Sequence record: KY703222 | Source of the DNA: Escherichia phage phiC120 | Strand: one strand, 5' to 3' | Length of the DNA stretch: 64,000 bases | In this document: one piece after another, positions 1-64,000 of the stretch | Position numbering within the stretch: the stretch's first letter is position 1 | Layout: the number at the start of each line of letters is the position of its first letter | Made by a program: the position numbers and the translations under genes | Notes under the pieces: model-generated | Databases searched by the model: none | What the model saw: only the letters and a program-made list of their open reading frames with translations | What the model was told of the DNA's origin: nothing

Positions 1-265
1 ACACATCTTTACGAAGTGCAAACATTAATCCTTTAGCGGCAACATATTGATAATCAGGTTCTTCGACAGAAATCGAGTTGGCTGCAACTTTAATACAAAT
101 CTTCTGAATATCTTTGGTGCTCATCCCGTCAACAAGATGGGTCTTAATTTCTTCGTACAATTCATATGGGTCGATTTGTGTTCCTTCACATTGCCACGTT
201 AATACTTGAATAATTTTCTGTGCATCAAAATTTTGGGATACCCCACTGCTCTTAGTTACTTGCAT
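1..265 (-). CDS. nrdA: Ribonucleotide reductase large subunit NrdA, N-terminal fragment (continues beyond window start)
   Basis: ATG at 265 with GAGGA RBS; translation MQVTKSSGVSQNFDAQKIIQVLTWQCEG... resembles T4 NrdA N-terminus; synteny nrdA-td-frd. Confidence 0.8.
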   Translation of the reverse strand, partial: MQVTKSSGVSQNFDAQKIIQVLTWQCEGTQIDPYELYEEIKTHLVDGMSTKDIQKICIKVAANSISVEEPDYQYVAAKGLMFALRKDV

Positions 266-300
266 ATATTCCTCGGTATAGGTTGATAGACATTACTCCA

Positions 301-323
301 AACGGGATAGTATTTATCCCGTT
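301..323 (-). other. 9-bp stem / 5-nt loop hairpin (AACGGGATA-gtatt-TATCCCGTT) between the 84-aa ORF and nrdA
   Basis: Perfect inverted repeat read directly; no U-run, so not a classical terminator. Confidence 0.35.
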
Positions 324-328
324 AATTT

Positions 329-352
329 ATTATACACTTTTAAACTGAAGCG
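329..352 (-). promoter_or_regulatory. Candidate T4-type middle promoter (MotA-box-like GCTTCA, 11 nt, TATAAT) upstream of nrdA
   Basis: Minus strand reads cGCTTCAgtttaaaagtgTATAATa; resembles MotA box plus -10. Confidence 0.3.
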
Positions 353-607
353 TTAATTATTCTTAGCAATAATTTCTTTGTATTCTTTAGGAGTCAAGAC
401 CGTGATATTGAAATAAACCAACGGTTCTTTTTCCATACCGTAACCACCACAAAATTCACGATATTCATAAATTCGTTCATGTGAATAACAAACGAATCGT
501 TCACCTTTAACTGTGATTTCACTATTTGGTGAAGGGATATCCAGTTCACTTGGATTTTTCATTTCAAAAATTGTGGTGCCATATGAATTAATAAAACGTA
601 AAATCAT
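353..607 (-). CDS. Hypothetical protein (84 aa) between td and nrdA
   Basis: ORF track; start abuts td stop. Confidence 0.5.
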   Translation of the reverse strand: MILRFINSYGTTIFEMKNPSELDIPSPNSEITVKGERFVCYSHERIYEYREFCGGYGMEKEPLVYFNITVLTPKEYKEIIAKNN

Positions 608-608
608 T

Positions 609-1469
609 TTATACCGCCATTTTAGCTTTGATAGCTGGATGTGATTCGTAATTTTTAAGAACGAAATCAGAATGTGTCATCGTTCCAGTAACCCAGTCCA
701 TTTGGATTTTTGTAGGCCAATTCTCAAAATTACTAGGCCAATTAATTTCAAGAGAACACAACTCTTTAGGTTCACGACGAAGAACTTCTTTGCATTGCTC
801 TACGTGGTTGCTGTAGATATGCGTATTGCCGCCTGAGAATACTAAATCACCCGGGATAAGATTACACATCTTAGCCACAATATGCGTCAAGGCAGCGTAC
901 GAGGCAATATTGAATGGCAAACCCAAGAAAACATCAACACTTCTTTGGTACCATTGTAAATCAAGATAACCATTACGCACATTGAACTGATAGAACATGT
1001 GGCAAGGAGGAAGAGCCATTTGATTTATTTCGGCTGGATTCCAGGCAGAAACAATTTGACGACGATCAGTTGGTAATTTTTTAATACGGTCGATTGTTTC
1101 AACTAATTGGTCCACACCGCCGAAATCACGCCATTGTTTACCATATATAGGACCAAGTTCACCACTATGATAACCAAGGTCTTTTGCCTGATTTTCGTAG
1201 TTATCGTCCCAAATAGTTTTACCTTCAATTAGACTACCATGAGTACGAAGTCGTAATTCATTAACATTAGTAGAACCAGACATGAACCATAGTAACTCGG
1301 CAATACAAGCTTTCCATGCTAATTTCTTAGTTGTTACTGCAGGGAATCCTTTAGTCAGATCCCAACGTAATTTAGTTCCGAATAGGGCAATAGTGCCTGT
1401 GCCTGTACGGTCGTCTGTTTCGTAGCCATTTTCTAGGATGTCATTAATCAGGTATTGGTATTGTTTCAT
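609..1469 (-). CDS. td: Thymidylate synthase, uninterrupted (no group I intron)
   Basis: 286 aa, same as T4 Td; contiguous ORF. Confidence 0.95.
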   Translation of the reverse strand: MKQYQYLINDILENGYETDDRTGTGTIALFGTKLRWDLTKGFPAVTTKKLAWKACIAELLWFMSGSTNVNELRLRTHGSLIEGKTIWDDNYENQAKDLGYHSGELGPIYGKQWRDFGGVDQLVETIDRIKKLPTDRRQIVSAWNPAEINQMALPPCHMFYQFNVRNGYLDLQWYQRSVDVFLGLPFNIASYAALTHIVAKMCNLIPGDLVFSGGNTHIYSNHVEQCKEVLRREPKELCSLEINWPSNFENWPTKIQMDWVTGTMTHSDFVLKNYESHPAIKAKMAV

Positions 1470-2053
1470 TTATACACGCTCTCAGTAATTTCGGTGAGTT
1501 CATCGATTCTGTAGTAATGAGATTCTACCATAGAACGTTGAAGCATAATATCTTGGATGAAATCTTTATCAAGTTGAACGTCTGAATTAACACGACATTT
1601 CTTAATGATTTTAGTCATAACAATTTCATCAGCATAAGGCAATGCTTGTTTAAGTAGAGCAGGACCGCCGATAACCGAGACATCGACATGTTCAGTAGAA
1701 AGTTTAAACGGTACGTCTGTTGAAGGGCTGAACAAGTTAATTTCACTACCCATTACCAAGGTAATAAATTCTGCTTGGGTGATATAGAAATGTGCAAGTT
1801 CGTCGGCTTTAGTCCTAGGCAGTTTTCTGGCCATATCAATGACAACCACATGAGTACGATCTGGGAGTAGACGAGGTAATGATGCAAATGTCTTAGCACC
1901 CATAACCATTACAGTGTTTTTAGTGCGAGCAACAAAGTTACTCATATCTTGTTTGATATGCTTCCATGGAAGTCCATCACCTAATCCAAAAGCATATTCT
2001 AGTTTATCATCAACTGTTTTAGACGGAGCACATGCGAACACTAATTTAAGCAT
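1466..2053 (-). CDS. frd: Dihydrofolate reductase
   Basis: 195 aa; DHFR-like (LPWKH... motif); upstream of td as in T4. Confidence 0.9.
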   Translation of the reverse strand: MLKLVFACAPSKTVDDKLEYAFGLGDGLPWKHIKQDMSNFVARTKNTVMVMGAKTFASLPRLLPDRTHVVVIDMARKLPRTKADELAHFYITQAEFITLVMGSEINLFSPSTDVPFKLSTEHVDVSVIGGPALLKQALPYADEIVMTKIIKKCRVNSDVQLDKDFIQDIMLQRSMVESHYYRIDELTEITESVYK

Positions 2054-2055
2054 TT

Positions 2056-2304
2056 TTATTTCCTCAGATTTTTCTTAACAACTTTCCAATCAGCTTTAAA
2101 CGATTCAACGTCAGAGTGGTGAATCCAGAATCCTGCACTTTCGCCGTCTTCGTAGAGTGGACATCCGTCACATTCTTCGTTCCAACCCATTTCACGTAAA
2201 GCTTCTTCAGCTTGTTCAAGGAGTTCAGCATCTTTACCAACGACGTTGAAGTACCATTTACCTTTAACTTCAGAATCTTTGATGCTCTGACGTTGTAATC
2301 TCAT
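2056..2304 (-). CDS. Hypothetical protein (82 aa; ORF track gives a longer 103-aa form)
   Basis: Internal ATG at 2304 has AAGGAG RBS 7 nt upstream; longer form would cover the promoter-like region. Confidence 0.5.
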   Translation of the reverse strand: MRLQRQSIKDSEVKGKWYFNVVGKDAELLEQAEEALREMGWNEECDGCPLYEDGESAGFWIHHSDVESFKADWKVVKKNLRK

Positions 2305-2366
2305 TTTATTCTCCTTCACTTTTGATTTGATAGGGCTACTATAACATAACCCTATCTGTTTATACA

Positions 2367-2759
2367 CTACTTTTTAAAAGTTTTTTGCAAAAGTTTGATG
2401 ATTTCGTCGACGTTGGTTTCATCTACGATACAATGGATTTTTGTTACACCTAAAGTTATACCTTCGTTAGTAGGTTGAGGCTTTACTAAATCTACCTCAG
2501 TAAAGTATTTGAACTCGTCAGGATAAATCTCAAAATAAGTTTCAATTTCACCACCGGCAGAACATACAGTACCATCTTCCATAGTTACACTTACTACGTT
2601 TGGCGTATCGTTATCATAATCAGGTTCCATTCCGTTTACAACAAAACTAGGCCCATGGAGTTCAATCAATTTTAACATCTTAGCGTTATTGTGTGGTGCT
2701 TCTTGAACAAAGTCGTCTTTAAATAAAGGGTTAATGATATAAGATTTTCCGATTTCCAT
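2367..2759 (-). CDS. Hypothetical protein (130 aa; ORF track gives 148 aa)
   Basis: ATG at 2759 preceded by GAGGAA RBS; the longer start at 2813 has none and would overlap the upstream ORF. Confidence 0.5.
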   Translation of the reverse strand: MEIGKSYIINPLFKDDFVQEAPHNNAKMLKLIELHGPSFVVNGMEPDYDNDTPNVVSVTMEDGTVCSAGGEIETYFEIYPDEFKYFTEVDLVKPQPTNEGITLGVTKIHCIVDETNVDEIIKLLQKTFKK

Positions 2760-2769
2760 TTTGATTTCC

Positions 2770-3021
2770 TCATTTGTTGATGTGTTGTAATAAAGATTCC
2801 GCAAACGTCTCATATGATTCCAGGTGTTCTTCTTTAATGCGAACTACATGATTATCACCCGAAGAATAGAACATCTGTACGATAAGAGCTTCGTAATCAG
2901 ACGAAATACATGCTACGTTTTCCGGCTTCAGGCATTCATTGTATGTCGCAACTGGGTCAGTGAAAGCTGCAACGTTTTTGCTACCGCAGTAATCCATACT
3001 TCTTTGAATAATAAAAATCAT
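2770..3021 (-). CDS. Hypothetical protein (83 aa)
   Basis: ORF track; GAGAGG RBS; early promoter immediately upstream. Confidence 0.5.
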   Translation of the reverse strand: MIFIIQRSMDYCGSKNVAAFTDPVATYNECLKPENVACISSDYEALIVQMFYSSGDNHVVRIKEEHLESYETFAESLLQHINK

Positions 3022-3051
3022 TTTATTTTCCTCTCATTTGTTGATAAGTCT

Positions 3052-3080
3052 ATAGTATCATGTTTAAATGAAAAGTAAAC
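3052..3080 (-). promoter_or_regulatory. Sigma70-type early promoter (GTTTAC-17-TACTAT)
   Basis: Minus strand GTTTACttttcatttaaacatgaTACTAT upstream of ORF 2770..3021. Confidence 0.45.
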
Positions 3081-3111
3081 AACTTTTTCGGTAATTTACA
3101 GATACTCAAAA

Positions 3112-3129
3112 GGGAGACCGAAGTCTCCC
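3112..3129 (-). terminator. Hairpin terminator downstream of gene 32 (GGGAGAC-CTTCGG loop-GTCTCCC then U-run)
   Basis: 7-bp GC-rich stem, UUCG tetraloop on minus-strand RNA, then TTTTGAGTAT. Confidence 0.6.
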
Positions 3130-3135
3130 GATTTA

Positions 3136-4038
3136 TTATAGACCAGCTAACAGGTCATCGAGGTCACCATCATCAGAGGATGAGGTAGAGCTCATGAAGT
3201 CATCTTCAGTTTTTGCAGAACTAAAGGCTTCCATGTCTTTATCAAAATCGTCAAGGTCAGAAGCAACTTTATCTGCAACAGAAGCTGCTGCGGCTGCTGC
3301 ACCACCAAGAGCGGCAGTACCAAGAACCTTAGCGAAAGATTCATTTAATTTTTCAAAAGATTTGAACTGGTCTTTAGCCGTCAAAGTAGTAAGGTCTACC
3401 ATCTGGTCATACAGTTCTTTCTGGAATGCTTCGTCATTAATACGAGGAATTTCAGATTGACCCAAGAATTTAGATTCGTCATAGTTGCTAAAACCGGAAA
3501 CCTGCTTAGCTTTCAGAACAAAGTTAGCACCTTCAAACGGACAAGTAACGTCAACTGGAGTTTCACCCATTTCGGTATCAACAGCAATCATTGCATTGAT
3601 TTTGTCCCAAATCTTTTTACCGAAACGATATTTAAATACTTTACCTTCGTTATCTGGAGCTTGAGGGTCTTTAACAACCAGAATATTAGCCCAATAAGAA
3701 GTTTTACGTTTCAGTTGAGAATATTCAGTTTTGTTGGTATTGTATAGGTCATTTTTACTAATGTACTGACATACAGGACAAGAGTCGTAATCACCGTGTG
3801 TAGAAGAACAATTTTCAATATACCATTTACCATTTTTCTTGAAACCGTGGTTAACAAGAATTGCAAATGGTAGTGCATCATCAGTTTTTGCTGGCAAGAA
3901 ACGAATTACCGCTTGACCATTACCTGATGCATCTAGCTTCAGCTTCCATTCGCCTTTATCTTCTGAAGAGAAACCTTTGTTACCGTTCAGTTTAGCCATT
4001 TGAGCAGCGAGGTCAGCAGTAGATTTACGTTTAAACAT
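3136..4038 (-). CDS. 32: Single-stranded DNA-binding protein gp32
   Basis: 300 aa; near-identical over long stretches to T4 gp32 (MFKRKSTA...[14 protein letters not shown]...acidic C-terminus DLDDLLAGL). Confidence 0.97.
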
Positions 4039-4110
4039 TATATTTACCTTTATTTAGATTATTTAATTTATTTACAGTTGGTTGCTACGACACTTATACC
4101 TCGTAGCTGG
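4039..4110 (-). promoter_or_regulatory. Gene 32 5' leader: AU-rich translational operator plus upstream hairpin (pseudoknot region)
   Basis: Minus strand has stem GCTACGA/TCGTAGC followed by AAATAAATTAAATAATCTAAATAAAGGTAAATATA-ATG, as in T4 gp32 autoregulation. Confidence 0.5.
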
Positions 4111-4154
4111 TATGATTTATTTATAAAGTAATTTTAACACACAAGAAATAAAGC

Positions 4155-4808
4155 TTAATACTTACATGATTTGATTGTTTCTATGAACAATTTCTTAGCA
4201 GCATTTCCATCGATTTGAAGTATTTTTCGATATGCCTTTAATTTGGTAGAATAATTTTGCCAGACTAAATTGTCGGTGAGTTCGTCGTGCTTATCTATAA
4301 TATTCAAGAATGAATCCAACAACAAGAAGGTTTCAAACGAAATTATATTGCTTTGTAACAATTTAAATATGTAGCTCGACTGAACTTTATTATTATAATC
4401 AAATATCTCTTGAAGCGCACTAACTTCCACTTTCTTACTGAAATAGTAGATGTTACGTACGTCTTCAGCAAACGTCTCCTTGGCCTGTTTGAGACGTCCA
4501 ATATATTCCCTATAGAAAACTAATGCATCAGCGTCCGATATCTCACCAATCCATGCATCTTGGTTAGCAACTAAGTTACTGATGAATATCAAAGTGAGTT
4601 CCTTTAACTTATATTTCTCTGATAGTTTCTCAAAGAAATATTTATCTCGGCGTTTTTGATACGCATTATCCGAAACACGCATGCACCAGTTATATTTGAT
4701 TACGTCATACCGACCATTAAAATGTTGTTTGCACATCAAGTATAGTTTGTATACCGATTTTCCATTAATATAACGTTCTCCATCAGGAGGCATGCGTATT
4801 TTAATCAT
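4155..4808 (-). CDS. 59: Helicase loader gp59
   Basis: 217 aa, same as T4 gp59; synteny 32-59-33. Confidence 0.9.
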   Translation of the reverse strand: MIKIRMPPDGERYINGKSVYKLYLMCKQHFNGRYDVIKYNWCMRVSDNAYQKRRDKYFFEKLSEKYKLKELTLIFISNLVANQDAWIGEISDADALVFYREYIGRLKQAKETFAEDVRNIYYFSKKVEVSALQEIFDYNNKVQSSYIFKLLQSNIISFETFLLLDSFLNIIDKHDELTDNLVWQNYSTKLKAYRKILQIDGNAAKKLFIETIKSCKY

Positions 4809-5143
4809 AATAAGAAATCTAACGTATTAGTTTTTTCACCACGAGCAACTGATGGGCGAAGCATATTTTCGTCAATTGCTTCACTTGTAATTTTTTCAAC
4901 AATTCCTGTAGGAATAAATTTAGCAAATTGTGTTTCTGGAATAGAATTTTCTTCCAAGAAAGCAGTTGTTGCTTCTAAATAAGACATACCAAATTGTTCA
5001 ACCATGGATTCGATAATGAATCCGTTTTCTTGACGGTCAAGCAATTTAGCGATATCATCTTTATCGTGTTTTACTGCTAATTCTTGTTCAGATAAACCGG
5101 CCTCATCAACCGGTTTAATATCACTTAGTGAAAACTGTGTCAT
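4805..5143 (-). CDS. 33: Late transcription co-activator gp33
   Basis: 112 aa as in T4; C-terminal LDFLL clamp-binding-type motif. Confidence 0.8.
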   Translation of the reverse strand: MTQFSLSDIKPVDEAGLSEQELAVKHDKDDIAKLLDRQENGFIIESMVEQFGMSYLEATTAFLEENSIPETQFAKFIPTGIVEKITSEAIDENMLRPSVARGEKTNTLDFLL

Positions 5144-5390
5144 AAAGCTCGACTACCTCTTCGTTTTCAGCTTCAAATTGGTCACGAGCATCTTTATGAT
5201 AAAGAGCTAACAAACGATTAAACATTTTTCCATCAACGCCAAGCTCTTCTTTAGCACGAGTACGAATGTCTTTAATCAGTTCATTATAACCAGAAATTTT
5301 AAGTTTGTTATCGGAAGCTTCCTTGACTAGTTTAGCCAGTTCTTCACCATGCACATCTTGATTAAATTCAACTGCTTCTTTCTTAGCCAT
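5121..5390 (-). CDS. dsbA: dsDNA-binding protein DsbA (89 aa from ATG 5390)
   Basis: ATG at 5390 has GAGGT RBS and gives the T4 size of 89 aa; ORF track start at 5408 would overlap rnh. Confidence 0.7.
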   Translation of the reverse strand: MAKKEAVEFNQDVHGEELAKLVKEASDNKLKISGYNELIKDIRTRAKEELGVDGKMFNRLLALYHKDARDQFEAENEEVVELYDTVFTK

Positions 5391-5397
5391 GTTTACC

Positions 5398-6315
5398 TCA
5401 GAATTCATTAATTACACTTGTTAATTTAGAAAGACCCGATTTTACAAAGTATGAATAAATCTTGCCTTTAGGTTGTTGTTTATACGAGTTATAATACTCT
5501 ATAATGGTTGAAGCAATATTATCAGGGATATAATCAAAATCAATGAGAACCAAATTTTCTTGATACCGTTTATATTCTTCTGCACTTAATAATACTTCAG
5601 CTTGAGAACGGTCATTAGCAATTGCTTCAATAATTGATGTTTTCATGCTTGGAGTTCGTTCACCTTCAACTCGAGTAAACCAGAAGTCACCACGAACTCG
5701 AACAGATGCAACACCATCTTTACGGTCGCCTTTAAGAATTTTAGTCATGCAATCAATTTCGGCAGAACCATTCTTAATTTTAACCCATTTTTTCTGTGGT
5801 GGCGACCACTGTTTAACGTTAGGATATTTGTGTAATTGTGTAAAGTCACCATCTGATGCAACAATACACACCTTATGACCAGCTAATGACAAATATTTAG
5901 TTAATACACCGATATGGTCATCCGCTTCGTATTTGTCAATATCCATTACAACATATGGCATATATTTCTTAATCTCATCAACAACTTGATGAAGTGCAGT
6001 AAAATATCCTTCCCAATCCCACTTTGAAGCTTCACGATCGGTTTTACGATTTTTCTTATAATAATAAGCAAAGTCACGACGCCAATATCCAGAAGTAGCG
6101 TTATCCATGCACAATACAAATTTTGTATAACCTTGCTTACGGAACATCACTACGTTTTTACGAATTGAATTCAAGACTACGTGACGAACCATCGGAACAG
6201 TAATTTTATCACCCTCTTCAAAGTTGTTTAATGCAGCTGCCAATGCAATGTTACTAAAGTCTGCAAGCGCAATACCTTCTTTGTAATCTTCATCCAACAT
6301 CATTTCTAAATCCAT
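5398..6315 (-). CDS. rnh: RNase H (5'-3' exonuclease)
   Basis: 305 aa as in T4; synteny before gene 34. Confidence 0.9.
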   Translation of the reverse strand: MDLEMMLDEDYKEGIALADFSNIALAAALNNFEEGDKITVPMVRHVVLNSIRKNVVMFRKQGYTKFVLCMDNATSGYWRRDFAYYYKKNRKTDREASKWDWEGYFTALHQVVDEIKKYMPYVVMDIDKYEADDHIGVLTKYLSLAGHKVCIVASDGDFTQLHKYPNVKQWSPPQKKWVKIKNGSAEIDCMTKILKGDRKDGVASVRVRGDFWFTRVEGERTPSMKTSIIEAIANDRSQAEVLLSAEEYKRYQENLVLIDFDYIPDNIASTIIEYYNSYKQQPKGKIYSYFVKSGLSKLTSVINEF

Positions 6316-6393
6316 ATGAACCTCTTGTTCAGTTAGTCAACTTAGACCATAGTAACATACTAGTTCGAAAGCGTAAATAGTCTTTTACTCATT

Positions 6394-6401
6394 TATAAAT
6401 A
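6394..6401 (+). promoter_or_regulatory. T4 late promoter TATAAATA for gene 34
   Basis: Exact TATAAATA about 35 nt upstream of gene 34 ATG. Confidence 0.65.
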
Positions 6402-6435
6402 GTAAAATAGAACACATAATGATAAGAGGACTACC

Positions 6436-9400
6436 ATGGTTGACATCAAACGTAAGTTCAGGGCCGAAGATGGTCTTGACGCAGGCGGTGATAAGATAGT
6501 TAACGTTGCGCTTGCTGACCGCACAGTTGGCACCGATGGCGTGAACGTTGACTTTTTGGTGCAAGAAAACACCGTACAGAATTATGACGATACGCGCGCG
6601 TATACAAAAGATTTTATTGTTCTTTATGATAATCGTTTTTATCAAGCTTTAAGCGATATTCCAGCTCCGGCAGGCCCTTTCTCTTTGGCTAAATGGAAGG
6701 CAACTCGTACAGATGCAGAATGGATTACAGTTCAAGGCGGAGATTTCCAATTATCAGTAGGTAACTCTATTGCGGTTGATACTTCAGCTGGCACTGATAT
6801 TAATTTCACTTTGCCTCAAAATCCTTTAGATGGCGATACAGTTATTTTGTCTGATATTGGCGGTAGAGTAGGCTATGTAAAAGTTCAAATTACTGCAGCG
6901 GCTCAAAGTATTGTAAACTTTAGAGGACAGCAGGTTCGTTCAGTTTTAATGACGCACCCAAAATCTAAAATGGTCTTCATTTTTAGCAACCGCCTATGGC
7001 AAATGTATGTTTCTGATTACGAACGTAATGCAGTCACAGTAACTCCTGCTAAGCCATATCAGGCGCAACCTAACGATTTTATCATTCGACGTTTTACATC
7101 AGCCGCTCCTATTAATATTACATTGCCTCGCAATGCTAATAATGGCGATATTATTAATTTAGTTGTTTTAGACAAATTAAACCCATTATATCACACAATT
7201 GTCAAAACTTACGATGATACAACTTCTATACGAGAAGCCGGTGTTCATGTAGCAGAAGGACGTAATACTGCGGAAGCATTCTTTGTTTATGATTCTGCTA
7301 ATAGCTTATGGCGTGTTTGGGAAGGTGACCAGAAATCTCGTTTACGTATAGTTCGTAATGATACTGATTTACACCCTAATGAAGAAGTTCTTGTTTTTGG
7401 AACTAATAATGATACAATCTCGACGGTAAATCTTACTTTGCCTACAGATATTTTGTCTGGTGATACTGTTAAAATATCGTTGAATTATATGCGTAAAGGG
7501 CAAACTGTAAAAATTAAAGCTGCCGAAGGCGATACAATTGCTAGCAGTATTTCTTTATTACAGTTCCCAAAACGTTCAGAGTATCCACCTGATGCACAAT
7601 GGGTTTCTGTTAATGAGTTGGAATTTAATGGTGATACTTCGTATGTACCTGTACTTGAGTTAGCTTATATAGAAGATTATTCATCTGAAACAAAATATTG
7701 GGTAGTTCAACAAAACACCGTAACCGTCGAACGAGTCGATGCATCGAGCAATACAACTCGAGCTCGTTTAGGTGTTATTGCTCTTGCTTCTCAAGCGCAA
7801 GCAAATGTTGATTTAGAAAATGCTCCTGGTAAAGAACTGGCTATTACTCCGGAAACATTAGCAAATCGTACAGCAACTGAAACTCGTCGTGGTATTGCTC
7901 GTATTGCAACAACTGCACAAGTTAACCAGAACACCGATTTTGCATTCCAAGACGACTTGATTATTTCTCCTAAGAAATTGAACGAACGTACAGCAACTGA
8001 AACCCGTAGAGGTGTTGCTGAAGTTGCAACTCAGGCTGAAACTAATGCTGGCACAGATGATACCACTATTATTACTCCTAAGAAATTGGATGCTCGTCAA
8101 GGTTCTGAAGTTTTATCTGGTATTGTAAAATACACATCTACGACTGGTACTACAGCTGCTACTATTCGTGGTAATGCTGGGACTAACGTTTATAACAAAG
8201 CTGTAGATAATTTAACTATTTCTCCAAAGGCTCTTGACCAGTATAAAGCTACCCCTACTCAACAGGGCGCAGTAATTCTTGCTATTGAAAGTGAAGTTAT
8301 CGCTGGCGAATCACAAGCCGGTTGGGCTAATGCTGTAGTGACTCCTGAAACTCTGCATAAGAAAACTTCTACTGATGGACGTATTGGTTTAATTGAAATT
8401 GCTACGCAAGCAGAAACTAACACTGGAACTGATTATACTAGAGCAGTAACGCCTAAGACGTTAAATGATAGGAAAGCTACGGAAGGATTATCCGGCATAG
8501 CCGAAATTGCTACGCAAGTTGAATTTGATACTGGAACTGACGATACTCGTATCTCGTCTCCACTGAAAATTAAAACTCATTTTGATTCTTCTGACCGTAC
8601 CAGTGTTAATTCTGATTCCGGACTTATTGAAGAAGGAACCTTGTGGAACCATTATACTCTTGATATTTCTAAAGCAAATGAAACACAACGCGGTACACTT
8701 CGCGTAGCGACCCAAGCAGAATCTAATGCAGGAACTTTAGATGATGTTCTTATTACTCCTAAAAAGCTTTTAGGGACTAAGTCCACTGAAACATCTGAAG
8801 GTGTAATTAAGGTTGCTACTCAAGATGAAACTGTAACGGGAACTTCTGCTAATACTGCTGTATCTCCTAAGAATTTAAAATGGATTGTTCAATCAGAACC
8901 AACATGGGCTGCTACTACGGCAATTCGTGGATTCGTTAAAACTTCATCTGGTTCTATTACATTCGTTGGTGACGATACTCAAGGTAGTACCCAGGACCTG
9001 AATCTTTACGAGAAAAATAGTTATGCTATTTCTCCATATGAATTAAACCGTGTACTTGCTAACTATTTGCCATTGAAAGCTAAAGCCGTAGATAGTAATC
9101 TGTTAGATGGTCTAGATTCTCTTCAGTTCATCCGTAGAGACATCGACCAGACGGTTAATGGTTCTTTAAGTCTTACTAAACAGACCAACCTGAGTGCTCC
9201 TTTAGTATCTACAAGCACTGCTTCTTTTGGGTCCGAAGCATCTGTTACTCGTAGATTAACTCTTAATGACTCTAGCGGTTCCGAAATAGTTTTCACTAAA
9301 GGAACTCAATCTCTTAGTAATAAAGAGAATTTCGTTGTTAGAGCATGGGGTAATAGCGCTACAGATGGTGCCCGTGATACAATATTTGAAGCTGGTGACG

Positions 9401-10269
9401 AAACCGGATACCATTTCTATTCTCAGCGCGCTTCTGATAATAAAGTATCATTTAATATTAATGGAACACTTTATTCAACAGGTATTGTTTCTACAAATGG
9501 ATTAAATGTTACAGGTGTTTCTACCTTTACCGGGCCTATTAGTGCTACAGGTGAAATTGTTTCTAGTTCTCCTATTGCATTCAGAGCTATTAACGGTAAC
9601 TATGGTGTTATGCTTTATAATGCTGGTGACAGTTCTTATATTGCATTAACTAACTCAGGTGACCAGACAGGGACGTTTAATAACTTACGCCCGATCACGA
9701 TTAACAATGCCACAGGATTAGTTCGTCTTGACAATGGTGTTCAAATCACAAGTGGTGCAACAATAACTACCGGTGGGTTAACTGTAAATAACAGGATTAT
9801 TTCTAATGGCGTTAAAACTGCCACTGTTTATACCGATAAACCAACAGCTTCTACTGTAGGTTTTTGGTCTATTGACATTAACGATTCTGCTGTATATAGC
9901 CAATTCCCTGGTTACTGGACACGTGATAACAAAGGTAACCGTGACCAAGAAATTAAATATCCTGGTACTTTGACTCAATTCGGCAATAGCTTAGATTCGC
10001 TTTATCAGGATTGGATTTGTTATCCTACAGGTGCAAATGGTGGTAGTATTCGTTATACTCGTACCTGGCAGAAAAATAAAGATGCTTGGACTTCATTTGC
10101 AATGGTATTTGATAGTGGCAACCCACCTTCACCTAGCGATGTCGGTGCTATCCCATCTGATAATGCTGTTATTGGAAACCTTACTGTTCGAGACTTCTTA
10201 CAATTAGGAAATGTGAGAATTGTTCCAGACCCGGTTAACAAAACCGTTAAATTTATATGGGTTGAATAA
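6436..10269 (+). CDS. 34: Long tail fiber proximal subunit gp34
   Basis: 1277 aa; extensive identity to T4 gp34 as I recall it, including the repeated TATETRRG... motifs. Confidence 0.97.
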   Translation: MVDIKRKFRAEDGLDAGGDKIVNVALADRTVGTDGVNVDFLVQENTVQNYDDTRAYTKDFIVLYDNRFYQALSDIPAPAGPFSLAKWKATRTDAEWITVQGGDFQLSVGNSIAVDTSAGTDINFTLPQNPLDGDTVILSDIGGRVGYVKVQITAAAQSIVNFRGQQVRSVLMTHPKSKMVFIFSNRLWQMYVSDYERNAVTVTPAKPYQAQPNDFIIRRFTSAAPINITLPRNANNGDIINLVVLDKLNPLYHTIVKTYDDTTSIREAGVHVAEGRNTAEAFFVYDSANSLWRVWEGDQKSRLRIVRNDTDLHPNEEVLVFGTNNDTISTVNLTLPTDILSGDTVKISLNYMRKGQTVKIKAAEGDTIASSISLLQFPKRSEYPPDAQWVSVNELEFNGDTSYVPVLELAYIEDYSSETKYWVVQQNTVTVERVDASSNTTRARLGVIALASQAQANVDLENAPGKELAITPETLANRTATETRRGIARIATTAQVNQNTDFAFQDDLIISPKKLNERTATETRRGVAEVATQAETNAGTDDTTIITPKKLDARQGSEVLSGIVKYTSTTGTTAATIRGNAGTNVYNKAVDNLTISPKALDQYKATPTQQGAVILAIESEVIAGESQAGWANAVVTPETLHKKTSTDGRIGLIEIATQAETNTGTDYTRAVTPKTLNDRKATEGLSGIAEIATQVEFDTGTDDTRISSPLKIKTHFDSSDRTSVNSDSGLIEEGTLWNHYTLDISKANETQRGTLRVATQAESNAGTLDDVLITPKKLLGTKSTETSEGVIKVATQDETVTGTSANTAVSPKNLKWIVQSEPTWAATTAIRGFVKTSSGSITFVGDDTQGSTQDLNLYEKNSYAISPYELNRVLANYLPLKAKAVDSNLLDGLDSLQFIRRDIDQTVNGSLSLTKQTNLSAPLVSTSTASFGSEASVTRRLTLNDSSGSEIVFTKGTQSLSNKENFVVRAWGNSATDGARDTIFEAGDETGYHFYSQRASDNKVSFNINGTLYSTGIVSTNGLNVTGVSTFTGPISATGEIVSSSPIAFRAINGNYGVMLYNAGDSSYIALTNSGDQTGTFNNLRPITINNATGLVRLDNGVQITSGATITTGGLTVNNRIISNGVKTATVYTDKPTASTVGFWSIDINDSAVYSQFPGYWTRDNKGNRDQEIKYPGTLTQFGNSLDSLYQDWICYPTGANGGSIRYTRTWQKNKDAWTSFAMVFDSGNPPSPSDVGAIPSDNAVIGNLTVRDFLQLGNVRIVPDPVNKTVKFIWVE

Positions 10270-10277
10270 GAGGTTAT

Positions 10278-11402
10278 ATGGAAAAATTTATGGCAAGGTT
10301 TGGACAGGGATACGTCCAAACGCCATTTTTATCGGAAAGCAATTCAGTTAGATTTAAACTAAGTATAGCGGGTTCATGCCCGCTTTCAACAACTAATCCG
10401 TATATTTTGTTCCAAAATGAGCCTTTAGGGTTGCAGTCTTTTGGTATTGGACTAAATGTTAGGGTAATAAATCCGGAAAATGGAACTATAGTTGATAGTA
10501 AATTATACAATTTTGCGCCTACAAATAATGCAACTTCAGCTGCATTTATTTCGTTTGTTAATACATACGCAGATAATTTCATTTTCGCATTTATTTCTAA
10601 TAACAAATTTAATTTGCCGCCAGAAATAATTGAATGGTTTAAAGCTGCCGGGAGTTCAGTTATACCGTCAATTGAAGTTGCTAGTCTTGTTGATATTTCA
10701 TATTCAGCGTTTTATGTTTCAGGTAAAAATACTATTGCATTAGAACACATAAAATACAGTAATAAGAAAACAATTTCGGATTACTCAACTCCATTAGATA
10801 TTGTATATGACTCTATTGCTGATATAGGTGCTACCGGCTATCCTAGACGTACATATGAAGCTCTAGAAACGTTTTTATCTCCTGTTGGAAGAACTAACAA
10901 TGAAATAAAAAGGATGCCTACATCATCCCTTGTTACTCCTATCGCAAACTATGGATTAAAGCCTACAGATTTTCTTTATTTGAAATTTCAATTAATGGCT
11001 GATGAAGCATTACTAGAGGAAGGAACCACAAGACTTTCAATTCGTTTCTTTAAGTCTCCATCTAGCTCTCCTATATTGTCTAAAGATATAAACTTTGACG
11101 GAACTGCTGGTGAATGGAAGCTATATGAAGAATACGTTGAAATACCAGCTGAAGCCGATGGCTTTACAGTATATTGTTACCGTACGGCCCCAGTCGGTCA
11201 AGGTGGACTAAGAAATGTTATTTTCACTGAAGTATCATGTAACGGAAGTATAGCAAAACCTGCCGAGTTTGGCCTAAACGGTATTCGTGCTAATTACATC
11301 GATGAATCATTAATCGGTAATGATATAATGGACTTGCCTACTCAGTTATCTAACGACACAGGTAAGGTATTTGGGCAGGAATTTAAAGAGTACACAGAAT
11401 AA
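10278..11402 (+). CDS. 35: Long tail fiber hinge protein gp35
   Basis: 374 aa (T4 372); position after 34. Confidence 0.9.
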   Translation: MEKFMARFGQGYVQTPFLSESNSVRFKLSIAGSCPLSTTNPYILFQNEPLGLQSFGIGLNVRVINPENGTIVDSKLYNFAPTNNATSAAFISFVNTYADNFIFAFISNNKFNLPPEIIEWFKAAGSSVIPSIEVASLVDISYSAFYVSGKNTIALEHIKYSNKKTISDYSTPLDIVYDSIADIGATGYPRRTYEALETFLSPVGRTNNEIKRMPTSSLVTPIANYGLKPTDFLYLKFQLMADEALLEEGTTRLSIRFFKSPSSSPILSKDINFDGTAGEWKLYEEYVEIPAEADGFTVYCYRTAPVGQGGLRNVIFTEVSCNGSIAKPAEFGLNGIRANYIDESLIGNDIMDLPTQLSNDTGKVFGQEFKEYTE

Positions 11403-11422
11403 AGGAGACCGAAGTCTCCTTT
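11401..11422 (+). terminator. Hairpin terminator after gene 35 (AAAGGAGAC-CGAA-GTCTCCTTT then TTCG)
   Basis: Overlaps gene 35 stop; same palindrome as at 3112 and 45535. Confidence 0.5.
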
Positions 11423-11427
11423 TCGCG

Positions 11428-11435
11428 TATAAATA
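11428..11435 (+). promoter_or_regulatory. T4 late promoter TATAAATA for gene 36
   Basis: Exact TATAAATA 27 nt upstream of gene 36 ATG. Confidence 0.65.
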
Positions 11436-11461
11436 CTTTAATATTAATAAGGAGACACGAA

Positions 11462-12118
11462 ATGGCCGATTTAAAAGCCGGAAGTACAGTTGGTGGTTCC
11501 GTCATATGGCATCAAGGCAATTTTCCTTTAATGCCAGCTGGCGATGACATCCTATATAAAACATTTAAATTATACACTGAATATAACAAGCCAAAAGCGG
11601 CTGATAACGATTTCGTATCTAAAGCAAACGGCGGGACATATCTCAAAAAGGTAATCTTTAACGAAGGTGTTGCAGTCAAAACAGCAGATGACCAAACGAA
11701 TGGTATTTTTTCTGGTGGTGGTGACGCCGCGACATTCGACCAAACAAACATGGATATTGTTTCGTGGTATGGTATTGGGTTTAAATCATCTCAAGGTACC
11801 GGTGAAAGAACTGTTGTAATTGATACTCGCACCGGTAATATAAGTTCTAAAGGCGTTATTGAAGCATCTCAATTCAGAGCCACAACGTTAGCACCTTTAA
11901 ATAATTACGACCTTACTCGCAAAGATTATGTTGATAGTCAAATAAATACAGTTAATGCTAATGCAAACAGTCGCGTACTCCGTTCAGGAGATACGATGAC
12001 CGGCGCTCTAACAGCCCCAAACTTTTTCTCACAGAATCCTGCATCTCAACCCTCGCATGTTCCACGATTTGACCAAATTGTTATTAAGGATTCTGTTCAA
12101 GATTTCGGCTATTATTAA
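11462..12118 (+). CDS. 36: Long tail fiber gp36
   Basis: 218 aa (T4 221); strong RBS AAGGAGA. Confidence 0.9.
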   Translation: MADLKAGSTVGGSVIWHQGNFPLMPAGDDILYKTFKLYTEYNKPKAADNDFVSKANGGTYLKKVIFNEGVAVKTADDQTNGIFSGGGDAATFDQTNMDIVSWYGIGFKSSQGTGERTVVIDTRTGNISSKGVIEASQFRATTLAPLNNYDLTRKDYVDSQINTVNANANSRVLRSGDTMTGALTAPNFFSQNPASQPSHVPRFDQIVIKDSVQDFGYY

Positions 12119-12126
12119 GAGGACTT

Positions 12127-15100
12127 ATGGCTACTTTAAAACAAATACAATTTAAAAGAAGCAAAACTGCAGGAGCACGTCCTGCCGCTTCAGTATTAGC
12201 CGAAGGTGAATTGGCTATAAACTTAAAAGACCGTGTACTTTTTACTAAAGATGACCAAGGAAATATTATTGATCTGGGTTTTGCTAAAGGCGGTAGTATT
12301 GACGGGAATGTTATTCATACAGGTAATTATAACCAAACTGGCGATTATACTTTAAATGGTGTCTTCACTCAGACTGGTAATTTTAATTTAACTGGTATTG
12401 CTCGAGTAACTCGTGATATTATCGCCGCTGGGCAGATTATGACTGAAGGCGGAGAACTTATTACAAAAAGTTCAGGTACAGCACATGTTCGTTTTTTCGA
12501 TAACAATAGCCGCGAACGTGGAATCATTTATGCCCCGGCTAATGATGGTTTAACTACACAAGTACTTAATATCAGGGTTCAAGACTACGCCGCTGGTGGT
12601 GAAAGCACCTATGCATTTTCGGGCAGTGGACTATTTACTTCACCTGAAGTATCAGCATGGAAATCTATTTCGTCTCCACAAATTCTGACCGACAAAGTTA
12701 TTACAAATGGGAAGAAGACAGGCGATTATGATATCTATTCATTATCAAATAACACTCCAATGGCAGAAGGCGAAACGGCTATTAACCACCTCCGTGTTAT
12801 GCGAAATGCTGTAGGAGCAGGTATTTTCCACGAAGTTAATGTTAATGACGGAATAACCTGGTATTCCGGAGATGGCTTAGACACTTATCTTTGGTCGTTT
12901 AACTGGGCCGGTGGATTGAAAGCGGGTCATTCTATTTCTATAGGTATCCCAGGCGGTCCAAAAGGACATTCTGAATTAGGAACTGCTTCGATTGCTCTTG
13001 GTGATAATGACACCGGGTTAAAATGGCATCAAGATGGATATTTCTATACAGTAAACAACGGAACAAAAACTTTCATCTATGGTCCAGGAGAAACGCAAAG
13101 CCTTAGAAAAATGGTTATGGCTTATTCTCCAGATGGGCTTCTTATGACAACGCCACCGACAGAAAACTATGCTTTGGCCACTGTTGTTACTTACCATGAT
13201 AATAACGCGTATGGTGACGGTCAAACTCTTTTAGGTTATTACCAAGGCGGTAACTATCATCACTATTTCCGCGGTAAGGGTACTACAAACATTAATACTC
13301 ATGGCGGTTTGTTAGTTACTCCAGGTAATATTGATGTTATTGGCGGTTCTGTTAATATAGATGGTAGAAATAATTCTTCTACACTAATGTTTAGAGGCAA
13401 CACAGCAGGATACAGCTCGGTTGATAATATGGATATTAAAGTTTGGGGTAATACGTTTGTTGATCCAAGCGGAGGTATCCGTAAAAACATTATGGAAATT
13501 TCTGATGCAACTAGCTGGATGAGCTATATTCAAAGACTTACTACTGGCGAAGTAGAAATGAACGTTAATGGTTCATTTGAATCATCTGGTGTTACTGCTG
13601 GAGATAGAGGAGTTCACACAACAGGTGAAATTTCATCTGGAGCAGTGAATGCTCTTCGTATTTGGAACGCAGATTATGGAGCCATTTTTAGACGTTCAGA
13701 AGGAAGTCTTCATATTATTCCAACTGCTTATGGCGAAGGCAAAGATGGCGATATCGGTCCACTTCGCCCGTTTAGTATGGCTTTAGATACCGGTAAAGTT
13801 ACTATTCCAGATTTACAATCAAGTTACAATACGTTTGCTGCGAATGGCTATATTAAATTTGTTGGTCATGGAGCGGGTGCCGGCGGTTATGACATTCAAT
13901 ATGTTCAAGCGGCTCCTATTTTCCAGGAAATCGATGATGACGCTGTAAGCAAATATTATCCTATTGTTAAACAGAAGTTTTTAAACGGTAAATCCGTTTG
14001 GTCTTTAGGTACCGAAATTGAATCAGGTACATTCGTTATTCATCATCTGAAAGAAGATGGTTCACAAGGCCATGCGTCTCGTTTTAATCAAGACGGTACT
14101 GTTAACTTCCCAGATAACGTTCTGGTCAGCGGCGATATTAACATGAAAGGCGTGATGACTTTTGACCCCGGACGTTTAGGATCACGAGATTATTTTAAAT
14201 TTAACCATTGGGGTGATAGTAATAATGGTCGTGATAACATCATCCAGTTAGAAGATAGTCGAGGCGCTCATTTTTCCACTGAACGTACTTTAGCGACAGG
14301 TGCAATTAAAACTCGTTTCTTTGGCGAAACCTTCACTGACGGTACATTATACCTAAATCAGATGAATAATAGCTCTGAACGATTCTCTATCAACAATTGG
14401 GGAAATTCAGAAGTTGGTCGCGCGGCAGTATTGGAAGTCGGCGATTCAAAAGGTTATCACTTCTATGCTGAACGCAGGACAGATAACAGTTTGATGTTTG
14501 ATGTTGCTGGTGCTTTGACCGTGCATGGACCTAACGGAATAACCATCAAAAACTCAACTGGTGCACGACATATCTGGTTTAGAGATGATAGCGATGCAGA
14601 AAAGGCTGTTATCTGGGCTACAGATGATGGTATTTTACATATACGAAATAATTATGGGGGTTCATTTAGTCATCACTTCCGGGGTGCAATGATTCTAGCG
14701 GGAGAGCGTGTTCCATATAATAGTGAATACGCTCTTATCCGTGGTAATATTTCCGGTGGTGCATGGGTAGACTGGCGAGATCGTCCGGCTGGATTATTGG
14801 TAGACTGTCAGGACTCACGAAATCAAGCATATAACATTTGGAAAGCTACTCATTGGGGCGAACAGCACCTTGCGGCGATGGGTGTTCATGCTGGCGGTGG
14901 TAATCCTCATGTTGTATTGCATGTGGGTGGGAATGATTATGCATTTGCATCTAACGGTGATTTTACTGCTGGTGCTGCTGTATATTGTAACGACGTTTAT
15001 ATTCGTTCTGACCGTCGTCTGAAAATTAATGTTGAAGACTACGAAGAGAATGCGGTGGATAAGGTAAATAAACTCAAAGTTAAAACCTATGATAAAGTTA

Positions 15101-15360
15101 AATCTCTTTCTGACCGCGAAGTTATCGGCCATGAGATTGGTATTATCGCACAGGATTTGCAAGAAGTATTACCGGAAGCTGTTAGCACTTCTAGTGTCGG
15201 ATCTCAGGATAACCCAGAAGAAATTTTAACAATTTCAAACTCTGCTGTGAACGCGCTTTTAATTAAGGCCATTCAGGAAATGAGCGAAGAAATTAAAGAA
15301 TTGAAAACGCCTCTCTTTACTAAAATTGCTCGCAAAATTAGTAAATATTTTAAATTCTAA
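12127..15360 (+). CDS. 37: Long tail fiber distal subunit gp37, T2-type with C-terminal intramolecular chaperone (S74-like) domain
   Basis: 1077 aa; conserved N-terminus; C-terminal SDRRLKIN...helical tail typical of self-cleaving chaperone domains. Confidence 0.9.
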   Translation: MATLKQIQFKRSKTAGARPAASVLAEGELAINLKDRVLFTKDDQGNIIDLGFAKGGSIDGNVIHTGNYNQTGDYTLNGVFTQTGNFNLTGIARVTRDIIAAGQIMTEGGELITKSSGTAHVRFFDNNSRERGIIYAPANDGLTTQVLNIRVQDYAAGGESTYAFSGSGLFTSPEVSAWKSISSPQILTDKVITNGKKTGDYDIYSLSNNTPMAEGETAINHLRVMRNAVGAGIFHEVNVNDGITWYSGDGLDTYLWSFNWAGGLKAGHSISIGIPGGPKGHSELGTASIALGDNDTGLKWHQDGYFYTVNNGTKTFIYGPGETQSLRKMVMAYSPDGLLMTTPPTENYALATVVTYHDNNAYGDGQTLLGYYQGGNYHHYFRGKGTTNINTHGGLLVTPGNIDVIGGSVNIDGRNNSSTLMFRGNTAGYSSVDNMDIKVWGNTFVDPSGGIRKNIMEISDATSWMSYIQRLTTGEVEMNVNGSFESSGVTAGDRGVHTTGEISSGAVNALRIWNADYGAIFRRSEGSLHIIPTAYGEGKDGDIGPLRPFSMALDTGKVTIPDLQSSYNTFAANGYIKFVGHGAGAGGYDIQYVQAAPIFQEIDDDAVSKYYPIVKQKFLNGKSVWSLGTEIESGTFVIHHLKEDGSQGHASRFNQDGTVNFPDNVLVSGDINMKGVMTFDPGRLGSRDYFKFNHWGDSNNGRDNIIQLEDSRGAHFSTERTLATGAIKTRFFGETFTDGTLYLNQMNNSSERFSINNWGNSEVGRAAVLEVGDSKGYHFYAERRTDNSLMFDVAGALTVHGPNGITIKNSTGARHIWFRDDSDAEKAVIWATDDGILHIRNNYGGSFSHHFRGAMILAGERVPYNSEYALIRGNISGGAWVDWRDRPAGLLVDCQDSRNQAYNIWKATHWGEQHLAAMGVHAGGGNPHVVLHVGGNDYAFASNGDFTAGAAVYCNDVYIRSDRRLKINVEDYEENAVDKVNKLKVKTYDKVKSLSDREVIGHEIGIIAQDLQEVLPEAVSTSSVGSQDNPEEILTISNSAVNALLIKAIQEMSEEIKELKTPLFTKIARKISKYFKF

Positions 15361-15365
15361 CAACA

Positions 15366-15382
15366 AGGGGGAAATGCCCCCT
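15366..15382 (+). terminator. Hairpin (AGGGGG-aaatg-CCCCCT, then TTT) after gene 37
   Basis: GC stem read directly; weak U-run, may be attenuating rather than terminating. Confidence 0.4.
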
Positions 15383-15396
15383 TTGGAGTATAAATT

Positions 15397-16176
15397 ATGG
15401 CAGTAGTTGGAGTTCCTGGCTGGATTGGAAGTTCAGCCGTAAATGAAACGGGCCAGCGCTGGATGAGTCAAGCAGCTGGTCAATTAAGATTGGGTGTTCC
15501 TTGCTGGATGAGTCAATTTGCAGGTCGCTCAAGAGAAATTATTCACACTCTTGGAGCAGACCATAACTTTAATGGTCAATGGTTCCGTGACCGTTGTTTT
15601 GAAGCCGGTGGCGCTCCTATAGTGTTTAATATCACAGGCAACTTAGTATCATATTCTAAAGACGTTCCTTTATTCTTCATGTATGGTGATACTCCTAACG
15701 AATATGTTACTTTGAATATTCATGGTGGTGTTCATATGTGGGGCCGAGGTGGTAACGGTACTGTAAACGGAAACCCAGGCACAAATGGCGGCGATGTAAT
15801 CCAAAATGATATCGGCGGAAGACTTCGTATTTGGAACTATGGCGTTATTGCATCAGGCGGTGGTGGTGGTGGTGCAGTGTCATTACAGAATAGCTGGGCG
15901 CCAAATGCTACAGCAGGTGGCGGTGGTGGTAGACCATTTGGCATCGGCGGAGGCGGCGTTAATTGGCCGGGTGGTAATGCTAGTTATGACGCCCCGGGCG
16001 GCGCCGGTTACACTTCCCAATTCGGCGGAGGCAATGGCGGCGATGCTGGAGGTCGGGGCGGAGATGGATGGGGTAATCACTTATCTAGATCTGGTGGCGG
16101 TGCTCCTGGCAGAGCAGTATTCGGAAGTTCACCGTCATGGGGTGCTACAGGCACAATCTACGGCTCCTGGATTTAA
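15397..16176 (+). CDS. 38: Receptor-recognising adhesin gp38 (T2-type, glycine-rich motifs)
   Basis: 259 aa; conserved N-terminal half; C-terminal half has poly-Gly blocks separated by variable segments. Confidence 0.85.
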
Positions 16177-16194
16177 ACGATAATACCTCTCAAT

Positions 16195-16202
16195 TATAAA
16201 TA
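16195..16202 (+). promoter_or_regulatory. T4 late promoter TATAAATA for holin gene t
   Basis: Exact TATAAATA 19 nt upstream of ATG 16222. Confidence 0.6.
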
Positions 16203-16221
16203 TTGATAAATGGGAGGTAAT

Positions 16222-16881
16222 ATGGCAGCACCAAAAGTATCATTTTCGCCTAGTGATATTTTATTTGGGTTGCTAGACCGCATTTTCAAAGATAACGCCT
16301 CTGGAAATATTCTTATTTCAAGAGTTGCTGTTGTAGTTCTTTTGTTCCTAATGGCACTAATATGGTACAAAGGGAGTATTTTTATGGATTATTACGTGAG
16401 GTCGAAATATGATACTTACACAGAAGTAATTCAAAAAGAAAGAAATACACGATTTGAATCTGCGGCTTTAGAACAACTACAAATAGTCCACGTCACATCA
16501 AGGGCGGATTTTAGTTCGGTGTATTCTTTCAGACCTAAAAATCTAAATTATTTCGTCGACCTTATTGCGTATGAAGGTAAGTTACCTAGCACAGTAACTG
16601 AAAAATCTATGGGAGGATTTCCTGTCGATAAAACAACAGCAGAATATTCGGTCCATTTAAGTGGACTTCACTTTACTTCTAAAACAGATTTTGCTTTCTT
16701 ACCTACCAAAACAAAAACTCCGGAATTAGCATATATGTATAGTTGTCCTTACTTCAATTTGGATAACATATATGCTGGAACTGTTTCTATGTATTGGTAT
16801 AAGGGGTCGGACGTGTTAAATGAAGAACGCTTGGCTGCAATATGCAACCAAGCAGCAAGGATATTAGGGCGAGCTAAATAA
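16222..16881 (+). CDS. t: Holin T
   Basis: 219 aa from ATG 16222 (GGGAGG RBS); strong identity to T4 holin; ORF track start 16210 lies in the RBS. Confidence 0.9.
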   Translation: MAAPKVSFSPSDILFGLLDRIFKDNASGNILISRVAVVVLLFLMALIWYKGSIFMDYYVRSKYDTYTEVIQKERNTRFESAALEQLQIVHVTSRADFSSVYSFRPKNLNYFVDLIAYEGKLPSTVTEKSMGGFPVDKTTAEYSVHLSGLHFTSKTDFAFLPTKTKTPELAYMYSCPYFNLDNIYAGTVSMYWYKGSDVLNEERLAAICNQAARILGRAK

Positions 16882-17154
16882 TTAGTTGTTAGAATACATC
16901 GTCAAATGGCGATAAATATTTTCAAAACCTTCATTGAATTCACTAATCAGTGTTTTCTTTTCTTCGGCAGTTAAATTTGTAATTAGTTTTCTGAACGAAT
17001 TCTGATTTAGCTGTCGACCATCTTTTTTAATTCCAATCTCATTCAAGAATCCGATGAAATTTGCTCGGTCTTCAACAATATCTTCCCTAGAGAATTTAAT
17101 CAAAATAGAAGCAATAGTAATAATTTCACGTACAATTTCGATATCTTTATTCAT
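16882..17154 (-). CDS. asiA: Anti-sigma70 factor AsiA
   Basis: 90 aa; near-identical to T4 AsiA as recalled. Confidence 0.9.
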   Translation of the reverse strand: MNKDIEIVREIITIASILIKFSREDIVEDRANFIGFLNEIGIKKDGRQLNQNSFRKLITNLTAEEKKTLISEFNEGFENIYRHLTMYSNN

Positions 17155-17200
17155 AACGTTTTATTCATTCCACTTAATTGTTAGGAGTATAGTACCATTA

Positions 17201-17401
17201 TCAGTGTTGATTGTAAACGGCTTTTTCTACGCTTTTAACGTAATCAATGTAGTCTTCCTGTTCATACGAGTGTAAGGCCAAGAACGTGGCTAATAGTTCA
17301 TTATAGACTAAAGCCTCACGCTCACGTTCTGCCTCTACTACGTTCTGAAGATTATGGCTCATATCATTCCTTATAACTATCAATGTAGTCCTGTATGTCA
17401 A
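17201..17401 (-). CDS. Hypothetical protein (66 aa)
   Basis: ORF track only. Confidence 0.4.
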   Translation of the reverse strand: MTYRTTLIVIRNDMSHNLQNVVEAEREREALVYNELLATFLALHSYEQEDYIDYVKSVEKAVYNQH

Positions 17402-17651
17402 AGAATGACATTTCGTATTCTAGGACATTAAGAGCCCGTTCTTCAGTATAGTCAGAACCAAATACGATAGTGATTTCACCAGGCTTCATATGATTGAAAT
17501 CGACACTAAAAGGAATACGAGAACATACTTCGTCTGCCATATCGGCAACAACACTACGATATACTTTTCGGTTAACCTGATAAAGCTCTGCAAGTTCTTC
17601 ACATCGAATAACAAGTTCAGTGGCAGGATTTTCTTTGATTTTAGTAAGCAT
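17364..17651 (-). CDS. Hypothetical protein (95 aa); possible Arn-like anti-restriction protein by position and size
   Basis: Synteny with T4 asiA-arn-motA region; sequence match not verified. Confidence 0.35.
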   Translation of the reverse strand: MLTKIKENPATELVIRCEELAELYQVNRKVYRSVVADMADEVCSRIPFSVDFNHMKPGEITIVFGSDYTEERALNVLEYEMSFFDIQDYIDSYKE

Positions 17652-17725
17652 AGTCTTTACCCTTATGTTTTTGTTTACGTTTAGATTGAAGTTCTGATTT
17701 CTTCTTGTCCTTATGGACAGAAGCT

Positions 17726-17953
17726 TTATTGAAATCGTGTTTTGCTACAAGATTGTTCATAATGATTTATAACCTCATTTAAACATTTATCAGTAAAGGA
17801 AAACTTTTTAGCCACAGAACATTCGATAATGTGTTCTTTCAAATCTTTAGAGTCGGTATAACCCATCTCAGTAATAAAGTGGCGAATTAAAGCTTTATTC
17901 TTATCATTAACAGAATTAAAATAATCTGCTTTAGAATCAATTATTCTCATCAT
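17726..17953 (-). CDS. Hypothetical protein (75 aa)
   Basis: ORF track. Confidence 0.4.
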   Translation of the reverse strand: MMRIIDSKADYFNSVNDKNKALIRHFITEMGYTDSKDLKEHIIECSVAKKFSFTDKCLNEVINHYEQSCSKTRFQ

Positions 17954-18218
17954 CTAATTTCCTTAATTGATATTGCAACGAGCTAATAATTTCTTCGTTC
18001 ATTTTAATATACATGTCACGCAAGAAAGGTTTTAACCCTTCACGAATAATTGCTAATGTATCACCTTTACATAAATTAACCAAATAAGGATGATCTAAAG
18101 CGTCCCAACCAGGCTGATTAGCATACATACCATAGTTTTCTTCCATCATATGATTAAGACGTTTGATATCTTGGATACGTGATTCAATAGCATCTTTCTG
18201 GAGTTGTTTAATATTCAT
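17937..18218 (-). CDS. Hypothetical protein (93 aa)
   Basis: ORF track. Confidence 0.4.
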   Translation of the reverse strand: MNIKQLQKDAIESRIQDIKRLNHMMEENYGMYANQPGWDALDHPYLVNLCKGDTLAIIREGLKPFLRDMYIKMNEEIISSLQYQLRKLDDENN

Positions 18219-18679
18219 TAATAAAGGTCCTCTGAATAAAGTTCTTTCTCACTTCCGCCACGTTCAATACGTACCTGTCCAGCATACGTTGCAATAATCA
18301 TTGCTTCTTCACGCGTCCAGTAATTAGAATATTGGTCAATAAAGCCTTGGTCGTCACCACAAACTTGTTGCGAGACTAATTGAGGACCAACTATATCAAG
18401 TACTTCAGCCATATCTTTGGAGTAATGACGAACTCCAGGAATAACCAGAGTTCTACCACTCTTCAATTTAAACCTATTAGCTGCACATACTATAACACGT
18501 TGAACTTTTTGGTCATTGTTCCAATAGCACGTTTGCCAACAGATTTCAGGAACTTCATTCATTATATCATCAGCAGAATAATTATAACCGTAGGACTGGA
18601 ATTTTTCTGCTAGACTTTCAGGAGTCTCACGAGACAAGGCCAAATCTAATAGCTCTAAGCGTTCTTTAAATGATTTCAT
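18218..18679 (-). CDS. Hypothetical protein (153 aa)
   Basis: ORF track; stop/start overlap with neighbours. Confidence 0.45.
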
Positions 18680-19020
18680 TTAAACCATTCCTTAATACGT
18701 TGCCAAATAGATTTTTGTGCTTGTTTATTTACACCAATCGAACGAATAACCGGTTGTGACTGCTGATATTCTTTATAATCTTCTTTATAGATTTCGTAAG
18801 CTGCATCAACAAATGAACTGATCGCTGCCATGTAGTTTTTACGTACACCGCCTGGAGCTACTCCATTAGGAAATTCAGAATTTTCGCGAATAATTAAATA
18901 TAACCCAGCTCTAACTTTAACGATAGTTCCAAGATAAGCTCCATGGTACCAAATATCCCATCCTTCCTGAGTAGGTTCTGCACATTTACGAAGTTCGTTA
19001 ATAATATTCAGCTTATTCAT
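18676..19020 (-). CDS. Hypothetical protein (114 aa)
   Basis: ORF track; ATGA overlap with downstream ORF. Confidence 0.45.
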
Positions 19021-19030
19021 TATGTATTCC

Positions 19031-19663
19031 TCACAGTACGTTAGTTACAAGGGTAATGATTTCTTTGGACACATTAGGGAAGTCAATGTAAGTATATTTA
19101 CCACCGATCTTAATCTTAACATCATTTTCAAGAGAAGTAAACAGCTTTGATTCAGTTTCTGACATGTTGTATGCAAAGATTCTAAGAGCGCCATCTCGTC
19201 GAATTTCAATTTGGCGAATGCCTAGAACTCGTTTAGCGAATCGAACTTCTAAGTTACTACGGTTTTCACCAATTTCTTTAACTTCAACTTTATCTTTAAT
19301 ATTTTCAAAAACAAAGTTTGCTAATTCATGCATTTCAGGAGTAACTCCACGTGCTTTTCTAGTGTTACGTTTCTGAAGAAGTTCTGGAGCATTTTCTTGA
19401 GCAAATAGGTCTGCAGCTTTTTGGATAATATCCATTGCTTCGCCGGTTGCCACAAGTCCATCACCAGATTTTTCGACTAAACCTTTCTTAATCAATACAC
19501 CAATGTTAGAGTTAACAACTGATGCATTGTATTCTGCTTCCAGAGCTTCACGGACATTGGCAGCAGTGGTGAAGTTGTTCTTAATGATATAAACCATTAT
19601 TGCCGCAGTTTTTTCATTCAGAGCGTTTTCAGAAGCTTTGATGATGTAAGTAACTTTAGACAT
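19031..19663 (-). CDS. motA: Middle-transcription activator MotA
   Basis: 210 aa (T4 211); N-terminus MSKVTYIIKAS... and overall similarity to T4 MotA. Confidence 0.85.
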   Translation of the reverse strand: MSKVTYIIKASENALNEKTAAIMVYIIKNNFTTAANVREALEAEYNASVVNSNIGVLIKKGLVEKSGDGLVATGEAMDIIQKAADLFAQENAPELLQKRNTRKARGVTPEMHELANFVFENIKDKVEVKEIGENRSNLEVRFAKRVLGIRQIEIRRDGALRIFAYNMSETESKLFTSLENDVKIKIGGKYTYIDFPNVSKEIITLVTNVL

Positions 19664-19702
19664 TTTATTTCTCCAATTTGGTTGTTTTGTTTTGATAGGT
19701 CT

Positions 19703-19731
19703 ATAATATCACGTTTGAAGCACATGTAAAC
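19703..19731 (-). promoter_or_regulatory. Sigma70-type early promoter (GTTTAC-17-TATTAT) for motA
   Basis: Minus strand GTTTACatgtgcttcaaacgtgaTATTAT, then GGAG RBS and motA ATG. Confidence 0.5.
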
Positions 19732-19760
19732 TGTTTTGTGAGAAAAAAAAAATGCACAAA

Positions 19761-19776
19761 GGGAGCCGAAGCTCCC
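19761..19776 (-). terminator. Hairpin terminator downstream of gene 52 (GGGAGC-UUCG-GCUCCC then U10)
   Basis: Stem plus CTTCGG loop followed by TTTGTGCATTTTTTTTTT on minus strand. Confidence 0.65.
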
Positions 19777-19852
19777 TAATCGTGATTGTCCAACCAATAC
19801 AGCCAAATCACTAGTGCGGCTATTGCACCGAGAAATCCTAAGGCTAGGGCAC

Positions 19853-21178
19853 TCAAAGTGCCTCCAAGTCTTTAGTGTACTCTGTCACAACATCAGTAGA
19901 CTTCCAATACTCATTTTCTTCTTTCTTAGCTTTAGCTTCTTCTGCTAGTTTACGTGCTTCATCGGAAGTGATATGGAAGATGTTAAGACCTACCAGTTTA
20001 TCGACATGTTCTTTATACATTTCGATTTGTGCTAGCTCTTCAGTCAAAGCTTTACGAGTCTTGCCCTGAATCACAATTTCACCACTGATAACTTTTTTGA
20101 TGAAGTGTGCCTTAGCAAAAGCCAGTTTAAATGCTTTTTCAGATTCAAGGATTTTGTTGTCAATACGTTTCTGAACGTAAGTCTTACGGACTTCAACAAA
20201 ATCTTTGATTAAGTCTACTACATTATCGTAGACCGCTAATTTACCTTTTTCATTAATCACTGTGATGTTTTGTGAACGACGTTCGATGAGACTAAAATCT
20301 TTCATGATTTTTTCATGACGTAGCTCTTCATTATCAGGAAGCGAGTACTCTTTACGGAACTTCACCTTAAACCCAAAGCCGTGTTCACCACAATCATCTT
20401 CCCATGAGATTAGACCTTTGTCTTCCAACGGGTCAAGAACCTTACTCACATACGTTTCACGGTCGAATTTATATGGGATTTCAGTTATCTGCATTTGAGT
20501 ACGAGATGTGAACTTATATGTTCCATGAATCTCATATCGCCCATCAACTTCATGCACTTCACCACGGAATTCCGGGAATTCAACTTTTGGCTTAGTGACA
20601 TTTTTACCTTGAAGAGCTTGTAATACAGCCTTTTTGACTGATTTAAAACTATGAGGCAGAATATTTGTTGCGTAACCGGTTGCAATACCAGAGACACCAT
20701 TCAAAAGAACTGTCGGAATAATAGGAAGATAGAATTTTGGTGGAACGTGTTCTTTATCTTCATGAGCTGGAGCATATTCAGTATCTTTATAGACATTATA
20801 GAAATTTTTACTTACACGAGCAAAAATATAACGAGATGCTGCAGCTTTTTGGACTGTTCTAGAACCAAAGTTGCCTTGGCCATCTAACAGTGGATAGTTG
20901 TTGTTCCATGTGTTAGCCATCAATGCACCTGCATCTTGTGCAGAAGATTCACCATGGTGATAACCTAAATCTGCAACACCACCCGCAATTGACGCAAGTT
21001 TATGAAATTTTTCTTTATTACCACGAGCCAAATCTAATGCACGATGAACCACAAAACGTTGAACCGGCTTAAATCCATCAATCATATTTGGGATTGCACG
21101 GTTTTCAACGGTGTACATCGCGTATGCTAAGGCTTCGTTATCAATAATACTTTTTAGATTACGAGAATTCAATTGCAT
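19853..21178 (-). CDS. 52: DNA topoisomerase II medium subunit gp52
   Basis: 441 aa (T4 442); GyrA-like N-terminal motif. Confidence 0.93.
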   Translation of the reverse strand: MQLNSRNLKSIIDNEALAYAMYTVENRAIPNMIDGFKPVQRFVVHRALDLARGNKEKFHKLASIAGGVADLGYHHGESSAQDAGALMANTWNNNYPLLDGQGNFGSRTVQKAAASRYIFARVSKNFYNVYKDTEYAPAHEDKEHVPPKFYLPIIPTVLLNGVSGIATGYATNILPHSFKSVKKAVLQALQGKNVTKPKVEFPEFRGEVHEVDGRYEIHGTYKFTSRTQMQITEIPYKFDRETYVSKVLDPLEDKGLISWEDDCGEHGFGFKVKFRKEYSLPDNEELRHEKIMKDFSLIERRSQNITVINEKGKLAVYDNVVDLIKDFVEVRKTYVQKRIDNKILESEKAFKLAFAKAHFIKKVISGEIVIQGKTRKALTEELAQIEMYKEHVDKLVGLNIFHITSDEARKLAEEAKAKKEENEYWKSTDVVTEYTKDLEAL

Positions 21179-21182
21179 ATTT

Positions 21183-21323
21183 TCACCATATTAATGAACG
21201 AATAATCATTATAACATCTGAAATGAAAAGCACTACTTGGATTAGTCCAAACATCACACCGTAGTACAGAACCGTAAGCAACAACAAGAGCCCGAAGGCT
21301 CCTGCTAAGATGTTCTTAATCAT
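21183..21323 (-). CDS. Small hydrophobic peptide (46 aa; T4 ac-like position)
   Basis: Own translation MIKNILAGAFGLLLLLTVLYYGVMFGLIQVVLFISDVIMIIRSLIW; below ORF-track size cut-off. Confidence 0.4.
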   Translation of the reverse strand: MIKNILAGAFGLLLLLTVLYYGVMFGLIQVVLFISDVIMIIRSLIW

Positions 21324-21469
21324 TACTCGCCTTTTAACACGTTAATAAGAGCTAAGACCGCTAAGGTACCTTGTGATACTGCCTGTTGAAATACTGTTGT
21401 TTCGCCCGTAACTAAAGTGTTAACGAATAAAAACGACCAACACAGCAATGCAATAATCCATGCTACCAT
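21323..21469 (-). CDS. Small hydrophobic peptide (48 aa)
   Basis: Own translation MVAWIIALLCWSFLFVNTLVTGETTVFQQAVSQGTLAVLALINVLKGE; GAGGT RBS; TAATG overlap with next peptide. Confidence 0.4.
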   Translation of the reverse strand: MVAWIIALLCWSFLFVNTLVTGETTVFQQAVSQGTLAVLALINVLKGE

Positions 21470-21521
21470 TTTAATTACCTCAAAAATAAATTAAAGGCCT
21501 AACTTAATAGGTCCGTATAAA

Positions 21522-21968
21522 TTAGTAACTCTGCAGAATGAATTTGAAATTATCAGCCAGAAGACGGTTCATTTCAGTGAGTGTTTGATATTCTGACGTA
21601 TGGTTGCGAGTGAATGCCAGAGCCAATTGACCTTTACCATAACCAGTAGTCAGTGGTTTCATGTTCTTAGCTGCAACAAAGATTACATCATATTCAATAT
21701 TGTTAGTGGCCATGGTACGAGCTAGTTGTGAACGGCCTTGACGAATGTGAGAAAGAATTGCATCTAACCCTTGTTTAGAACGTTGACGTCCTACAAAGAA
21801 TCGTGCTGCTACTTGACGCCAGTCAGATGAACCTTTAACGAAGAAGTAAAAACCTTCACGAGAACGAAACTCTTTAGAAACTTCAGAACCGTATTCGCCA
21901 TTACGAACTACTGCAACAACTTCACCACCGACTGCCAGAAGGTCTTTACGAGTTAAATATTTGGTCAT
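21522..21968 (-). CDS. ndd: Nucleoid disruption protein Ndd
   Basis: 148 aa; C-terminal half matches my recollection of T4 Ndd (RSQLART...[21 protein letters not shown]...ADNFKF). Confidence 0.75.
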
Positions 21969-22044
21969 GCTAATTTCCTCAATTGATTAATGTTTTTGTA
22001 ATCCATGAGAGCATTATACTCTGCTCTCAAGAGTTTGTACAATT

Positions 22045-22245
22045 TTATTCGGCCATATCAGAACGTTCAAAAAGCTCTTCAACAGTTAAACATTCAGTGT
22101 CATCCTCGATAAAGAATCGGGTCCAACACGTTGGGGCGATGCAGTTATGAGTTTGTCCAGCTATAGAAGCTACACGAATAAGCTGCTGTCCATTATTCAG
22201 GACAAATTTTTCACCAATTTCAACATCTTTAAAAAGCTTAGCCAT
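22045..22245 (-). CDS. Hypothetical protein (66 aa)
   Basis: ORF track; GAGGAA RBS; early promoter upstream. Confidence 0.45.
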   Translation of the reverse strand: MAKLFKDVEIGEKFVLNNGQQLIRVASIAGQTHNCIAPTCWTRFFIEDDTECLTVEELFERSDMAE

Positions 22246-22273
22246 TTTGTGTTCCTCATGTTTAAGTAGGACT

Positions 22274-22303
22274 ACTATACCATAATCCTACTGTGTTGTA
22301 AAC
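22274..22303 (-). promoter_or_regulatory. Sigma70-type early promoter (GTTTAC-18-TATAGT)
   Basis: Minus strand GTTTACaacacagtaggattatggTATAGT. Confidence 0.45.
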
Positions 22304-22495
22304 AATTAAATTACATTAAGATATGTTAAAGCCAACCATGTTCCAGTGAACGAGCATGCAATGTAAAAAACCGTATCACAAAATGTTCTTAGTACAATAA
22401 GAAGTGCATTTTTCATAAGTACCTCAACACAATTGAAAATATTATACAAATCATTGGGATACTAAGCAACCATATTCCTATCCACATTTTAGAGC

Positions 22496-22759
22496 TCATA
22501 TCTCAACTTCCGTGAGTTCCATATATCCTTTGTTGATAACCTCTTTAAGGTCTTTAGAAAGAATAACACCAAAATGGTCATTCATATGTCCATTAACTAA
22601 ACGAGTTATTTCGGCTTCGGATGACATATAAGGCACGTCTGAGTCCCAATGAGATAGACCTAAATGAGTATAAATCATCCCTTCGTCATCTGCAGTGTTG
22701 TACATTGAAACAAACTCACCAGTCACTTTATGTTTTGCGTAGAAAAATTTAAATTTCAT
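22496..22759 (-). CDS. Hypothetical protein (87 aa)
   Basis: ORF track; AAGAGGA RBS. Confidence 0.45.
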   Translation of the reverse strand: MKFKFFYAKHKVTGEFVSMYNTADDEGMIYTHLGLSHWDSDVPYMSSEAEITRLVNGHMNDHFGVILSKDLKEVINKGYMELTEVEI

Positions 22760-22785
22760 GATGTTATCCTCTTTTAGATAGGACT

Positions 22786-22815
22786 ACTATATCATAGTCC
22801 TACTTAGTTGTAAAC
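22786..22815 (-). promoter_or_regulatory. Sigma70-type early promoter (GTTTAC-18-TATAGT)
   Basis: Minus strand GTTTACaactaagtaggactatgaTATAGT; 8-bp inverted repeat TAGGACTA/TAGTCCTA flanks the -10. Confidence 0.45.
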
Positions 22816-22828
22816 ACTTTTTATGGAA

Positions 22829-23305
22829 TTAAAGATGAAGATACCACCCGTTGTAGTTGCTCTTACGAACGATTTTCTTTAGGTCTTCATGGTCTCCCAC
22901 GAACTTTATAGAATAAGAGAAGACGTCAGGTGAGGTTTCTTTGACATTCAATATAATAATACAGTCTGCAACTCGATGATTCAGGAAGGGCCCTATGTTG
23001 ATTCCGTTGCCACCCGGATAATCACCACTGTATCCTGTGGTAACAGAAATCCATTTAGAATCCATCTGATGTGTCTTGACTTCTACACGAATTCCACAAT
23101 ATTTAGGATGGGCTAACACGTCCCATGCATACGTGTACGGGTCTTCTACGTCTTCATTACCTTTATTAACATATCCGTCTAGCCAATTTGCTACTACATA
23201 CTCTGCAAAGACTGCAACCTTACAACGTCGAACTACATCTTCTTTGTTTTGGTCTGGATTTTGGCTCAATGAATATCGAGCAGTGTCAGCAATCTTCACT
23301 TTCAT
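22829..23305 (-). CDS. Hypothetical protein, possible nuclease (T4 denB position); 158 aa from ATG 23305
   Basis: D...EVK pattern is a weak hint only; longer ORF-track form would overlap the upstream ORF by about 128 nt. Confidence 0.35.
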   Translation of the reverse strand: MKVKIADTARYSLSQNPDQNKEDVVRRCKVAVFAEYVVANWLDGYVNKGNEDVEDPYTYAWDVLAHPKYCGIRVEVKTHQMDSKWISVTTGYSGDYPGGNGINIGPFLNHRVADCIIILNVKETSPDVFSYSIKFVGDHEDLKKIVRKSNYNGWYLHL

Positions 23306-23321
23306 TTCACTAGTCAAAAAC

Positions 23322-23609
23322 TCATTCGACAGGATAAATGTCGGAAGATTCTTCAGTCTCAACAGTCCCAAGTTCGTCTTTACCATAGATACCTCTGATG
23401 TGTAGTTCGCCAAAATAAATGCGGTCTCCTTCTTCAAGATAGTTAGCATCTACCGGTGGGATTTCAATAACAACTTCGTCGCATTCTAACCAGCCATAGT
23501 GTGCATCACCAGGATGTTTTACCAATTTAGCACAATAAACTGATTTACACTTATGATGACCACGAAGATTAGCAATTTTGGATTCTGATACGTCAAATGG
23601 ATGAATCAT
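23322..23609 (-). CDS. Hypothetical protein (95 aa)
   Basis: ORF track; AGGGG RBS. Confidence 0.45.
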   Translation of the reverse strand: MIHPFDVSESKIANLRGHHKCKSVYCAKLVKHPGDAHYGWLECDEVVIEIPPVDANYLEEGDRIYFGELHIRGIYGKDELGTVETEESSDIYPVE

Positions 23610-23629
23610 AATTACCCCTAAAGAAAAAA

Positions 23630-23645
23630 GGGGACCGAAGTCCCC
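23630..23645 (-). terminator. Hairpin terminator downstream of rIIB (GGGGAC-UUCG-GUCCCC then U6)
   Basis: Stem, CTTCGG loop, then TTTTTTCTTT on minus strand. Confidence 0.65.
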
Positions 23646-23650
23646 AATTA

Positions 23651-24586
23651 TTATTCTGCAAATAATTCAGTAACGTCTGAAATTACTTCATAACGACAAG
23701 TACGCATCTTAGCATCACCATAGTCAACTGGGATGGATACAACATCACGTGGATGAACTTTAACCTTAACAACTTTATCTGAGCTAGAACCAAAGTAACG
23801 AATATATGATTTAGCGCAAACATGTAGACCGCGGGAGCAGGTTTGTGTATCATCATCGTTAACACGAGTACGAGGCATTGAAACAACTTTACCTGGTGAG
23901 TTATCAAATGTACCGCTATAACAATCTAAATAGTCTTTACGAACTACTTTCCACGCATAGAAATACCCATCTTCAGTGATTTCAATATCATTTGCAACCA
24001 AGAAGTCGAATAAACGTTGTACAGCTTTTTCGCTTGGGTTTTCTAACAGGTTTTCAAGGAATGGCAGATAGAATTTAAAGTCTTCGCCTTTTTCCATGGA
24101 ATCAATAATACGATTAACCAGTCCTGAACGAATTTCTATACCTTGATAAAATAAACTACCGCCTTCAATAGTAACATTACCATCAACAAACTTAGTAATA
24201 GCTTTCTTGATGTTAATAAGTTCGACAGCTTTACTAAGGTTTCCTGCGACCAGATTAGCTTTAATTTCTTCAAAATTTGCATGACTTGATGGGGTCGCAT
24301 TGTATGCTACGCGTCCTTCAATGATTGAAATAAATTTAGATGACGCGTTCCATATGATTTCTGGACGATGTCCGCCGATAATAGGTTCATCATTTTCTGG
24401 GACCTGTTCTTCGTCTTCAAATTCAGCTGCTTTCTCTTCAGCTTTAAAATTCTTAACAATCTTACGAAGAGTGTCGGTGGAAATATTGAAGTAATCAGCA
24501 ATTTCCTGACGGGTCCATTGGCCTGATTTAACCAGTCCGTAAGCTTCTAACTGTTCTTCTTGGGACAAGCATTTAATATTGTACAT
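23651..24586 (-). CDS. rIIB: rIIB protein
   Basis: 311 aa (T4 312); long identical C-terminal stretches recalled from T4 rIIB. Confidence 0.93.
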   Translation of the reverse strand: MYNIKCLSQEEQLEAYGLVKSGQWTRQEIADYFNISTDTLRKIVKNFKAEEKAAEFEDEEQVPENDEPIIGGHRPEIIWNASSKFISIIEGRVAYNATPSSHANFEEIKANLVAGNLSKAVELINIKKAITKFVDGNVTIEGGSLFYQGIEIRSGLVNRIIDSMEKGEDFKFYLPFLENLLENPSEKAVQRLFDFLVANDIEITEDGYFYAWKVVRKDYLDCYSGTFDNSPGKVVSMPRTRVNDDDTQTCSRGLHVCAKSYIRYFGSSSDKVVKVKVHPRDVVSIPVDYGDAKMRTCRYEVISDVTELFAE

Positions 24587-24595
24587 AATGTTTCC

Positions 24596-26809
24596 TTATT
24601 TGGCCGCTTCCACGGCCTTCATGAATTTAACGATTTGAGCGACCTGTTCTTTGGAAAGAGTACCACGTCGTCCCATGTAGTCTGACACAATATGATAATT
24701 GGTTTCGAATTCAATAACCATTTTATCATCATTATCGTAAGCATTATCTTTAAGCTTATCGAAAATTTTAGCACACAATTCTAACTTCTTATTCAGTTCT
24801 CTGTTAGTAGCACCTGAGAATCGATTCCATCCCCAACGATTATTTACTGTTGAGAGTTTTGCAAAATCTTTACTGATTTCTTTGTTCTTAGAGCTAAAAT
24901 ACTTACTAAGGAAGTTAAGCTCTTCATTACGAGTAATATGATTCAAATAAGGTTGAGCTCTACGACTTGGTGATACATACTCATCATAATCCACTTTATC
25001 GATTAGCGTAATATAGTCATTAATTGATTTTTCGAACAAGCATTCTACTTCACCAAGTTTACGAACTTTCTTAGCAATCTGCGGACGAACTACAGTGAAC
25101 TCTTTAATACCTGACAAATCAGCAATACGGGTCAAGAAATTGGAGTCATAGTTCAACCAACCTTTATCTGCGTCAAGACATTCAGCATTAGAACGATTAC
25201 GAACTATAGCATAACCTTGGATTTCATCTGCTTCACTTGCCGGAATAAAGAGGTCTTCTGATACCCAAACATCGTTTTCATTCTTAAAGAATCGATGAGC
25301 ACTTGGCGATTTAGGACGAGGCTCATTAGTCCGTTTCCTGACTTCAATCCATGGCTTAACGATTTGTAAAAGCTCTGAAGTCTTGTACATGTTAATGTTG
25401 TCGCCATCAAAGATAACTTTAAGGCGTTCCAGAAGTTTCATTGCATCTTCGTCTGTAGGGTCAACGAATATTACGCTTTTACCAAAACCGCGCGGAACTT
25501 TACCAGTTAATTTAACCTCGTCTTTAGACATTTCAATTGAATTAAGAGCTCGCATTAATGGAACGCGTCCCTTAACGTCGTCAATAACAATTTCAACGTT
25601 TTTAATGTTAATGCCAATCAGACTGTTAATTGAAATGGTTGCCGTTGAGCTACCGCTTTCACGAATACGGCGAAGACGAGTGGATTCAACGATATCGTAT
25701 ACTACGCCAAGATTACACCACTCAGGCCCCATTTTAAAACGTTTGTACAACTCAGAATAAGTTAGTTGTTCTTTGGAGTATTTCAGTGATTCAATATTAG
25801 ACCCAGCCTTTTCCATGTATTTACGAGCGGTATAGCCAAGAGAATCAATTTCACGGAACACATGACGTGGGTATTTACAATCAATCCATTTCTTAGAATC
25901 TTCAGCGAACAATTTAGCATCTATTTCTGCAACGCGTTTATGGATATTTGCTACTGTACGTTTATCAAACGACAATGCTTCACGAGACGGGGCTACATCT
26001 AGTTCACCCATAGGGAATTTAATATAAGCTGTAGTGCATCGTGTCATCATCCATGTTTGTTCTTTAATAACACTTCCGATTGGATATACAATACCGCCAT
26101 AAACAGCCATGATATTACCACGTTCACCCCATGGAGCTTCCTTGGCCAAATATACATCGTCAAATTCAGGGAAGTATTTAATATCTTTAACACCACGAAC
26201 TTCTGCAATATCACCTAGAGGACGCATAACATATGCAATTTCGGATGCAAACTTTTCAAAATCTTCCGGGTTAACCGGTACAACTACTTCTACACCCGTA
26301 CGGTCGTCAGGACCCATCTTATCTACAAATGTCGGCTTAATTTGTGGACCTGTGTCATCTTGGTAGATTACGTAACCACGAACTTCACCGTTGTGATAAG
26401 ACGTAAGGTTAAACGTATCAGTATATGCTAATGGAGCTTTAGAACCGAGTCCGAATCCACCGATGAAATCGTTACTCGATGTTTTAGTTGAAGCAAAATA
26501 TGAGTTATAGATTCCTGGCTCTTCGTCATTACCTCGAATGGTGAAATCACTCATACCAGGACCAAAGTCTCGAACTACAAAACGTGGGTCTAAACGACCT
26601 GGAGCCTGAACAATAAACTTATCAGTGCAACCATTAAGAATTTGTCCATCGATACAGTTTGTAATTAATTCACGTACACAAGCCAATTCTTTGTTTGTAT
26701 AAAGGTCATTAGACAAAATCTTATAAACTTTGCTATTGCCTTGAATAGTGAATGCTGTGCTCTTACCACCTGAACCAATAATCGTTTCTTTAGCCGTTTC
26801 AATAATCAT
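24596..26809 (-). CDS. rIIA: rIIA protein (GHKL ATPase-like)
   Basis: 737 aa (T4 725); N-terminus MIIETAKETI... like T4 rIIA. Confidence 0.93.
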   Translation of the reverse strand: MIIETAKETIIGSGGKSTAFTIQGNSKVYKILSNDLYTNKELACVRELITNCIDGQILNGCTDKFIVQAPGRLDPRFVVRDFGPGMSDFTIRGNDEEPGIYNSYFASTKTSSNDFIGGFGLGSKAPLAYTDTFNLTSYHNGEVRGYVIYQDDTGPQIKPTFVDKMGPDDRTGVEVVVPVNPEDFEKFASEIAYVMRPLGDIAEVRGVKDIKYFPEFDDVYLAKEAPWGERGNIMAVYGGIVYPIGSVIKEQTWMMTRCTTAYIKFPMGELDVAPSREALSFDKRTVANIHKRVAEIDAKLFAEDSKKWIDCKYPRHVFREIDSLGYTARKYMEKAGSNIESLKYSKEQLTYSELYKRFKMGPEWCNLGVVYDIVESTRLRRIRESGSSTATISINSLIGINIKNVEIVIDDVKGRVPLMRALNSIEMSKDEVKLTGKVPRGFGKSVIFVDPTDEDAMKLLERLKVIFDGDNINMYKTSELLQIVKPWIEVRKRTNEPRPKSPSAHRFFKNENDVWVSEDLFIPASEADEIQGYAIVRNRSNAECLDADKGWLNYDSNFLTRIADLSGIKEFTVVRPQIAKKVRKLGEVECLFEKSINDYITLIDKVDYDEYVSPSRRAQPYLNHITRNEELNFLSKYFSSKNKEISKDFAKLSTVNNRWGWNRFSGATNRELNKKLELCAKIFDKLKDNAYDNDDKMVIEFETNYHIVSDYMGRRGTLSKEQVAQIVKFMKAVEAAK

Positions 26810-26821
26810 ATTTTTCTCTCA

Positions 26822-27022
26822 TCACAAGTTACGTTTAAAAATTTCCGCTACTTCAAGAAGTTCTTCTTTAGTAGCTGTATCGGTTTGTATTTTATATCGA
26901 ATTTCTTTAAAGCGTTCTTTAAAGAACTCTGCTGACTCGATATCAAAAAATCTTTGGATAAGCCGGAATTCCCGGAGCACCGCTTTATCAAAAAGTTCCA
27001 AGTTCACGTTATATGTTCTCAT
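26822..27022 (-). CDS. Hypothetical protein (66 aa, rIIA.1 position)
   Basis: ORF track; synteny. Confidence 0.5.
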   Translation of the reverse strand: MRTYNVNLELFDKAVLREFRLIQRFFDIESAEFFKERFKEIRYKIQTDTATKEELLEVAEIFKRNL

Positions 27023-27047
27023 AATATTCTCTTCAGTAGATTCCTAG

Positions 27048-27098
27048 GGCACTATTACTAAAGACCATATAATCTATCATCTTATGTGTAATAGTGCC
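27048..27098 (-). repeat. Perfect 11-bp inverted repeat (GGCACTATTAC / GTAATAGTGCC) around a 29-nt AT-rich loop
   Basis: Read directly; lies between the glycosyltransferase stop and the rIIA.1-like ORF. Confidence 0.7.
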
Positions 27099-27114
27099 TC
27101 AGGCGATTCAGGAT

Positions 27115-28215
27115 TTACGCTGTGAAGATTTTATCCCACATCGCAACAACTGCATCTCGGTTATACTTCTTCCATACTGCTTCAGCACGTTTAACTCGAG
27201 CTTCGTACGTGTCAGTGAATTCTAATACAGCTTTTGTGTAAAGCGCAACTACTTCTTTCTTAGGAGTAGAGGAATCAATTTCTACACGCACAGTATCTGG
27301 GTCATATTCGAATGTCGCATGCGGATAATCCTTAAAAACTAACTGAATTACAGGGACACCTTTAGAAATGGCTTCAATAGAACTATTCTCTACCGTACCT
27401 GTGTCAGGACACGTATTAATAAGTGCTTTAGCTGTTTTAAGACGTTCCATAATTTCACTGTGTGGAGCATCAATAATAACAGGATACTTAGCCGGTGGTG
27501 CCCATTTGCTTGGACAATAACCAATACCATTTTCGCCTAGTGCTTTAATCGCTTCAAGAGCAACATCAGTACGACGCATTTTAGTGTCATAACGTTGTGC
27601 ACTAATAATCAGATCAGTCGCCGGAAGAACTTCAGGTTTCTCATTCAAACAAATAACCGGATAATCTTCGGCTTCAAACAACGGATTTGCTCGCCAATAA
27701 TCATAATCAATTTTGTCAGTCAGACCTGAAGTCATATAACAATATTTGCGTTCAAATTCACGGAAGGCTTTAGTAGGAGCATAACTCTTACCACCGTTCT
27801 TATGAATTTGAATAGTCTGGTCCCAAATTTGAACAATGCCACGAGATACCGGTTCAAATGGTGTTGCCATAAAATTCTTATGAACTTTAGAGAGGCCCGC
27901 GTCTTTAATTGCCTGAACAGTTAGTTTGGTCGGTTCCATTGTAACAACGAAATCGTACTCATTAATGCCGGCTAGTTCAACAATCTTACGAGCCATAGTA
28001 TAACTCATACCTAGACTGAATTTAGTCAGATGACCAACAGGATGATGATTAACCTTCCAATCACCAAATGTGTCATTATCAAAACCGATATAATCAATAT
28101 CGGCACCGATAGAAACTAAATATTTCAACACATTTAAATGTACTGCTTCAAGACCACCTTGTACACGTTCAGGATTAAATGGGACTGCACGAGATGGGAT
28201 AAACATAACTTTCAT
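27115..28215 (-). CDS. GT-B fold glycosyltransferase (candidate DNA hmC glycosyl/arabinosyl transferase)
   Basis: 366 aa; C-terminal TGTVENSSIEAISKGVPVI resembles the GT4 catalytic signature; no counterpart at this position in T4. Confidence 0.7.
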   Translation of the reverse strand: MKVMFIPSRAVPFNPERVQGGLEAVHLNVLKYLVSIGADIDYIGFDNDTFGDWKVNHHPVGHLTKFSLGMSYTMARKIVELAGINEYDFVVTMEPTKLTVQAIKDAGLSKVHKNFMATPFEPVSRGIVQIWDQTIQIHKNGGKSYAPTKAFREFERKYCYMTSGLTDKIDYDYWRANPLFEAEDYPVICLNEKPEVLPATDLIISAQRYDTKMRRTDVALEAIKALGENGIGYCPSKWAPPAKYPVIIDAPHSEIMERLKTAKALINTCPDTGTVENSSIEAISKGVPVIQLVFKDYPHATFEYDPDTVRVEIDSSTPKKEVVALYTKAVLEFTDTYEARVKRAEAVWKKYNRDAVVAMWDKIFTA

Positions 28216-28241
28216 AATTAAGCCTTATTAAAATTAAAATG

Positions 28242-28259
28242 AAGCTCCCGAAGGAGCTT
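28242..28259 (-). terminator. Hairpin (AGCTCC-UUCG-GGAGCT) overlapping the HNH gene stop
   Basis: 7-bp stem, CTTCGG loop, followed by ATTTTAATTTT. Confidence 0.45.
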
Positions 28260-29055
28260 AGGACATCCAACACATTTTATAACCTTTGCAGGTTCTGTTA
28301 GGATTATTTAATGCTTTCAATATATTAGAAGACCCTATACCTAAATACTCCCTTAATTCATAAAGATAGTTAAAATCAATAGTTTCACCTGTTTTTACAC
28401 TTGTGATTCTTATAGGCCTTCTTTCATATTTAGATTTATACAACTCTCTAGTCTTAGCTTTAGTTTCTTCTGACCTAGGAGTGTATGGTTTAAATCCTTT
28501 TGTTTTAAATGTTTCCATTCTTGATTTAGTTATTTTATCCTGATGTTCTTTTGTTTTTACAGGTGCTTTTCGCCCATTCTCCCAAGATAACTTGTTGGCC
28601 TGTATTATTTTATCTATTGCTTCTTGCGTATGAGTTTTACCATAAAATGGATTTAATTCGCCTATACGTTGTGAAGCAATATGTGACATTAATTCTCTTG
28701 TTGCTTTAGTATGTTTTTTACCTTTAAATGGGTTGCCATTTTTAGCAATCCATTCTTTCATAAATCTAGAGTGCTCTTTAGAGAATTCTTGTTTAAGCCA
28801 ATCATAATCTCTAGAATTTCTAGCTCCTATGTAAAAAGCTCTAATAGCCATAAGCATAGAACGGTTCTTATGAATTTTATAAAGCAATAAATGGGCGATA
28901 AAATGCTCTCTAGGGGTCATTTTAACTAGATTTGATTTAGCATTACTCCCGCCCATAGATTTAGGCAAAATATGGTGAGTTTCAGTATAATTAGGAATAG
29001 TGCTGCGGTTTTTAGCCGCAGCGATAAGTTTATCATAAATTTTACGATAATTCAT
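28258..29055 (-). CDS. HNH homing endonuclease (Mob-like, with NUMOD3-type repeats)
   Basis: HNH core TETHHILPKSMGGSNAKSNLVKMTPREH; repeated NPF(K/Y)GK(K/T)HT motifs; ATG at 29055 overlaps gene 39 stop (TAATG); ORF track start 29070 is TTG. Confidence 0.8.
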   Translation of the reverse strand: MNYRKIYDKLIAAAKNRSTIPNYTETHHILPKSMGGSNAKSNLVKMTPREHFIAHLLLYKIHKNRSMLMAIRAFYIGARNSRDYDWLKQEFSKEHSRFMKEWIAKNGNPFKGKKHTKATRELMSHIASQRIGELNPFYGKTHTQEAIDKIIQANKLSWENGRKAPVKTKEHQDKITKSRMETFKTKGFKPYTPRSEETKAKTRELYKSKYERRPIRITSVKTGETIDFNYLYELREYLGIGSSNILKALNNPNRTCKGYKMCWMS

Positions 29056-30875
29056 TATCCTAGCATCCAATCTTTACGGAGTTCAGGGTCGTTACCCATG
29101 AGCATTTCAAATAGTTCTTTCCAATTTTCAGGAAGTTTAACTACGTCGTACACAGGGTTTTGAATCATTTCTTTATATTCATCTCGCTGAAGTGAGCCCA
29201 ATCCCTTGATGTATCGAATACTATGCTTAGGAAGCGTATCTTTAGCTTCTTCATACTCAGCTACAGTATAAAACCATTTTTGAGATTTGCCAATTTGTGC
29301 AATAATTACAGGTGTTTTAACAAAGCGAATACGTCCTTGTTCAAACAATTCAGGCCAATTACTAAAGAAAGCAAGCAAAGCCGGATAGATACTTCCAAGA
29401 CCGTCATGATCGGCATCGGTCATAATTGCAATATTACGATAGTTCGTATTCTCTGCCTTTTCACCAAGAATAAGACCTGTGATAGCACAGATATCGAATA
29501 ACTCTTTGTTCTTCATCATATCAGCATATGACATACCCCAGCTATTCATCACCTTACCACGTAATGGGAATCCGCCGTGTAGTTCACGGTCACGAACATC
29601 AATGAGATATCCAATTGCCGAATCACCTTCTGTTAAGAACAATGTCGTATCTGCATCTTTACCGCATTGGTTAGCTTTAATATGCTTATGAACCTTAGCT
29701 TTAGTTGCCTTTTTAGCTGCTTTAGTTTCTGCAGCCTTTTCTGCTGCCAATTTACGAGCTAATGCTGCTTCAACAATAGGCATAATCAAGGATTCGTTTT
29801 TAAGAAGTGCCTGAGCAATTTTCTTAGCATCTAATTGGATATGATTACGAATATCACCATACGTTGACGTTAAACGTTCTTTAGTCTGAGAATCAAAACG
29901 CATGTTGCTCATGTCTCTAATAAACATCAACATTGTGAGGCATTCTTTAACACGAGCTTTAGTGACTTCAATACCCTTATATTTCTTTTTAATACCCGGC
30001 AAAAGATGTTCGCAGATATCATCCATTACACATTCAACATGATGACCACCATTTTTAGTATGGATGTTATTCACATAAGTTAAATGACGGAAGCCATCTG
30101 GTGATGTTGTGAATGCTATAGAGACTTTATCATTTTCTTGAATGATGTTATCTTCACCAAATTGTTTAGCAAATCGTTTAAAATTACCATCAACCTTTTT
30201 ACCATTAAATGTGAACTTGATATCAGGATAAACGACTGCCAATGTTTGAAGTCGGTCTAAAGTAATATCTAAATAAATTTGAGATAAATTATGCTCTTCA
30301 AATGAAGTGAAATCAGGAGTGAAGATTACTTTAGTGCCTTTACCTTTAGATTTCTTAGAAGACCATGATTTGTTTTCCATTCCGTTTGAACAGTTAACAG
30401 TGATTTCATTTTCGCCATCTGACGTGATGCCTGTAAACAACGTAGAGAAGATATTAGTTAAACTACTCCCGACGCCGTTCATACCACCAGTCTTGCGTTC
30501 AGAATCATCACCAAAGTTACCACCGGCCTTTGGAATAGTCCAGGCTGCTACAGGACCAGGAATTTGTTCACCTGTTTGGTCGGTAACTAAACCTTGAGGA
30601 ATACCACGTCCGTTATCTTCCACCGAAACTTGATTATTTTTAATTTGCACATCAATTTTATTTGCAAACTTAAATGATGTACGAATAGCTTCATCAACCG
30701 AGTTGTCAATAATCTCATCGATTAATTTAACCAGACCAGGAACATATTCAACTTGTTGATATTTACCAAACAAAAAACGCTCGTGGGCTTCTTTAGCAGA
30801 AGAACCAATATACATGCCACTACGTTTCTTAATATGTTCTACATCTGACAGTACCTTAATTTCATTTTTAATCAT
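29055..30875 (-). CDS. 39: DNA topoisomerase II large subunit, unsplit (T4 39 and 60 equivalents in one ORF)
   Basis: 606 aa; GyrB-like ATPase and TOPRIM motifs; no separate gene 60. Confidence 0.93.
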   Translation of the reverse strand: MIKNEIKVLSDVEHIKKRSGMYIGSSAKEAHERFLFGKYQQVEYVPGLVKLIDEIIDNSVDEAIRTSFKFANKIDVQIKNNQVSVEDNGRGIPQGLVTDQTGEQIPGPVAAWTIPKAGGNFGDDSERKTGGMNGVGSSLTNIFSTLFTGITSDGENEITVNCSNGMENKSWSSKKSKGKGTKVIFTPDFTSFEEHNLSQIYLDITLDRLQTLAVVYPDIKFTFNGKKVDGNFKRFAKQFGEDNIIQENDKVSIAFTTSPDGFRHLTYVNNIHTKNGGHHVECVMDDICEHLLPGIKKKYKGIEVTKARVKECLTMLMFIRDMSNMRFDSQTKERLTSTYGDIRNHIQLDAKKIAQALLKNESLIMPIVEAALARKLAAEKAAETKAAKKATKAKVHKHIKANQCGKDADTTLFLTEGDSAIGYLIDVRDRELHGGFPLRGKVMNSWGMSYADMMKNKELFDICAITGLILGEKAENTNYRNIAIMTDADHDGLGSIYPALLAFFSNWPELFEQGRIRFVKTPVIIAQIGKSQKWFYTVAEYEEAKDTLPKHSIRYIKGLGSLQRDEYKEMIQNPVYDVVKLPENWKELFEMLMGNDPELRKDWMLG

Positions 30876-30924
30876 GTTGTCTCCTCGTTATGAAGGTATT
30901 CTATCATCCTAAATCTAAAGCAAA

Positions 30925-30940
30925 AAGGGCCGAAGCCCTT
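30925..30940 (-). terminator. Hairpin terminator (AAGGGC-UUCG-GCCCTT then U-run)
   Basis: Overlaps stop of ORF 30939..31364. Confidence 0.55.
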
Positions 30941-31364
30941 ATTTAAATTTAATTTTCTGAAGTGCATCAATTGCAGCCAGGCGCCCTTGTTCACTTTTAA
31001 CTGTAATGACCACATCGCCTGATACGATCACCGAACCATCAACAAATTCTATAGAGCCTTTTTTGAAATCAACAGATGTATCTGGTTCCGGAACTTCTTC
31101 AAAGAATTTAAATTCTGCACCATAAAGCAGAATATCACCTTGCATACTATGAATAGTTCGGCCATAATCGCCTACGGCTTCTACAGCAATAACCGAAACA
31201 CCGTAACCAATCATCTCTTCCACAATAAAATCTTTGGACAATAAAGTAGTATGCAGATTAGTATTAAGACGTTTACCAGTCGTATTAAGAATTCTCAAGA
31301 AATTATCTTCCTGTCCTTTGATAATACGATATTTCTTACCAACTTCAAAACCTTTAAAAGCCAT
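30939..31364 (-). CDS. Hypothetical protein (141 aa; T4 39.1/goF region)
   Basis: ORF track; synteny only. Confidence 0.4.
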   Translation of the reverse strand: MAFKGFEVGKKYRIIKGQEDNFLRILNTTGKRLNTNLHTTLLSKDFIVEEMIGYGVSVIAVEAVGDYGRTIHSMQGDILLYGAEFKFFEEVPEPDTSVDFKKGSIEFVDGSVIVSGDVVITVKSEQGRLAAIDALQKIKFK

Positions 31365-31366
31365 AA

Positions 31367-31546
31367 TTAACCCTTCTTAAGTAAGTCGTAAAAACCACCG
31401 TTCACATGTTTAGGAGCAGAAACCCGACGAGTAGACAGACGATGACATTCAGGGCAAACATCGTTTTCTCGTTCAGAAATCCTTTTAATTTTTTCATATT
31501 CATGGCCACAATCTTCAGATTGACATTTATAGTCGTATAACGGCAT
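31367..31546 (-). CDS. Small zinc-ribbon protein (59 aa, C-x4-C ... C-x2-C)
   Basis: Own translation [41 protein letters not shown]...; TAATG overlap with upstream gene. Confidence 0.45.
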   Translation of the reverse strand: MPLYDYKCQSEDCGHEYEKIKRISERENDVCPECHRLSTRRVSAPKHVNGGFYDLLKKG

Positions 31547-31959
31547 TATTGTTCCTTAAAATGTGCTTTCAACATTTGATACAAAGACCATGCCTGGTCA
31601 TTATTTTCGATAGTAATCGTCATCACAGGAAATTCAGACAATTCGTCAAGTTCACCAGAATCTTGCTCTTCGGACGCTTGATACGGATTTCCAACTTCAT
31701 CAAAAAACTCTGCTTCACTAGTAGAGAGCCAGATAAAGTTTTCATCAAGAATATCACCACCAGTTGCGTATCCAACCATGCCAGTAGATGTCACAATTTT
31801 AGTAGGTCGTCCAAGATGGTCAACATCTAATACTTTAAATGGTTCCATGCCAAGACGTCGTGCATAAATCCCATTATCAGTGTGGTTTTTAATAAACTCT
31901 TCTTGGGCACGTTTATCTTTAAATTGGTACCATGAGTTAACGCGGAATTTATTAGCCAT
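31546..31959 (-). CDS. Hypothetical protein (137 aa from ATG 31959)
   Basis: ORF track start at 31977 is TTG; ATG at 31959 overlaps the upstream stop (TAATG). Confidence 0.45.
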
Positions 31960-32186
31960 TAGTAAGTTTCCTTCCAATAAGTTGTACCATTTTCAGTGAT
32001 TTCACGGAAGATACCATAGATAGGCATTTCATCACCGAGTTTTTCGTAAACGTAAACCACTTCAGTGTAGCATAAAAATTCAGTCCAGTTTTTCTGTACA
32101 ACAACTAAATCAGGATTAAACAGAACATCTTCAAACTCATCGATGTTTGAATCAGTAGTTACGTTTTTAATGATTTGACGTTTCAT
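31959..32186 (-). CDS. Hypothetical protein (75 aa from ATG 32186)
   Basis: Internal ATG preceded by GAGGAG RBS; the longer ORF-track form would span the promoter. Confidence 0.4.
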
Positions 32187-32214
32187 AATATTCTCCTCTT
32201 GTTTTGATAGATCT

Positions 32215-32243
32215 ATAGTATCATAGACCATAGTTGTTGTACA
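32215..32243 (-). promoter_or_regulatory. Early promoter variant (TGTACA-17-TACTAT)
   Basis: Minus strand GTACAAcaactatggtctatgaTACTAT. Confidence 0.35.
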
Positions 32244-32768
32244 TCATTTTAGCAAAATAAAATCAACTTGTTCTGCCAATGAACGTCTAAACATTAATTG
32301 ACAACTTCCGAGGATGAAATCAGGTGCTTCATAGACCGCGATGTAGTATCCTTTAGCTTTCAAGAGTTCAACATCCACCTGGTCATCAAACCATGCATAA
32401 ACCGCGTCAACACTTTCAAATCCAAAATAGAACCCTTGAGCCCAATCTTCACTCAATTCAAATGTGTGCTCAATTCTATAGTATCTTAAGATATTTTGTT
32501 CAAGGAGTTTGTCTTCATTTACAGTAGGACGATTAGGGACATTATAGTTGTCGCCGTGATGGTAGAAGTTACCTGAGATTATTCCATGTTTATCAAGGAA
32601 CTCCCATGTTTCTTCAGAGTTGTCGGTGCCCGACCAACCGTATGGCGAACGAGGTTCTTTATTCCAAGAGGTTTCCCAAATTCTGACGGCTTTACCGTCT
32701 TCGATAGCAATTCCCGGTAATGATTCACGTTGAGTACAAAAACTACGTTCTACGCGGTAAACTAACAT
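32244..32768 (-). CDS. Hypothetical protein (174 aa)
   Basis: ORF track; GAGGAG RBS inside the inverted repeat. Confidence 0.45.
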   Translation of the reverse strand: MLVYRVERSFCTQRESLPGIAIEDGKAVRIWETSWNKEPRSPYGWSGTDNSEETWEFLDKHGIISGNFYHHGDNYNVPNRPTVNEDKLLEQNILRYYRIEHTFELSEDWAQGFYFGFESVDAVYAWFDDQVDVELLKAKGYYIAVYEAPDFILGSCQLMFRRSLAEQVDFILLK

Positions 32769-32772
32769 ATTA

Positions 32773-32817
32773 TTCTCCTCTGGTTGATATGGTTATAATA
32801 TCAAAACCAGAGGAGAA
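32773..32817 (-). repeat. Perfect 13-bp inverted repeat (TTCTCCTCTGGTT / AACCAGAGGAGAA) spanning the -10 of the early promoter; one arm contains the RBS of ORF 32244..32768
   Basis: Read directly. Confidence 0.7.
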
Positions 32818-32823
32818 GTAAAC
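32795..32823 (-). promoter_or_regulatory. Sigma70-type early promoter (GTTTAC-17-TATTAT)
   Basis: Minus strand GTTTACttctcctctggttttgaTATTAT. Confidence 0.45.
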
Positions 32824-32827
32824 AACT

Positions 32828-33247
32828 TTATGCGAAAGCAGCTGGGCTATATTTTTTAATTTGGAATTCAGGAACTACCATGAACTGTCCAGCGAAAACG
32901 ATGTTATAAAGCTTAACACCATCTTCTACCCAACGGTCGCTAATAAAACCAGCAATTTGCTTAGTTTTCCATGGCGTTCCATCAGTTGCCGCAGCAATAG
33001 TGAATTCATGGTCTTTTTCAACAGAAACTGATCTGCATAGTCCCCATTTGAACGCTTTTTCTTCTGGTTCAATGAATTGGCTTGAGACGTAGCCAATGTT
33101 GCCATCAGCATCACGAACTTTAACTTGATGTGGACTAAAGAGTCCACAACTTACAGAAAGAACTTCAACCAACTTCCCAGCAACTTTAGAGCGAGAAGCA
33201 ACAGGTACATATACGTAATCACCTGTAGAGAGATTTGCAATATTCAT
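32828..33247 (-). CDS. Hypothetical protein, tandem paralog 1 of 3 (139 aa)
   Basis: Shares SRSK(V/A)AGKLVEV and GFISD(R/Q)WVEDG(V/K)KLYNIVF motifs with the next ORF. Confidence 0.5.
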   Translation of the reverse strand: MNIANLSTGDYVYVPVASRSKVAGKLVEVLSVSCGLFSPHQVKVRDADGNIGYVSSQFIEPEEKAFKWGLCRSVSVEKDHEFTIAAATDGTPWKTKQIAGFISDRWVEDGVKLYNIVFAGQFMVVPEFQIKKYSPAAFA

Positions 33248-33256
33248 AATAATTCC

Positions 33257-33742
33257 TTAAGCTTTACGAGGAGACACATAGCGAGTGATTTCAGATTCTT
33301 CAACAACTCGGAAGTCACCTAAGAATACAATATTGTATAGCTTTTTACCATCTTCAACCCATTGGTCACTAATGAAGCCACACATAGTATCAGTTTTGCT
33401 TGGATAACCGTATTCATCGATGAAGTCAAATTCTTTATCAGTCTGGAATTCAACGCCTTTGCAAAGGGCCCATTTGAACTGTACATTATGCTCTGTGGAT
33501 TCAACTTTTTCTCTTGAAGCAAAAGCACTACTCACAGGCATTTCCAAGAACTTTGCACGAACATAAGCAAATTTGGTTTCCTGTGTCCCAAAACTAGGAA
33601 TAATACGAACTTTTACCTCAGAATCTTCATCTTTAACGCCTTCTTTAAGTTGAATACTTACAACTTCGACCAATTTTCCTGCGGCTTTAGAACGAGATTT
33701 GTTAGATACGCGAAAGATTTCACCAATAATACCAAGATTCAT
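33257..33742 (-). CDS. Hypothetical protein, tandem paralog 2 of 3 (161 aa from ATG 33742)
   Basis: Paralog alignment puts the start at MNLGII (ATG 33742); the ORF-track extension covers a promoter-like region. Confidence 0.5.
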   Translation of the reverse strand: MNLGIIGEIFRVSNKSRSKAAGKLVEVVSIQLKEGVKDEDSEVKVRIIPSFGTQETKFAYVRAKFLEMPVSSAFASREKVESTEHNVQFKWALCKGVEFQTDKEFDFIDEYGYPSKTDTMCGFISDQWVEDGKKLYNIVFLGDFRVVEESEITRYVSPRKA

Positions 33743-33772
33743 AATTTCTCTCTCTTTGTTTAAATTGAATTC

Positions 33773-33801
33773 ACTATACTCCATCCATCCTTGGATGTAC
33801 A
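33773..33801 (-). promoter_or_regulatory. Early promoter variant (TGTACA-17-TATAGT)
   Basis: Minus strand TGTACAtccaaggatggatggagTATAGT upstream of paralog 2. Confidence 0.35.
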
Positions 33802-33804
33802 ACA

Positions 33805-34299
33805 TTAATTAAGGATATTAACCACAGCACTACGTGGAACTACACTAAAATCACCTGCATGAACAACGTTCAGAAGTTCAACACCGTCTTCAATCCACTG
33901 GTCAGTTACCCATCCATTTACTGGACCTGTGAACGGGCGTCGAATTGAAACATATTTACACAGCAAATCAGTAGGCTCAATAGGCTTAATCAGAGTACCG
34001 TACATACAAGCGATATCCATATCAATACAGATGTCTTTAACGGGTTCTACTTCTTCAATCAACAGTTCAAAGTCTGTGCTTGGAAGGGCGGTAGTAGAAA
34101 TTGTACCATATGAATTTTTAATTTCTAAGAATAACCAAGGGCCTTCAGCTTGTTTGATGAAGTTAACAATAGTGAAACTATTGCCTTGAGTGGCACCTAA
34201 AATTTCACAAAACTTTTCGTAAGCTCGCACTGAAGCACTGTACCAGTTGATTTGTTTTTCGTCTTTCAGGATGTAAGTAGCCGTAGTATTGATATTCAT
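33805..34299 (-). CDS. Hypothetical protein, tandem paralog 3 of 3 (164 aa)
   Basis: C-terminal VTDQWIEDGVELLNVVHAGDFSVVP matches the paralog motif. Confidence 0.5.
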   Translation of the reverse strand: MNINTTATYILKDEKQINWYSASVRAYEKFCEILGATQGNSFTIVNFIKQAEGPWLFLEIKNSYGTISTTALPSTDFELLIEEVEPVKDICIDMDIACMYGTLIKPIEPTDLLCKYVSIRRPFTGPVNGWVTDQWIEDGVELLNVVHAGDFSVVPRSAVVNILN

Positions 34300-34330
34300 A
34301 ATGTTTTTCCTGTTTGGTTAAGATAGAAAG

Positions 34331-34360
34331 ATTATACTCCAACCATCCTTGGTTGTAAAC
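34331..34360 (-). promoter_or_regulatory. Sigma70-type early promoter (GTTTAC-18-TATAAT)
   Basis: Minus strand GTTTACaaccaaggatggttggagTATAAT. Confidence 0.45.
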
Positions 34361-34365
34361 TGATT

Positions 34366-35043
34366 TTATCGCTGTTTTACACTTAACGGGTCAGGATTCT
34401 CAGGGACATCTTCAAGGCCAAGCGCATAACGCTGAGCATATTTTAACATCAAAATATCTTTAGCACAATCATGAACACTATCATGGGCAACGAATCCTTT
34501 TAGCGTACCCATTGGTAACGGACACATACTTAATCCTCGCGTCAACAAGTAAGCTTCGATTGCCGTACGAATATCGCGTTGAGCCCAGAATTTAACCGGT
34601 TCTAATTTATCAGTATCAATCTCTGGTTCAAGAACACCTTCATCACGATAGAGATCACGAATCAAATCGACCAAGATCGGGAAGTCAAAGCTCATACCAC
34701 GGCACCACATTTGCGATTTCCATTGGTCAACTTTATTAGCTCGACAATAATCTAAAAAGATTTTAATGCCTTCAAGCGTAGTGACATCGTCTTCAGACGG
34801 AGCCAGGTTTTTACGTGCTTCTGCTGATTGTTCTTTCCACCATTTCATAGTGGATTTAGCGAAAACTCGCTTCCCTTTTTGAGAAGCTAAATTAAATTTA
34901 ATTCGCTTACCTCGTTGAACAAGTTCTTCAAATGATTCAACAACTTCAGGGTCGGAATTATATGCAATAACCGCCAGGTCAATAACAGCCGCTTTTGATG
35001 TATTGCCGAATGTTTCAAAATCTATAATAACATCAGTGCTCAT
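34366..35043 (-). CDS. dexA: Exonuclease A (DEDD family)
   Basis: 225 aa (T4 227); N-terminal IIDFETFG motif; synteny before dda. Confidence 0.8.
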   Translation of the reverse strand: MSTDVIIDFETFGNTSKAAVIDLAVIAYNSDPEVVESFEELVQRGKRIKFNLASQKGKRVFAKSTMKWWKEQSAEARKNLAPSEDDVTTLEGIKIFLDYCRANKVDQWKSQMWCRGMSFDFPILVDLIRDLYRDEGVLEPEIDTDKLEPVKFWAQRDIRTAIEAYLLTRGLSMCPLPMGTLKGFVAHDSVHDCAKDILMLKYAQRYALGLEDVPENPDPLSVKQR

Positions 35044-35052
35044 AATTTTCTC

Positions 35053-36366
35053 TCAAATAAAATGGACGTCAAAACGACCACGAGTTGTGCCGACATACAA
35101 TAGTTGTTTAGCTAATTCTGAATCGGCATAATGGATGCACGGTGTATAAACAAAGGCCGTGTCAACAGACATACCCTGGGCCTTATGGAAGGTTGATACT
35201 GGTAGTGCCTTCACCTTAGTGAACATACGTTTAGCATCCCAGAATTCACTCCATGGAGCTTTACCACCTTTATTCCAGAATTTGTATGTTTCTGCAGTCT
35301 TAGCCAAAAACAAATTGAATTTATAAAGCTCTTCTTCGGAAGAAATAACCTTTATATCCTCGCGGACGTATTCTTCATCATCCCCATATGTTTCTACTGT
35401 AAGATTCCAGTATCGTATCATATATTCGCCTGAAACACCACGTGCTTTAACGAATGTAGACGTTTCTACAGCATCTCGAATACGAACGAATTGCCCGTTA
35501 TTGAAAAGCATTTCAGTCATATTTTTGCCATCTAGCTTGTATGTCTTAGTAAATGGCTCTTGTAGAACAATGACTTCGTCTTTAATAAATGGCTTTTCTG
35601 TTTCAAGAAGTTTTCGGCGAATAATTGAATTTAACTTGTCCACCGACTTATTTGTGAATGCCATCATTCGATTTTCGAAAAGGTCTTCAGGAGTTTTAAC
35701 GACATTAAAATAGTTCATCATATACGATTTAAGGTCTGTATATCCATGAACACCGTGCCCATCAACTACTTTATCGTAAATCCATTTGCCGTTACGAATA
35801 TCAGTCGCAACATCAATAATTGGCGCATTGCTACGTTTAACTTCTGTAAGGTTGCATTGCACGAAGTCTTTGTGTGTGAAGAAAGGACTTAGATACGCAG
35901 TGGATTCGCCTGGGTCTACCGGTCGAATCTGACATCGGTCGCCAATTCCAATTACTGTACACCATTTAGGGATACTAGCTAACATTATTTTAAACAGAGG
36001 ACGGTCGCACATTGACGCTTCATCAAATAACAGTACACGACACAAGGCTAAGTCGGGAACCTTTTTCTGTTCAAACAATACGTTTTCTTCGTATGTAGTT
36101 GGGTTGATTTTAAGAATGCTATGAATAGTCGATGCTTCTTGACCTGCAAGTTTGCTTAGAACCTTTTTAGCAGCATGTGTAGGGGCTGCTAAAATAATAC
36201 CTGATTCTCCAGAAGAAATAAGGGCTTCAACGATGAATCTAGTAAGGGTTGTTTTACCTGTACCAGCAGGTCCATTAATAGTTACGTGATGTTTCTTTTC
36301 TTTAATAGCTTTCATAACAACGTTGAAGGCGTTTTTCTGGCCTTCGGTCAAATCATCAAATGTCAT
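35053..36366 (-). CDS. dda: DNA helicase Dda (SF1B)
   Basis: 437 aa (T4 439); near-identical to T4 Dda as recalled, Walker A GPAGTGKT. Confidence 0.93.
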   Translation of the reverse strand: MTFDDLTEGQKNAFNVVMKAIKEKKHHVTINGPAGTGKTTLTRFIVEALISSGESGIILAAPTHAAKKVLSKLAGQEASTIHSILKINPTTYEENVLFEQKKVPDLALCRVLLFDEASMCDRPLFKIMLASIPKWCTVIGIGDRCQIRPVDPGESTAYLSPFFTHKDFVQCNLTEVKRSNAPIIDVATDIRNGKWIYDKVVDGHGVHGYTDLKSYMMNYFNVVKTPEDLFENRMMAFTNKSVDKLNSIIRRKLLETEKPFIKDEVIVLQEPFTKTYKLDGKNMTEMLFNNGQFVRIRDAVETSTFVKARGVSGEYMIRYWNLTVETYGDDEEYVREDIKVISSEEELYKFNLFLAKTAETYKFWNKGGKAPWSEFWDAKRMFTKVKALPVSTFHKAQGMSVDTAFVYTPCIHYADSELAKQLLYVGTTRGRFDVHFI

Positions 36367-36674
36367 CGTAAAGTCCCTGCAATTGGAATACTAACAATAC
36401 GGCCAGTATCTAGAATTCGTTGATACAATCTTTGCGTCTCCGCATCTAGTTTAACGTGTTTCATTTCAAGCTTATTAAACCAGAACTTACGCGGAGTTTC
36501 GACCATTCTTAGAACTCCCATTTTTAAATCGGTTTTATACTGTGTTTTCAAAGTATCGAAAACTTTATCTGCAATATCCTTTCTAAAAAATACTGCAGGA
36601 CGATATTCATCAAGAGGAACAGGGACAGTAAATCCTTCCATATCTCGATAAACTATTGCATATACATAAACCAT
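36363..36674 (-). CDS. Hypothetical protein (103 aa, dda.1 position)
   Basis: ORF track; ATGA overlap with dda. Confidence 0.45.
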   Translation of the reverse strand: MVYVYAIVYRDMEGFTVPVPLDEYRPAVFFRKDIADKVFDTLKTQYKTDLKMGVLRMVETPRKFWFNKLEMKHVKLDAETQRLYQRILDTGRIVSIPIAGTLR

Positions 36675-36676
36675 AA

Positions 36677-37423
36677 TTAACCTTTAATCAGTTGGAATAA
36701 TGATGCGCTAAGTGGTAAGCCACGTTTCAATTTTAATTTACCAATGAAACCAATCTTTTCAAAACGTTGCAAACCTTGGATAACTTTATCATATGTATCG
36801 AAAAGCGATTCAGCGTCAGTTAATTTAGTTTTAGTTTTCCAGTCAGAGCCTTTAAGAAGAACGTTGAGTTTAGTAAGTTCATGTCCTTCTGCTTGATGTG
36901 AGCCATTAATGCGTGCTTTCAAAGCAACAATTCTAAGTTTAGACTCGTTGGATAAAGGTTGATTTTTCATCATGTTCGCCATATGCTTAACACGATTTTC
37001 ACGTTTTGCTCGGATTTTTAAAATAGTACCATAAACCTTTTTAATTTGGGCCCATTTCTTCTCGTCGAGATTAAGTTTCTCTGCTTTACGGACAGAAGGA
37101 TTAGCGATACGTCTTGCAATGGCATCACGTTTCTCAATAAGTTCTTCTAATGTTAAATCAGAACGAGCCGTGTTATATTTTTTCTTAACTGGGATAACAT
37201 TACCTTTTATGTAGCCTATATCATTATTAAAACGTTCTAAGGATAATTTCTCACCTTCAACAGAGTTATTGAAAGATTCACCTGAGTAAGCGCAGACCTT
37301 TTGATCAAGAATGTTTTTAAGGTAATTAAAGTCTAAGTTAAAATCCTTAGAGCGTCTCTTCGCAGAAGCTCTGGTGTGGTCAAGACGACGATTGATTTTG
37401 TTAATTTTATTATTTGATAACAT
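36677..37423 (-). CDS. Hypothetical protein (248 aa), Srd-like by position and size
   Basis: Synteny with T4 dda-srd-modA; sequence match not verified. Confidence 0.4.
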   Translation of the reverse strand: MLSNNKINKINRRLDHTRASAKRRSKDFNLDFNYLKNILDQKVCAYSGESFNNSVEGEKLSLERFNNDIGYIKGNVIPVKKKYNTARSDLTLEELIEKRDAIARRIANPSVRKAEKLNLDEKKWAQIKKVYGTILKIRAKRENRVKHMANMMKNQPLSNESKLRIVALKARINGSHQAEGHELTKLNVLLKGSDWKTKTKLTDAESLFDTYDKVIQGLQRFEKIGFIGKLKLKRGLPLSASLFQLIKG

Positions 37424-37576
37424 AATATTTTCCTCTGTCTTACGGACGTTAAGGTCATTTAGCTGATAATCTTATAATATCATGCCCTCAGGTAGTGTAC
37501 ACTCCTTTTTCATAAAATGCTTTAATTTTTTATGTGTTATAATGGTTCTGAGTTCCATCCGGTTATTCCAATCCAG

Positions 37577-38185
37577 TCAGTAACTGACAATAGTCAGATT
37601 CCAGATTGTATAATTTCCGTCTTGAATAATAGAATCTACACGCAGTGTAGTCCCTATAGGGAGCATAAATTCACATTCATCAGATATAAGTCTAGCATTA
37701 GACCGTCTTGTCGCTTCAGGGAAAGCTCCATTGAACTCACAAGATGGCGCAGCCAGAATCATGTTAAGCATATGTTCACGGAAGTTGAAAGCAAACGGTG
37801 CATCTTTGATGCAGAACATATTAAATGTTCCATAAAAATTATATGAAGCGAAGTTACGTGCTACACTGAACACTGGGCTGAAGCTCATTACTCTATCAAA
37901 TTTAATAATACTACCAACATCTTTATCATCGAGTGTGGCCATAGTTTTCTTAGAGATTCCACGATACATTGTCTCAGGAACTGAAGACGACCAATTTCTA
38001 CGAACAATTGCACTTAAATCTTGTTGGATGCTATCAGGCTTGTTTTCCATACACTGCCACAGTACACTTTGTTCGATGTCACTGAATTGCTCATCGATTT
38101 TGTACTGAAGCATATCTTGATAATCTGGACATTGAGCACGTCGAACCATTTCCTCAATTTCACATTCATTATACGGCATAAACAT
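37577..38185 (-). CDS. ADP-ribosyltransferase (ModA/ModB-like)
   Basis: 202 aa; R (YRGIS), S-x-S (SFSP) and E-x-E (DECEF) triad typical of ADP-ribosyltransferases; T4 modA/modB neighbourhood. Confidence 0.6.
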   Translation of the reverse strand: MFMPYNECEIEEMVRRAQCPDYQDMLQYKIDEQFSDIEQSVLWQCMENKPDSIQQDLSAIVRRNWSSSVPETMYRGISKKTMATLDDKDVGSIIKFDRVMSFSPVFSVARNFASYNFYGTFNMFCIKDAPFAFNFREHMLNMILAAPSCEFNGAFPEATRRSNARLISDECEFMLPIGTTLRVDSIIQDGNYTIWNLTIVSY

Positions 38186-38242
38186 TTAGATTTCTCCTGT
38201 GGTTGATAAAAGTATAGTATCATCGTCGGTAGAGTTTGTACA

Positions 38243-38377
38243 CTAAAAATTCAACATTTTCAAATGAATGATTTTGTATAATCGAGATAAAGGGATATAT
38301 TCTAAGTCTTCAATTTCCACAATCTCAAATCTAGAGATACCCGAGACCATGTACTCTTGTTCAGATTGACATGTCAT
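38243..38377 (-). CDS. Small ORF (44 aa)
   Basis: Own translation MTCQSEQEYMVSGISRFEIVEIEDLEYIPLSRLYKIIHLKMLNF; GGAGG RBS 7 nt upstream; early promoter just upstream. Confidence 0.35.
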   Translation of the reverse strand: MTCQSEQEYMVSGISRFEIVEIEDLEYIPLSRLYKIIHLKMLNF

Positions 38378-38404
38378 GATAGACCTCCATTTAAAGATAA
38401 GCCT

Positions 38405-38433
38405 ATCATAACACGAGAGGAGGGAATGTAAAC
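38405..38433 (-). promoter_or_regulatory. Sigma70-type early promoter (GTTTAC-17-TATGAT)
   Basis: Minus strand GTTTACattccctcctctcgtgtTATGAT. Confidence 0.45.
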
Positions 38434-38597
38434 TACTTTTTAAGCTTTCCGACTAAAGGTCCATCAGGCCCAGGTTGTTCTAACATGAATGGTGATGCTT
38501 TAAGAAGCAATGCCAACCCTTTCACCATTCGATACCATATCTCAAAGTCCTTTTTCTTGGTTTCCACTAAGAATTGCTCTTTCAAATGCTCTTTCAT
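38433..38597 (-). CDS. Small ORF (54 aa)
   Basis: Own translation MKEHLKEQFLVETKKKDFEIWYRMVKGLALLLKASPF...; ATGA overlap with upstream ORF. Confidence 0.3.
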   Translation of the reverse strand: MKEHLKEQFLVETKKKDFEIWYRMVKGLALLLKASPFMLEQPGPDGPLVGKLKK

Positions 38598-38782
38598 TTC
38601 CAAGGACTCCACGGTGGTGGGTCGTCATAATAAGAGGCTAGGTCTTTCAGGGCTTCGACAGGTAAACTAAAGCCGTGTCGTTGTATAATACTATCTAGTT
38701 CATCAACAAGTTCACTACGATGCACTTTAGGAGCCTTGACTTCAGGCTCATCAAACATACTCATAAGGTCCATATTATTCAC
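38594..38782 (-). CDS. Hypothetical protein (62 aa)
   Basis: ORF track. Confidence 0.4.
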   Translation of the reverse strand: MNNMDLMSMFDEPEVKAPKVHRSELVDELDSIIQRHGFSLPVEALKDLASYYDDPPPWSPWK

Positions 38783-39239
38783 CGAGATAAAAACTAGCCG
38801 GTTCAGAAAATGTTTCTAGTGCTACACCTTTTGTCTTAAAAAATTTCCAAATAGCTCGTTGCAAATGGATTAAATCTGCTAATGATGTAATAAAGTATTT
38901 TTTGGCAAAATACTTATGGTCTCGCTTTTCAAACAAGTCTAAACGCTTTTCAGGATTCACATAAACGGCATTTTCTGTAGATTCGTACCCTAAGTCCTTT
39001 ATGCCTTCTTCAAGACTAAACGGAGAATTTTTAGAATGAGTAATAGCTCCAACTCGCTCTACACGAATTTTGTAACCTTTAGGAATCTGCAATTTGCAGA
39101 ATTCTTCTACGATATATTGCGGATTATTTAGACTTTTGTTAACGAGAATAGCTATTTCTAGCGGAGTCTTATCTTCTACTGGTATATGTTTAAACGACTT
39201 GGCTTCAAGCAAATACATTTTAAATAGCATAGCATCCAT
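38775..39239 (-). CDS. Hypothetical protein (154 aa)
   Basis: ORF track; TAATG coupling with upstream small ORF. Confidence 0.45.
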   Translation of the reverse strand: MDAMLFKMYLLEAKSFKHIPVEDKTPLEIAILVNKSLNNPQYIVEEFCKLQIPKGYKIRVERVGAITHSKNSPFSLEEGIKDLGYESTENAVYVNPEKRLDLFEKRDHKYFAKKYFITSLADLIHLQRAIWKFFKTKGVALETFSEPASFYLGE

Positions 39240-39418
39240 TATAATTTCCTCAATGGTTCACCCATATAAAGTTTTACAATACGTTCGCCTTCATCTTCGA
39301 CGAGCTTTTCTTCATGTTTCTGGAGTTCTTTGACCATTTTCTCTTCAAAAACATCTAACCAATCTTCCGGTCCGACTCCATCATTCAAGCTTTTAAACCA
39401 TTTTACTATTCTGTTCAT
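39239..39418 (-). CDS. Small acidic ORF (59 aa)
   Basis: Own translation MNRIVKWFKSLNDGVGPEDWLDVFEEKMVKELQKHEEKLVEDEGERIVKLYMGEPLRKL; ATGA/TAATG overlaps on both sides. Confidence 0.35.
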   Translation of the reverse strand: MNRIVKWFKSLNDGVGPEDWLDVFEEKMVKELQKHEEKLVEDEGERIVKLYMGEPLRKL

Positions 39419-39603
39419 TCACAGCTCCCTGAGCTTGAACCACAATCAGAATAACTTGTCCCAGAATCACCAGGCCAAGACGATACGTATGAATGATTAT
39501 AACTTGAAGAGCTTGAAGCAGACTTAGGACGAATAACTTCTTCCATCATGCCGTCACCAATGTATTCCCAACTTTTTTCGTGTGTATCAGGAATAGGCAT
39601 CAT
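39415..39603 (-). CDS. Hypothetical Ser-rich protein (62 aa from ATG 39603)
   Basis: Internal ATG pair with GAAGGT RBS; the longer ORF-track form overlaps the upstream ORF by 110 nt. Confidence 0.3.
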   Translation of the reverse strand: MMPIPDTHEKSWEYIGDGMMEEVIRPKSASSSSSYNHSYVSSWPGDSGTSYSDCGSSSGSCE

Positions 39604-39616
39604 ACCTTCGCCTGGT

Positions 39617-39913
39617 TTAACAGCAAATAACTTCTTCAGTATCGTAAGCATTAATTGTTCCTCGAACAAAACGAACACCACCATCATCCCAACGGATTTC
39701 GGCATTAAATTTGACGTCTTCACCATCCATCATGAATGAGTGTACGACTACATCATCGTAATATCCAAGACCGTATTTCAACGAAACTTCTTGAGCAATC
39801 AAAGCACCTAATGTATTATTAGGTTTAATCCAACGATTTAACATATTGTTCTCCTCTTGAGTAGGTAAGAATATCTTAACACAGTTTTTAGTGGTTGTAA
39901 ACTGTAGAAACAA
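39617..39913 (-). CDS. Hypothetical protein (98 aa or shorter)
   Basis: ORF track. Confidence 0.4.
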   Translation of the reverse strand: MFLQFTTTKNCVKIFLPTQEENNMLNRWIKPNNTLGALIAQEVSLKYGLGYYDDVVVHSFMMDGEDVKFNAEIRWDDGGVRFVRGTINAYDTEEVICC

Positions 39914-39947
39914 AAAAAAAGGAATCCCGAAGGATTCCTTAAATTAT

Positions 39948-40184
39948 TTAACCACTTACTGGTGTAGGGGTAAACATTGCAGCGTTCTTAGTTTTCCAGT
40001 CGGCGGTATCAGTTACTACAGTAGTGTATGCCGCCTTTTCTGATGGAAAGATTTGGTAATGAGAATCTGCAATCCGATGTTCGTTTGAATAAATCTCAAA
40101 CGGAACAGAAACTTCCATACCTTTAACTTCTTTACCTTCACCCGCAGGATGCGTAAAGGTTTTGATGTTTACATAACCACCCAT
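39948..40184 (-). CDS. soc: Small outer capsid protein Soc
   Basis: 78 aa; GYVNIKTF...HYQ(I/T)FPSEKAAY(T/S)TV matches T4 Soc as recalled; AAGGAG RBS. Confidence 0.85.
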   Translation of the reverse strand: MGGYVNIKTFTHPAGEGKEVKGMEVSVPFEIYSNEHRIADSHYQIFPSEKAAYTTVVTDTADWKTKNAAMFTPTPVSG

Positions 40185-40215
40185 AATTAACTCCTTTGTT
40201 GTTTAATTACAGGTG

Positions 40216-40223
40216 TATTTATA
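40216..40223 (-). promoter_or_regulatory. T4 late promoter TATAAATA for soc
   Basis: Exact TATAAATA on minus strand about 30 nt upstream of soc ATG, just after gene 56 stop. Confidence 0.6.
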
Positions 40224-40225
40224 AC

Positions 40226-40747
40226 TTAATATCCGTTGTCCTGGCGTTCAAAGTTGTGTTGGTTTTTCAAGTAGTAAAGTTTAAAGATTTCTTCAGCAGA
40301 AAGACCCAGACCTTGGAACATATTCAGAACAAAGTGGAGGATATCAATCATTTCGAATTTAATTTCGAGCTGGTCTTCAGGAGACAGTTCATCGATACGA
40401 CGATTTCGATATTCAGCATGTTGTGCTTTCCATGGCTTCCATACACTGCTGGCGGCTTTTTCACCATTGCTCATACCACCAAGTGAAGTCAGCAGTTCAC
40501 GGAATTCATCATCAATATAATCTTTCTGATTACGCAGCCAATCAACAACATCGCCGGCAGTAGCCAATTCATCAGGATGTTTGTTATGTTCAGGCTTGTC
40601 ATTTGCCAGACGAACCTGTAAAGATTTCTGCATATCAAGCATAACTTGCAGTGGGTCTTTATCTTCGTGAATCAGAGCATTAAAATAAGCTTCTTCTGCT
40701 TTATCAACACCGGAAATAAGTTGTGAACATTCGTTAAAGTGTGCCAT
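40226..40747 (-). CDS. 56: dCTP pyrophosphatase gp56
   Basis: 173 aa from ATG 40747 with AAGGA RBS (ORF-track start is TTG); MazG-like; T4 size 171 aa. Confidence 0.8.
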   Translation of the reverse strand: MAHFNECSQLISGVDKAEEAYFNALIHEDKDPLQVMLDMQKSLQVRLANDKPEHNKHPDELATAGDVVDWLRNQKDYIDDEFRELLTSLGGMSNGEKAASSVWKPWKAQHAEYRNRRIDELSPEDQLEIKFEMIDILHFVLNMFQGLGLSAEEIFKLYYLKNQHNFERQDNGY

Positions 40748-40836
40748 TATTTTTCCTTTCAATTCAGTATAAGAGAGTTTAATTCTAACATTAATTTTAT
40801 AAAGCGTAATAAATAATAGGTAACTAAGGAGATATT

Positions 40837-41034
40837 ATGTTTAAACTTCCATCGTTAATCAACGCTATTAAAGGCAATAAAAAGAAAACTGCTATCGCTG
40901 CAATAGTTATAGGTGGCATTATTTCATGGAACTTCGGGATTGCACCGGTGTTAGTTGCTAATGGTATTATAGTTCCTTCCGTTCCGTTGGATACTGTTGT
41001 TGACCTAGCTTTTGCTGTTATAGGGCTAGTCTAA
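40837..41034 (+). CDS. Small membrane protein (65 aa), the only plus-strand gene embedded in this minus-strand block
   Basis: Strong RBS TAAGGAG 7 nt before ATG; two hydrophobic segments; convergent with gene 61. Confidence 0.45.
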   Translation: MFKLPSLINAIKGNKKKTAIAAIVIGGIISWNFGIAPVLVANGIIVPSVPLDTVVDLAFAVIGLV

Positions 41035-42053
41035 ATTTTAGAATACCGAGATAATCTCATTTTAGCATGCAACCCACTTGAAATATTCTGTTTCATATAT
41101 TCTAAAATTTCTTGTGGTGTTGCATTTTCTTTCATTACCATATCATTCACATCCTTTGAACTCCATGGAGCTCTATCCCAGAACATAACACGTTCGCCTG
41201 CATCTACTAATCGCTTCATGCGAGCTATAGTATCTGGATGCCTAGGTTCATTATCCATTACCCATACCCGACGTTCTTTAAATGGCACCACATCTAAATC
41301 TATTGAGCCGCCTGTAATAGCGATTGCATTGGGTATGAATAAACTATCAATAGGGCCTTCCATTACCCAGACGTCTCCTTCCTTAACACGTTCAACACCA
41401 TAAATTTTTGTTGCAGATTCAAAAGCTTTAATAGTGATATATTTTTGAGGAGCATCTTTGCGAAGTGCACGTCCTTGAAATGACTCGGCCTTCCCGTCTT
41501 TATTAAAAATAGGAATCACTAAACGCGGTTCAGGAATCTCTTTCTTATACGTACCAGGTTGAATCTTGTTGACCAATTTAGGCCATTCTAATGTGAACCA
41601 TAATCTGTTCCACGATTCTTTAGGAATACACCGAGACTTAACATATTTCACAATAGGATGCTCTTCAGGCAGCTTGTCCAGACGAGAACAAGACGGCAAA
41701 GAATTTATAGTCTTTTTCTCCGGTTCTGGTTTATGTTCAGGAACCTTTTCAATCTTTGGTTCCATTCTAGCTTTTTCTTTACGAACTTCCATTAGATATT
41801 CACGATAAAGCTCTTCGTCATACTCTTTTAAGTATCCGGAAATTGTATTATGATATTGGCAGTTATAGCAATGCACATTACCTGGAGTACCACCGTAATA
41901 CCATCCGCGGGCTTTCATTGCATCTGTCTGAGAGTCGCCGCAAACTGGACAACGAAACGTTAATTTAAATGTGCTTGAATTATTGATTTGTCTAAAACGA
42001 GGTAGGTGAGAAAACGCACGATAAGCAAATTCATTATCTATCCATTCAGCCAT
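41031..42053 (-). CDS. 61: DNA primase gp61
   Basis: 340 aa (T4 342); N-terminal zinc ribbon CPVCGDS...CYNCQYH and TOPRIM region. Confidence 0.9.
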   Translation of the reverse strand: MAEWIDNEFAYRAFSHLPRFRQINNSSTFKLTFRCPVCGDSQTDAMKARGWYYGGTPGNVHCYNCQYHNTISGYLKEYDEELYREYLMEVRKEKARMEPKIEKVPEHKPEPEKKTINSLPSCSRLDKLPEEHPIVKYVKSRCIPKESWNRLWFTLEWPKLVNKIQPGTYKKEIPEPRLVIPIFNKDGKAESFQGRALRKDAPQKYITIKAFESATKIYGVERVKEGDVWVMEGPIDSLFIPNAIAITGGSIDLDVVPFKERRVWVMDNEPRHPDTIARMKRLVDAGERVMFWDRAPWSSKDVNDMVMKENATPQEILEYMKQNISSGLHAKMRLSRYSKI

Positions 42054-42092
42054 AGTATTCTCCAGAGGCCTTAAATTAATAAGGCCATCATA

Positions 42093-42587
42093 TCACAACT
42101 TATTAATATTTACTTTAATTCGCTTTCTTTTCTTGGAAGGAATTTGTTCTGGACCTTTATTTACGACTGCACCTGTAGTTGTTCCTGATGCAATAGCTTG
42201 AGGGCTGCCACCTGAATCACCAGCAACCATATCCTCAAATAAAGGGAGTTCTTTAAATATTTCTTTCTGCTGTTCTTCTGTAATGTTATAGCGGGATGCT
42301 ACAGCACTCCAGGCAGACATCATTGAGGCCATTCCATTAAGTCCTGGAACAGTGCTCATCATTCGCTTCATTGAACGAACTGAAGCATGAAAAGGTGTAT
42401 AAGCCGCTTTCTCTTCAGGAGTAGAAGGACGTTTAAGAACACTTCCACGTTCATCGATGATTTTGGCTTCGTACGCTTTCCATTCTGTAAAAGGTTTTTG
42501 CATTAGTCGAATAAACTTATATGCATAAACTGAATCTATTGCAGTGTTAATAATACCCATAGGTACCTCCTGAGTATATTTAATCAA
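42093..42587 (-). CDS. Hypothetical protein (164 aa, 61.1 position)
   Basis: ORF track; synteny. Confidence 0.45.
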   Translation of the reverse strand: MIKYTQEVPMGIINTAIDSVYAYKFIRLMQKPFTEWKAYEAKIIDERGSVLKRPSTPEEKAAYTPFHASVRSMKRMMSTVPGLNGMASMMSAWSAVASRYNITEEQQKEIFKELPLFEDMVAGDSGGSPQAIASGTTTGAVVNKGPEQIPSKKRKRIKVNINKL

Positions 42588-42777
42588 TCACAAAGATCGC
42601 TTTATCACCGTTCGCATCTGTGACTTCATATGTAGTGTCTTCATAGTGTGGAATATTCCAAATTACACCATCATTAGCTTTTACACTAATATGACATTGG
42701 TGTTTTGAAACAACTTCATAATCTTCAAAACTTGTAAAAACACTAATTTTAGAACCAGTGCAAATTGCAGTAGTCAT
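42580..42777 (-). CDS. Hypothetical protein (65 aa)
   Basis: ORF track. Confidence 0.4.
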   Translation of the reverse strand: MTTAICTGSKISVFTSFEDYEVVSKHQCHISVKANDGVIWNIPHYEDTTYEVTDANGDKAIFVID

Positions 42778-42778
42778 T

Positions 42779-43438
42779 TTAACCTCGATTCATAAATGCA
42801 TTAAATATTTGGTCATCAACAGAAATTTCTAATTCGACTTCAATTGTTTCAGCCTTTTCTTCAGGTGGTAATTCGTATCCACACACTACAATTTTTTCAT
42901 CGATATCAAAATATACAGAAGCAATACGATTAATGTTACTTTCAGTTAAGTCTAAATCAACATCAACATCTTTTTGACCTACACTTAAAGGATAACTAAT
43001 ACGGGTTATTTTATTATCTTTAACAAAGAGTCCACCAACATACTCTGTACTACGTTTGAAGTTTACACGTTTCCGAATTGAAAGATATGATACATCTTTA
43101 CCGTGAGCTCGGCTCATAGGACATAATGAATAACTAGAATAAGAGATATCAAATCCTACGCCTTCAACATGTGCCAGAGTATCATGAGTAAACCAATTAT
43201 AGTCGTATGCCAAATCCATTAAATTATAATATGTGAACGGAACTGGATTAACGTCATACGTTGTACCTTTAAAATCTGCCCAGGCAACGATTTCGTTATC
43301 TTTAACAATTACAAAAATTACACCAATATGGTATCCGTTATTATTTTCATTCGGCGTTATATTATAACATTGTGCATTAGGAAATTTACCATATTTAAAT
43401 GGCGCGTTTTTGTGCATGTAATAAATCATATTATTCAC
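42779..43438 (-). CDS. Hypothetical protein (219 aa)
   Basis: ORF track. Confidence 0.45.
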   Translation of the reverse strand: MNNMIYYMHKNAPFKYGKFPNAQCYNITPNENNNGYHIGVIFVIVKDNEIVAWADFKGTTYDVNPVPFTYYNLMDLAYDYNWFTHDTLAHVEGVGFDISYSSYSLCPMSRAHGKDVSYLSIRKRVNFKRSTEYVGGLFVKDNKITRISYPLSVGQKDVDVDLDLTESNINRIASVYFDIDEKIVVCGYELPPEEKAETIEVELEISVDDQIFNAFMNRG

Positions 43439-43724
43439 CTGTGATTTCGGTTACGATATCTTTGTTATCGAAATTAGGGTCACAATACAAAACATAGTTG
43501 TACTGCATGATACCACCAGACTTAAGTTGTTCAACAACTTTATTAACCATATTAGGACGATCTCGTTTAGTGATGTTCATGATATCAGAGAAGATTTGTT
43601 GTTCAACATCTTCTTGATTTGCAGTCATTGACCACTCACAGAGGTCTTTATCATAACCTGCCGTAACTGGAGCCGGTGCACATGATACTGCAAGTAAGAT
43701 TGCTGCCAATGATAACTTTTTCAT
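43431..43724 (-). CDS. sp: Spackle-like periplasmic protein (signal peptide)
   Basis: 97 aa (same as T4 Sp); N-terminal MKKLSLAAILLAVSCAPAPV signal sequence. Confidence 0.55.
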   Translation of the reverse strand: MKKLSLAAILLAVSCAPAPVTAGYDKDLCEWSMTANQEDVEQQIFSDIMNITKRDRPNMVNKVVEQLKSGGIMQYNYVLYCDPNFDNKDIVTEITGE

Positions 43725-43753
43725 TTTAACTCCTTAGTTGATTTGATAGGACT

Positions 43754-43783
43754 ACTATACTATAGTCCATCTATAATGTAAAC
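43754..43783 (-). promoter_or_regulatory. Sigma70-type early promoter (GTTTAC-18-TATAGT) for sp
   Basis: Minus strand GTTTACattatagatggactatagTATAGT. Confidence 0.45.
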
Positions 43784-43787
43784 AAGT

Positions 43788-44036
43788 TTATTCTTTTTCG
43801 CGAATAATAATTACTTGTTGAGGCTGCTGAGCCGATTTCTTTTCGGCAACGATAGACCAAATTAAAGTTCCAATCCAACCAACCATCGTCCAGTTAAAGA
43901 GTAAAGATACAAAGAAGATTGCTGTTGTGCTTTTTGTGCCACGAATAAGTGCGATTACCCAAGGCAACATGTAAATGATGATTGAACCAATACCTGCGAT
44001 TAAAACTGCTACTGAACTAGCTACGAATAATTCCAT
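43788..44036 (-). CDS. Small inner-membrane protein (82 aa, two predicted TM segments)
   Basis: Hydrophobic stretches VAVLIAGIGSIIIYMLPWVIALI and TAIFFVSLLFNWTMVGWIGTLIW. Confidence 0.45.
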   Translation of the reverse strand: MELFVASSVAVLIAGIGSIIIYMLPWVIALIRGTKSTTAIFFVSLLFNWTMVGWIGTLIWSIVAEKKSAQQPQQVIIIREKE

Positions 44037-44064
44037 GTTAATTTCCTCTTGATTTGTTATGTTT

Positions 44065-44094
44065 ATAGTATCTTGTTTTAACTTTGGTGTAAAC
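44065..44094 (-). promoter_or_regulatory. Sigma70-type early promoter (GTTTAC-18-TACTAT)
   Basis: Minus strand GTTTACaccaaagttaaaacaagaTACTAT. Confidence 0.45.
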
Positions 44095-44097
44095 CAA

Positions 44098-44466
44098 TTA
44101 ATTAAATTTGTTTAAACGTTCAATACACTGGACGTAGTTATTCGCGATTTGTTTCTGGGTAGGCTCTTTACCAGTTGTTTCAACATAGCGAATGAATGCG
44201 ATTTCAGTAGCCTGTAAGCAATGTTCTTTAACGCGTTGTTCTTTTGATAATGCTACAGTATCAGAGTCACGATAACGTTGAGCATGGGCATCAGCTTGAA
44301 TCATTCGATTACCTACAGTAACCGGGTCTTCCACTTCAACTTTAGGTTGGTCATACTGTTTAACATTCGGATTGTAAATCAATTGGCCAACGTTATTAGG
44401 GATAAAGCCATGGGCACCACATCCGGTTAATCCAAATACCATTGCTAAAGCGATTAATTTTTTCAT
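44098..44466 (-). CDS. Putative lipoprotein (122 aa)
   Basis: Signal peptide with lipobox MKKLIALAMVFGLTGC. Confidence 0.5.
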   Translation of the reverse strand: MKKLIALAMVFGLTGCGAHGFIPNNVGQLIYNPNVKQYDQPKVEVEDPVTVGNRMIQADAHAQRYRDSDTVALSKEQRVKEHCLQATEIAFIRYVETTGKEPTQKQIANNYVQCIERLNKFN

Positions 44467-44494
44467 TTCAATTTCCTCTGTAGTTGATAGAAAG

Positions 44495-44524
44495 ATAGTA
44501 ACACAGTATGTAGTGCTTGTAAAC
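44495..44524 (-). promoter_or_regulatory. Sigma70-type early promoter (GTTTAC-18-TACTAT)
   Basis: Minus strand GTTTACaagcactacatactgtgtTACTAT. Confidence 0.45.
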
Positions 44525-44538
44525 AGCTATTTTTAAAA

Positions 44539-44727
44539 TTATCGAAAATCAGCTTCAAAAACTTTCTCGTCATTAACAAATGCTTTAACTAATGCTTTGT
44601 TCACTTCAGCAAGTTGTACCGTAACCCACTCGATTTCTTCACGGTCACCTGATAACATGATATCTTTAGTGAACATCTCACCGCTTTTAAACCAACCGAT
44701 AAAAGTAACTTTAGTTAATTTGCTCAT
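44539..44727 (-). CDS. dmd: Dmd (antitoxin against host RnlA/LsoA-type mRNA endonucleases)
   Basis: 62 aa; resembles T4 Dmd as recalled (V.F.GWFK...MFTK.I......EVNKALVKAF..D.KV.E.D.R). Confidence 0.75.
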   Translation of the reverse strand: MSKLTKVTFIGWFKSGEMFTKDIMLSGDREEIEWVTVQLAEVNKALVKAFVNDEKVFEADFR

Positions 44728-45041
44728 ATTTCCTCACAGAACGCCCATTCAGCATGATAAACTGTAGCACCTTTAGTATTATTCATTTGAACTACGTCTA
44801 CCGGAGAAATTACTCGATAGAGACGTGGTTCACCTCCATAAGAGCGTGCTGCTCGTCCTGCATAAATCTTTGCTAAACCGATATCTTCAGTAAAGAATAC
44901 ACGATTCAAGTTTTTCTTACGTCCGGTTTCAGACAGAACTCCTGTTTCTTCAGGAGGACAAAGCATGTTTTCGATGTTAGCTGAACTACTTGAACCGTGA
45001 TAAAAAATCTTAAATTCTGCTTTACAATCGATGGTTTTCAT
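44724..45041 (-). CDS. Hypothetical protein (105 aa)
   Basis: ORF track. Confidence 0.45.
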   Translation of the reverse strand: MKTIDCKAEFKIFYHGSSSSANIENMLCPPEETGVLSETGRKKNLNRVFFTEDIGLAKIYAGRAARSYGGEPRLYRVISPVDVVQMNNTKGATVYHAEWAFCEEI

Positions 45042-45067
45042 TTTGTTCTCCAGTAGTTGATAGGTCT

Positions 45068-45096
45068 ATAATAACACAACTACTGGAGAAGTAAAC
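45068..45096 (-). promoter_or_regulatory. Sigma70-type early promoter (GTTTAC-17-TATTAT)
   Basis: Minus strand GTTTACttctccagtagttgtgtTATTAT. Confidence 0.45.
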
Positions 45097-45471
45097 TTAA
45101 AAACGTAATTTAGATATATCTGCGTTGATTTCGTTTTGGTTTGCGTCGTATGCAATTAAACGAACCGCTTTAGATGGGTCATTCAATGCATAGAAATGAT
45201 GGAACATTGCTCGAACGATATCACCATTTACGAGTTCTACCTGGATAGGAGAACCTTTTTCGAGTTGGAAATGTTCATAAGCTTTGATGGTTCGCAGATA
45301 ATCAAGTTTTTGATTTCCGGCTCCAACAATTTGTACGATACGTTTGCCCATGTTTTCCATACGAGATACAATAGTTTTAGGAGCAAGAATAACGTAGGTT
45401 GCCAGTGGAGAAACTACTTCAACAGTTGTGTTTTCGGTGATTGCAGTAAAAATTGCTTGAGACATATTCAT
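45097..45471 (-). CDS. Hypothetical protein (124 aa)
   Basis: ORF track; AAGAGGAA RBS. Confidence 0.45.
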   Translation of the reverse strand: MNMSQAIFTAITENTTVEVVSPLATYVILAPKTIVSRMENMGKRIVQIVGAGNQKLDYLRTIKAYEHFQLEKGSPIQVELVNGDIVRAMFHHFYALNDPSKAVRLIAYDANQNEINADISKLRF

Positions 45472-45500
45472 AATGTTTTCCTCTTGGTTGGTGTAAGTAC

Positions 45501-45530
45501 ATCATATCATGCCTAGAGGAAGATGTAAAC
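45501..45530 (-). promoter_or_regulatory. Sigma70-type early promoter (GTTTAC-18-TATGAT)
   Basis: Minus strand GTTTACatcttcctctaggcatgaTATGAT. Confidence 0.45.
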
Positions 45531-45534
45531 CCCG

Positions 45535-45556
45535 AAAGGAGACCGAAGTCTCCTTT
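45535..45556 (-). terminator. Hairpin terminator downstream of gene 41 (AAAGGAGAC-UUCG-GUCUCCUUU)
   Basis: 9-bp stem with CTTCGG loop directly after gene 41 stop. Confidence 0.6.
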
Positions 45557-45559
45557 TTA

Positions 45560-47002
45560 TTAAAATTTTAACTCATTGGCTAAGCTATCTAGGTCAGCAC
45601 GTGTTGCTTTGGCTTTACCTACGCGTTCCGTACGATTCACCTCTGCCTGACGCATCTGAGCACCTGCGTTTTCATTTACTGTGTTAGGTGTGTTCATGCC
45701 TTCTTGCTCAATCTCAACCCATTTCTGATTGCCTTTACGTACACCCATCAGGAATTTATTCCACTTATTCTTATCACCATATCGTGATTTGATTTGTTTG
45801 ATAAGTTGTTGTTCAGCTTGTGCAAGTTCTTCGGTTTCAATTACAGCCAACATGAAATCTGCCGTTGCTGGTAAACCTGCTGATTCTGCAATATCGCTCA
45901 TGTTCATGTCTGAAGCATCCCATGCTGCACGTCCTACTTGAGCTGCAGTCCATAGAACTGTTTCAGATTCTACTGCTAATGCACGAAGTTCTTCTGCGAT
46001 AGCTTTAACTAATGTGTAACTATTTTCAGTGTAAACTCTGATACGACAAGACCCACAAATACCTAAGTAATCGACTATGATTACAGACGGCACAAAGTTC
46101 TTCTTGAGTTTCAATTCATTAAGCAATGCACGGAATGTATTAGCATTAGCTCCACCAGTAGGATACTGTTTGACTACTAAACGTCCTAATGTTGATTTTG
46201 AACGCCATTTTTCCATCTTGGCTTTATATTCAGCATAAGATACGTTACCATCATCGATATCATCGAGTGATACGTCAAGCATGTTTGCATCTATACGCTT
46301 AGCACAAACTTCTTCAGCCATTTCCATGGAAATATAAAGAACATTATGTCCTGTTTGAAGATAATCTGCAGCAAGTGAACAAAGGCCTAAAGATTTACCA
46401 ACGTTAACACCGGCCATTAAAACGTTCAGTGTACCTGTTTCTGCGCCACCTTTGGTGATTTTATTAAGAATGTTTAATTTGAACGGGACCTTACGTGCTT
46501 TATTTAGATAAGAAAGCCAGCGTGCTTCATAGTCTTCCATCCAGTCATGACCAACATAACTATCAAACGAAATTGAAAGTGCTTGACGCATAATATCAGG
46601 AATAGCTCCTACGTCAGGCATTTTCTTGTTACGTTGTTCTGGAGGTAGTTCAGCATTAGACTGAATCTCAATGATTTTGGATGTAGCATTATACATCGCT
46701 TTTTGCTGGACATATTTCTCAGTTTCTTTAACCAACCATTCGTGGTCTTCAGGAGTATCAGCCAATTTTTCAATTAGGTCTGAAGTTCCTTTATATTCGG
46801 CTTCAGTTAAAGAACTGTTATCTAAAGCCACCTTTAACGCATTGATAGATGGCATTGCATTATATTCGTTAACGTGGCTCTTTATAATTTTAAAGACATT
46901 TTTTGCCGGTCCACGCTCAAAATACTCAGAATCCATATAAGGCCAGACCTTAGAAAAATAAGCCTGGTCATATACGAGATGAGACAAAATAATTTCTACC
47001 AC
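45560..47002 (-). CDS. 41: Replicative DNA helicase gp41 (DnaB-like)
   Basis: 480 aa (T4 475); near-identical N-terminus MVEIILSHL...; GTG start with AAGGAG RBS; Walker A GVNVGKS. Confidence 0.93.
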   Translation of the reverse strand: MVEIILSHLVYDQAYFSKVWPYMDSEYFERGPAKNVFKIIKSHVNEYNAMPSINALKVALDNSSLTEAEYKGTSDLIEKLADTPEDHEWLVKETEKYVQQKAMYNATSKIIEIQSNAELPPEQRNKKMPDVGAIPDIMRQALSISFDSYVGHDWMEDYEARWLSYLNKARKVPFKLNILNKITKGGAETGTLNVLMAGVNVGKSLGLCSLAADYLQTGHNVLYISMEMAEEVCAKRIDANMLDVSLDDIDDGNVSYAEYKAKMEKWRSKSTLGRLVVKQYPTGGANANTFRALLNELKLKKNFVPSVIIVDYLGICGSCRIRVYTENSYTLVKAIAEELRALAVESETVLWTAAQVGRAAWDASDMNMSDIAESAGLPATADFMLAVIETEELAQAEQQLIKQIKSRYGDKNKWNKFLMGVRKGNQKWVEIEQEGMNTPNTVNENAGAQMRQAEVNRTERVGKAKATRADLDSLANELKF

Positions 47003-47011
47003 GATAACTCC

Positions 47012-47353
47012 TTAAAAGAATTTAAATTTTTTCTTGGTTCGTTCATTAAAAGCTTGTTGTACCTGCATTGTAACACATTTTTCAACATGTGGTGCAAGTT
47101 CTGCTTTTCTGTCCTGGTCAAGAACTGCAAAGTCCATTACGATTTTACCATCAACCCAGTCTAGTTTTGTAATATAGACTATATGATGAGAACCGTCTTC
47201 AAGTGTAATCAGAATCTCTTGAATGACATTTTCCATTGCTGAACGGATAATTTTAAGAGATTCATTAAACACTCGTTCTTTGCGAATGTCTTCCCCTTCC
47301 GAAGAAGGGGATTCATCAACGATTTCTAGATTTAAATCATCGAGATTATTCAT
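47012..47353 (-). CDS. 40: Head vertex assembly chaperone gp40 (113 aa from ATG 47353; ORF track gives a TTG start at 47374)
   Basis: Synteny uvsX-40-41; start uncertain. Confidence 0.5.
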   Translation of the reverse strand: MNNLDDLNLEIVDESPSSEGEDIRKERVFNESLKIIRSAMENVIQEILITLEDGSHHIVYITKLDWVDGKIVMDFAVLDQDRKAELAPHVEKCVTMQVQQAFNERTKKKFKFF

Positions 47354-48518
47354 CGAAATCTTCCATTTCGTCAAGGTCGTTTTCTATATCTGCTGCAGAT
47401 GGAGCATCAGAAGTTTTAACCGGAACTTTAGTTGTTGCTTTGCAATTAATAAGGTCATTAACAGCGTCATCAACTTCTTTAATAGAAGAGATAGCACCTA
47501 GTTTATATTTAGTTTCAATTGCGTCACGAAAAGGTTTGTGTTTAAACAACGGACCCCAGAATTCTACACAATCAGTAGCTTTAGCACGCCACGATTTCTC
47601 TTCACGAATCATTTCACCTGTTTCTTCGTCAAGGAATTCACGAGCATACCAACCAGCTTTAGGCTTAACAACAAATCCAATTTCAGTTGCCATTTCTAAC
47701 AAGCCACTGAATGGATCAATACCGCCATCAAAATTAACCGTGATCGGGAAAGTAGATTTCTCTTTAACTGTACGAGATTTTTCTGCTTTCAACGTGAAGT
47801 CATAACCGGTCAATTCTGTACCTTCTTTAACCTGACGTTTAGAGATAAAGAATACAGTGTTAGCAGAGTAAAGAATACCTGTACCACCACCCATAATCTC
47901 TTTAGGATATAGTCCGCCGATTTCCATTGCGGTATGGTTAATTGCAACACACGGAATATCTTTAATAGTCAGATACGGGGTCACAATGCGGAACAGAGAT
48001 TTAAGTGCCTTAGCACGAGACATATCACCTACAACTTTCTCGTTCAACGCATCTTCGGTTTCTTTCTTAGATGCAGTATTACCGATTGAATCGATAAAGA
48101 TAATAACTTTATCACCGCGTTCAATCGCGTCAAGCTGATTAGTCATATCAACTTTAAGTTGTTCGACAGATTGAATCGGAGTATGAACTACACGGTCTAA
48201 ATCAACACCCATTGAACGAAAATAAGATTCTGAAGCACCGAATTCTGAGTCATAAAACAAACAGATTGCATCTTTATATTTCTTCATATATGCTGCAACC
48301 ATGGTCAGTCCAAACAACGTTTTAAAGTGTTTAGAAGGAGCAGCAAAAATAGTCAAGCCTGATTGCAATCCTGCATTCAGAGCACCACCTAGTGCAATAT
48401 TCAACATCGGAATACGAGTAGGGACTTCATCACGATTATTAAACAGCTTAGACTTAGTCAAGTCTGCAGTCATTTTAGAAGTAGAAGCTTTAATCAGACG
48501 AGATTTTAAATCAGACAT
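47346..48518 (-). CDS. uvsX: Recombinase UvsX (RecA-like)
   Basis: 390 aa (T4 391); RecA-like core with acidic C-terminus. Confidence 0.95.
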   Translation of the reverse strand: MSDLKSRLIKASTSKMTADLTKSKLFNNRDEVPTRIPMLNIALGGALNAGLQSGLTIFAAPSKHFKTLFGLTMVAAYMKKYKDAICLFYDSEFGASESYFRSMGVDLDRVVHTPIQSVEQLKVDMTNQLDAIERGDKVIIFIDSIGNTASKKETEDALNEKVVGDMSRAKALKSLFRIVTPYLTIKDIPCVAINHTAMEIGGLYPKEIMGGGTGILYSANTVFFISKRQVKEGTELTGYDFTLKAEKSRTVKEKSTFPITVNFDGGIDPFSGLLEMATEIGFVVKPKAGWYAREFLDEETGEMIREEKSWRAKATDCVEFWGPLFKHKPFRDAIETKYKLGAISSIKEVDDAVNDLINCKATTKVPVKTSDAPSAADIENDLDEMEDFDE

Positions 48519-48616
48519 TGTATTTTTCCATAGGCATCATTATATTTTACTCATGTTTAAAAGATAAGATGATTATATACTAAGGGTTATACAGCATTTA
48601 AAACTTTAAATGGCTC

Positions 48617-49165
48617 TTAACGAGCCCATTTGATGATTTCTGTAATCAAATCATTACGTTCGCTTGCATTAAATCCTATAACTTTGTTAGCACCATCATG
48701 ATTAAGTAATTGATACGTTTGGATTTTGTTATGAATTGCAAACTCTTCAAAATGTGAAATGACTGTATTAAAACCGAATGAAGACAAAGTAATAAGGTCG
48801 TCTTCAAAACTTTCAGTCATTTCGTTACGTGTTAAAATAATTGTGAACACGTCATGGTTTTGGCAAAGACGAACATAATCCTGTTCATAAACGTCAAGAA
48901 CCGAGTCAGCATCTTGTCGAATACGTCCATAAACCCAGTTACTAATATATCCACGGTCTAACAGATAAATCTTAGTAGGGTCTAAATAATTCAACATCGT
49001 TTCGAAACAACCAACTTCATTTCGAGACTTAACATCGAAACGTCCATCAACTGTTCGTTTAGGGAAATCAATCTTTACATATCTTTCACTAATTTCCATT
49101 ATGTCATTAATGAAAGTTGTTTTACCAGCATTATCCGGGCCATCTACTAAAATAATTTTAGCCAT
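48617..49165 (-). CDS. P-loop kinase, thymidylate-kinase-like fold (Walker A GPDNAGKTT, DR-like LLDRGYISNWVYG)
   Basis: 182 aa; GAGGAA RBS; sits where T4 has beta-glucosyltransferase. Confidence 0.55.
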   Translation of the reverse strand: MAKIILVDGPDNAGKTTFINDIMEISERYVKIDFPKRTVDGRFDVKSRNEVGCFETMLNYLDPTKIYLLDRGYISNWVYGRIRQDADSVLDVYEQDYVRLCQNHDVFTIILTRNEMTESFEDDLITLSSFGFNTVISHFEEFAIHNKIQTYQLLNHDGANKVIGFNASERNDLITEIIKWAR

Positions 49166-49166
49166 T

Positions 49167-50066
49167 TTATTCCTCGATTACGACATCTTCATATTTAGGT
49201 ATATTATACGGTGAAGAAATTAAAGCATTAAAGTAGATGAACTCACCAAGACCTGGATGAAATACTTCTTCAGGATTTTCGAAATATTGAATCTTCGGAC
49301 GTCCTTTAAGAATTTGATAGTACTCAGTTTTAGTTGGTTTAAAAATTCGAATCAACGCTTCTTCAGGATACTTATTTCTGTCGAAGCTATTATTTGGATC
49401 GGTTATATAAAGCGGTTGGCCTAATTGAATTGCACATTCAACCACTTGTTCAAAACGATAGCACGGGTCACTAATTCGAAATGGATGAAAAATACCATCT
49501 AGATGAATAGGAGCCAAATCACCTACAAGACGCTGCATGATGGAAGGACGTATAACTTTCTGCGTTACGATAATCTTATTACCATCTGCACCTGCGTTAA
49601 CCAGCACTTCTTTTTGACGTTCATTCAACACAGTAGTTTGAAGTGAACGATTAACCGACAACATGTCGGTTTTTAAGAATTCGTCAATATAAAAACGTGG
49701 TTTATTAGGGTCTGCAGTGATATTGAAATTGAATTCTACATCAAAAGCGCCGTCATATCCAGTGATATCTGTGATTAGAAAATCACAATCATAATAAGCA
49801 ATTAATGAATCAACCACAAATTCATTTTCAGACCAGAAATATTTACGGGTGTTATACGCGTTATCTTTATACCATAATGGAACAAACTTAAATTCTGGGA
49901 AAAGACGTTCACATTCTTTAATATCAGATGCATTACGTGGATATGTAATCACATCACCTGGATTAGCACGGTGCAAATGAAGTTGGAAGTTGCCATCCTT
50001 AAGGATAGCATACTGTCCAGTTTCATAAGACCGCATACTCAAGATTGGTACGCGGAAAATAGCCAT
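49167..50066 (-). CDS. Hypothetical protein (299 aa); candidate modification enzyme in the beta-gt position
   Basis: ORF track; TAATG coupling with gene 42; no recognisable motif. Confidence 0.45.
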   Translation of the reverse strand: MAIFRVPILSMRSYETGQYAILKDGNFQLHLHRANPGDVITYPRNASDIKECERLFPEFKFVPLWYKDNAYNTRKYFWSENEFVVDSLIAYYDCDFLITDITGYDGAFDVEFNFNITADPNKPRFYIDEFLKTDMLSVNRSLQTTVLNERQKEVLVNAGADGNKIIVTQKVIRPSIMQRLVGDLAPIHLDGIFHPFRISDPCYRFEQVVECAIQLGQPLYITDPNNSFDRNKYPEEALIRIFKPTKTEYYQILKGRPKIQYFENPEEVFHPGLGEFIYFNALISSPYNIPKYEDVVIEE

Positions 50067-50782
50067 TAGTCAAGGAATCCTTTAACATAATCAAAATCAC
50101 GTTCAAACACATGGGCACTTACCATGGTATGAGTATAATCACCAACTTCTACACCACATTCGTTAGCGATATAATGAAGTAATTTTCCTTGGAGATAAAA
50201 ATCCAACTGCATAACAACAGCACAGTTCTGGGAACGCATATGACAGTGGGTATAAAGCTTACCATCACGAATATAATAAGTCACTGAGTCAGTACATGGA
50301 TATTCAAGTGTTTCGTCTGAATCAAGCAAAGCCTGATCAGAACTTTCTAGAATTTGGAACACAACTCTTCGAGAGTTAGGCTTCTCTTTAAGTTCTTTTA
50401 GAAGAGCTGGTAATTGGGCCGCAATGCGAGGACCATAGAAAGTGTTGAAGTTCGCCGGCAAAACATCTGATTTTGGTTTAGAAATAAATTTAGCGACATT
50501 AGGATATGCCTTAAACGCTTCTTCTGCGTTGGTACCACCAGAAATCATAAACTTCCAGAAGTCTTCGGCATATTCATAAGAGATGCGATTAATACGTGGG
50601 TCGGTCATTTTGAATGATGATGGAGTGTCAACAACTACGGTCATAGACCCAATTTCATTACAACGTCCAATACGAGAATCAGTTACGAATTCTGGGTTTT
50701 CTAAAATTTCACGATTGACTGCTTTAAATGCGGTTTGAAAATCTGCGGCTTTGATATATTTCATTGTGTTATGTTTTCCCAT
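50066..50782 (-). CDS. 42: dCMP hydroxymethylase gp42 (thymidylate-synthase fold)
   Basis: 238 aa (T4 246); TS-like C-terminal pattern CTDSVTYYIRDGKLYTHCHMRSQN...HVFERDF; GAGGT RBS. Confidence 0.8.
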   Translation of the reverse strand: MGKHNTMKYIKAADFQTAFKAVNREILENPEFVTDSRIGRCNEIGSMTVVVDTPSSFKMTDPRINRISYEYAEDFWKFMISGGTNAEEAFKAYPNVAKFISKPKSDVLPANFNTFYGPRIAAQLPALLKELKEKPNSRRVVFQILESSDQALLDSDETLEYPCTDSVTYYIRDGKLYTHCHMRSQNCAVVMQLDFYLQGKLLHYIANECGVEVGDYTHTMVSAHVFERDFDYVKGFLD

Positions 50783-50824
50783 GTTTACCTCAATACAATT
50801 TATTATATACTCAATTCGTAAAGC

Positions 50825-51064
50825 TTATTTGAATTTCTTGACAATGTTGATATAACGTAAAGCTTCAGCATCGATACTTCCAAGAACACTATGAAGAAAT
50901 GCATCAGCGTAGTATTCCAATTGAACAGGTTCTTTAATCACTTTAGCCGCTTTAGTTTCAAAAAGGCCCATCAGGGCCTTTTTAAGAATTTGTTCATTAG
51001 TGTTCAGTTTCATAGTCAAAATCTCTTCATTAAGTTGGTGGTTAAAAGTTTTTCTAGAAATCAT
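50825..51064 (-). CDS. Hypothetical protein (79 aa)
   Basis: ORF track; ATGA overlap with upstream gene. Confidence 0.4.
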   Translation of the reverse strand: MISRKTFNHQLNEEILTMKLNTNEQILKKALMGLFETKAAKVIKEPVQLEYYADAFLHSVLGSIDAEALRYINIVKKFK

Positions 51065-52221
51065 TCCGGGTATCTCAAAGCGTCATCAGAGTTAGTTATA
51101 TCAATAATAGATATAGAGTTTTCTGCTAACCCGTTTTTAGATAATTGACGTTTATAATATCTTTCACAATATGTACACGTCGTCCCGCAGATTTCATTAG
51201 CACAATCGAAATCTGGATGTCTGAACCACCTTTTTTCTAAAAAGCCATCTAACAAAGAGGTTTCAATATTTACTGTATGTGAAAACTCAGTCTCATTTTC
51301 AAGAGTGAAAATAGTCTCTAAAGGCTTCCACAGTTCTAACAAATTACCTTCAAACTTTTCAGAAGCGTATGCTTCAAGAACTTTCAAAATGTAGTCTGTG
51401 CTACCTGTACGTCCTGAAACTTTGAATTGAGTGATACCAATATCATTATAAAGTTTCAAATCTTGAGGACGAACAAAACGAGTTCTCAACCAGTTAAATG
51501 GGTCTGTATCACGAGCTTTAATACAGTGCTGCATAGGATATCCGTTTAAGGATTTAGCATCATCAGCGGTAACATCAGTACTATGGAAAATATAGCAAGA
51601 GTCACGATAGCTACAATGTGTTGTATACCCTTTACCAGCATTAGAACAGAACTCATTTACAAGAACTTCAAATATTATATTGTTCTTATTGCAAAACTCT
51701 GCTGCACGCTTCAGGAAAGAAACTGAACGGTTCTTATGAATTCCACAGCAGACCTTTTTGATATTATACTGGTCATGCAAGTATTTGATTTGAGTTACAG
51801 CATCGACATGTAGAATTGTTGAAACTTCAATCTCAATGTCTTTATTGACTTCACGAACAATTTCCATAACAACAGGGTTAGCGATAGTAATACGCCATAC
51901 GCCTATTGACCAAAGATACTGAACATAATCCTGAATAGCTTTCTTCTTCCACTCAACTAGTTCTCTTTTTGAACCAGGATTTATCGTGTTGAGTGTATAG
52001 TTAAAGCAAATACCTAATTCGTTACAACGTTTAACGTAATCTTCTAACATCTTTTTGTCAACGTCAGGAAGCCTAAAATCAGGTCTGGCTGCTACAAAAG
52101 CCATTTCTCTTGTAGAGCCATATACTTCGTTTATCAAGCTATTAGGATAAGTTTTATTGAGCTCTACGATTTTATCGAGAAGAGCTAAATCAAAATTCGT
52201 TCCGATTTTAAAAGTATTCAT
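51061..52221 (-). CDS. Cys-rich hypothetical protein (386 aa from ATG 52221; ORF-track start 52236 is GTG); candidate enzyme of the modification cassette
   Basis: C-terminal CANEICGTTCTYC (C-x4-C-x3-C-x2-C) plus other conserved Cys; no confident fold assignment. Confidence 0.45.
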   Translation of the reverse strand: MNTFKIGTNFDLALLDKIVELNKTYPNSLINEVYGSTREMAFVAARPDFRLPDVDKKMLEDYVKRCNELGICFNYTLNTINPGSKRELVEWKKKAIQDYVQYLWSIGVWRITIANPVVMEIVREVNKDIEIEVSTILHVDAVTQIKYLHDQYNIKKVCCGIHKNRSVSFLKRAAEFCNKNNIIFEVLVNEFCSNAGKGYTTHCSYRDSCYIFHSTDVTADDAKSLNGYPMQHCIKARDTDPFNWLRTRFVRPQDLKLYNDIGITQFKVSGRTGSTDYILKVLEAYASEKFEGNLLELWKPLETIFTLENETEFSHTVNIETSLLDGFLEKRWFRHPDFDCANEICGTTCTYCERYYKRQLSKNGLAENSISIIDITNSDDALRYPE

Positions 52222-52278
52222 TTTTTTGCATCTCACGTTAATTGATGCGATGGTTTTTTGCAGGTCTTACTTAAATTA

Positions 52279-52665
52279 TTATAGATTCGGTTTATATGAT
52301 TTAAATGTTTCGAATTCGCCTTTATTCATAAGAGCTTTGAATTCGTCAGGACGCATAGCTTTGTCGTCGATAATCCAATCATATACTGGTTTATGTGTTA
52401 GCAAATTATGGTACTTCAAGCCAATGTTTGCCAAGTTCTGAATCAGACTTGGGAGAATGTCAATTGCTATACGACCAGGACCTACTGACTTCATACCGCG
52501 AGCAGTGTAAAGCGTTATGGTATGCCCTGCATCATACAGGGCATTAATGGCAGTCACCATTTCGACGTCCGGTTTGAAGTTCACGTAATCACGATTGTTA
52601 TTCCACTCTGTTATACAATCATCGACGTCAAAACAAAGATTAAGCATGTTTTCTACACGGTGCAT
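52279..52665 (-). CDS. HAD-superfamily phosphatase-like protein (about 128 aa)
   Basis: N-terminal motif I FDVDDCIT (DxDx[T/V]); start uncertain (ATG 52665 overlaps upstream stop as TAATG; alternative ATG 52680). Confidence 0.5.
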   Translation of the reverse strand: MHRVENMLNLCFDVDDCITEWNNNRDYVNFKPDVEMVTAINALYDAGHTITLYTARGMKSVGPGRIAIDILPSLIQNLANIGLKYHNLLTHKPVYDWIIDDKAMRPDEFKALMNKGEFETFKSYKPNL

Positions 52666-54350
52666 TAGATTCGTTCCCATTGATGAGTGATATCGCCACC
52701 GATTGGACGATAGGAAACACCAGTTTCTTTATCAGTTAGTACCCATTTACCAGGATTTTTTGTAATCAGAGTAGCCGTTACAGGTTCTGCTACGTCATAA
52801 CTAATAGAGCCATCTTGAAGTACACGGCCCATGTTACGTAATTGCTTAGTCAGAAGTTCCATACCTTTATAATATGCGGCCACCGCTTTAAGTGGATTAT
52901 TCTTGAAATAACCACCTAATGCAATCCAGATAATTGCCACTGCCAAATGATGATACTCGTTAAACGAACTCATCTTTCCATATTTGTAAACTAATGGATT
53001 GATGTTAATAGTCACATTACAAGTTGTTTCATCAATAGTAAACTGGCCCCAGGTCGGATTAGCGTTGAATTCATCATAACCTGAAACAGCATAAAGCACT
53101 TTAGCTTCATCATACAATTTTGGCCCGTAAATCTTGGTTTCGCCAAAATATCCACGAGGGTCGATAAACTTGACTTCGCCGTTATCAGTAATCATAGTAT
53201 TACTGAAGTTCGGGTCACCGTGAATAACAGAGTACTGTCCCTGAGAACGGTTATGATAACGAATAAGATGTTCTAAAGCTTGTTTCAACATTGGCTTCAG
53301 ACGTCCAATCTTAGTGTAGTTCACGTGTGTGATTTTACCAAATGAATCAATCAATGGCTGAATGCTTTCACAACGATCAATAACTTTCGTATAGAACTCT
53401 TTAGTGAAATCACGACGAACAGTTTCAGGACTTACAAAATAAGTGTCTGTACTGAATTTCAGTGCATCTAAAATTGCATCAACAATTTGTGGACGAGCAA
53501 GACTTGATTTGGATTTAATATATTCAAATGCCGGCTTACCTTTAATACGTTCCATTTCAAAATTATTTTCATTTACCGAAACTAACTGAGGAACCGAATC
53601 TGATTTCACTTTCAAATACCATGAAATCTCATCTTTTTGAAGAGCTCGACCTTGTTCGGTTAACGCGAATTTAGTTACAGTTTCTTCGCCAATTTCAACT
53701 GCATTAAAACTACGATTAAGTTCACGAACTTCATGAGCTTTTTCAAGTTTAGGCATATCACCTAAATCAATTAGATTCATAAGCTCTGATTTATTGAATG
53801 CGCTGCTGTAAAGGAATTCTACGAAATCACGTCCTTTGCAGTATTCATGAATTTCCTCATCAGTAGAACCCATATAGAATTCCCAGTCTTTGAACTGATA
53901 AATTCCTACAACATTACCGCCTGTTGCACCTACATTAGTGATATTTTCACCGTCGAAATTATATCGACATTCGTCACCCTTAACATAGATTGCGTTAACA
54001 TTCCAAGACCATGAACCAAAATCAGGAATAATATCGCACCAGTTAACAACTACGTTATGGCCGTCTAAATCTTTATGTAATTTAGCAAGAGCATAAGCAG
54101 AACCATACGCTTCATCAACTGTACGAATAGTCACATTGAACCCTTCTTGCTCACAATAAGCTCGAACAGTTTCAGCAAATTTTGAATGAACTACTACAAT
54201 AATTTCATCTGCGCCAAGGTCAGAATAAATTGTATACAAATTGCTCAGAATAGTGTCTTGTTTATAGTTAACAAGCACCTTAGGAATATGGTGAGTAATT
54301 GGATATAAACGAGTTGCCAATCCGGCACCAAGAATAACAGCTTTTTTCAT
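52665..54350 (-). CDS. Bifunctional sugar-1-phosphate nucleotidyltransferase (N-terminal) / APH-fold anomeric sugar kinase (C-terminal)
   Basis: 561 aa; N-terminal MKKAVILGAGLATRLYPIT (G-x-G-T-R-L-x-P-x-T as in RmlA-type NTP transferases); C-terminal HGDPNFSN...KFIDPRG kinase catalytic/DFG-like loops; GAGGA RBS. Confidence 0.7.
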   Translation of the reverse strand: MKKAVILGAGLATRLYPITHHIPKVLVNYKQDTILSNLYTIYSDLGADEIIVVVHSKFAETVRAYCEQEGFNVTIRTVDEAYGSAYALAKLHKDLDGHNVVVNWCDIIPDFGSWSWNVNAIYVKGDECRYNFDGENITNVGATGGNVVGIYQFKDWEFYMGSTDEEIHEYCKGRDFVEFLYSSAFNKSELMNLIDLGDMPKLEKAHEVRELNRSFNAVEIGEETVTKFALTEQGRALQKDEISWYLKVKSDSVPQLVSVNENNFEMERIKGKPAFEYIKSKSSLARPQIVDAILDALKFSTDTYFVSPETVRRDFTKEFYTKVIDRCESIQPLIDSFGKITHVNYTKIGRLKPMLKQALEHLIRYHNRSQGQYSVIHGDPNFSNTMITDNGEVKFIDPRGYFGETKIYGPKLYDEAKVLYAVSGYDEFNANPTWGQFTIDETTCNVTININPLVYKYGKMSSFNEYHHLAVAIIWIALGGYFKNNPLKAVAAYYKGMELLTKQLRNMGRVLQDGSISYDVAEPVTATLITKNPGKWVLTDKETGVSYRPIGGDITHQWERI

Positions 54351-54391
54351 GTTGAAGTCCTCATTGGTAAGTAGGTGTATTGTACACTATT

Positions 54392-54535
54392 CTAGTTAAA
54401 GCATTCATACTTTGCCTGTAGACCAATCATAATCCATCCAATTACAAGTGTTGGAATCATTACTGGAGCCGTTAAGCTCCAGTAGATAGTCATGACAAGC
54501 ATCAATAGTAAAAGTCCTATTGTTATTGCTTTCAT
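54392..54535 (-). CDS. Small membrane peptide (47 aa)
   Basis: Own translation MKAITIGLLLLMLVMTIYWSLTAPVMIPTLVIGWIMIGLQAKYECFN; ATGA overlap with the SIS gene. Confidence 0.35.
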   Translation of the reverse strand: MKAITIGLLLLMLVMTIYWSLTAPVMIPTLVIGWIMIGLQAKYECFN

Positions 54536-55167
54536 TGTTCGCCTCGTAACATGGCACCTAGTGCACCGCCAGGGTGGAACTTAAGGAAGTCATTAGAGGT
54601 AAATCCACGTTCAGACGAAAGGTTGATAGCAAACGTATCGATAAGCGCTAACAACAATGTAGTGGACATAGTCGGAGCTAAAGAGTTCTCGTCAACTTCT
54701 ACCGCGATACCGGTACAGAACGTATAATCAAAAAGAGCTTCGTATTCTTGTGGAATGTCAGGGTTACAATGTAACAGAATCTGTTTAACCTGAGGACGAA
54801 TCATACGAAGATGTTTAGCAACACCTATCATTTCTTCAGTCTTACCAGAACGACTGATGTGAACTAATACATCATTAGGTGCAATAAATCCTGCATCCCC
54901 ATGAGAATAATGCCCAGTGTTCAAATACATGCTAGGAATACCTAGTGAAGCAAAAGTCTCGGAAGCTTTAGTTGCGATATTAGCATTCTTACCAACACCT
55001 GTAATAATTACACGACTTTCATAATTACTCAGTCCAGGGCGGCGAAGAGTTTCAAGAATAGCATTATATCGGGCAGGGTTTTGACTAATTACTTTGGCCA
55101 TAGCGGCCAAAGAAGAAGCTTGTTTTATGATTGCGTCAATAGCGATAGTAATAGGAGTAGTTTTCAT
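54532..55167 (-). CDS. D-arabinose-5-phosphate isomerase, SIS domain only (KdsD/GutQ-like)
   Basis: 211 aa; aligns by eye to E. coli KdsD SIS domain (GVGK...IA.K...TFAS.G.PS......HGD.G...P.DV...ISRSG...E...) and ends in the KdsD hallmark FHPGGALG. Confidence 0.8.
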   Translation of the reverse strand: MKTTPITIAIDAIIKQASSLAAMAKVISQNPARYNAILETLRRPGLSNYESRVIITGVGKNANIATKASETFASLGIPSMYLNTGHYSHGDAGFIAPNDVLVHISRSGKTEEMIGVAKHLRMIRPQVKQILLHCNPDIPQEYEALFDYTFCTGIAVEVDENSLAPTMSTTLLLALIDTFAINLSSERGFTSNDFLKFHPGGALGAMLRGEQ

Positions 55168-55207
55168 ATTTCTCTCATTTAATTAGTTTACCGTCCATGG
55201 CATTATA

Positions 55208-57919
55208 TCAAAAATCGAACATATCGAATAGAGATGCTTTCTTCTCGTAATCGAGTTTCGCTGCTGATGTGAATCCTTCAAGTGGTTTAATAAATGTCTT
55301 CTCAAGGAGAACAGTGTAGTCCATCCAATGAAGTACGTCGTCTTTAATTAAATCTGTGATTTCAGTACCAGAAGGCCATGCGATACATTTATCACCGAAT
55401 GGGTTTCCTTCACGTAAAGGCAGAACATATACTTTTTCACCTTCTACAACTTGTGGAGCATCAATATTACCTTTGATAGCCCGGTTATACGTCAGAATTC
55501 CACGAATATGGAACGGACATTTGGGACCAGGGAATCCACCTACATCATATTTAGCAATGTTATTCGCAGAAGATACCGACGCGATGCTAATATAATTCAA
55601 TTGACGGAATTCTTTTTCAAACTCTTTAAAATATTCTTGTAATGATTCTTCACCTTCTTGAAGCATACGACGAATACATTCTTTAAGAGCTTTCTGTACC
55701 GCTTTAGGAGTTGAAGATTTCTGTGTTTCGAGACCCATGATTTTGAGTTTAGGCTCAGCGTAACGAGTACCTTCCATATCCCACACGTTTAATGCATAAC
55801 GTTTCTTACCAGTCCAGAATCCGCCAATACCTTTAGAACCAAGCGGAGGACCAGCGATAGCTTCTCGGTCCATGAACATTAAGTGTTGTTTATTGTTCAT
55901 GTATTCACACATTTCACGGAAACCTTTATCAATAGCTGGTTCCATACGTTCACGTGCGAACTTATCTAAGAAGTCTACCCAATGGTTGGTATCACGGAAT
56001 TTAGATTCACCAACCTTATCGATAATTTTATCAGCAGATACGTAAATAGAGTCTGTATCACCATAAAGAACGAAAGCTTCACCTTCTGTACCACAAACTT
56101 CATTCAGATATTCATTAACTTTACGTTCAATCCACTGTAAAGCCATTTGCCCGAATGTTGTGATTGCAGTAGCATTACGCAAATCGTAATAACGGAACCA
56201 TACGTTACCAAGTGCACCATAAAGCGAGTTGATAAGCAATTTACGGTTAATTTGTGCAGTCATACCTGCAACTTCAGTACGTTGAGCTCTAAACAACATT
56301 TCATTAAGAGATTTAGCAGACAACTTTTTAATCTTTTCTTTAATCTCATCGCTGAAGTCGAAACGATAATCAACATCTAATGGTTCGTCAACAGAAAGAT
56401 TAGGATTATGCAATGCCTCTTTAATTATTTCACCATTACGTTGAGCTGCAAGCATGTAACCTTTATGTTCTTTACGCTGATTAAAGACCTTAGTGATTTC
56501 AGTTGGAACTACACCGTCACGGTCTTTATAATACATCATGCCGTTAGGAGAGCAACTGTACACATCTGAAGGACGTTCAGCGATTGCGTTAATATAATCA
56601 TGCAGTGGAGCTACTTTAAACGTTCCTGCTATTGTTTCCGGGCTAATATTCACTTGGCGAATAATACTTGGATACAGAGACGTAAGGTCGAAACTCATTA
56701 CATATTTGTATCGATTTGGAATAGGTTCCTTAACAAAAGCGCCAGGATAAGGTTGAACCGGGTGAGAACGACCTTGTGGAATCACCTTGTTTTGTTCTTT
56801 AAGGCTATTAAAAATAATAGCATCCCAAGTTTTAATTGGACTGAACACAGATTGAATCTGAATTTTAGCATAATAACCCATGTCCAAGCTCAAGTTGATG
56901 AACTGACGCTTAGAATCAATTTGCAATACACGATACACGTCGATAATGTTATAAGAAATATATCGTTGGTGATTGCTTTCACGAAGCTTAGAAATAGGGC
57001 CGTCATATTTCAGTTTACCAATGTTCAATTCAAATTCTGAAATGTAATCCAGAGAATACGACGGTTGATTGGTAAAAGAGAATTTTTTGTAAAGGTCAAT
57101 GTAATCAAGAACAGAGATACCGAACAATGTAATGATTTCACGAGAACCATACATGTTTTCGATAACTTTAACACGAGTTTTACGATGCGGTGATAAACGT
57201 TTCGCAGTAGATTCGCCAAAAATATTCTTGATTCGGTTATACACATATGGAATATCAAATGACTCAACGTTCCATCCAGTCAAAATGACAGGAGTTTTCT
57301 GTTGCCAGAAGTTGAGATATTCCATCAACAATTCTTTTTCGTTATCGAACGGCATATAAATGATTTTATCGATAATTTCAGATGGAACTTCATCACCACC
57401 TTGTTCTTGAAGCTTAGCCGCAATTTCGATAGACCATTCTTCTACATTACCATATGGAGAATTCAATAGATCAAATACGTAGAACCTGTCGTCAATTGAG
57501 TCATAATGGGTGATAGCATCAATCGGATGTTTTGCTTGTGACGGCTCAGGGAACCCGTCTGGAGATGTTACTTCGATGTCGAAGTTAGCCACACGAATTT
57601 TTGTATGGTCGTATTTGATTTCATAGTTATAAGTGTCAGACAAATACGCCAATTTGAAATCGTCCATGCCAAGTGCTTCAAGTCCGATATCTTCCATGCG
57701 TTTAATCCATTGGGAGGCATCACGCATATTAGCGAACAACTTACGAGTACACGGCTTACCGTAGATATCGAAATATTTCGTAGCCTGACTTTCTGGACAA
57801 TGAGCAAACAGTGATGGTTTATATTCTACTTCACGAGTACGTTCACGGCCGTTAGAATCGATGTAACGTTCAAAAATTGAATCACCAATCTGTTCAACCG
57901 TTAAGTAAAATTCTTTCAT
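55208..57919 (-). CDS. 43: DNA polymerase gp43 (B family), RB69-type
   Basis: 903 aa; matches the RB69 gp43 sequence as I recall it, including exonuclease motifs FDIEV and YNIIDV. Confidence 0.98.
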   Translation of the reverse strand: MKEFYLTVEQIGDSIFERYIDSNGRERTREVEYKPSLFAHCPESQATKYFDIYGKPCTRKLFANMRDASQWIKRMEDIGLEALGMDDFKLAYLSDTYNYEIKYDHTKIRVANFDIEVTSPDGFPEPSQAKHPIDAITHYDSIDDRFYVFDLLNSPYGNVEEWSIEIAAKLQEQGGDEVPSEIIDKIIYMPFDNEKELLMEYLNFWQQKTPVILTGWNVESFDIPYVYNRIKNIFGESTAKRLSPHRKTRVKVIENMYGSREIITLFGISVLDYIDLYKKFSFTNQPSYSLDYISEFELNIGKLKYDGPISKLRESNHQRYISYNIIDVYRVLQIDSKRQFINLSLDMGYYAKIQIQSVFSPIKTWDAIIFNSLKEQNKVIPQGRSHPVQPYPGAFVKEPIPNRYKYVMSFDLTSLYPSIIRQVNISPETIAGTFKVAPLHDYINAIAERPSDVYSCSPNGMMYYKDRDGVVPTEITKVFNQRKEHKGYMLAAQRNGEIIKEALHNPNLSVDEPLDVDYRFDFSDEIKEKIKKLSAKSLNEMLFRAQRTEVAGMTAQINRKLLINSLYGALGNVWFRYYDLRNATAITTFGQMALQWIERKVNEYLNEVCGTEGEAFVLYGDTDSIYVSADKIIDKVGESKFRDTNHWVDFLDKFARERMEPAIDKGFREMCEYMNNKQHLMFMDREAIAGPPLGSKGIGGFWTGKKRYALNVWDMEGTRYAEPKLKIMGLETQKSSTPKAVQKALKECIRRMLQEGEESLQEYFKEFEKEFRQLNYISIASVSSANNIAKYDVGGFPGPKCPFHIRGILTYNRAIKGNIDAPQVVEGEKVYVLPLREGNPFGDKCIAWPSGTEITDLIKDDVLHWMDYTVLLEKTFIKPLEGFTSAAKLDYEKKASLFDMFDF

Positions 57920-57979
57920 TTAATTTCCTTTAGACGAGTTATTGTCTTTTGTTTGTTGATGAACTTATTATACTCCAAA

Positions 57980-57995
57980 TGGGACCGAAGTCCCA
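57980..57995 (-). terminator. Hairpin (UGGGAC-UUCG-GUCCCA) between regA and gene 43
   Basis: 6-bp stem with CTTCGG loop followed by TTTGGAGTATAAT. Confidence 0.45.
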
Positions 57996-58000
57996 TTGCT

Positions 58001-58369
58001 TTAATTACCAATTGTATATTTTGCTTTCAAAGTCCAGTCATCTTTCTGTTTAAAAGAGATAACACGGAAGTTATTAGTCAGGCCAAACAGATCTTCACGA
58101 GCAGAGTCTTCAATAACAATCAATCCCCAGTCTTCAAGCAACTGAGCAATCGAATCGCGTCGTTGGTAGTCTTCACCATCAATATCAACCTGACGTCCGT
58201 CCATACGCAGCATTTCTTTAAAGTGGACGATGTAATATTTACCTTGCTTTTGGAGGATATGACAGGACTGATAAAGAACTTTATCCTTGTTATTAGCGAT
58301 GCCCATACGGGTCAGAGTCTCTTTGACTTTCAGAAAATCTTCGGGGTTCTTCAATTTAATTTCGATCAT
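58001..58369 (-). CDS. regA: Translational repressor RegA
   Basis: 122 aa from ATG 58369; near-identical to T4 RegA as recalled. Confidence 0.85.
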   Translation of the reverse strand: MIEIKLKNPEDFLKVKETLTRMGIANNKDKVLYQSCHILQKQGKYYIVHFKEMLRMDGRQVDIDGEDYQRRDSIAQLLEDWGLIVIEDSAREDLFGLTNNFRVISFKQKDDWTLKAKYTIGN

Positions 58370-58371
58370 TT

Positions 58372-58935
58372 TTACCATTCCAATGCTAATTTTTTAAATT
58401 GTTTTTGTTCTTTCACATTTTTTGTAACTTCTTTGAGAAACTCATCAGTGACCATGGCCTTCAGTTCTTTAAGGACTATTGGCAACTTGTTATTTTTTTC
58501 AAGGAGCCGCTTATACTCGGTAGCATCATTCATGTTGATTGTGTAATGTTTCATCAACAGTTTGATAACTAGTAACTCTGAAGTGTCTTCGACTAGTTTA
58601 GCCCATTTAGAGAATCGTCGGCCACGTGGAATTGCCGCCATCATATAGTTGAAGTGCGCTTCATCACTTAATTCAGAACCGACTAAGTTCATCATGTAAA
58701 CGGCTGGCATACATTCTGGGAACTGGGATAATGAGTTCTCAACCATAAATTTTGAGTAGTCGACCTGAGCAATTGACATAGATTTCTTTTCATTAATAGC
58801 ATTAATGATTTTAAAGAATTCATTCTCAGGTTTTTCTTTAAACATGTCAGCACATTTTTGAATCGCAACAGCGTCGTTAGACTTCCATGCAATTTGGTGC
58901 TCGTTAAGTTGGACGTCATCATCAAATAAGTTCAT
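58372..58935 (-). CDS. 62: Clamp loader small subunit gp62
   Basis: 187 aa, same as T4; synteny 44-62-regA. Confidence 0.85.
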
Positions 58936-58936
58936 A

Positions 58937-59899
58937 TTATTTCCAAGTCAGTTCGCAGGTCAGTTGAAGAAGCATATACATAACATGTAATTCAATATTA
59001 CTTGCTAATCCATGAAACTTATTATTTTCGCCTGCAATTTCATAAAGCGAAATAATACTTTTACCTGGTGCAACTTTGTCATAACACTCAGAAACTAATT
59101 TATCGATGAACCATGAATAATCTGCGGCATATTTTGGAGCTAATGCACGAAGCTGTTTGATATCTTTATTTTTCATTGCTTCTATGACATCATCTACCGT
59201 GCCACGATCATTGGTTACAATCGACAAAATACCTGCATCAAGAACACCTTTAGACGAGTACTGGTCTAATTGACCAATTGTACGACGAAAGTCTGGGAAG
59301 TTCTTTTTAACCAGAGCTGCAACAACTTTCATATCAGCGATTTCGATATTTTCGTTCTTACAGATTTCAACCATACGATGAATCATTTTCTTCATCATCG
59401 ATATTTTATCTTCTTCGGTTGGACGTCCGAATTCGATAACTCGACAACGACTACGTAACGGTTCGATAATTCCATCGATGTTGTTGGCAGTAATAATAAT
59501 AGAACAGTTACTAGAGAATTCTTCCATGAATGTACGAAGGTGACGTTGTGATTCAGCGAGGCCACTACGGTCAAATTCATCAATAACAATAACTTTAGGC
59601 TTGCCTTCCATTGAGACTGAACGAGCGAATGCAGTTAACGGACCACGCACAAAATCAATCTTACAATCAGAACCGTTGACGAACATCATTTCGGCATTGA
59701 TATCATTACATAATGCTTTTGCTACGGTTGTTTTACCGGTACCAGGAGATGGAGAGTGTAAAATAATATGAGGAAGTTTTCCTTTAGATACTAAAGACTT
59801 GAATGTTTCATGGTCATACGCAGGCAGAATACATTCGTCAATGGAAGAAGGACGATATTTCTGTTCTAGAATGTGTTCTTTGGAATTGATAGTAATCAT
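58937..59899 (-). CDS. 44: Clamp loader large subunit gp44 (AAA+)
   Basis: 320 aa (T4 319); Walker [11 protein letters not shown]. Confidence 0.93.
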
Positions 59900-59974
59900 G
59901 TAATTTTCCTCATTATCATTAAACTGGAGGATTTCTCCTCCATAATCGTATCACATTAAACTTAAAGCTTTGAC

Positions 59975-60661
59975 TTAGAAGTCGTGAGTAGAATCGGCTT
60001 CCATTGCAATAACATAACTTACTTGAGAGCTTTCAAACTTAGCTGCAACTTTATCACCAGCTCCCCACAACATTACTTTATAGTTACCTGGCTGGATTTT
60101 CATATTAGCCATATTGATTACGAAGTTAAAGTTGTTAGAACCATCATAATCGGTAAGAGTCAAAGAATACTTAGGACGAGTTAGACCGGAATCTTCAACT
60201 TTATTATAGCCATTGATAACAATTTTACCATCTTTATTTGTAATAGCAATTGTATCAATCTGGAGACCACGTGAAACTCGAAGCAATTGTTGAAGGTCTT
60301 CAGCTTTAATTTCAGTAATCACAGAAGCCACTGGGAATTGAATTGGCTTATTAGGAAAAACAATGGTGCTCTTGTCGGCAGCAGGCCAATAAACTGTGGA
60401 ACGTGTATCTGCAATTTTAATATTGCCATCAGTGTGCATTGAAATTTCAGCATCATCAGACACTAGACTCAAAATGCTTAAGAAGCTATTCAAATCATAA
60501 AGTGCTACGTCAAAATCAATTTCATCAGAGATATTTGCTTCCGCATAAGTGGTGCCATTAACTGCACGAGTCATAATAAATTTACCTTGACTCAGCAGAA
60601 TGCCTGAGTTAATAGAGGCAAAGTTTTTCAGAATAGCGATAGTATCTTTAGACAGTTTCAT
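59975..60661 (-). CDS. 45: Sliding clamp gp45
   Basis: 228 aa from ATG 60661 with AAAGGA RBS (ORF-track start is TTG); matches T4 size. Confidence 0.9.
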   Translation of the reverse strand: MKLSKDTIAILKNFASINSGILLSQGKFIMTRAVNGTTYAEANISDEIDFDVALYDLNSFLSILSLVSDDAEISMHTDGNIKIADTRSTVYWPAADKSTIVFPNKPIQFPVASVITEIKAEDLQQLLRVSRGLQIDTIAITNKDGKIVINGYNKVEDSGLTRPKYSLTLTDYDGSNNFNFVINMANMKIQPGNYKVMLWGAGDKVAAKFESSQVSYVIAMEADSTHDF

Positions 60662-60703
60662 TTTATTTCCTTTCAAGACAATTCAAAGTTTATAACAAAT
60701 TTA

Positions 60704-61120
60704 TTATGCAGCAACCATCTGCTTTTTAATAGCTTCAGGCAGTGATTCAATATATTCTGGAATTTTAGAAGCAACAATTTCGCCGGCTGCAATTAGCTGT
60801 TCGTCGGCATCAACACAGTAGAAATCTTCCAGACGCTCAGAACCATCTTTATCAAGAACGATTTTTCCACCAGCTTCAATAGAATCTTTATAGTGCTTAC
60901 GCATCAGATGAATCCACATATCAGATACATCGTTATCAATAAAACCATAAATCATAAAACGAGTTTCTTGTGGCAAAGATTGAAGCTTTTTAGCACTTGC
61001 GTCATCACAATGCAGGACCCATGCTTTACGAACACGATTATGGTTATGCGGGTTAGCGTCAGTACGGATAGAAGTAACTTTCAGATCAGCAGCAGTAAAA
61101 CCTTTAGCAGTGGTAAACAT
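60704..61120 (-). CDS. Hypothetical protein (138 aa), RpbA-like by position
   Basis: Synteny upstream of gene 45; sequence match not verified. Confidence 0.45.
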   Translation of the reverse strand: MFTTAKGFTAADLKVTSIRTDANPHNHNRVRKAWVLHCDDASAKKLQSLPQETRFMIYGFIDNDVSDMWIHLMRKHYKDSIEAGGKIVLDKDGSERLEDFYCVDADEQLIAAGEIVASKIPEYIESLPEAIKKQMVAA

Positions 61121-61132
61121 ATTATTTCTCTC

Positions 61133-61333
61133 TTATTCGTAGAAGTCGGTAACTGTCCATGCGGAATTGCGATTAGACATTATTTTATTATACTCATCTT
61201 TAAAAGCAGATTTGAGCATTTGTTCAGTAACAATATGTTCTTCACCTGAAAACGTATTGGTCAAAACATATTTTTTAATTTCAGGGACAACGAGAAGATG
61301 TTGTCCGGTTGAATACTCCATGTTGTTCTCCAT
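61133..61333 (-). CDS. Hypothetical protein (66 aa)
   Basis: ORF track. Confidence 0.4.
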   Translation of the reverse strand: MENNMEYSTGQHLLVVPEIKKYVLTNTFSGEEHIVTEQMLKSAFKDEYNKIMSNRNSAWTVTDFYE

Positions 61334-61375
61334 TTAATTTGATGTGGTCATTATAACCACATCATGTTAAAGCGT

Positions 61376-63064
61376 TTATGAAACAGTCATCACAGTAAAT
61401 CGTCCAACTTTGCTCATTTGAAGATGTTGTCCATAACGTTGAGGGTCATGGTCTCGATGAGAGATAATGAACACATTAGTATTTTGTAAACTTCCAAGAA
61501 TGGTATCTATAGCCTTAACAGCTTCAGAATCAACTGCCCCATCAAAAACCTCATCAAGAATCAACGTGTTGATTTTAACACCAGAAACTTTTTCAGCAAT
61601 ATCTCGCCATGTAAACAACAATGCGATATCGATACGTGCCTTTTCACCTTGACTAAATGAAGCATAACTAAAATCTTCACGACCACGTGATTTTATAGAT
61701 TCATTGAATTCTTCATCAATAGAAAACACGTAATCAGCTTCCATGATTTTAAGATAATGGTTAATCTGCTTGTTGAAGAGAGGCACATATTTTTTAATGA
61801 TAGCACCTTTAATACCAGAATCTTTTAACATATCTGTGATAATACCACGATGGTATTTTTCAAGAACGATATCCGATTTTGTTTTAATGATTTTATCAAG
61901 TTCTTTTTGAAGCAAAGCTATCTCATCGGCATGGTCGATAAATTCCGCCGAGGCTTGTTCTATTGCAGCTTTAACTTTCTTAGCTTTATCAATAGTGGCA
62001 ATCATTGCTTGTTTCTTGGTACGGATATCAGATGCAAGGTCCTGTTTAGTCTTAACATTAGCTCGATATTCGTCCACTAGGACACTCAGATTATCTCTGT
62101 GACAGGTAAGTTGTTCGAATGAGTGATTACATTCATGAAGCTTATCGGTAATCTTAGAGACAATAGGATCACCCTGGTGCAACTGTGATGCACAAGTAGG
62201 ACATGTACCGCCATCATGATACATCTTAATAACTTTGTTATATGAGTCAATTTTAGATTTAATCAATAATGCTTCTTGTCCGATCTTGTTGAATGCCTCA
62301 GTAGGGTCTTCGTCAAGAACGATATTAAGTAGTCGCTCATTAGCTTCTTCGATTTCTGCTTTTAATGACCGAGCTTCTTTGGCTAGGTCGTCATACATAT
62401 TCTGTAGACGTGCTACATTATCGCCAGATAATTTCTTTTGGCGTTCGATATTCTCGTTATAAATCTTAATTTGTTGGATAATACCATCTTTCTTGGCATC
62501 GAGAACTTGACCCTGGGAATTAAGTTCTCGAACTTGAGACTTATTGATTTTATCCATTTCAGCGAGTGTTCCAACTTCTAATAAGTCTTCAACAAGCTTT
62601 CTGCGAGCAGGGGTGCTAAGAGCCATGAAAGGGGTATACCCTGCCGTCCCAAGCACAACGATCTGTTTAAAAGACGCGTATGACATTCCGATGCTACGTT
62701 CAAATTCTTCTTGGAAGTCACGACTGCTGGCAGATTCATCAAGACGAACACCGTCAACGGAGATTTCGAAAATATTGGGCTTTTGGCCTCGTTTAATGAA
62801 GTATTTTTTATCATCGAATTCCATCCAAAGCTCAACTAAGAGCTCTTTCTTGTTCGTGCTATTAATGATTTGTCCTTTCTTAACATCACGAAATGGTTTA
62901 CCGAAAAGTCCGAAAGTAATGGCTTCTAACATCGTAGATTTACCACCACCATTTTTACCAGTGATTAATGTCTTTTGGACTTTATCTAATTGGATATCAA
63001 TAGGATTCCCACCTACCGACATGATGTTTTGATAACGAACACGATTTAATTTAAATGATTTCAT
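61376..63064 (-). CDS. 46: Recombination endonuclease subunit gp46 (Rad50/SbcC-like ATPase)
   Basis: 562 aa (T4 560); Walker A GKNGGGKST, coiled-coil with CPTC zinc hook, C-terminal signature/Walker B region. Confidence 0.93.
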   Translation of the reverse strand: MKSFKLNRVRYQNIMSVGGNPIDIQLDKVQKTLITGKNGGGKSTMLEAITFGLFGKPFRDVKKGQIINSTNKKELLVELWMEFDDKKYFIKRGQKPNIFEISVDGVRLDESASSRDFQEEFERSIGMSYASFKQIVVLGTAGYTPFMALSTPARRKLVEDLLEVGTLAEMDKINKSQVRELNSQGQVLDAKKDGIIQQIKIYNENIERQKKLSGDNVARLQNMYDDLAKEARSLKAEIEEANERLLNIVLDEDPTEAFNKIGQEALLIKSKIDSYNKVIKMYHDGGTCPTCASQLHQGDPIVSKITDKLHECNHSFEQLTCHRDNLSVLVDEYRANVKTKQDLASDIRTKKQAMIATIDKAKKVKAAIEQASAEFIDHADEIALLQKELDKIIKTKSDIVLEKYHRGIITDMLKDSGIKGAIIKKYVPLFNKQINHYLKIMEADYVFSIDEEFNESIKSRGREDFSYASFSQGEKARIDIALLFTWRDIAEKVSGVKINTLILDEVFDGAVDSEAVKAIDTILGSLQNTNVFIISHRDHDPQRYGQHLQMSKVGRFTVMTVS

Positions 63065-63315
63065 ATGTATTCTCTTCGAATGAAGTCCTCTACATATTTT
63101 AACATGTCATCCCTATCAGCAAAATATTCATCTAGTTCTGCATACATAACAACACCTGGGGCGTACTCACAGGTAACATACATTGTTCCAAAGAAACGAG
63201 GAGTTGATTCCTCGTAATTCTCAGTCCATTCAACGATACCAATATAACCGTCACCAATACTAAATTCGTGACGATGGATTTCATAGTCAGTCTTCGTCAT
63301 TATACGCATCCTCAA
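63061..63315 (-). CDS. Hypothetical protein (84 aa)
   Basis: ORF track; ATGA overlap with gene 46. Confidence 0.4.
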   Translation of the reverse strand: MRMRIMTKTDYEIHRHEFSIGDGYIGIVEWTENYEESTPRFFGTMYVTCEYAPGVVMYAELDEYFADRDDMLKYVEDFIRREYI

Positions 63316-63544
63316 TACACGCTTCAGCCATTTTAAGAATAGAGCCAGGAGTATCGTTGTCCATTATATTAAAGCTAAATTCAATAGCCCAGTCGGTGCA
63401 GACATGAACTGCTTTAACTTCATTGCCTTCAACGCGTAATGGCTCAATCCAATACTTGATAGTGTTCTCGAATCCATCATCATCTTTAACGTCTATTTCA
63501 ACTTCAAGCCCGAGCCCAGCATTGTTAAATTCATCTAAAGTCAT
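63287..63544 (-). CDS. Hypothetical protein (85 aa)
   Basis: ORF track. Confidence 0.4.
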   Translation of the reverse strand: MTLDEFNNAGLGLEVEIDVKDDDGFENTIKYWIEPLRVEGNEVKAVHVCTDWAIEFSFNIMDNDTPGSILKMAEACIEDAYNDED

Positions 63545-64000
63545 TGTGTTGCCTCAATATAAAGTTCGTTAGAATATTTGACCAGCGCTTCTCTGTCTTC
63601 GTCTGAGATATCTGGAATCGCGTCAATATATTCTTTAATGATATCTTGAAGTGATTTAATCTCGATTTCCTGGTCGTCATCAGATTCAACACTGTTATCA
63701 ACTTTAGAAACCATACGAAGAGAGTGAACTACTTTTTCAAGTTCAGATTCAAACTTAGTCAATTCTGAATCAATTTCTGATACTATAACACGTACGGCTA
63801 GATTAGTATAATCAGAATAATTGATTTTGCCTTTAAATGGATAAGTGATTCGTCGATGCCATGTTGTTTCATTAGGAATAAATTCCATACGTTCAACATC
63901 AGTGTCAAATACCCAGAATCCACGTGGGTCGTTCTCGTCACCTGCAGTAAGGGTCCATGGTGTCCCAATATATTTGACGTTAGCAGCTTCAGAGATTGTG
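63541..64000 (-). CDS. 47: Recombination endonuclease subunit gp47 (Mre11/SbcD-like), C-terminal part; gene continues beyond window end
   Basis: Frame stays open upstream of the ORF-track Met to the window edge (…KYIGTPWTLTAGDENDPRGFWVFDTDVERMEF…); resembles gp47 C-terminus as recalled; alternatively a separate 115-aa ORF 63541..63888. Confidence 0.6.
   Translation of the reverse strand, partial: TISEAANVKYIGTPWTLTAGDENDPRGFWVFDTDVERMEFIPNETTWHRRITYPFKGKINYSDYTNLAVRVIVSEIDSELTKFESELEKVVHSLRMVSKVDNSVESDDDQEIEIKSLQDIIKEYIDAIPDISDEDREALVKYSNELYIEATQ

Follow-up and report, generated by a model that had tools for sequence, protein, structure and literature searches.

The gp37-gp38 module of Escherichia phage phiC120: a tail-fibre tip of T2/S16 type with OmpF as its predicted receptor

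The locus and its signals

The window, that is, the whole stretch of 64,000 nucleotides analysed from Escherichia phage phiC120 (record KY703222), belongs to a Mosigvirus, an RB69-like T-even phage. A Pfam search of it recovers the canonical T-even order g34-g35-g36-g37-g38-t: g38 lies directly 3' of g37 and 5' of the holin gene t, a layout found also in seven annotated relatives. The g37 and g38 ORFs occupy exactly the coordinates of the initial annotation, and the pair is 97.4% identical at the nucleotide level to g37-g38 of Shigella phage ESh27. Genes and neighbouring signals are as follows.

11428..11435, + strand: T4-type late-promoter consensus TATAAATA, exact motif, 5' of gene 36
12127..15360, + strand: gene 37, long tail fibre distal subunit precursor, 1077 aa (phrog_1699 over its full length, E 0)
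15364..15385, + strand: GC-rich RNA hairpin in the g37-g38 spacer (-14.7 kcal/mol, z -2.3)
15397..16176, + strand: gene 38, tail-fibre tip adhesin, 259 aa (PF21721 and PF05268; structures 6F45_D and 9V85)

The promoter motif is probably the start of a late g36-g37-g38 transcript, a function we infer; the fPS-2 record has a 'predicted late promoter' marked at the corresponding position. The hairpin is adjoined on its 3' side by a GGAG Shine-Dalgarno sequence (15385-15388). RB69, Bas47, T2 and fPS-2 carry a hairpin at the equivalent place between g37 and g38, with other stem sequences and often with a UUCG loop.

The body and distal cassette of gp37

13378..13806, + strand: gp37 aa 418-560, copy 1 of a gp34-C-terminal-like trimerisation domain (PF21446 at aa 453-550)
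14107..15006, + strand: gp37 aa 661-960, distal cassette, an allele other than that of RB69/Bas47 (drop in protein and DNA identity)
14332..14517, + strand: gp37 aa 736-797, copy 2 (partial) of the gp34-like motif (blastp and PDB match)
14680..15006, + strand: gp37 aa ~852-960, terminal domain (similarity to siphophage fibre C-termini)
15004..15009, + strand: predicted autocleavage site Arg960/Ser961 (alignment with S16, fPS and T5 pb1)
15007..15357, + strand: gp37 aa 961-1077, intramolecular chaperone domain, 117 aa (PF13884, 6F45_A, SDxRxK)

Copy 1 of the gp34-like domain matches T4 gp34 chains 4UXE/5NXF (E 3e-12) and aa 949-1098 of the window's own gp34 (blastp, E 4e-13); copy 2 matches aa 953-1012 of that same gp34 at 41% identity (blastp, E 2e-10), and 4UXE_A (E 1.4e-3). 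The distal cassette, common to ESh27, Bas46 and FL33, is marked off by a fall in protein identity to RB69/Bas47, from 83-100% just upstream to 8-32% within it; DNA identity to the RB69/Bas47 allele falls to about 40% from nt ~14100. At least 80% of the cassette is covered in 99 phage records (tblastn).

That gp37 ends in a domain of intramolecular-chaperone type, as first proposed, is borne out by PF13884 (Peptidase_S74) at aa 961-1019 (54.7 bits, E 1.3e-14; Pfam cut-off, 22 bits) and by Ser961 (15007-15009) and Lys966 (15022-15024) in an SDxRxK motif, here SDRRLKIN, which starts at Ser961, nt 15007. Residues 921-1061 align with S16 gp37 chain 6F45_A. The motif is present in 20 of 20 gp37 relatives, whose chaperone domains span 99-117 aa, and (D/N)VY(I/V)R stands just before it in 20 of 20; the Ser-to-Lys spacing of 5 matches that of T5 pb1 (S1264/K1269). 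Alignment predicts a scissile bond N-terminal to the serine, R960^S961: the aligned sites are DLNVS^SDRRIKK in S16, which is cleaved before the serine, and DVYIR^SDGRLKI in fPS (PMC7917993), and T5 pb1 is cut at the Thr1263-Ser1264 bond, again N-terminal to the serine (PMC4690869). Translation would yield a precursor of 1077 aa in which the final 117 residues act as the Peptidase_S74 chaperone that templates folding of the fibre-end trimer; the chaperone would then cut itself off at the Arg960-Ser961 bond, in an autoproteolysis that depends on Ser961/Lys966, and the mature tip would end ...NDVYIR.

The gp38 adhesin

Family membership of gp38 is consistent across searches, with matches of a strength that chance does not explain: PF21721 at aa 1-42 (E 1.4e-20, 73.5 bits; cut-off 25), PF05268 (GP38) at aa 47-259 (E 5.7e-83, 278.5 bits; cut-off 25), phrog_2056 'tail fiber protein; host specificity' (E 5.8e-110), the S16 gp38 crystal chain 6F45_D (E 1e-48 over aa 5-259) and PP01 gp38 (9V85, E 1.6e-72). 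Outside these two, no Pfam family, chaperone families included, matches gp38 at E <= 0.01. A conservation profile from an alignment of 23 adhesins divides the protein thus.

15397..15534, + strand: aa 1-46, attachment domain with Trp9, Trp22 and Trp37 (invariant Trp columns)
15535..15741, + strand: aa 47-115, most conserved core (mean column entropy 0.64)
15742..16098, + strand: aa 116-234, glycine-rich motifs alternating with five variable segments (conservation profile)
15760..15786, + strand: V1, aa 122-130, TVNGNPGTN, PP01 loop A (entropy and indels; maps to PP01 W119-I124)
15874..15915, + strand: V2, aa 160-173, PP01 loop B (entropy profile, PP01 mapping)
15952..15969, + strand: V3, aa 186-191, GGVNWP, PP01 loop C (entropy profile, PP01 mapping)
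15985..16029, + strand: V4, aa 197-211, PP01 loop D (entropy profile, PP01 mapping)
16054..16098, + strand: V5, aa 220-234, PP01 loop E (entropy profile, PP01 mapping)
16099..16173, + strand: aa 235-259, conserved C-terminal segment (conserved alignment columns)

The initial annotation described a conserved N-terminal half. This holds for aa 47-115, which are 97-99% identical to all OmpF-group adhesins and 90% identical to PP01, and which would by homology form a beta-helix region; it does not hold for aa 1-46, where mean column entropy is 1.03 (C-terminal half, 1.07) and the sequences fall into discrete subtypes. The subtype found here is common to fPS-2, FL33, Bas46 and ESh27 and is not that of RB69 (54.5% identity).

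Within the attachment domain, the W9, W22 and W37 columns are invariant in every aligned adhesin covering them, S16 included (the PP01 crystal fragment begins at residue 36). In S16 the three tryptophans fit into pockets of the gp37 tip (PMC6851490). One gp38 molecule may likewise dock on the gp37 tip via its N-terminal helical domain (Trp9, Trp22, Trp37), with a presumed gp37:gp38 ratio of 3:1; the geometry is extrapolated, as the mature gp37 tip before NDVYIR is very unlike that of S16.

Attachment-domain subtypes go with the subtype of the chaperone domain, not with the mature gp37 tip. Such tracking could reflect a functional hand-over from chaperone domain to gp38 rather than mere genetic linkage.

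Glycine makes up 25% of gp38 overall, 13% of aa 1-110 and 35% of aa 111-259, with runs at G154-159, G174-178 and G184-187. Poly-glycine blocks do split variable segments, as had been noticed from the sequence at the outset: the blocks (aa 116-121, 131-132, 154-159, 174-185, 192-193 and 212-219) are invariant among the 23 adhesins, and variability peaks, and the indels fall, in the segments that they separate. The adhesin alignment, itself a suggestion of the initial annotation, delimits five such segments. They pair one-to-one with receptor loops A-E as defined in the PP01 structure, of which loop E is the main specificity determinant (PMC12892980), and the residues named in that paper are all recovered at their numbers; this coincidence supports the original placing of host specificity in the variable loops of gp38. 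A polyglycine-II sandwich fold is proposed by homology to 6F45/9V85, and from sequence homology only, because the single-sequence AlphaFold2 model (pLDDT 31.8) was unusable. A sandwich of this kind would present the five distal loops to the extracellular loops of an outer-membrane porin.

The predicted receptor

Residues 116-259 of gp38, all five loops included, are 100% identical to RB69 (97% for aa 47-115). Taken by themselves, V1-V5 match RB69, Bas46 and ESh27 at 100% identity, and are identical to the loops of RB51; they are 98% identical to fPS-2 and Bas47, 93% to FL33, and only 20-37% to T2 and to PP01/S16 (OmpC). From Bas46 the whole of gp38 differs by only two substitutions, G72 (S in Bas46) and I183 (L in Bas46), both outside the loops. 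OmpF is needed by RB69/RB51 (PMC3157838), by Bas47 (PMC8594841), by FL33 (PMC12032242) and by fPS-2/fPS-90 (PMC7917993). A Q206L change in the RB51/RB68 adhesin, in a laboratory RB68 stock, is reported to switch the receptor from OmpF to OmpW (bioRxiv 10.64898/2026.04.02.716166); the corresponding residue here (register checked) is Gln208 (CAA, 16018-16020), inside V4, and the OmpF-type residue is kept. Since all five loops match RB69 and RB51 exactly, OmpF is predicted as the most likely porin.

Weighing the readings

With a probability of about 0.9, the module is the distal receptor-binding tip of the long tail fibre of an RB69-like T-even phage, built on the T2/S16 plan: gp37 would cleave itself, gp38 would dock on the resulting tip, and the loops would contact a porin, most likely OmpF. 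Gene order, family membership, motif conservation, the PP01 loop mapping and identity to receptor-tested adhesins are observed; cleavage itself, 3:1 docking, fold and receptor are what we infer from them. Nothing in the sequence was found to argue against the proposed gp37/gp38 architecture. A T4-type arrangement, with a receptor-binding gp37 tip and a gp38 that is only a folding chaperone and leaves the virion, would suit the gene names and positions, which are as in T4, and the label 'assembly catalyst' or 'chaperone' that some database records give to gp38 homologues. It is scarcely credible here, however: gp38 matches adhesin families and two adhesin crystal structures only; gp37 has no T4 gp37 tip chain among its PDB matches at E <= 0.01, and carries an S74 chaperone domain at its C-terminus instead; and the RB69 record itself notes that the 'gp38' of the T2 subfamily is unrelated, and is an adhesin. 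The contrast drawn in the initial annotation, of a receptor-binding gp37 in T4 and a gp38 adhesin here, is the published view (PMC6851490, PMC3157838). The architecture could also be as proposed with a different receptor in place of OmpF, such as OmpW, OmpC or FhuA/LPS co-receptors. A single loop D mutation in the same adhesin group is reported to turn OmpF use into OmpW use; one study found the RB69 group (RB69/RB51) to need FhuA and the complete LPS core as well, perhaps indirectly (Trojet et al., PMC3157838); and a tolC effect has been seen for FL33 too (PMC12032242). This we consider unlikely, with loops identical to RB69/RB51, Gln208 kept, OmpF dependence found independently in four studies of phages whose loops are nearly identical, and the LPS-core dependence of Mosigvirus attributed to the short tail fibre allele.

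A further reading adds to gp38 a second binding element in series, in which gp37 aa ~852-960 would bind a surface glycan or LPS. Taken with the chaperone domain, the terminal domain resembles the lateral tail fibre C-terminus of the T5-like phage Bas26 (36% identity, E 2e-25), and a longer stretch from aa 756 resembles the tail fibre C-terminus of Tlsvirus YSP2 (34% identity, E 5e-32); neither fibre locus has an annotated gp38 gene downstream, and there the homologous domain is the fibre end itself. In T5 pb1, moreover, a site unmasked by chaperone cleavage has been proposed to bind O-antigen (PMC4690869). But the similarity to siphophage fibres may be just that of a common scaffold for chaperone-dependent folding; the gp37 searches returned no match to T5 pb1 itself; the end exposed in siphophages would be capped by gp38; and RB69, Bas47 and fPS-2, with very different gp37 tips, all need OmpF. 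Two elements in series are improbable on this balance, and slightly more doubtful still is the specific proposal, related to that of the chaperone-to-gp38 hand-over, that gp37 aa ~852-960 keeps a binding activity of its own (LPS or other glycan). If true, the fibre would have two serial receptor-binding elements, and the gp37 allele would shape host range independently of gp38.

Significance

The architecture, structure and evolutionary modularity of such modules have been published already (1986-2026), and nothing here is new. The value is mainly in annotation: the primary receptor can be predicted from sequence (OmpF, with Gln208 at the known OmpF/OmpW switch position), and the exact coordinates of the five specificity loops can be used for host-range engineering. 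The module is also another example of receptor-binding cassette exchange between Mosigvirus and Tequatrovirus.

Comparison with known systems

The gp38 proteins of Bas46 ChristianSchoenbein, ESh27 and NHEP29 are nearest, with 99.2% amino acid identity overall and the same gene order. RB69 has that gene order as well, but its gp38 attachment domain is the divergent one described above, and the distal third and chaperone domain of its gp37 are another allele. The S16 tip (6F45) shares both protein families, the SDRRxK motif, the three tryptophans and the glycine-rich motifs in register; its gp38 is about 50% identical (20% in the loops), it uses OmpC, and in the window's gp37 the segment from the GxDxxG-like motif to the cleavage site is much shorter and unrelated. 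PP01 gp38 (9V85) is 64.5% identical overall, 90% in aa 47-115 and 25% in the loops; PP01 binds OmpC of O157 (PMC12892980).

The initial label 'T2-type' stands for the architecture, which is of T2/S16 type, and not for the allele, which is of the RB69/RB51 OmpF type and 52% identical to T2 gp38. T2 gp37, of 1341 aa with a 99-aa chaperone domain, has SDIRLK after NVYIR; its C-terminal processing was demonstrated by Drexler et al. 1986 (cited in PMC3157838), and T2 depends on FadL (BASEL study). T4 shares the gene names, their positions and a conserved gp37 N-terminus and shaft, but there it is the tip of gp37 that binds the receptor, and gp38, an unrelated chaperone, is absent from the virion (PMC6851490). 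The K1F endosialidase and T5 pb1 share the S74 Pfam domain, its place at the extreme C-terminus, the catalytic Ser-x4-Lys pair and, by prediction for the window's gp37, release after trimer folding; in those proteins the cleaved end is the functional tip, whereas here it is proposed to be the docking site for a separate adhesin.

The tail-fibre locus

The tail-fibre tip of phiC120 can be understood as a module of two adjacent genes, one for gp37, the precursor of the distal subunit of the long tail fibre, and one for gp38, the adhesin at its end. Both open reading frames begin and end exactly where the initial annotation had placed them. Main features of the region, by position in the window:

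6436-10269, gp34, the phage's own
11428-11435, TATAAATA, exact T4 late-promoter consensus, upstream of g36
12127-15360, plus strand, gene 37 ORF, 1077 aa
13378-13806, first gp34-like copy within gp37, 31% identity to the phage's own gp34
14332-14517, second gp34-like copy within gp37, 41% identity to the phage's own gp34
15364-15385, GC-rich hairpin between g37 and g38
15397-16176, plus strand, gene 38 ORF, 259 aa
16195-16202, TATAAATA, exact T4 late-promoter consensus, upstream of holin gene t

Three ORFs precede the pair (1277, 374 and 218 aa; Pfam assigns the shortest to gp36), and one of 223 aa, which Pfam assigns to the T holin, follows it. The block has the canonical T-even order g34-g35-g36-g37-g38-t, on a Mosigvirus backbone: from 40 to 64 kb the window shares 97-99% identity with phiE142, JK45, G53 and phages like them, and g36 and t, on either side of the pair, match those of RB69, Bas46 and Bas47 at 95-100%. 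Minus-strand ORFs of the region lie inside well-supported genes and were rejected as genes. So was a plus-strand ORF at 15806-16183 (125 aa), in an alternative frame of g38, which is free of stop codons because the GGN glycine codons raise local GC to 0.52. For the holin ORF (16210-16881) the records conflict: the RB69 annotation starts at 16210 (223 aa), those of ESh27, Bas46 and Bas47 at a second Met 12 nt downstream (219 aa).

The placement of TATAAATA before g36 and before t suggests that g36-g37-g38 form one late transcription unit, t having its own late promoter. A scan for sigma-70 promoters was uninformative, as expected with late genes (19 sites against 17.2 expected). Within the 36-nt spacer, the hairpin (-14.7 kcal/mol) directly adjoins the GGAG ribosome-binding site of g38. 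In RB69, Bas47, T2 and fPS-2 the corresponding spot also holds a hairpin, built on other stems and in many cases with a UUCG loop; therefore its structure, not its sequence, is conserved. It resembles the stable intercistronic hairpins of T4, and a plus-strand terminator scan did not flag it.

A chaperone domain and a predicted cut

The initial annotation had gp37 ending in a chaperone-type domain that opens with SDRRLKIN, and this is confirmed: the domain starts at Ser961 (nt 15007), and PF13884 (Peptidase_S74, 'chaperone of endosialidase') scores 54.7 bits over aa 961-1019 (cut-off 22). The stretch aa 921-1061 aligns with the S16 gp37 chain of PDB 6F45; the PDB search with gp37 matched no chain of the T4 gp37 tip. 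In all 20 gp37 sequences from related loci, SDxRxK follows (D/N)VY(I/V)R and is itself followed by a further 99-117 residues. In T5 pb1, where Ser1264 and Lys1269 have the same Ser-x4-Lys spacing, cleavage falls between Thr1263 and Ser1264, and the released chaperone takes the Ser with it (PMC4690869); the S16 site is DLNVS^SDRRIKK, and that of the fPS phages DVYIR^SDGRLKI (PMC7917993). Together with the conservation of SDxRxK, these sites lead us to predict cleavage at Arg960^Ser961, freeing 117 residues. The classical precedent is C-terminal processing of T2 gp37 (Drexler et al. 1986, as cited in PMC3157838).

Architecture of the adhesin

Family membership of gp38 is settled by sequence matches to two crystal structures: along its full length it aligns with S16 gp38 (6F45_D, 1e-48) and with the receptor-binding domain of PP01 gp38 (9V85, 1.6e-72). 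In Pfam it matches PF21721 over aa 1-42 and PF05268 over aa 47-259 (E 5.7e-83), which together span the protein. AlphaFold2, run without an alignment, gave an unusable model (mean pLDDT 31.8, pTM 0.21).

Over aa 1-110 the glycine content is 13%, and it rises to 35% over aa 111-259. Across 23 aligned adhesins (19 once sequences >97% identical were taken out), Trp9, Trp22, Trp37 and the glycine blocks are invariant, and high-entropy columns and indels group in five segments: aa 122-130, 160-173, 186-191, 197-211 and 220-234. PP01 numbering was carried through this alignment, and all residues that the PP01 paper names came out at their own numbers (PMC12892980); receptor loops A-E of PP01 fall inside the five segments. 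The proposal that glycine blocks separate variable segments holds, as do both the observation and the interpretation of a gp37 with a C-terminal chaperone domain paired with a gp38 adhesin. The 'conserved N-terminal half' needs amendment: aa 47-115 are a conserved core, and aa 1-46 come in discrete subtypes.

A mobile cassette

DNA identity to RB69 and Bas47, >90% upstream, is ~40% from nt ~14100 to ~15500 and 94-100% beyond. This low-identity stretch, from about aa 660 of gp37 to about aa 40 of gp38, has sharp recombination boundaries. The exchanged cassette takes in gp37 aa ~660-1077, the intergenic spacer and the attachment domain of gp38. The same cassette is found in ESh27 and Bas46 (Mosigvirus) and in FL33 (Tequatrovirus). 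The Tequatrovirus phages FL33 and fPS-2 are 90-99% identical to the window across much of g37-g38, with the exception of the distal gp37 cassette of fPS-2 (down to ~40%), whereas their g36 and t reach only 65-78%; therefore the module has moved between genera.

Among 20 gp37-gp38 pairs (related loci L001-L021; window 15007-15534), the subtype of the gp38 attachment domain matches that of the chaperone domain perfectly, an association that Trojet et al. termed lock-and-key (PMC3157838). The mature gp37 tip is not tracked by the attachment-domain subtype. Because the mature tips of the window type and the fPS-2 type, very different from each other, share a single subtype of the chaperone domain and a single subtype of the gp38 N-terminus, linkage of adjacent DNA would explain the co-occurrence at least as well as lock-and-key.

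The likely receptor

By tblastn, gp38 is 99.2% identical to that of Bas46, ESh27, NHEP29, phage 132 and G2540, 98.5% to fPS-2, 97.3% to FL33 and 95% to Bas47; its aa 116-259 are 100% identical to RB69 and RB51, whereas loop identity to gp38 of PP01, S16 and T2 is just 20-37%. Dependence on OmpF has been shown for RB69/RB51 (PMC3157838), Bas47 (PMC8594841), FL33 (PMC12032242) and fPS-2/fPS-90 (PMC7917993). For the receptor, Bas47 was used in place of Bas46. According to a 2026 preprint (bioRxiv 10.64898/2026.04.02.716166), Q206L in RB68 switches the target of this adhesin group from OmpF to OmpW. The equivalent in the window is Gln208 (CAA, 16018-16020), therefore the OmpF-type residue; the deposited RB68 record is without the Q206L reported for the laboratory stock, and the equivalence was checked for register only. 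From the near-identical gp38 loops of OmpF-dependent phages and from Gln208, OmpF is the predicted primary receptor.

The fPS-2 genome (LR215722) reads CNA at 5122-5124, corresponding to window 16018-16020, with the second base of the Gln208 codon ambiguous; Q206L of RB68 is an A-to-T change at the same codon position. The fPS-2 stock may have been polymorphic at a site reported to switch receptors.

Relation to other fibres

A gp34-like domain (Pfam Gp34_trimer) occurs twice in gp37; it is also present towards the C-terminal end of gp34 of the same phage. Distal gp37 alone, searched against the PDB at E <= 10, found this gp34-like motif only, and neither T5 pb1 nor another fibre tip. The final ~110 residues of mature gp37 (aa 852-960) with the chaperone domain (14680-15357) share 36% identity with the C-terminal end of the lateral tail fibre of T5-like Bas26 (E 2e-25; locus L022, 1053-4154), and a longer stretch that begins at aa 756 has 34% identity to the C-terminal end of the tail fibre of Tlsvirus YSP2 (E 5e-32; locus L023, 1504-3909). 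No gp38 gene is annotated downstream at either locus. Myo- and siphophages thus have a fibre-end-plus-chaperone cassette in common. The gp37-gp38 module itself is the tail-fibre tip usual in most T-even phages, documented both structurally and genetically; database entries from phages whose receptors have been tested already contain this exact gp38 allele.

Follow-up and report, generated by a model that had tools for sequence, protein, structure and literature searches.

Probable small membrane-protein genes, including homologues of T4 gp52.1, Ac and Ndd.6, in the rIIB-52 early region of Escherichia phage phiC120

Four micro-ORFs of 46, 48, 28 and 36 aa in Escherichia phage phiC120 are, with a probability that we put at roughly 0.88, genuine genes for small predicted membrane proteins in the deletable rIIB-52 early region, encoding gp52.1, Ac, Ndd.6 and a Mosigvirus-specific peptide, respectively. 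In the T4 reference record, the counterparts of gp52.1, Ac and Ndd.6 already carry names and annotations; all four ORFs also fall into catalogued PHROG families. The observation on these micro-ORFs is thus correct but ordinary: their identities are already known, and the finding adds little beyond re-identifying genes present in the T4 reference record, Pfam and PHROGs.

The window, by which we mean the whole 64,000-nucleotide stretch of sequence record KY703222 that was analyzed, comes from an RB69-type (Mosigvirus) T4-like phage, shares 97% DNA identity with about 150 Mosigvirus genomes, and keeps the T4 gene order rIIB-denB-ndd.x-ndd-ac-52.1-52. All four micro-ORFs lie on the minus strand where the original prediction located them, each with an ATG start. 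Their description as mostly hydrophobic also holds, with GRAVY values of 1.18 to 1.88 and a mean of at least 1.7 in the best 19-residue Kyte-Doolittle window of each ORF (range 1.7-2.6), which corresponds to at least one stretch of sufficient length to cross a bilayer. Full-length PHROG matches were obtained for all four (E 1e-11 to 1e-25). The chance of an open frame over 28-48 codons at 37% GC is 0.13-0.03, so openness by itself is weak evidence, and it is conservation that establishes the genes. All four frames proved to be conserved in related phages, whether by low dN/dS (gp52.1), alignment with T4 (Ac and Ndd.6) or an excess of synonymous changes (the 36-aa ORF, hereafter p36). The selection analysis used GenBank records; an IMG/VR scan with Ndd gave three loci, too few to use. 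Within Mosigvirus, omega in the wrong frames was mostly above 1, compared with in-frame values of 0.27 for the Ac homologue and, on small counts of 10-12 changes each, 0.15 for the Ndd.6 homologue and 0.21 for p36.

The 46-aa ORF (21183..21323, minus strand; GRAVY 1.88) matches the Pfam family DUF7396 (PF24129) over residues 1-46 of 46 with 75.3 bits, against a gathering cut-off of 27, and phrog_3595 with E 1.8e-21. T4 gp52.1 (NP_049876) is likewise 46 aa long and 70% identical overall; the N-terminal third diverges, whereas the core YYGVMFGLIQVVLFISDVI is identical, and this core is invariant between Mosigvirus and Tequatrovirus at saturated synonymous sites. The dN/dS of gp52.1 is 0.09 against T4 and 0.14 against Bp7 (about 0.09-0.15, with pS near 0.7), compared with 0.22-0.33 for ndd. 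Within Mosigvirus, there is no synonymous excess (6 synonymous versus 12 non-synonymous changes, P = 0.24, binomial) and omega is 0.62, no better than in the off-frames, so the coding case for gp52.1 rests on the cross-genus comparison. An AF2 model predicts one long helix (residues 2-45, pLDDT 96.5), which would contain an invariant G22xxxG26. The gene lies directly upstream of gene 52 on the same strand in the window, T4, RB69, Bp7, KpF48, MY742, Kosakonia 305, STP4-a and Vettismorki; no 52.1 homologue was found upstream of gene 52 in Acinetobacter, RB49-like, Aeromonas and Vibrio T4-type phages or in PM2.

The 48-aa ORF (21323..21469, minus strand; GRAVY 1.22) is a homologue of Ac, the 'acridine resistance protein', by BLASTP against T4 Ac (E 1e-7), by tblastn matches that fall on annotated ac genes and by phrog_2501 (E 2.4e-22). 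Like T4 Ac (NP_049877), it is a small hydrophobic two-helix protein encoded between ndd and 52.1, and the motif CW...SVF.QA..QG is common to both. It differs in length (48 aa versus 51 aa in T4) and is only 34% identical, resembling a second Tequatrovirus allele (RPN226) more than that of T4, and the interval from ndd to ac differs from that of T4 in having no stp gene. Its dN/dS is 0.20 against one Tequatrovirus allele, and the synonymous excess within Mosigvirus has P = 0.0015 (binomial). In two genomes the stop codon has changed from TAA to CAA, which shifts termination to an ATGA overlap and keeps the coupling arrangement. AF2 predicts a helix-turn-helix hairpin (pLDDT 77). Large-database searches returned four clusters for Ac and nine for gp52.1, all from T4-like phages, with no wider family. 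Neither protein had NCBIfam matches, and comparison with solved structures gave no sequence relative of either (the best E, about 1, was to unrelated proteins). Mimicry of a known efflux-pump partner by Ac is thus unsupported.

The 28-aa ORF (22413..22499, minus strand; GRAVY 1.61; phrog_8851) is identical to T4 Ndd.6 (NP_049886) at 15 of 28 residues (54%, E 6e-10) over the full length that the two share, including the motif MSS..W...W..SIP.IC, and sits at the same denB-proximal end of the ndd.x cluster. Its dN/dS against T4 is 0.33, and within Mosigvirus its synonymous excess has P = 0.004 at the small counts given above. In both phages, its stop codon overlaps the start of the next micro-ORF as ATGA. 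The window copy differs in being coupled to an upstream gene, RB69ORF270c, which is absent at the T4 position. This gene (22496..22759, minus strand; phrog_2390; in-frame omega 0.11) encodes a soluble protein of 87 aa, p87, and is the first cistron of the upstream chain.

The original prediction had each start codon overlapping the preceding stop, which is true of the Ndd.6 homologue, p36 and gp52.1: p87 and Ndd.6 share the ATGA at 22496-22499, Ndd.6 and p36 that at 22413-22416, and a TAATG joins the stop of Ac to the start of gp52.1, with base 21323 common to both (in T4, the overlap of ac with 52.1 is 8 nt). It is not true of Ac, which starts 52 nt after the gene for the nucleoid disruption protein, ndd (21522..21968, minus strand), and has its own GAGG Shine-Dalgarno. 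The same kind of stop/start overlap is found in the window at 21 of the 78 stops of long genes (about 27%) and is a genome-wide style, no special device of these micro-ORFs. An early-type promoter at about 22815 would drive the chain p87, Ndd.6 and p36, and a second polycistronic chain would consist of ndd followed by Ac, gp52.1 and gene 52 (topoisomerase II medium subunit; 19853..21178, minus strand), with a promoter-like site at 22041..22013 upstream of ndd. The Ndd.1 homologue between the chains (66 aa, soluble; 22045..22245, minus strand) forms a transcription unit of its own. Inside each chain, a ribosome that terminates would find the following ATG either at the stop itself or no more than 4 nt away. 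The Shine-Dalgarno sites (GAGG or GGTGA) lie inside upstream codons, a placement conserved between the window and T4: the GAGG serving p36 is in the last codons of Ndd.6 (LRYL*), and in both phages an Arg codon of Ndd.6 holds the GAGG of the next ORF (p36 or ndd.5). In the window, the ribosome-binding region of gene 52 includes the final codons of gp52.1 (TGG TGA). Because of this spacing and placement, the short cistrons are probably translated by coupling or re-initiation, for which no intergenic space would be needed; judged from the sequence, all four ORFs are probably translated, and each cistron may depend on the one before it.

Such an arrangement could also mean that the micro-ORFs are mainly translated spacers, which feed ribosomes to the gene downstream (gp52.1 to gene 52, Ndd.6 to p36) or unfold the mRNA, their peptides being of little consequence. 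This would fit the position of the gene 52 Shine-Dalgarno within the last 52.1 codons (TGG TGA/TAA), 4-5 nt from the ATG, in most Tevenvirinae genera sampled, as well as the GAGG in the Ndd.6 Arg codon of both phages and the off-frame-like omega of 52.1 within the genus; a shotgun proteome of T4 also detected none of these peptides (Class_P = NA; PMC9697503 Table S2). However, 19 consecutive invariant residues of gp52.1 at saturated synonymous sites, with dN/dS in the range given above, indicate selection on the peptide and not on the act of translation. Furthermore, Ac expressed alone from a plasmid gives a peptide-dependent phenotype, and gene 52 is expressed in distant T4-like phages that have no 52.1. 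We consider the spacer explanation improbable and prefer genuine small protein genes.

In the early phase of infection, the peptides encoded by such genes are predicted to enter the inner membrane of the host and to alter envelope properties. For Ac, this effect would be the acridine-sensitizing function known genetically in T4, with a block of AcrAB-TolC efflux as the suggested cause; neither this mechanism nor the membrane location is more than a proposal. T4 stimulates phosphatidylglycerol synthesis but loses this effect when a deletion takes out these peptides, so that they become candidates for a role in envelope remodelling or in adaptation to particular hosts. Our analysis itself shows the ORFs with their overlaps and Shine-Dalgarno sites, their hydrophobicity, their homologies and purifying selection; we infer translation, coupling and membrane insertion of the peptides as well as the functions of gp52.1, Ndd.6 and p36, and rely on the T4 literature for early transcription, dispensability and the Ac phenotype. 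There, the transcripts for 52.1, ac and ndd.2-ndd.6 are assigned to the early class (PMC9697503 Table S2), T4 remains viable with the deletion sa-delta-9, which takes out 52.1 through denB (PMC6071114), and deletion of ac gives acriflavine resistance while Ac expression sensitizes E. coli, for which an AcrAB-TolC efflux model has been proposed (bioRxiv 10.1101/2025.06.30.662393). Searchable literature yielded no ribosome-profiling data for T4, and nothing usable on the ndd.x genes.

A more specific role, in which gp52.1 and its neighbor Ac hold the topoisomerase/replication complex of the phage to the inner membrane or regulate it there, is a long shot in our estimate. The idea comes from the single predicted helix of gp52.1, its invariant GxxxG, its 19-residue invariant core and its translation just before gp52 in most Tevenvirinae genera sampled; the start of gene 52 follows the gp52.1 stop by 4 nt in the window, as it does in T4. 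Acriflavine-resistance phenotypes have been reported for mutants of the topoisomerase genes 39/60, and a tether, if true, would join these phenotypes to the acridine phenotype of ac. An obligatory partnership between gp52.1 and gp52 is weakened by the distant T4-type phages that have gene 52 without 52.1 and by the viability of the T4 52.1 deletion.

p36 (22306..22416, minus strand; GRAVY 1.18; phrog_18561) occupies the position of ndd.5 in T4. It resembles T4 Ndd.5 in its slot, its coupling to Ndd.6, its small size and its hydrophobicity, but the two have no detectable sequence similarity. A homology to Ndd.5 was rejected because no local alignment appeared at E <= 100, and p36 is a positional analogue only. 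Exchange of ndd.4/.5 cassettes between T4 and PST has been described (PMC4122927), and the pattern of p36 and Ndd.5 is consistent with such an exchange. That some of the four frames, chiefly p36, have stayed open by chance in AT-rich DNA between real genes is very unlikely: a frame of 36 codons is open with a probability of 0.07 at the base composition of the window, tblastn found no p36 homologue outside Mosigvirus, the gene carries a 1-nt frameshift in one genome (PECP20) and is annotated in just 6 of 11 records, and its protein is 86-92% identical in most relatives despite about 97% DNA identity, but variant codons in the p36 frame show 7 synonymous versus 5 non-synonymous changes and those in the other two frames 1 versus 10-11 (P = 0.009, binomial, on small counts), the deletion found in the p36 of two phages is an in-frame one of 3 nt, the start has a canonical, correctly spaced GAGG and an ATGA overlap, and the frame, an established PHROG family, is intact in 150 of 151 records.

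The cassette of p87, Ndd.6 and p36 is bracketed by two copies of a 47-nt repeat, for which 100 shuffles gave no match. Copy A (22773..22819, minus strand), upstream of the cassette, contains an early-promoter-like site (GTTTACA-N17-TATAGT) whose -10 hexamer is covered by an 8-bp palindrome (TAGGACTA/TAGTCCTA). Copy B (22261..22307, minus strand), directly after p36 and upstream of the Ndd.1 homologue, is 85% identical to copy A. This layout, a repeated early promoter and palindrome flanking small accessory ORFs in a hyperplastic region, partly resembles the promoter-early/stem-loop (PeSL) shuffling cassettes of T4-like phages, which have sigma70-type early promoters (Arbiol 2010; Comeau 2014), and the promoter in the window, TTTACA-N17-TATAGT, deviates little from the PST/T4 PeSL consensus TTTACW-N17-TAYWAT. 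It differs in that the palindrome of the window overlaps the -10 hexamer, whereas the PeSL stem-loop lies upstream of the promoter. Among about 150 relatives, we saw no deletion between the two copies and no indel associated with them.

The warning that ORFs of this size are easily missed was borne out, and the finding is of practical value for the quality of annotation: of the 11 related annotated records sampled, 1 lists the Ndd.6 homologue and the other 10 leave it unannotated, as 5 do with the p36 gene. Similar coupled micro-ORFs had also been suggested at three other sites, of which one, 54392..54535, is hydrophobic. There, a hydrophobic peptide of 47 aa (minus strand; GRAVY 1.36; phrog_3610) has an ATG that overlaps, as ATGA, the stop of an arabinose-5-phosphate isomerase-like gene. 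The ORFs at the other two sites are not hydrophobic. Between 38243 and 38597, in the modA-mrh region, there are a 44-aa ORF (38243..38377, minus strand; GRAVY 0.08) and a 54-aa ORF with a charged sequence (38433..38597, minus strand), both annotated in relatives, which lie 55 nt apart and have no mutual overlap. The remaining site, 39239..39418 on the minus strand, is an acidic ORF of 59 aa (GRAVY -0.75) that is coupled on both sides, by ATGA upstream and by a 1-nt overlap with mrh downstream.

All four micro-ORFs of the original prediction were found on the minus strand with ATG starts: a 46-aa ORF at 21183..21323 (GRAVY 1.88), a 48-aa ORF at 21323..21469 (1.22), a 36-aa ORF at 22306..22416 (1.18), and a 28-aa ORF at 22413..22499 (1.61). 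An open frame by itself is weak evidence, the chance of 28–48 codons staying open at 37% GC being 0.13–0.03, and it is conservation that decides gene status. The observation of coupled micro-ORFs was correct and its interpretation is supported: judging from sequence, each of the four is very probably (about 0.9) a translated gene for a small membrane protein, with early expression as part of a polycistronic mRNA.

Each of the four belongs to a gene family already known in T4-type phages. The 46-aa ORF is gp52.1, with a full-length match to Pfam DUF7396 (75.3 bits against a cut-off of 27) and a match to phrog_3595; it was found by tblastn in 748 phage records and is named 52.1 in the RB69, PhAPEC2, and T4 annotations. 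The 48-aa ORF is Ac (phrog_2501; T4 Ac alignment E 1e-7), which many records call 'acridine resistance protein'. The 28-aa ORF is a homologue of T4 Ndd.6 (15/28 residues identical, E 6e-10, phrog_8851; 757 records). The 36-aa ORF belongs to phrog_18561, with tblastn matches limited to 151 Mosigvirus-type records. It occupies the same slot as T4 ndd.5 and is likewise coupled to Ndd.6, but it shows no sequence similarity to Ndd.5 and was rejected as its homologue. Among 11 related annotated records, 10 annotate the Ac slot, nine gp52.1, six the 36-aa ORF, and one (Escherichia phage 55) the Ndd.6 homologue. For gp52.1, the AlphaFold2 model is a single unbroken helix (residues 2-45, pLDDT 96.5); for Ac, it is a helix-turn-helix spanning 2-21 and 24-45 (pLDDT 77). 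Searching solved structures by sequence gave no relative for either.

The reading frames are kept in relatives. In cross-genus Nei-Gojobori comparisons, dN/dS was 0.09 (T4) and 0.14 (Bp7) for gp52.1, 0.20 for Ac against the Tequatrovirus RPN226 allele, and 0.33 for Ndd.6 against T4, compared with 0.22-0.33 for the control gene ndd; synonymous sites of gp52.1 are saturated (pS about 0.7). The gp52.1 homologue alignment contains 19 consecutive invariant residues (YYGVMFGLIQVVLFISDVI), including GxxxG, and the motif is recognisable in phages of Klebsiella, Enterobacter, Kosakonia, Salmonella, and Erwinia. Within the genus, we compared variant with majority codons in 14 Mosigvirus-type sequences, using a binomial P for synonymous excess. 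In-frame omega was 0.15 for the 28-aa ORF (6 synonymous to 4 non-synonymous, P 0.004), 0.21 for the 36-aa ORF (7 : 5, P 0.009), and 0.27 for Ac (13 : 11, P 0.0015), with 0.14 for ndd, and was mostly above 1 in the other two frames. The same test is uninformative for gp52.1 (omega 0.62, 6 : 12, P 0.24), whose case therefore rests on the cross-genus data. The frames are also respected by natural variation: three nucleotides are missing from the 36-aa ORF in two phages, and a TAA-to-CAA change at the Ac stop in two genomes puts termination 3 nt further downstream, where it overlaps the 52.1 start in an ATGA. In phage PECP20, the 36-aa ORF lacks one nucleotide and goes out of frame after residue 17, so the gene is naturally knocked out there unless the sequence is in error.

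The proposed overlap of each start with the preceding stop holds for three of the four ORFs. An 87-aa ORF (22496..22759, minus strand) ends with its TGA inside the ATGA that starts the 28-aa ORF, which in turn terminates in the ATGA opening the 36-aa ORF, and the final A of the Ac TAA is the first base of the 52.1 ATG. The exception is Ac itself, which starts 52 nt after ndd with its own GAGG. Gene 52, encoding the topoisomerase II medium subunit, has its ATG 4 nt past the end of 52.1. At every coupled junction, a Shine-Dalgarno-like sequence lies within the final codons of the upstream ORF: gttGAGGtactt-ATGA within LRYL* of the 28-aa ORF, aaGGcGAGta-ATG within Ac, and atGGTGAaaat-ATG within IW* of gp52.1. 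This anatomy supports translational coupling, as far as sequence can indicate it. Such overlaps are a genome-wide style, with 21 of the 78 long-gene stops in the window overlapping the following ATG in the same two ways. In T4 (L004 3555-3562) and Bp7 (L011 3228-3235), the end of Ac or the Ac-slot peptide overlaps the 52.1 start ATGATTAA (M-I-K) by 8 nt, a dual-coding constraint that dictates the C-terminal 'ND*', whereas the window has a 1-nt TAATG overlap.

On the gene strand, a nearly identical early-promoter-like site, GTTTACA-N17-TATAGT with TG upstream of it, occurs twice (22815-22786 and 22303-22274), both times enclosed in an 8-bp palindrome (TAGGACTA...TAGTCCTA). Site and palindrome are contained in a 47-nt direct repeat (22261-22307 and 22773-22819; 85% identical, starts 512 nt apart) whose copies exactly flank the tricistronic unit of the 87-aa ORF, Ndd.6, and the 36-aa ORF, the motif being found nowhere else in the window. 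The repeat recalls promoter-early/stem-loop (PeSL) cassettes, by which T4-like phages are proposed to shuffle their small accessory genes; the paper that describes them gives as an example how T4 and PST differ by a swap of ndd.4/.5 (PMC4122927). Here, though, the palindrome overlaps the -10 hexamer. By this analogy the repeat looks like a PeSL-type cassette boundary; no deletion between the copies was seen in relatives. A third promoter-like site (22041-22013) precedes ndd. The gap from ndd to Ac yielded neither a promoter nor a terminator call, so ndd, Ac, 52.1, and 52 are probably co-transcribed. In T4, the genes 52.1, ac, stp, and ndd.2-ndd.6 have transcripts of the early class; shotgun proteomics detected Ndd and Ndd.1 but none of these peptides (PMC9697503 Table S2), as expected for tiny, hydrophobic products with few tryptic sites.

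T4 lacking ac is acriflavine-resistant, Ac expressed alone makes E. coli sensitive, and Ac is proposed to insert in the membrane and block AcrAB-TolC (bioRxiv 10.1101/2025.06.30.662393; echoed in PMC13250531). By homology, Ac of the window phage would act likewise. T4 survives deletion of the stretch from 52.1 through denB (sa-delta-9), and the mutant no longer stimulates phosphatidylglycerol synthesis (PMC6071114). For gp52.1, Ndd.6, and the 36-aa peptide, our best guess is that they modify the envelope or have accessory roles specific to particular hosts, which fits their dispensability and the cassette-like turnover of neighbouring genes. The Mosigvirus RPN187 (L008, 1570-1879) gives evidence of cassette replacement within a region that is otherwise 93% identical: its Ac slot is filled by a Dhakavirus-type 53-aa hydrophobic peptide, and its 52.1, of the T4/Dhakavirus allele, overlaps gene 52 through a changed 3' end. 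That gp52.1 might work with the topoisomerase is weakened by the viable T4 deletion and by gene 52 lacking an upstream 52.1 in Acinetobacter, RB49-like, Aeromonas, and Vibrio T4-type phages and PM2. In a 47-aa protein from a 2178-bp ENA contig (P0009), about the first 15 residues are those of a T4-type Ndd N-terminus (MKYMTVTDLNNAGAT) and run on in frame into the C-terminal two-thirds of gp52.1, the conserved part; the fusion looks like the product of a natural deletion of ndd-stp-ac.

The minus-strand order (rIIB, denB, small ORFs, ndd, small ORFs, 52, motA) is that of T4, whose record annotates eleven small genes between denB and 52 (ndd.6,.5,.4,.3,.2a,.2,.1, ndd, stp, ac, and 52.1). Stp, which activates the PrrC anticodon nuclease of the host, is absent between ndd and ac in the window (21469-21522), where T4, RPN226, and Bp7 encode an identical 25-26-aa Stp; Mosigvirus lacks the activator. 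The longest denB ORF (22829..23449, 206 aa) overlaps an upstream 95-aa ORF (23322..23609) by 128 nt, and relatives annotate 158 aa (477 nt) or 185 aa, leaving the true start ambiguous. The 1.7 kb at 21100-22800 is 99.8% identical to phiE142 and about 97% to ~150 Mosigvirus (RB69-type) genomes. Identity to phiE142 is only about 96% elsewhere in the window, and 95.7% in the modA-mrh region (38150-39750), where ESh27 is the best match; the phage is thus a recombinant mosaic of Mosigvirus lineages rather than phiE142 itself.

Sites elsewhere proposed as similar were so only in part. The three small ORFs of the modA-mrh region (38243..38377, 38433..38597, and 39239..39418), annotated in phiE142, are not hydrophobic, and two are coupled by overlap. 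The 47-aa ORF at 54392..54535 (phrog_3610, annotated in relatives) is hydrophobic, and its ATG overlaps the stop of an arabinose-5-phosphate isomerase-like gene; when the gap-filling ORFs of 20-60 aa on the minus strand were surveyed across the whole window, only it and the four micro-ORFs were strongly hydrophobic. Within 2670-3021, an 83-aa gene (2770..3021) is followed by another small ORF, of 33 aa, coupled to it through ATGA.

Follow-up and report, generated by a model that had tools for sequence, protein, structure and literature searches.

A predicted, unusually stable and clade-specific intergenic hairpin upstream of rIIA.1 in Mosigvirus phages

The 92-nt spacer that separates a putative DNA arabinosyltransferase gene from rIIA.1 in RB69-like phages carries an inverted repeat that is predicted to fold, in the sense RNA, into a long interrupted hairpin. 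Structure prediction and comparison with relatives indicate that this hairpin is real, clade-specific and unusually stable. Our tentative reading is that it may serve as an intercistronic element affecting mRNA stability or processing, and its function is probably ordinary. The element belongs to a familiar class, namely the intergenic hairpins of T4-type phages. Neither Rfam nor the published predictions of promoters and terminators in RB69 include it, and no described family is known to contain it.

The window, meaning the whole 64-kb stretch of DNA that was analysed, comes from an RB69-like T4-type phage (Mosigvirus) in which the local genes are all on the minus strand. In the order of transcription these encode the topoisomerase II large subunit gp60plus39 (29055-30875), an HNH/NUMOD3 homing endonuclease whose gene overlaps the end of the topoisomerase gene (28258-29070), the transferase (a 366-aa ORF at 27115-28215), the 66-aa product of rIIA.1 (26822-27022; Pfam T4_RIIA1), rIIA (24596-26809) and finally rIIB (23651-24586). 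An ordinary intrinsic terminator with a UUCG loop (28242-28259, minus strand) separates the topoisomerase and HNH genes from the transferase gene, and constitutes the opposite border of the clade-specific segment. The spacer itself (27023-27114, assigned to neither strand) is Mosigvirus-specific and single-copy. Over positions 26000-28300 the sequence is 99.9% identical to that of Escherichia phage phiE142 and 96-98% identical to those of about 150 RB69-like Mosigvirus phages. The transferase gene is the orthologue of RB69 ORF003c/gp3, and the earlier label of glycosyltransferase is right because ORF003c has been proposed as a DNA arabinosyltransferase (Thomas et al. 2018, PMC6024577) and is given as putative beta-arabinosyltransferase 2 in a 2026 study (PMC13326640).

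Several features of the neighbourhood and of the related records deserve mention in their own right. The HNH/NUMOD3 gene occupies a site comparable to the one between T4 genes 39 and 60 where the defective mobA is found. The annotation of phage LH01 (PP434429) splits the arabinosyltransferase gene into two ORFs, and the tblastn match also falls in two pieces, pointing to a frameshift or an error in sequencing. The nearest relative, phiE142 (NC_055709), was deposited as a 121-kb circular record classified as Carettavirus. Its region that is 99.9% identical to the window is typical of Mosigvirus genomes of 168-170 kb, and the record may be incomplete or misfiled.

The core of the element is a pair of 11-mers, GGCACTATTAC (27048-27058) and GTAATAGTGCC (27088-27098), that are exact reverse complements 29 nt apart, which confirms the perfect 11-bp inverted repeat reported for 27048-27098 in the preliminary description. 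The repeat lies 17 nt past the stop codon of the 27115-28215 ORF and 21 nt ahead of the rIIA.1 ATG, and it can be extended to arms of 16 nt (27043-27058 and 27088-27103) with 88% complementarity. In the sense (minus-strand) RNA, the 5ˊ arm is CCUGAGGCACUAUUAC (27088-27103), which includes the right 11-mer at 27088-27098, and the 3ˊ arm is GUAAUAGUGCCCUAGG (27043-27058), which includes the left 11-mer at 27048-27058. The intervening sequence (27059-27087) had been described as a 29-nt AT-rich loop. Its length and composition (76% A+T between the 11-mers) are as described, but it is not open. Rather, it is predicted to pair internally (27079-27083 with 27061-27065, and 27075-27077 with 27067-27069), and thereby comprises an internal loop, an upper helix and a terminal loop of only 5 nt, GAUUA (27070-27074). 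The resulting hairpin (27043-27103) spans 61 nt, has an A+T-rich stem, and contains about 23 bp in an irregular series of 4+11+5+3 bp, with a predicted free energy of −28.5 kcal/mol. The helices are interrupted by a 1x1 mismatch, a 4x2 internal loop, and one unpaired G per strand between the two upper helices.

A perfect 11-bp inverted repeat with a loop of 3-60 nt is, when considered alone, neither rare nor significant. First-order Markov sequences of 64 kb contain an average of 1.65 such 11-mers, with at least one present in 77% of them, and the window has five loci with such 11-bp repeats. Further perfect inverted repeats occur at 16728-16776 (11 bp with a 27-nt gap, inside the plus-strand ORF 16210-16881) and at 41033-41110 (13 bp with a 52-nt gap). 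It is as a complete predicted structure that the hairpin is exceptional. Folding of a 111-nt region around it gives a z score of −3.25, with one of 200 shuffled sequences equally stable, and the hairpin ranks third in stability among 25,600 segments of 70 nt taken from both strands (mean −10.1, sd 3.9). Both of the more stable 70-nt folds sit within ORFs, making the hairpin the most stable predicted non-coding local fold in the 64 kb. The strongest folds in the window, reaching −32.3 kcal/mol per 70 nt, are found on the plus strand at 15400-16160, within the G+C-rich part of ORF 15397-16176, where they are probably an effect of composition. The antisense RNA of the hairpin region folds less stably than the sense RNA (−23.7 versus −28.5 kcal/mol) because of G·U pairs that are present only in the latter. 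A single-strand DNA form of the element is also predicted to be stable (−11.6 kcal/mol, z = −3.24).

The preliminary description had judged the structure not to be a classical terminator and to differ from the CTTCGG-loop hairpins that end other transcription units, such as that at 28242-28259. Both statements are borne out. The stem is followed by GGAAUCUACUG, with no run of U nucleotides, and a scan of positions 24000-31000 returned five terminator-like sites, none of which is at the hairpin. Moreover, the TransTerm predictions for RB69 include no terminator at 2428-2519, the nearest being at 3649-3662 (Nolan et al. 2006). An intrinsic (Rho-independent) terminator can therefore be dismissed. 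The only likeness to the UUCG-tetraloop terminators is the presence of a stem-loop at the end of a gene: those terminators combine a G+C-rich stem of 5-7 bp with a 4-nt loop and a T-run, whereas the Mosigvirus hairpin spans 61 nt and has no T-run.

Promoter signals in the spacer are equally unconvincing. The TATAAT-like element noted earlier in the loop is present (27068-27073), but it is on the plus, non-coding strand and thus antisense to all of the local genes. At 17 nt upstream of it, the hexamer agrees with TTGACA at only two of six positions, there is no TG extension, and the element is missing from the promoter scan, which together rule it out as a promoter. On the minus strand there is a weak sigma-70-like match, ATTACA (27087-27092) followed after 17 nt by TATGGT (27064-27069). 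About 20 very clear early promoters occur in the window, with the form GTTTAC(A/T), 16-17 nt, TGnTAT(A/T/G)(A/G)T, and a weight matrix trained on 12 of these gives scores of 10-26 bits for the training sites. By comparison, the ATTACA-17-TATGGT site scores −1.0 bit and ranks 589 among 64,000 minus-strand positions. Because approximately 0.9% of minus-strand positions score as well, about 0.5 such matches are expected by chance in a spacer of this length. The site also lacks the G at −36, the TG extension and the A-rich upstream element. In JS09 and LH01 the −10 hexamer is TATAGT (0 bits), which is a form used by several strong early promoters in the window.

Published predictions for RB69 agree with these results. 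None of its 58 predicted early promoters is located here (the nearest is Pe:6863), and its list of middle promoters likewise has no entry at this site (the nearest is Pm:5538) (Nolan et al. 2006). A T4-type early (sigma-70) promoter in the spacer is thus rejected, given that the best site is at chance level and is not among the RB69 predictions. A MotA-dependent middle promoter is also rejected, as the spacer has no MotA box and the RB69 list has no such promoter; on the minus strand, the closest such box is found ahead of the topoisomerase gene, at 30925. The T4 late promoter TATAAATA is found on neither strand of 27023-27114 (plus, TATAATCT; minus, GATTATAT). The corresponding region of T4 has a canonical early promoter directly upstream of rIIA.1 (GTTTACT, 17 nt, TATAAT), and phage Bp7 has a terminator and an early promoter upstream of its gp105-rIIA.1 unit.

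Elsewhere in the window, the promoter survey revealed arrangements that are of separate interest. At 30925-30940, a good MotA-type middle promoter (TTTTGCTTTA, 12 nt, TAGAAT) comes immediately after a UUCG terminator and ahead of the topoisomerase gene, and this pair corresponds to Pm:5538 and the terminator 5535-5546 predicted for RB69. At 32773-32817 and 45046-45090 on the minus strand, canonical early promoters (GTTTACT, 16 nt, TATTAT) are embedded in perfect hairpins of 13-14 bp whose 3ˊ arms hold the GGAG Shine-Dalgarno sequences of ORFs 32244-32768 and 44724-45041, respectively. This is the classic T4 layout in which the ribosome site is hidden in read-through RNA but not in the promoter-proximal RNA. 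In addition, the minus-strand early promoters at 22302, 22814, 43782, 19730 and 45095 have a conserved box (TATAGTAGTCCTAT or TATTATAGACCTATC) directly after the −10 hexamer that is seen at many early promoters. An inverted copy of this box is often located in the promoter spacer, which places the −10 hexamer in the loop of a small hairpin.

The rIIA.1 gene has a Shine-Dalgarno-like sequence, GAAGAG (27029-27034, minus strand), positioned 9 nt past the end of the hairpin at 27043. The mean predicted probability of being unpaired, from the Shine-Dalgarno sequence to the AUG, is 0.52 in the read-through RNA and 0.52-0.63 in RNAs without the 5ˊ arm. A hairpin that sequesters the ribosome site is rejected, since this site is outside the structure and its predicted accessibility is unchanged. 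The same unchanged accessibility disposes of the converse arrangement, whereby a freed 3ˊ arm would pair with the rIIA.1 start region.

Variation was assessed with 25 copies of the spacer that collapse into 12 haplotypes, and the most divergent records were included on purpose. All 12 haplotypes keep the predicted hairpin, with free energies ranging from −26 to −36 kcal/mol. SQ17 and ESCO47 each have one C to U change in an arm, and both changes leave a G·U pair in the sense RNA. ESCO47 additionally has a C to A change at an arm position that is already mismatched, and a G to C change in TH58 opens the outermost pair. In the type strain RB69, a U to C change creates an A·C mismatch in the middle of the 11-bp stem. 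The most striking variant is shared by AV114, AV115 and AV116, in which an adjacent CT to TC change (27046-27047; CU to UC in the RNA) makes the arms exact complements. The stem is thereby extended by two pairs to a perfect 16 bp, with a free energy of −36.3 kcal/mol. The same change removes an in-frame TAG, which explains why rIIA.1 is annotated in these three phages from an upstream GTG (231 nt rather than 201). This extension is probably a gene-calling artefact.

No compensatory double change across a pair was found among the 12 haplotypes. The relatives are all at least 92% identical, and there is thus little power to detect such changes. The proportion of variable sites is 11/92 for the whole spacer, compared with 98/297 for third codon positions (P = 5.5e-5), which serve as the reference, and 23/594 for first and second codon positions. 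Within the spacer, the values are 6/32 for the arms (P = 0.11 against third codon positions), 4/29 for the inner 29 nt (P = 0.036), and 1/31 for the flanking remainder (P = 1.6e-4). As judged from these counts, the spacer is constrained overall, and least so in the arms. Random substitutions with the same mix of transitions and transversions are no more destabilising than those observed (P = 0.26), so the comparative data neither prove nor exclude selection for structure. Polymorphic stem sites give two G·U pairs in the sense RNA and one in the antisense RNA, numbers that are too small for the asymmetry to be used as proof of an RNA function. The retention of the hairpin in so young a genus could reflect shared ancestry alone.

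The distribution of the element was established with a query of 126 nt around the spacer. This query matched 153 phage records, all of Mosigvirus type, at 96-100% identity and with at least 80% coverage each, and there was no match to phage records outside Mosigvirus. Deletion variants of the spacer are absent from the 153 records, which all retain at least 80% of the query. The transferase gene is present at 95% identity or more in 154 records. The spacer and the transferase gene thus co-occur one-to-one, and we found no relatives that have the repeat without the transferase gene or the reverse. On the rIIA.1 side, homology with T4-type phages ends 12-21 nt short of the repeat, at 27022-27031, and the other T4-type genera share only rIIA.1 in this region. 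The same genome spot is occupied by gene 60 in T4 (60/60.1/mobA, with a 54-nt spacer) and by two small ORFs in Dhakavirus and Kanagawavirus. Local alignment of the spacer with the T4 gene 60-rIIA.1 spacer scores no better than alignment with shuffled sequences (P ~0.72), and residual homology is accordingly rejected.

These data bear on the proposal that the repeat marks the edge of an acquired module containing both the glycosyltransferase and HNH genes. The HNH/NUMOD3 gene is present in the window, phiE142, SQ17 and AV114 and is absent from RB69, ESCO47, AlbertHofmann and SA79RD, and the repeat is the same in Mosigviruses with and without it. Because the HNH gene comes and goes while the hairpin stays unchanged, the two genes do not form one module, and this part of the proposal fails. 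By position the repeat does lie at an edge, with homology lost 12-21 nt away and the transferase gene co-occurring, but it is not the edge of a combined transferase-HNH module.

Copies of the arms do not flank the transferase gene. In the window, the only exact half-sites are the two arms themselves, one site has a single mismatch, and matches with up to two mismatches number 19 against 12.7 expected. A pattern search with 9+9 nt of the arms in viral contigs gave 35 matches, among which the loop is shared only by two Mosigvirus contigs and the rest are unrelated. When the arms were sought as a dispersed repeat in 185,579 prokaryotic genomes, a single unrelated match in Prevotella was returned, and 5,426 E. 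coli genomes gave no match. No Rfam model has a match overlapping 27023-27114, even at E values up to 10. The element is therefore neither a dispersed repeat nor a miniature mobile element, as it is single-copy in each genome and has only unrelated matches elsewhere.

Homologues of the transferase occur in Acinetobacter phages with 41-43% identity. They are at another genome position and are followed by ordinary UUCG hairpins, which argues against the hairpin travelling with the transferase gene. The protein search yielded one cluster at 99% identity and four clusters at 41-43%, with no intermediate relatives, and one Tegunavirus record has a distant homologue. Searches for distant syntenic relatives suitable for a covariation test also came up empty: a metagenome scan recovered four loci with no new variants, and IMG/VR contributed three loci.

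Other candidate roles were likewise rejected. A mini-ORF of 15 codons (MIDYMVFSNSALGIY) that runs from the loop through the 3ˊ arm is not coding, because seven of its eight substitutions alter the amino acid. A replication origin is rejected given that the T4 origin oriA is near soc rather than rIIA.1, and T4 origins have no common inverted-repeat motif. Translational bypass of the gene 60 type is rejected as well. The last sense codon of the transferase ORF is GCG and is followed by UAA, the hairpin begins 11 nt later, and there is no GCG downstream; landing on the sole GCC in the spacer would lead to a UGA stop after four more codons.

Among the three roles initially offered for the repeat, namely an operator, an RNA processing site and a recombination scar, the RNA processing site is the most plausible candidate. 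The hairpin would be carried by a polycistronic early or middle mRNA that extends from the topoisomerase region across the arabinosyltransferase gene and into rIIA.1-rIIA. Such read-through transcripts are expected from the arrangement of signals, since there is no canonical promoter or terminator between 28242-28259 and rIIA, and those reaching rIIA.1 would have to cross the hairpin. There, the hairpin may block 3ˊ-to-5ˊ exonucleases and protect the transferase cistron. Alternatively, it may be an RNase III-type site at which cleavage of double-stranded RNA would part the transferase mRNA from the rII mRNA. In either case, the hairpin would affect RNA decay or processing.

An interrupted helix of about two turns located between cistrons is the shape of both double-stranded-RNA processing sites and 3ˊ-exonuclease barriers, and the early mRNA of phage T7 has intercistronic RNase III sites. 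We favour a stability or processing element because the hairpin is predicted to form in read-through RNA and has this shape. As predicted, it has the structure looked for in an RNase III-type site, with a helix of approximately 20 bp or more, internal loops and an intercistronic position. It resembles the T7 RNase III sites and the exonuclease barriers in lying between the cistrons of an inferred read-through transcript, in its interrupted helix of about 23 bp, or about two turns, and in having no U-tract or promoter. Its sequence is unlike that of any described site, and the likeness is one of predicted fold. Further support comes from the energy of the sense fold (about 23 bp at −28.5 kcal/mol), its retention in all 12 haplotypes, and the lower variability of the spacer relative to third codon positions. 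Several observations weigh against it: variability within the spacer is highest in the arms, selection for pairing was not detected, RB69 has an A·C mismatch, and Rfam has no matching family. A review (PMC3014915) does not document RNase III processing of the early mRNAs of T4-type phages.

The main alternative, possible but doubtful, is that the repeat is a functionless quasipalindrome. It could have originated by a template switch or an inverted duplication when the transferase segment was placed beside rIIA.1, or later, and would persist because the genus is young; its only activity in vivo would be as a single-stranded DNA hairpin that templates its own correction. An adjacent change that perfects complementarity is the classic signature of quasipalindrome-templated mutation, which was first described in the T4 rII region (rIIB). 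The double substitution of AV114, AV115 and AV116, which makes the 3ˊ arm of an imperfect inverted repeat exactly complementary to the 5ˊ arm, fits this signature. Its direction is assigned by parsimony without an outgroup, however, and the same outcome would be expected if a stronger RNA stem were selected for. This alternative also accommodates the concentration of variability in the arms, the lack of significant selection for pairing, the stable single-strand DNA form, the restriction of the element to one clade, and the location of the element 12-21 nt from where homology with other T4-type genera begins again. It accounts less readily for the fact that the spacer is less variable than third codon positions despite the tight packing of T4-type genomes, that the inner sequence formerly regarded as a loop is conserved too, and that not one of the 153 records is a deletion variant. 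An unlikely alternative is that a promoter lies inside the hairpin, as in T4 and the PeSL elements. The weak ATTACA-17-TATGGT site would then replace the canonical early promoter of T4 and yield rIIA.1-rIIA RNA starting at the 3ˊ arm, and only the read-through RNA would fold. The hairpins of T4 e, soc and I-TevI, which sequester a ribosome site and contain an internal promoter, have this order of 5ˊ arm, −35/−10-like hexamers and 3ˊ arm near the would-be start, immediately upstream of a gene. T4 and Bp7 both have early promoters ahead of rIIA.1 (for Bp7, ahead of gp105-rIIA.1), the two embedded promoters at 32773-32817 and 45046-45090 are clear cases in the window itself, and the predicted start falls on the first bases of the 3ˊ arm. 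Moreover, neither hexamer varies among 25 sequences apart from the change of TATGGT to TATAGT in JS09 and LH01, which is toward the strong-promoter form. Nevertheless, a score of −1 bit (0 for the JS09 form) compared with 10-26 bits is a chance-level match, the G at −36, the TG extension and the A-rich upstream element are missing, and the site is absent from both the Nolan et al. predictions and a generic promoter scan. The spacer also has no sequence homology with that of T4. Finally, the 3ˊ arm stops 9 nt short of the Shine-Dalgarno sequence, and since the hairpin leaves the ribosome site uncovered, the usual logic of a promoter in a hairpin is missing.

A protein-binding site is decidedly unlikely. 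It would be either a DNA operator with two inverted 11-bp half-sites, or an RNA operator hairpin through which a phage protein controls translation of rIIA.1 and rIIA. The perfect symmetry of the 11-bp arms and the conservation of the inner part of the hairpin are compatible with such a role, and there is a precedent in gene 43 of T4 and RB69, where a hairpin located about 40 nt ahead of the start codon is bound by the gene product, gp43, and serves as a translational operator (PMC3014915). Yet no candidate binding protein was identified, and substitutions are tolerated in the arms. For a palindromic DNA operator in particular, the half-site does not recur in the window, as the counts above show, and a gap of 29 bp (40 bp from centre to centre) is atypical of a dimeric DNA binder; the suggested operator role thus finds no support. 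It is very unlikely that the hairpin lowers read-through into the rII genes as an attenuator without a U-tract, or that it is the target of the neighbouring HNH homing endonuclease. The PeSL stem-loops of phage RB49 strongly attenuate lacZ expression in vivo (PMC2839356), but the Mosigvirus stem is followed by GGAAUCUACUG and no terminator is called. With regard to an endonuclease target, the homing endonuclease gene is nearby, but the repeat is identical with or without this gene and its distance from the HNH insertion point is 1.1 kb. The PeSL elements (Arbiol 2010; Comeau 2014) do resemble the Mosigvirus hairpin in being intergenic stem-loops that border a clade-specific gene at a spot that varies between genera. 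However, they form a family of repeats that combine a strong promoter of the sigma-70 type, a short terminating or attenuating stem-loop, and the Shine-Dalgarno sequence and ATG of the following gene, whereas the Mosigvirus element is single-copy, lacks a canonical promoter, and has an A+T-rich stem with no T-run after it. A PeSL mobile cassette is rejected on this basis, as only the location at a variable border fits. Highly improbable, too, is a more elaborate version of the RNA-level reading, in which the hairpin would be a Mosigvirus-specific RNA operator or processing switch that replaces the T4-style early promoter before rIIA.1 and ties rII expression to arabinosyltransferase read-through under a phage or host RNA-binding factor.

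The general understanding of T4-type phages is unchanged by this element. For annotation, the site should not be labelled a terminator, a promoter or a module scar. The AV114-type variant offers a tidy natural example of a perfected quasipalindrome, beside the genes in which the mechanism was discovered. If the hairpin does shape the fate of the mRNA, it would reveal how the rII genes and a DNA-hypermodification gene are expressed in RB69-type phages without the early promoter that T4 has at this spot, and it would provide a defined, easily mutated element for the study of mRNA processing in a model phage genus.

Follow-up and report, generated by a model that had tools for sequence, protein, structure and literature searches.

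A predicted Mob-type HNH homing endonuclease gene at the 3' end of topoisomerase gene 39 in T-even phages, with signs of flank co-conversion and passage between genera

Introduction

MobA and MobE, free-standing HNH endonucleases of T-even phages, are promoterless and nick a neighbouring conserved gene (PMC2988022, PMC2790892). The MobA element is inserted at nt 1399-1419 (aa 466-473) of the gene for the topoisomerase II large subunit (Topo2L), which it splits into genes 39 and 60; it is about 1.1 kb long and includes CTE/NTE extensions of ~44 aa and a 50-nt translational bypass cassette (bioRxiv 10.1101/2022.08.31.505936). In T4, MobE is encoded between nrdA and nrdB, and a terminator hairpin lies 27 nt past the mobE AUG (PMC2790892). 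I-HmuI, encoded in an intron of Bacillus phage SPO1, is a nicking enzyme (PMC2988022). On a larger scale, 'HEG islands' and homing endonuclease genes (HEGs) at recombination boundaries have been described (Barth, Dunham & Seed 2023). Here we describe an HEG behind gene 39, which resembles each of these systems in part.

Results

The window analysed is a 64,000-nt stretch of DNA from Escherichia phage phiC120 (KY703222), the sequence of which was used in the comparisons as phage phiE142. It contains, all on the minus strand, gene 39 (29055..30875), the HEG ORF (28258..29055) and a glycosyltransferase (GT) gene (27115..28215). The 265-aa HEG ORF is already annotated as "homing endonuclease" in phiE142, and the locus represents no new kind of system. 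Based on the ORF, the RefSeq annotation and Pfam matches to DNA_gyraseB, HATPase_c and TOPRIM_C, gene 39 encodes the large subunit of DNA topoisomerase II as a single 606-aa ORF; an earlier note, made from the sequence alone, had rightly called it unsplit. Gene 39 hosts the HEG and is presumably also its target.

Direct reading of the sequence confirmed another statement of that note, that the endonuclease ORF begins on the stop codon of gene 39: TAA (29057-29055) and ATG (29055-29053) have one base in common, giving TAATG at 29053..29057 on the minus strand. AGGA is positioned just 2 nt upstream of the ATG. The ORF as listed (28258-29070) begins at an upstream TTG, and the ATG at 29055 yields MNYRKIY..., the start common to all relatives. 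Coupling of HEG translation to gene 39 via the overlap is plausible; T4 mobE likewise overlaps the end of its upstream gene. No T4 late promoter (TATAAATA) was found within kilobases of the HEG, and a sigma-70 scan in its vicinity gave no more sites than shuffled sequences.

Within the HEG ORF, folding revealed a GC-rich 7-bp hairpin, GCUGCGG-CUAAAAA-CCGCAGC (29002..29022, minus strand), which begins 33 nt past the AUG; the 101-nt region around it folded with a z-score of -3.6. The position is similar to that in mobE (hairpin about 30 nt into the ORF), whereas the hairpin in the HEG differs in having no clear U tract. It is a possible attenuator.

The HEG product was examined with Pfam, phrog, alignments and an AlphaFold2 model. 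NUMOD3 matched two stretches (36.5 bits, above the 20.4 cut-off; E 4.6e-9) and phrog_655, 'homing endonuclease', matched with E 4.6e-54, in agreement with the earlier description of a Mob-like HNH endonuclease with NUMOD3 repeats. An N-terminal HNH nuclease domain (aa 1-75, about 28831-29055) is followed by separate modules, the NUMOD3 repeats (about aa 100-151, about 28603-28758) and a helix-turn-helix-like C-terminal module (about aa 210-263), all encoded on the minus strand; an N-terminal HNH domain with a distinct C-terminal DNA-binding part is also the build of MobE (PMC2790892, PMC2988022). Pfam HNH models scored below cut-off on this protein (16 vs 21.4 bits), and a sequence search of PDB returned only a weak match to the HNH domain of McrA, with the HNH residues aligned to those of EcoKMcrA. 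The motif itself (His-His ... Asn ... His) was intact: N42, H51 and H55 were invariant among 35 relatives, and H27 and H28 were at least 90% conserved. Mutated or missing HNH residues, which the earlier note had named as grounds against its reading, were not seen. At the C-terminus, the protein aligned with relatives that end in G-(F/Y)-K-W-(K/R)-Y.

The AlphaFold2 model (mean pLDDT 89, pTM 0.45) displays predicted helical repeats and a C-terminal strand/helix module, and its top fold match in PDB was I-HmuI (1U3E), a local match only (88 aligned columns, 19% identity, E 4e-3). In I-HmuI the modules stand in the order HNH, NUMOD3-type helices, C-terminal helix-turn-helix, the same order as in the HEG product. 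I-HmuI differs in being intron-encoded and in an extra N-terminal DNA-binding sheet, which is not evident in the model. From these matches, the HEG product is predicted to be an HNH (beta-beta-alpha-metal) homing endonuclease of the T-even 'Mob' type, with predicted nuclease activity.

Alignment and junction strings delimited an 800-nt insertion (28264..29063, minus strand) relative to HEG-less Mosigviruses. At the end of gene 39 it separates TGGATG from TCCTAA, at about nt 1812 (aa ~604), two codons ahead of the ancestral stop. The insertion starts with CTAGGATAA, so that the last sense codon and the stop of gene 39 are replaced by a Leu-Gly-stop tail from the cassette, and finishes with ...TGTTGGATG; (T)TGGATG direct repeats flank it (29064-29070 and 28264-28270). 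Its content is only the 9-nt new tail and the HEG ORF, which borrows the old stop, its final codons (TGG ATG TCC TAA) being the previous end of gene 39. Between AV115 and the near-isogenic, HEG-less G2285, the indel was also 800 nt (span 29070-28271).

According to the earlier note, mobA occupies the equivalent position in T4. Both elements use gene 39, but at different sites (aa ~604 versus aa 466-473), and the HEG insert brings neither a split nor a bypass. Like the MobA element, the HEG insert preserves the function of its host gene by supplying replacement coding sequence, and its loss leaves 'hit-and-run' footprints (bioRxiv 10.1101/2022.08.31.505936). Unlike it, the insert leaves gene 39 whole, adds only Leu-Gly-stop within its 800 nt, and has no CTE/NTE extensions and no bypass cassette. 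The proteins are alike in the HNH domain, residues 1-71 of the HEG product being 61% identical to an intact MobA-type protein of phage e11/2; beyond residue ~71 the two are unrelated, the C-terminal DNA-binding part included. Judged from these alignments, the HEG is not the T4 MobA element. A homologue near the topoisomerase gene of Shewanella phage Thanatos-1 was considered as the same element and rejected, since its arrangement is the MobA-type split.

A terminator-like C(UUCG)G tetraloop hairpin, AAGCUCC-UUCG-GGAGCUU (28242..28259, minus strand), overlaps the stop codon of the HEG and continues into the tail CAUUUUAAUU; it thus combines a GC-rich stem (7 bp, 4 GC pairs), a UUCG loop and a U-rich tail. 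The 51-nt stretch folded at -11.4 kcal/mol, with a shuffle z-score of only -1.87. The order endonuclease ORF, hairpin, GT gene was as the earlier note had given it, but the hairpin is not part of the HEG unit: empty-site sequences showed it directly 3' of gene 39 in HEG-less phages. It therefore appears to be an element of the host locus, a resident neighbour of the HEG with a putative role in termination.

Employing BLAST identity bands for allele counts, we found the HEG ORF in 26 phage records (at least 98% amino acid identity), every time behind gene 39, whereas more than 120 Mosigvirus records lacked exactly 800 nt and were otherwise 97-98% identical. The presence/absence polymorphism that the earlier note had asked for is thus evident, and its view of the HEG as free-standing was borne out, the gene being present or absent at one locus among near-identical phages. 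At the same identity (at least 98%), the HEG was found behind gene 39 in 8 Tequatrovirus records. The copies vary at just 7 of 798 nt across two genera. Seven HEG-less records retain the HEG-type end of gene 39, six with a 19-nt scar and one (NHEP36) with a precise empty junction.

More distant relatives of the HEG (41-45% identity) also lie directly behind the topoisomerase large-subunit gene, which is complete (606-607 aa) in L020/L021 and L023 and cut at the contig end in L024/L025. Stop/start overlaps (TAATG, GTGA, ATGA) were found in 3 of 4 lineages. The genes downstream of these relatives differ, where enough of the contig could be seen.

Sliding identity and allele switch points delimited a co-conversion tract in the 3' part of gene 39 (29058..29471, minus strand). 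Gene 39 of phiE142 and that of Tequatrovirus fPS-90 are about 75% identical up to about 29470; from there through the HEG to 28168, identity is 96-100%. The switch from T2-type to Mosigvirus-type sequence lies at 29471/29457 in fPS-90, F1 and BYEP01 (the last with one T2-type site, 29237, within the tract), unlike FL12, in which it lies at 29427/29409. The length of gene 39 accompanying the HEG is 230-410 nt, also across the Mosigvirus/Tequatrovirus boundary. On the other side, the GT ORF contributed only its initial 48 nt (28168..28215, minus strand) to what came with the HEG into Tequatrovirus. There GT is cut to 16 codons and joined at a microhomology to the last 33 nt of the recipient's own gene 39, which are retained downstream as a non-coding remnant; in 4 of 4 Tequatrovirus loci the junction reads ...AATCCTGACC|TTCGTAAAGAATGGATGAGCCAGTAG.

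In AV115 compared with phiE142, near-identity stops about 50-90 nt past the HEG stop, and the differences between AV115 and G2285 concentrate in the insert and in two patches of gene 39 (a and b, below). These boundaries point to co-conversion of host flanks with the HEG, and the locus as a whole bears the marks of presence/absence, co-conversion, recent cross-genus transfer and loss. As in the 'HEG islands' of Barth, Dunham & Seed (2023), the HEG adjoins an essential gene where a high-identity block between diverged phages has its edge; the block at gene 39 differs in size, about 1.3 kb and not >10 kb. We also considered the divergence of AV115 gene 39 in its 5' part as an effect of the HEG and dropped this idea, as the comparison with G2285 assigned it to the backbone or to a second, upstream HEG-like ORF; gene 39 of AV115-type phages is bracketed by two HEG-like ORFs.

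Allele comparison identified two clusters of HEG-linked substitutions within the last 140 nt of gene 39, which travel with the HEG and remain after its loss. Patch a (29172..29193, minus strand) has 12 substitutions in 22 nt relative to the HEG-less O157 typing phage 3 (other HEG+ copies have 11), which alter GLGSL-EKSEYR to GLGSL-QRDEYK right after the conserved KGLG motif; it is kept without the HEG in JM17, SP21535, NHEP36 and scar-type phages. Patch b (29059..29112, minus strand), in the last codons of gene 39, changes GDDSELRKEWMS* to GNDPELRKDWMLG*. The two patches are likely to contain the target/immunity site, and patch a is the best candidate for the recognition/cleavage site and immunity polymorphism, an assignment based on linkage and on mosaic recombinants of a kind that ordinary crossovers, one after another, could give as well. 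Other motifs after KGLGSL in distant HEG+ lineages (L020, L023, L024) were considered as independent support for patch a and dropped, because a search with the gp39 C-terminus, which returned only short fragments, showed that residues after KGLGSL differ between T4-like genera regardless of the HEG.

Discussion

Taken together, the locus very probably carries a free-standing, promoterless HNH HEG of the T-even 'Mob' type, which was inserted two codons short of the gene 39 end and would home by nicking or cutting HEG-less gene 39. Transcripts of the HEG would come from gene 39 by read-through, and termination-reinitiation would give a low level of translation. In mixed infection, the enzyme would nick or cut HEG-less gene 39 within its last ~140 nt, most likely in the EKSEYR-coding segment after KGLG (patch a) or, alternatively, in patch b by the insertion point. 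Recombinational repair, templated by the HEG+ genome, would then copy the HEG together with its flanks, and HEG+ genomes would be immune because both patches are recoded. The tetraloop hairpin and the GT gene would be resident neighbours. Action on an adjacent conserved gene with co-conversion of flanks is known for MobE (PMC2790892, PMC2988022), although the host gene of that enzyme is nrd and not gene 39, and for the HEG the target is deduced.

Within the same mechanism, the site could be the insertion junction with patch b, destroyed by the insertion, and patch a a linked passenger polymorphism. In classical homing, the insert disrupts the site; patch b directly adjoins the insertion, is linked to the HEG as tightly as patch a, and is kept in NHEP36 and the scar types. 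We consider this placement somewhat unlikely, since JM17 (Mosigvirus) and SP21535 (Tequatrovirus), both without the HEG, combine HEG-type patch a with HEG-less patch b, and the converted block of SP21535 (29237-29142) is centred on patch a. Moreover, characterised free-standing endonucleases of T4 act on the neighbouring conserved gene and not on the insertion point (PMC2988022), as in the nicking of nrdB by MobE (PMC2790892). A more radical alternative is that the HEG ORF is a now-inactive relic or hitch-hiker, and that the mosaic arose by ordinary homologous recombination among co-infecting T-even phages and not by enzyme cleavage. T-even phages recombine at high rates, 2 of the 26 copies are frameshifted by +/-1 at an A6 run, the gene has been lost from seven genomes, dN/dS is uninformative with only 7 variable sites (4 synonymous, 3 not), and several T4 mob genes are without demonstrated activity (Table 1, PMC2988022). 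Yet full length and intact HNH residues are preserved in 24 of the 26 copies, and in ECO111 5-P, the HEG of which has 9 clustered substitutions in the HNH region, 6 of the 9 are synonymous. Identity of the 1.3-kb block is at least 96%, against about 75% for the gene 39 sequence that flanks it. Upstream its edge is sharp, and downstream its join is illegitimate, as break-initiated repair gives; unaided recombination of DNA so diverged would hardly produce such a pattern. A relic carried along passively is thus improbable.

The earlier note had proposed that the endonuclease could promote the spread of the adjacent GT module between co-infecting phages, which would make it, by function or by selection, a vehicle for this DNA-modification module. 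GT is a homologue of RB69 ORF003c/gp3 (99% identity), a putative DNA arabinosyltransferase (PMC6024577, PMC13326640). The two genes do adjoin in phiE142, the conversion tract extends beyond the hairpin and takes in 48 nt at the start of the GT ORF, and a neighbouring element is mobilised in trans by MobE (PMC2790892). However, the 8 Tequatrovirus records with the same HEG contain no GT gene at all, GT having been truncated to 16 codons in the transfer; HEG-less Mosigviruses, RB69 included, all possess GT; the relatives at 41-45% identity also lie behind gene 39 but have other genes downstream; and near-identity between AV115 and phiE142 is over within about 50-90 nt of the HEG stop. As an account of intergeneric spread, a vehicle for GT is largely refuted, and we regard it as the least probable of the alternatives. 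GT appears to be a neighbour outside the mobile unit.

Returning to homing on gene 39, we tentatively propose that the HEG belongs to a distinct, so far undescribed lineage specialised on the 3' end of this gene, nicking the KGLGSL-EKSEYR segment, and that its activity drove the exchange from Mosigvirus (arabinosyl-modified, RB69-like) to Tequatrovirus (glucosyl-hmC). RB69 has been reported as unable to recombine with T4 and other RB isolates (PMC6024577). At this locus, DNA has passed between RB69-like and T4-like phages, their different DNA modifications notwithstanding. If the proposal is true, HEGs would count among the few ways in which genes pass between these incipient species, and through them the C-terminus of an essential enzyme would undergo continuous remodelling.

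The gene 39 locus offers a clean natural example of the life cycle of a T-even HEG, apparently from invasion through co-conversion, cross-genus transfer and immune 'empty' alleles to decay, and a concrete prediction of a target site in an essential gene. At least two different Mob-type elements use gene 39 as host, each with a site of its own, and in some phages a third HEG-like ORF lies at the 5' end of the gene. A scan of IMG/VR with the GT protein returned only 3 loci.

Organization of the gene 39-GT region and anatomy of the insert

In the window, gene 39 encodes an unsplit topoisomerase II large subunit (606 aa, with Pfam matches; 29055-30875, minus strand). It is followed by a homing endonuclease gene (HEG; 265-aa ORF, 28258-29055, minus strand), a hairpin (28242-28259, minus strand), a 366-aa ORF for a glycosyltransferase (GT; 27115-28215, minus strand), rIIA.1, rIIA and rIIB, this stretch being wholly minus-strand. 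The gene 39 stop (TAA) and the HEG start (ATG) have one base in common (TAATG), and an AGGA lies only 2 nt ahead of that ATG. The arrangement described in the earlier note, with HEG on the stop codon of an unsplit gene 39 and then a hairpin and the GT gene, was thus borne out by sequence. The GT protein shows 99% identity to ORF003c of RB69, a candidate DNA arabinosyltransferase (Thomas et al. 2018, PMC6024577) listed as putative beta-arabinosyltransferase 2 in a 2026 study (PMC13326640).

The window matches Escherichia phage phiE142 (NC_055709) at 100% identity, and in that record the HEG ORF is already annotated as 'homing endonuclease'. The record has only 121 kb and is classed as Carettavirus, yet Mosigvirus phages of ~168 kb match this locus at 97-98% identity. 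Part of the genome may be missing from the record, or its classification may be odd. Immediately upstream of gene 39 is a second UUCG-tetraloop hairpin (AAGGGC-UUCG-GCCCUU, 30925-30940) with a T-rich tail, scored as terminator-like on either strand.

The junction was examined in four Mosigviruses without HEG (O157 typing phage 3, AlbertHofmann, G2285 and RB69). In such phages gene 39 ends with ...CGTAAAGAATGGATG TCC TAA, directly followed by the hairpin. In phiE142, an 800-nt insert (29063-28264, minus strand) lies between TGGATG and TCCTAA. Its start, CTA GGA TAA, provides gene 39 with a new Leu-Gly-stop tail, the stop of which is overlapped by the HEG ATG; its end is ...TGT TGG ATG, so that the HEG ORF runs into the former end of gene 39 and stops there (W-M-S-stop). 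A direct repeat, (T)TGGATG, is found at both junctions. The hairpin and the GT gene with its promoter region therefore lie outside the insert and are resident at the locus.

HEG encodes a putative HNH homing endonuclease

The HEG product contains two Pfam NUMOD3 stretches (E 4.6e-9) and matches PHROG 655 'homing endonuclease' (E 4.6e-54). Residues 1-71 show 61% identity to the intact MobA-type protein of phage e11/2; the remainder is unrelated. Across 35 aligned relatives, N42, H51 and H55 never vary, and conservation is at least 90% for H27, H28, E25, P31, G35 and G36. These residues form the HNH motif and also align with EcoKMcrA; the catalytic residues of the Mob-like HNH enzyme proposed in the earlier note are intact. 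Pfam HNH models scored just under threshold. An AlphaFold2 model (mean pLDDT 89, pTM 0.45) gave the HNH homing endonuclease I-HmuI as the best PDB match (local, 88 columns, E 4e-3), and weaker matches were other HNH nucleases. At its C-terminus the protein resembles the helix-turn-helix tail seen in relatives, which ends with G-(F/Y)-K-W-(K/R)-Y. Comparative evidence gives good support to reading HEG as a homing endonuclease gene.

No late promoter was found near HEG, and sigma-70-like sites were no more frequent than in shuffled sequence. HEG would be a cassette without a promoter of its own, transcribed by read-through out of gene 39, with low-level reinitiation from the one-base overlap and the badly spaced AGGA. 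In this it would resemble T4 mobA, mobC, mobD and mobE (PMC2988022). Inside the ORF, folding predicted a GC hairpin of 7 bp (29002-29022, minus strand) that starts 33 nt past the AUG; the surrounding 101 nt have a fold z of -3.6, and in the same fold the SD-like UAGGA pairs with UUCCUA ~65 nt downstream. This hairpin, a possible attenuator, shares its position with the internal terminator hairpin of T4 mobE, 27 nt past the AUG (PMC2790892); it has no clear U tract.

Distribution of HEG and its transfer between genera

By tblastn, a HEG protein at least 98% identical was found in 26 phage records (18 Mosigvirus-type loci and 8 Tequatrovirus records), each directly behind gene 39. The other ~1,080 matches, other Mob-like genes at other loci, were below 80% identity, 1,075 of them below 60%. 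The block is absent from >120 Mosigvirus records with flanks 97-98% identical, which establishes a presence/absence polymorphism across relatives.

In Tequatrovirus phages fPS-90, vB_EcoM_F1, FL12 and BYEP01, the order is gene 39, HEG, hairpin, rIIA.1 and rIIA, without the GT gene. Relative to phiE142, gene 39 of fPS-90 is ~75% identical up to ~29470, then 96-100% through HEG. Site-by-site typing placed the switch from T2-type to Mosigvirus-type sequence at 29471/29457 in fPS-90, F1 and BYEP01 (except for a single T2-type site at 29237 past the switch in BYEP01) and at 29427/29409 in FL12. The downstream junction is identical in all four: HEG is followed by the hairpin and the region ahead of GT, then by 48 nt from the beginning of the GT ORF, joined at the microhomology TAAT(C/G)CTGACC to the last 33 nt of the recipient's own gene 39, now non-coding, with T2-type sequence thereafter. 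One junction common to the four loci, with the remnant of their own gene 39 kept, indicates a single transfer from Mosigvirus to Tequatrovirus closed by an illegitimate join and followed by more homologous exchange within Tequatrovirus. HEG copies of the two genera differ at 7 of 798 positions. The proposal in the earlier note that HEG could spread the adjacent GT module is not supported, as these Tequatrovirus loci have HEG without the GT gene.

Within Mosigvirus, most of gene 39 is 97-100% identical between AV115 (with HEG) and G2285 (without); the differences cluster at 29199-29160 and 29112-29079, beside the 800-nt indel. A further difference between the two phages lies in the middle of the GT gene, which is mosaic: at 27600-27920, AV115 is densely substituted relative to both phiE142 and G2285 (78-85% identity), unlike the gene ends (92-99%).

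A candidate target site in gene 39

Two substitution clusters near the 3' end of gene 39 are strictly linked to HEG. Patch a (29172-29193) shows 12 changes in 22 nt relative to O157 typing phage 3 (11 in other HEG-bearing copies), changing GLGSL-EKSEYR to GLGSL-QRDEYK directly past KGLG, a conserved motif; patch b (29059-29112) takes in the final codons. Two mosaics that lack HEG, JM17 (Mosigvirus) and SP21535 (Tequatrovirus), carry HEG-type patch a without patch b. In SP21535, patch a lies at the centre of the converted block (29237-29142), which has T2-type sequence on both sides. Since the tract spans patch a and reaches neither patch b nor HEG, a break near patch a would explain such tracts more easily than a break at the insertion point, although successive crossovers might also have produced these mosaics. 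The patch-a-only tracts favour patch a over patch b as the site: we give about even chances that patch a is the recognition or cleavage site of the enzyme, and patch b together with the junction is a possible but less probable one. EKSEYR is also replaced in distant HEG-bearing lineages; this is not counted in favour of patch a, because these residues vary between T4-like genera generally.

Loss and decay of HEG

The HEG-type end of gene 39 (143-nt probe, at least 97% identity) was found in 33 records, 26 with HEG and 7 without. Six of the seven (OLB35, LF82-4, phiEC1, TH12, TH58 and CCU7) were assigned to a scar type by match extent and length, the sequences being read for OLB35 and LF82-4. 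These two have kept the Leu-Gly-stop tail plus a 19-nt scar built from diverged insert ends. The scar, CTTGGTTAATTGATAGATG (region L002:2917-2974 in OLB35 and L018:647-704 in LF82-4), shows ~4 differences from the matching insert ends of HEG-bearing phages, despite flanks 97-99% identical. Its source may be a HEG copy that had diverged, or it may represent an older landing-pad allele. NHEP36 has both HEG-linked patches, yet its junction is precisely empty, as would be expected had the two TTGGATG repeats recombined.

At the A6 run 28714-28719 (HEG nt 337-342), AV118 has one additional A and ECO111 5-P one A fewer. Both frameshifts split the ORF after the HNH domain and reflect either decay into a pseudogene or homopolymer sequencing error. 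In addition, a cluster of 9 substitutions (6 synonymous) in HEG nt 56-127 of ECO111 5-P suggests conversion from another mob HNH domain.

Relationship to MobA and other endonuclease genes around gene 39

The MobA element inserts at nt 1399-1419 (aa 466-473) of the topoisomerase large-subunit gene, splits it, adds ~44-aa extensions and a 50-nt bypass, and nicks nearby (bioRxiv 10.1101/2022.08.31.505936). The present element lies ~400 nt farther downstream in the same gene, leaves it unsplit and has only the HNH domain in common with MobA. Of the comparison with mobA in the earlier note, the gene stands, but not the equivalent spot; the element would work like a Mob endonuclease, yet it is not the MobA element. 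The literature searched contained no description of a HEG at this position of gene 39. HEG represents an uncharacterised homing endonuclease of a well-known type; its natural history is clear, and the target predicted for it can be tested.

The nearest full-length relatives outside this group (41-45% identity) are on metagenome contigs, where each directly follows a gene for the topoisomerase large subunit. On L020/L021 and L023 this gene is complete (606-607 aa), and on L024/L025 the contig ends within it. In two cases the relative overlaps the stop of gene 39 (GTGA, ATGA); another stands apart from gene 39 and has its Shine-Dalgarno sequence inside a hairpin; and in one lineage 27 nt of the gene 39 end are still present in duplicate past HEG. 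A 51-aa ORF and rIIA.1 lie downstream in one case, RNA ligase 2 in another. The association of the HEG lineage with gene 39 appears to be old.

In AV115/G2285-type Mosigviruses (12 records), the start of gene 39 is overlapped by another HEG-like ORF, which encodes 227 aa with three NUMOD3 stretches (E 8.7e-12; L004:5570-6253 in AV115, L026:3477-4160 in G2285). Over the first 1.1 kb of gene 39, these phages share only 60-80% identity with phiE142 or O157 typing phage 3. Gene 39 is therefore mosaic and has endonuclease genes at both ends. On L020, a T4-like metagenomic contig with a 45%-identical HEG relative behind gene 39, an Endonuclease_7-domain ORF (235 aa, E 2.9e-17; 1144-1851) is located directly upstream of gene 39. 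In Shewanella phage Thanatos-1, the DNA of which carries a pentose on cytosine, the gene for the topoisomerase large subunit is interrupted by an HNH ORF with 31% identity, which leaves parts of 511 aa and 83 aa (L019:3469-6326), a split of the MobA type.
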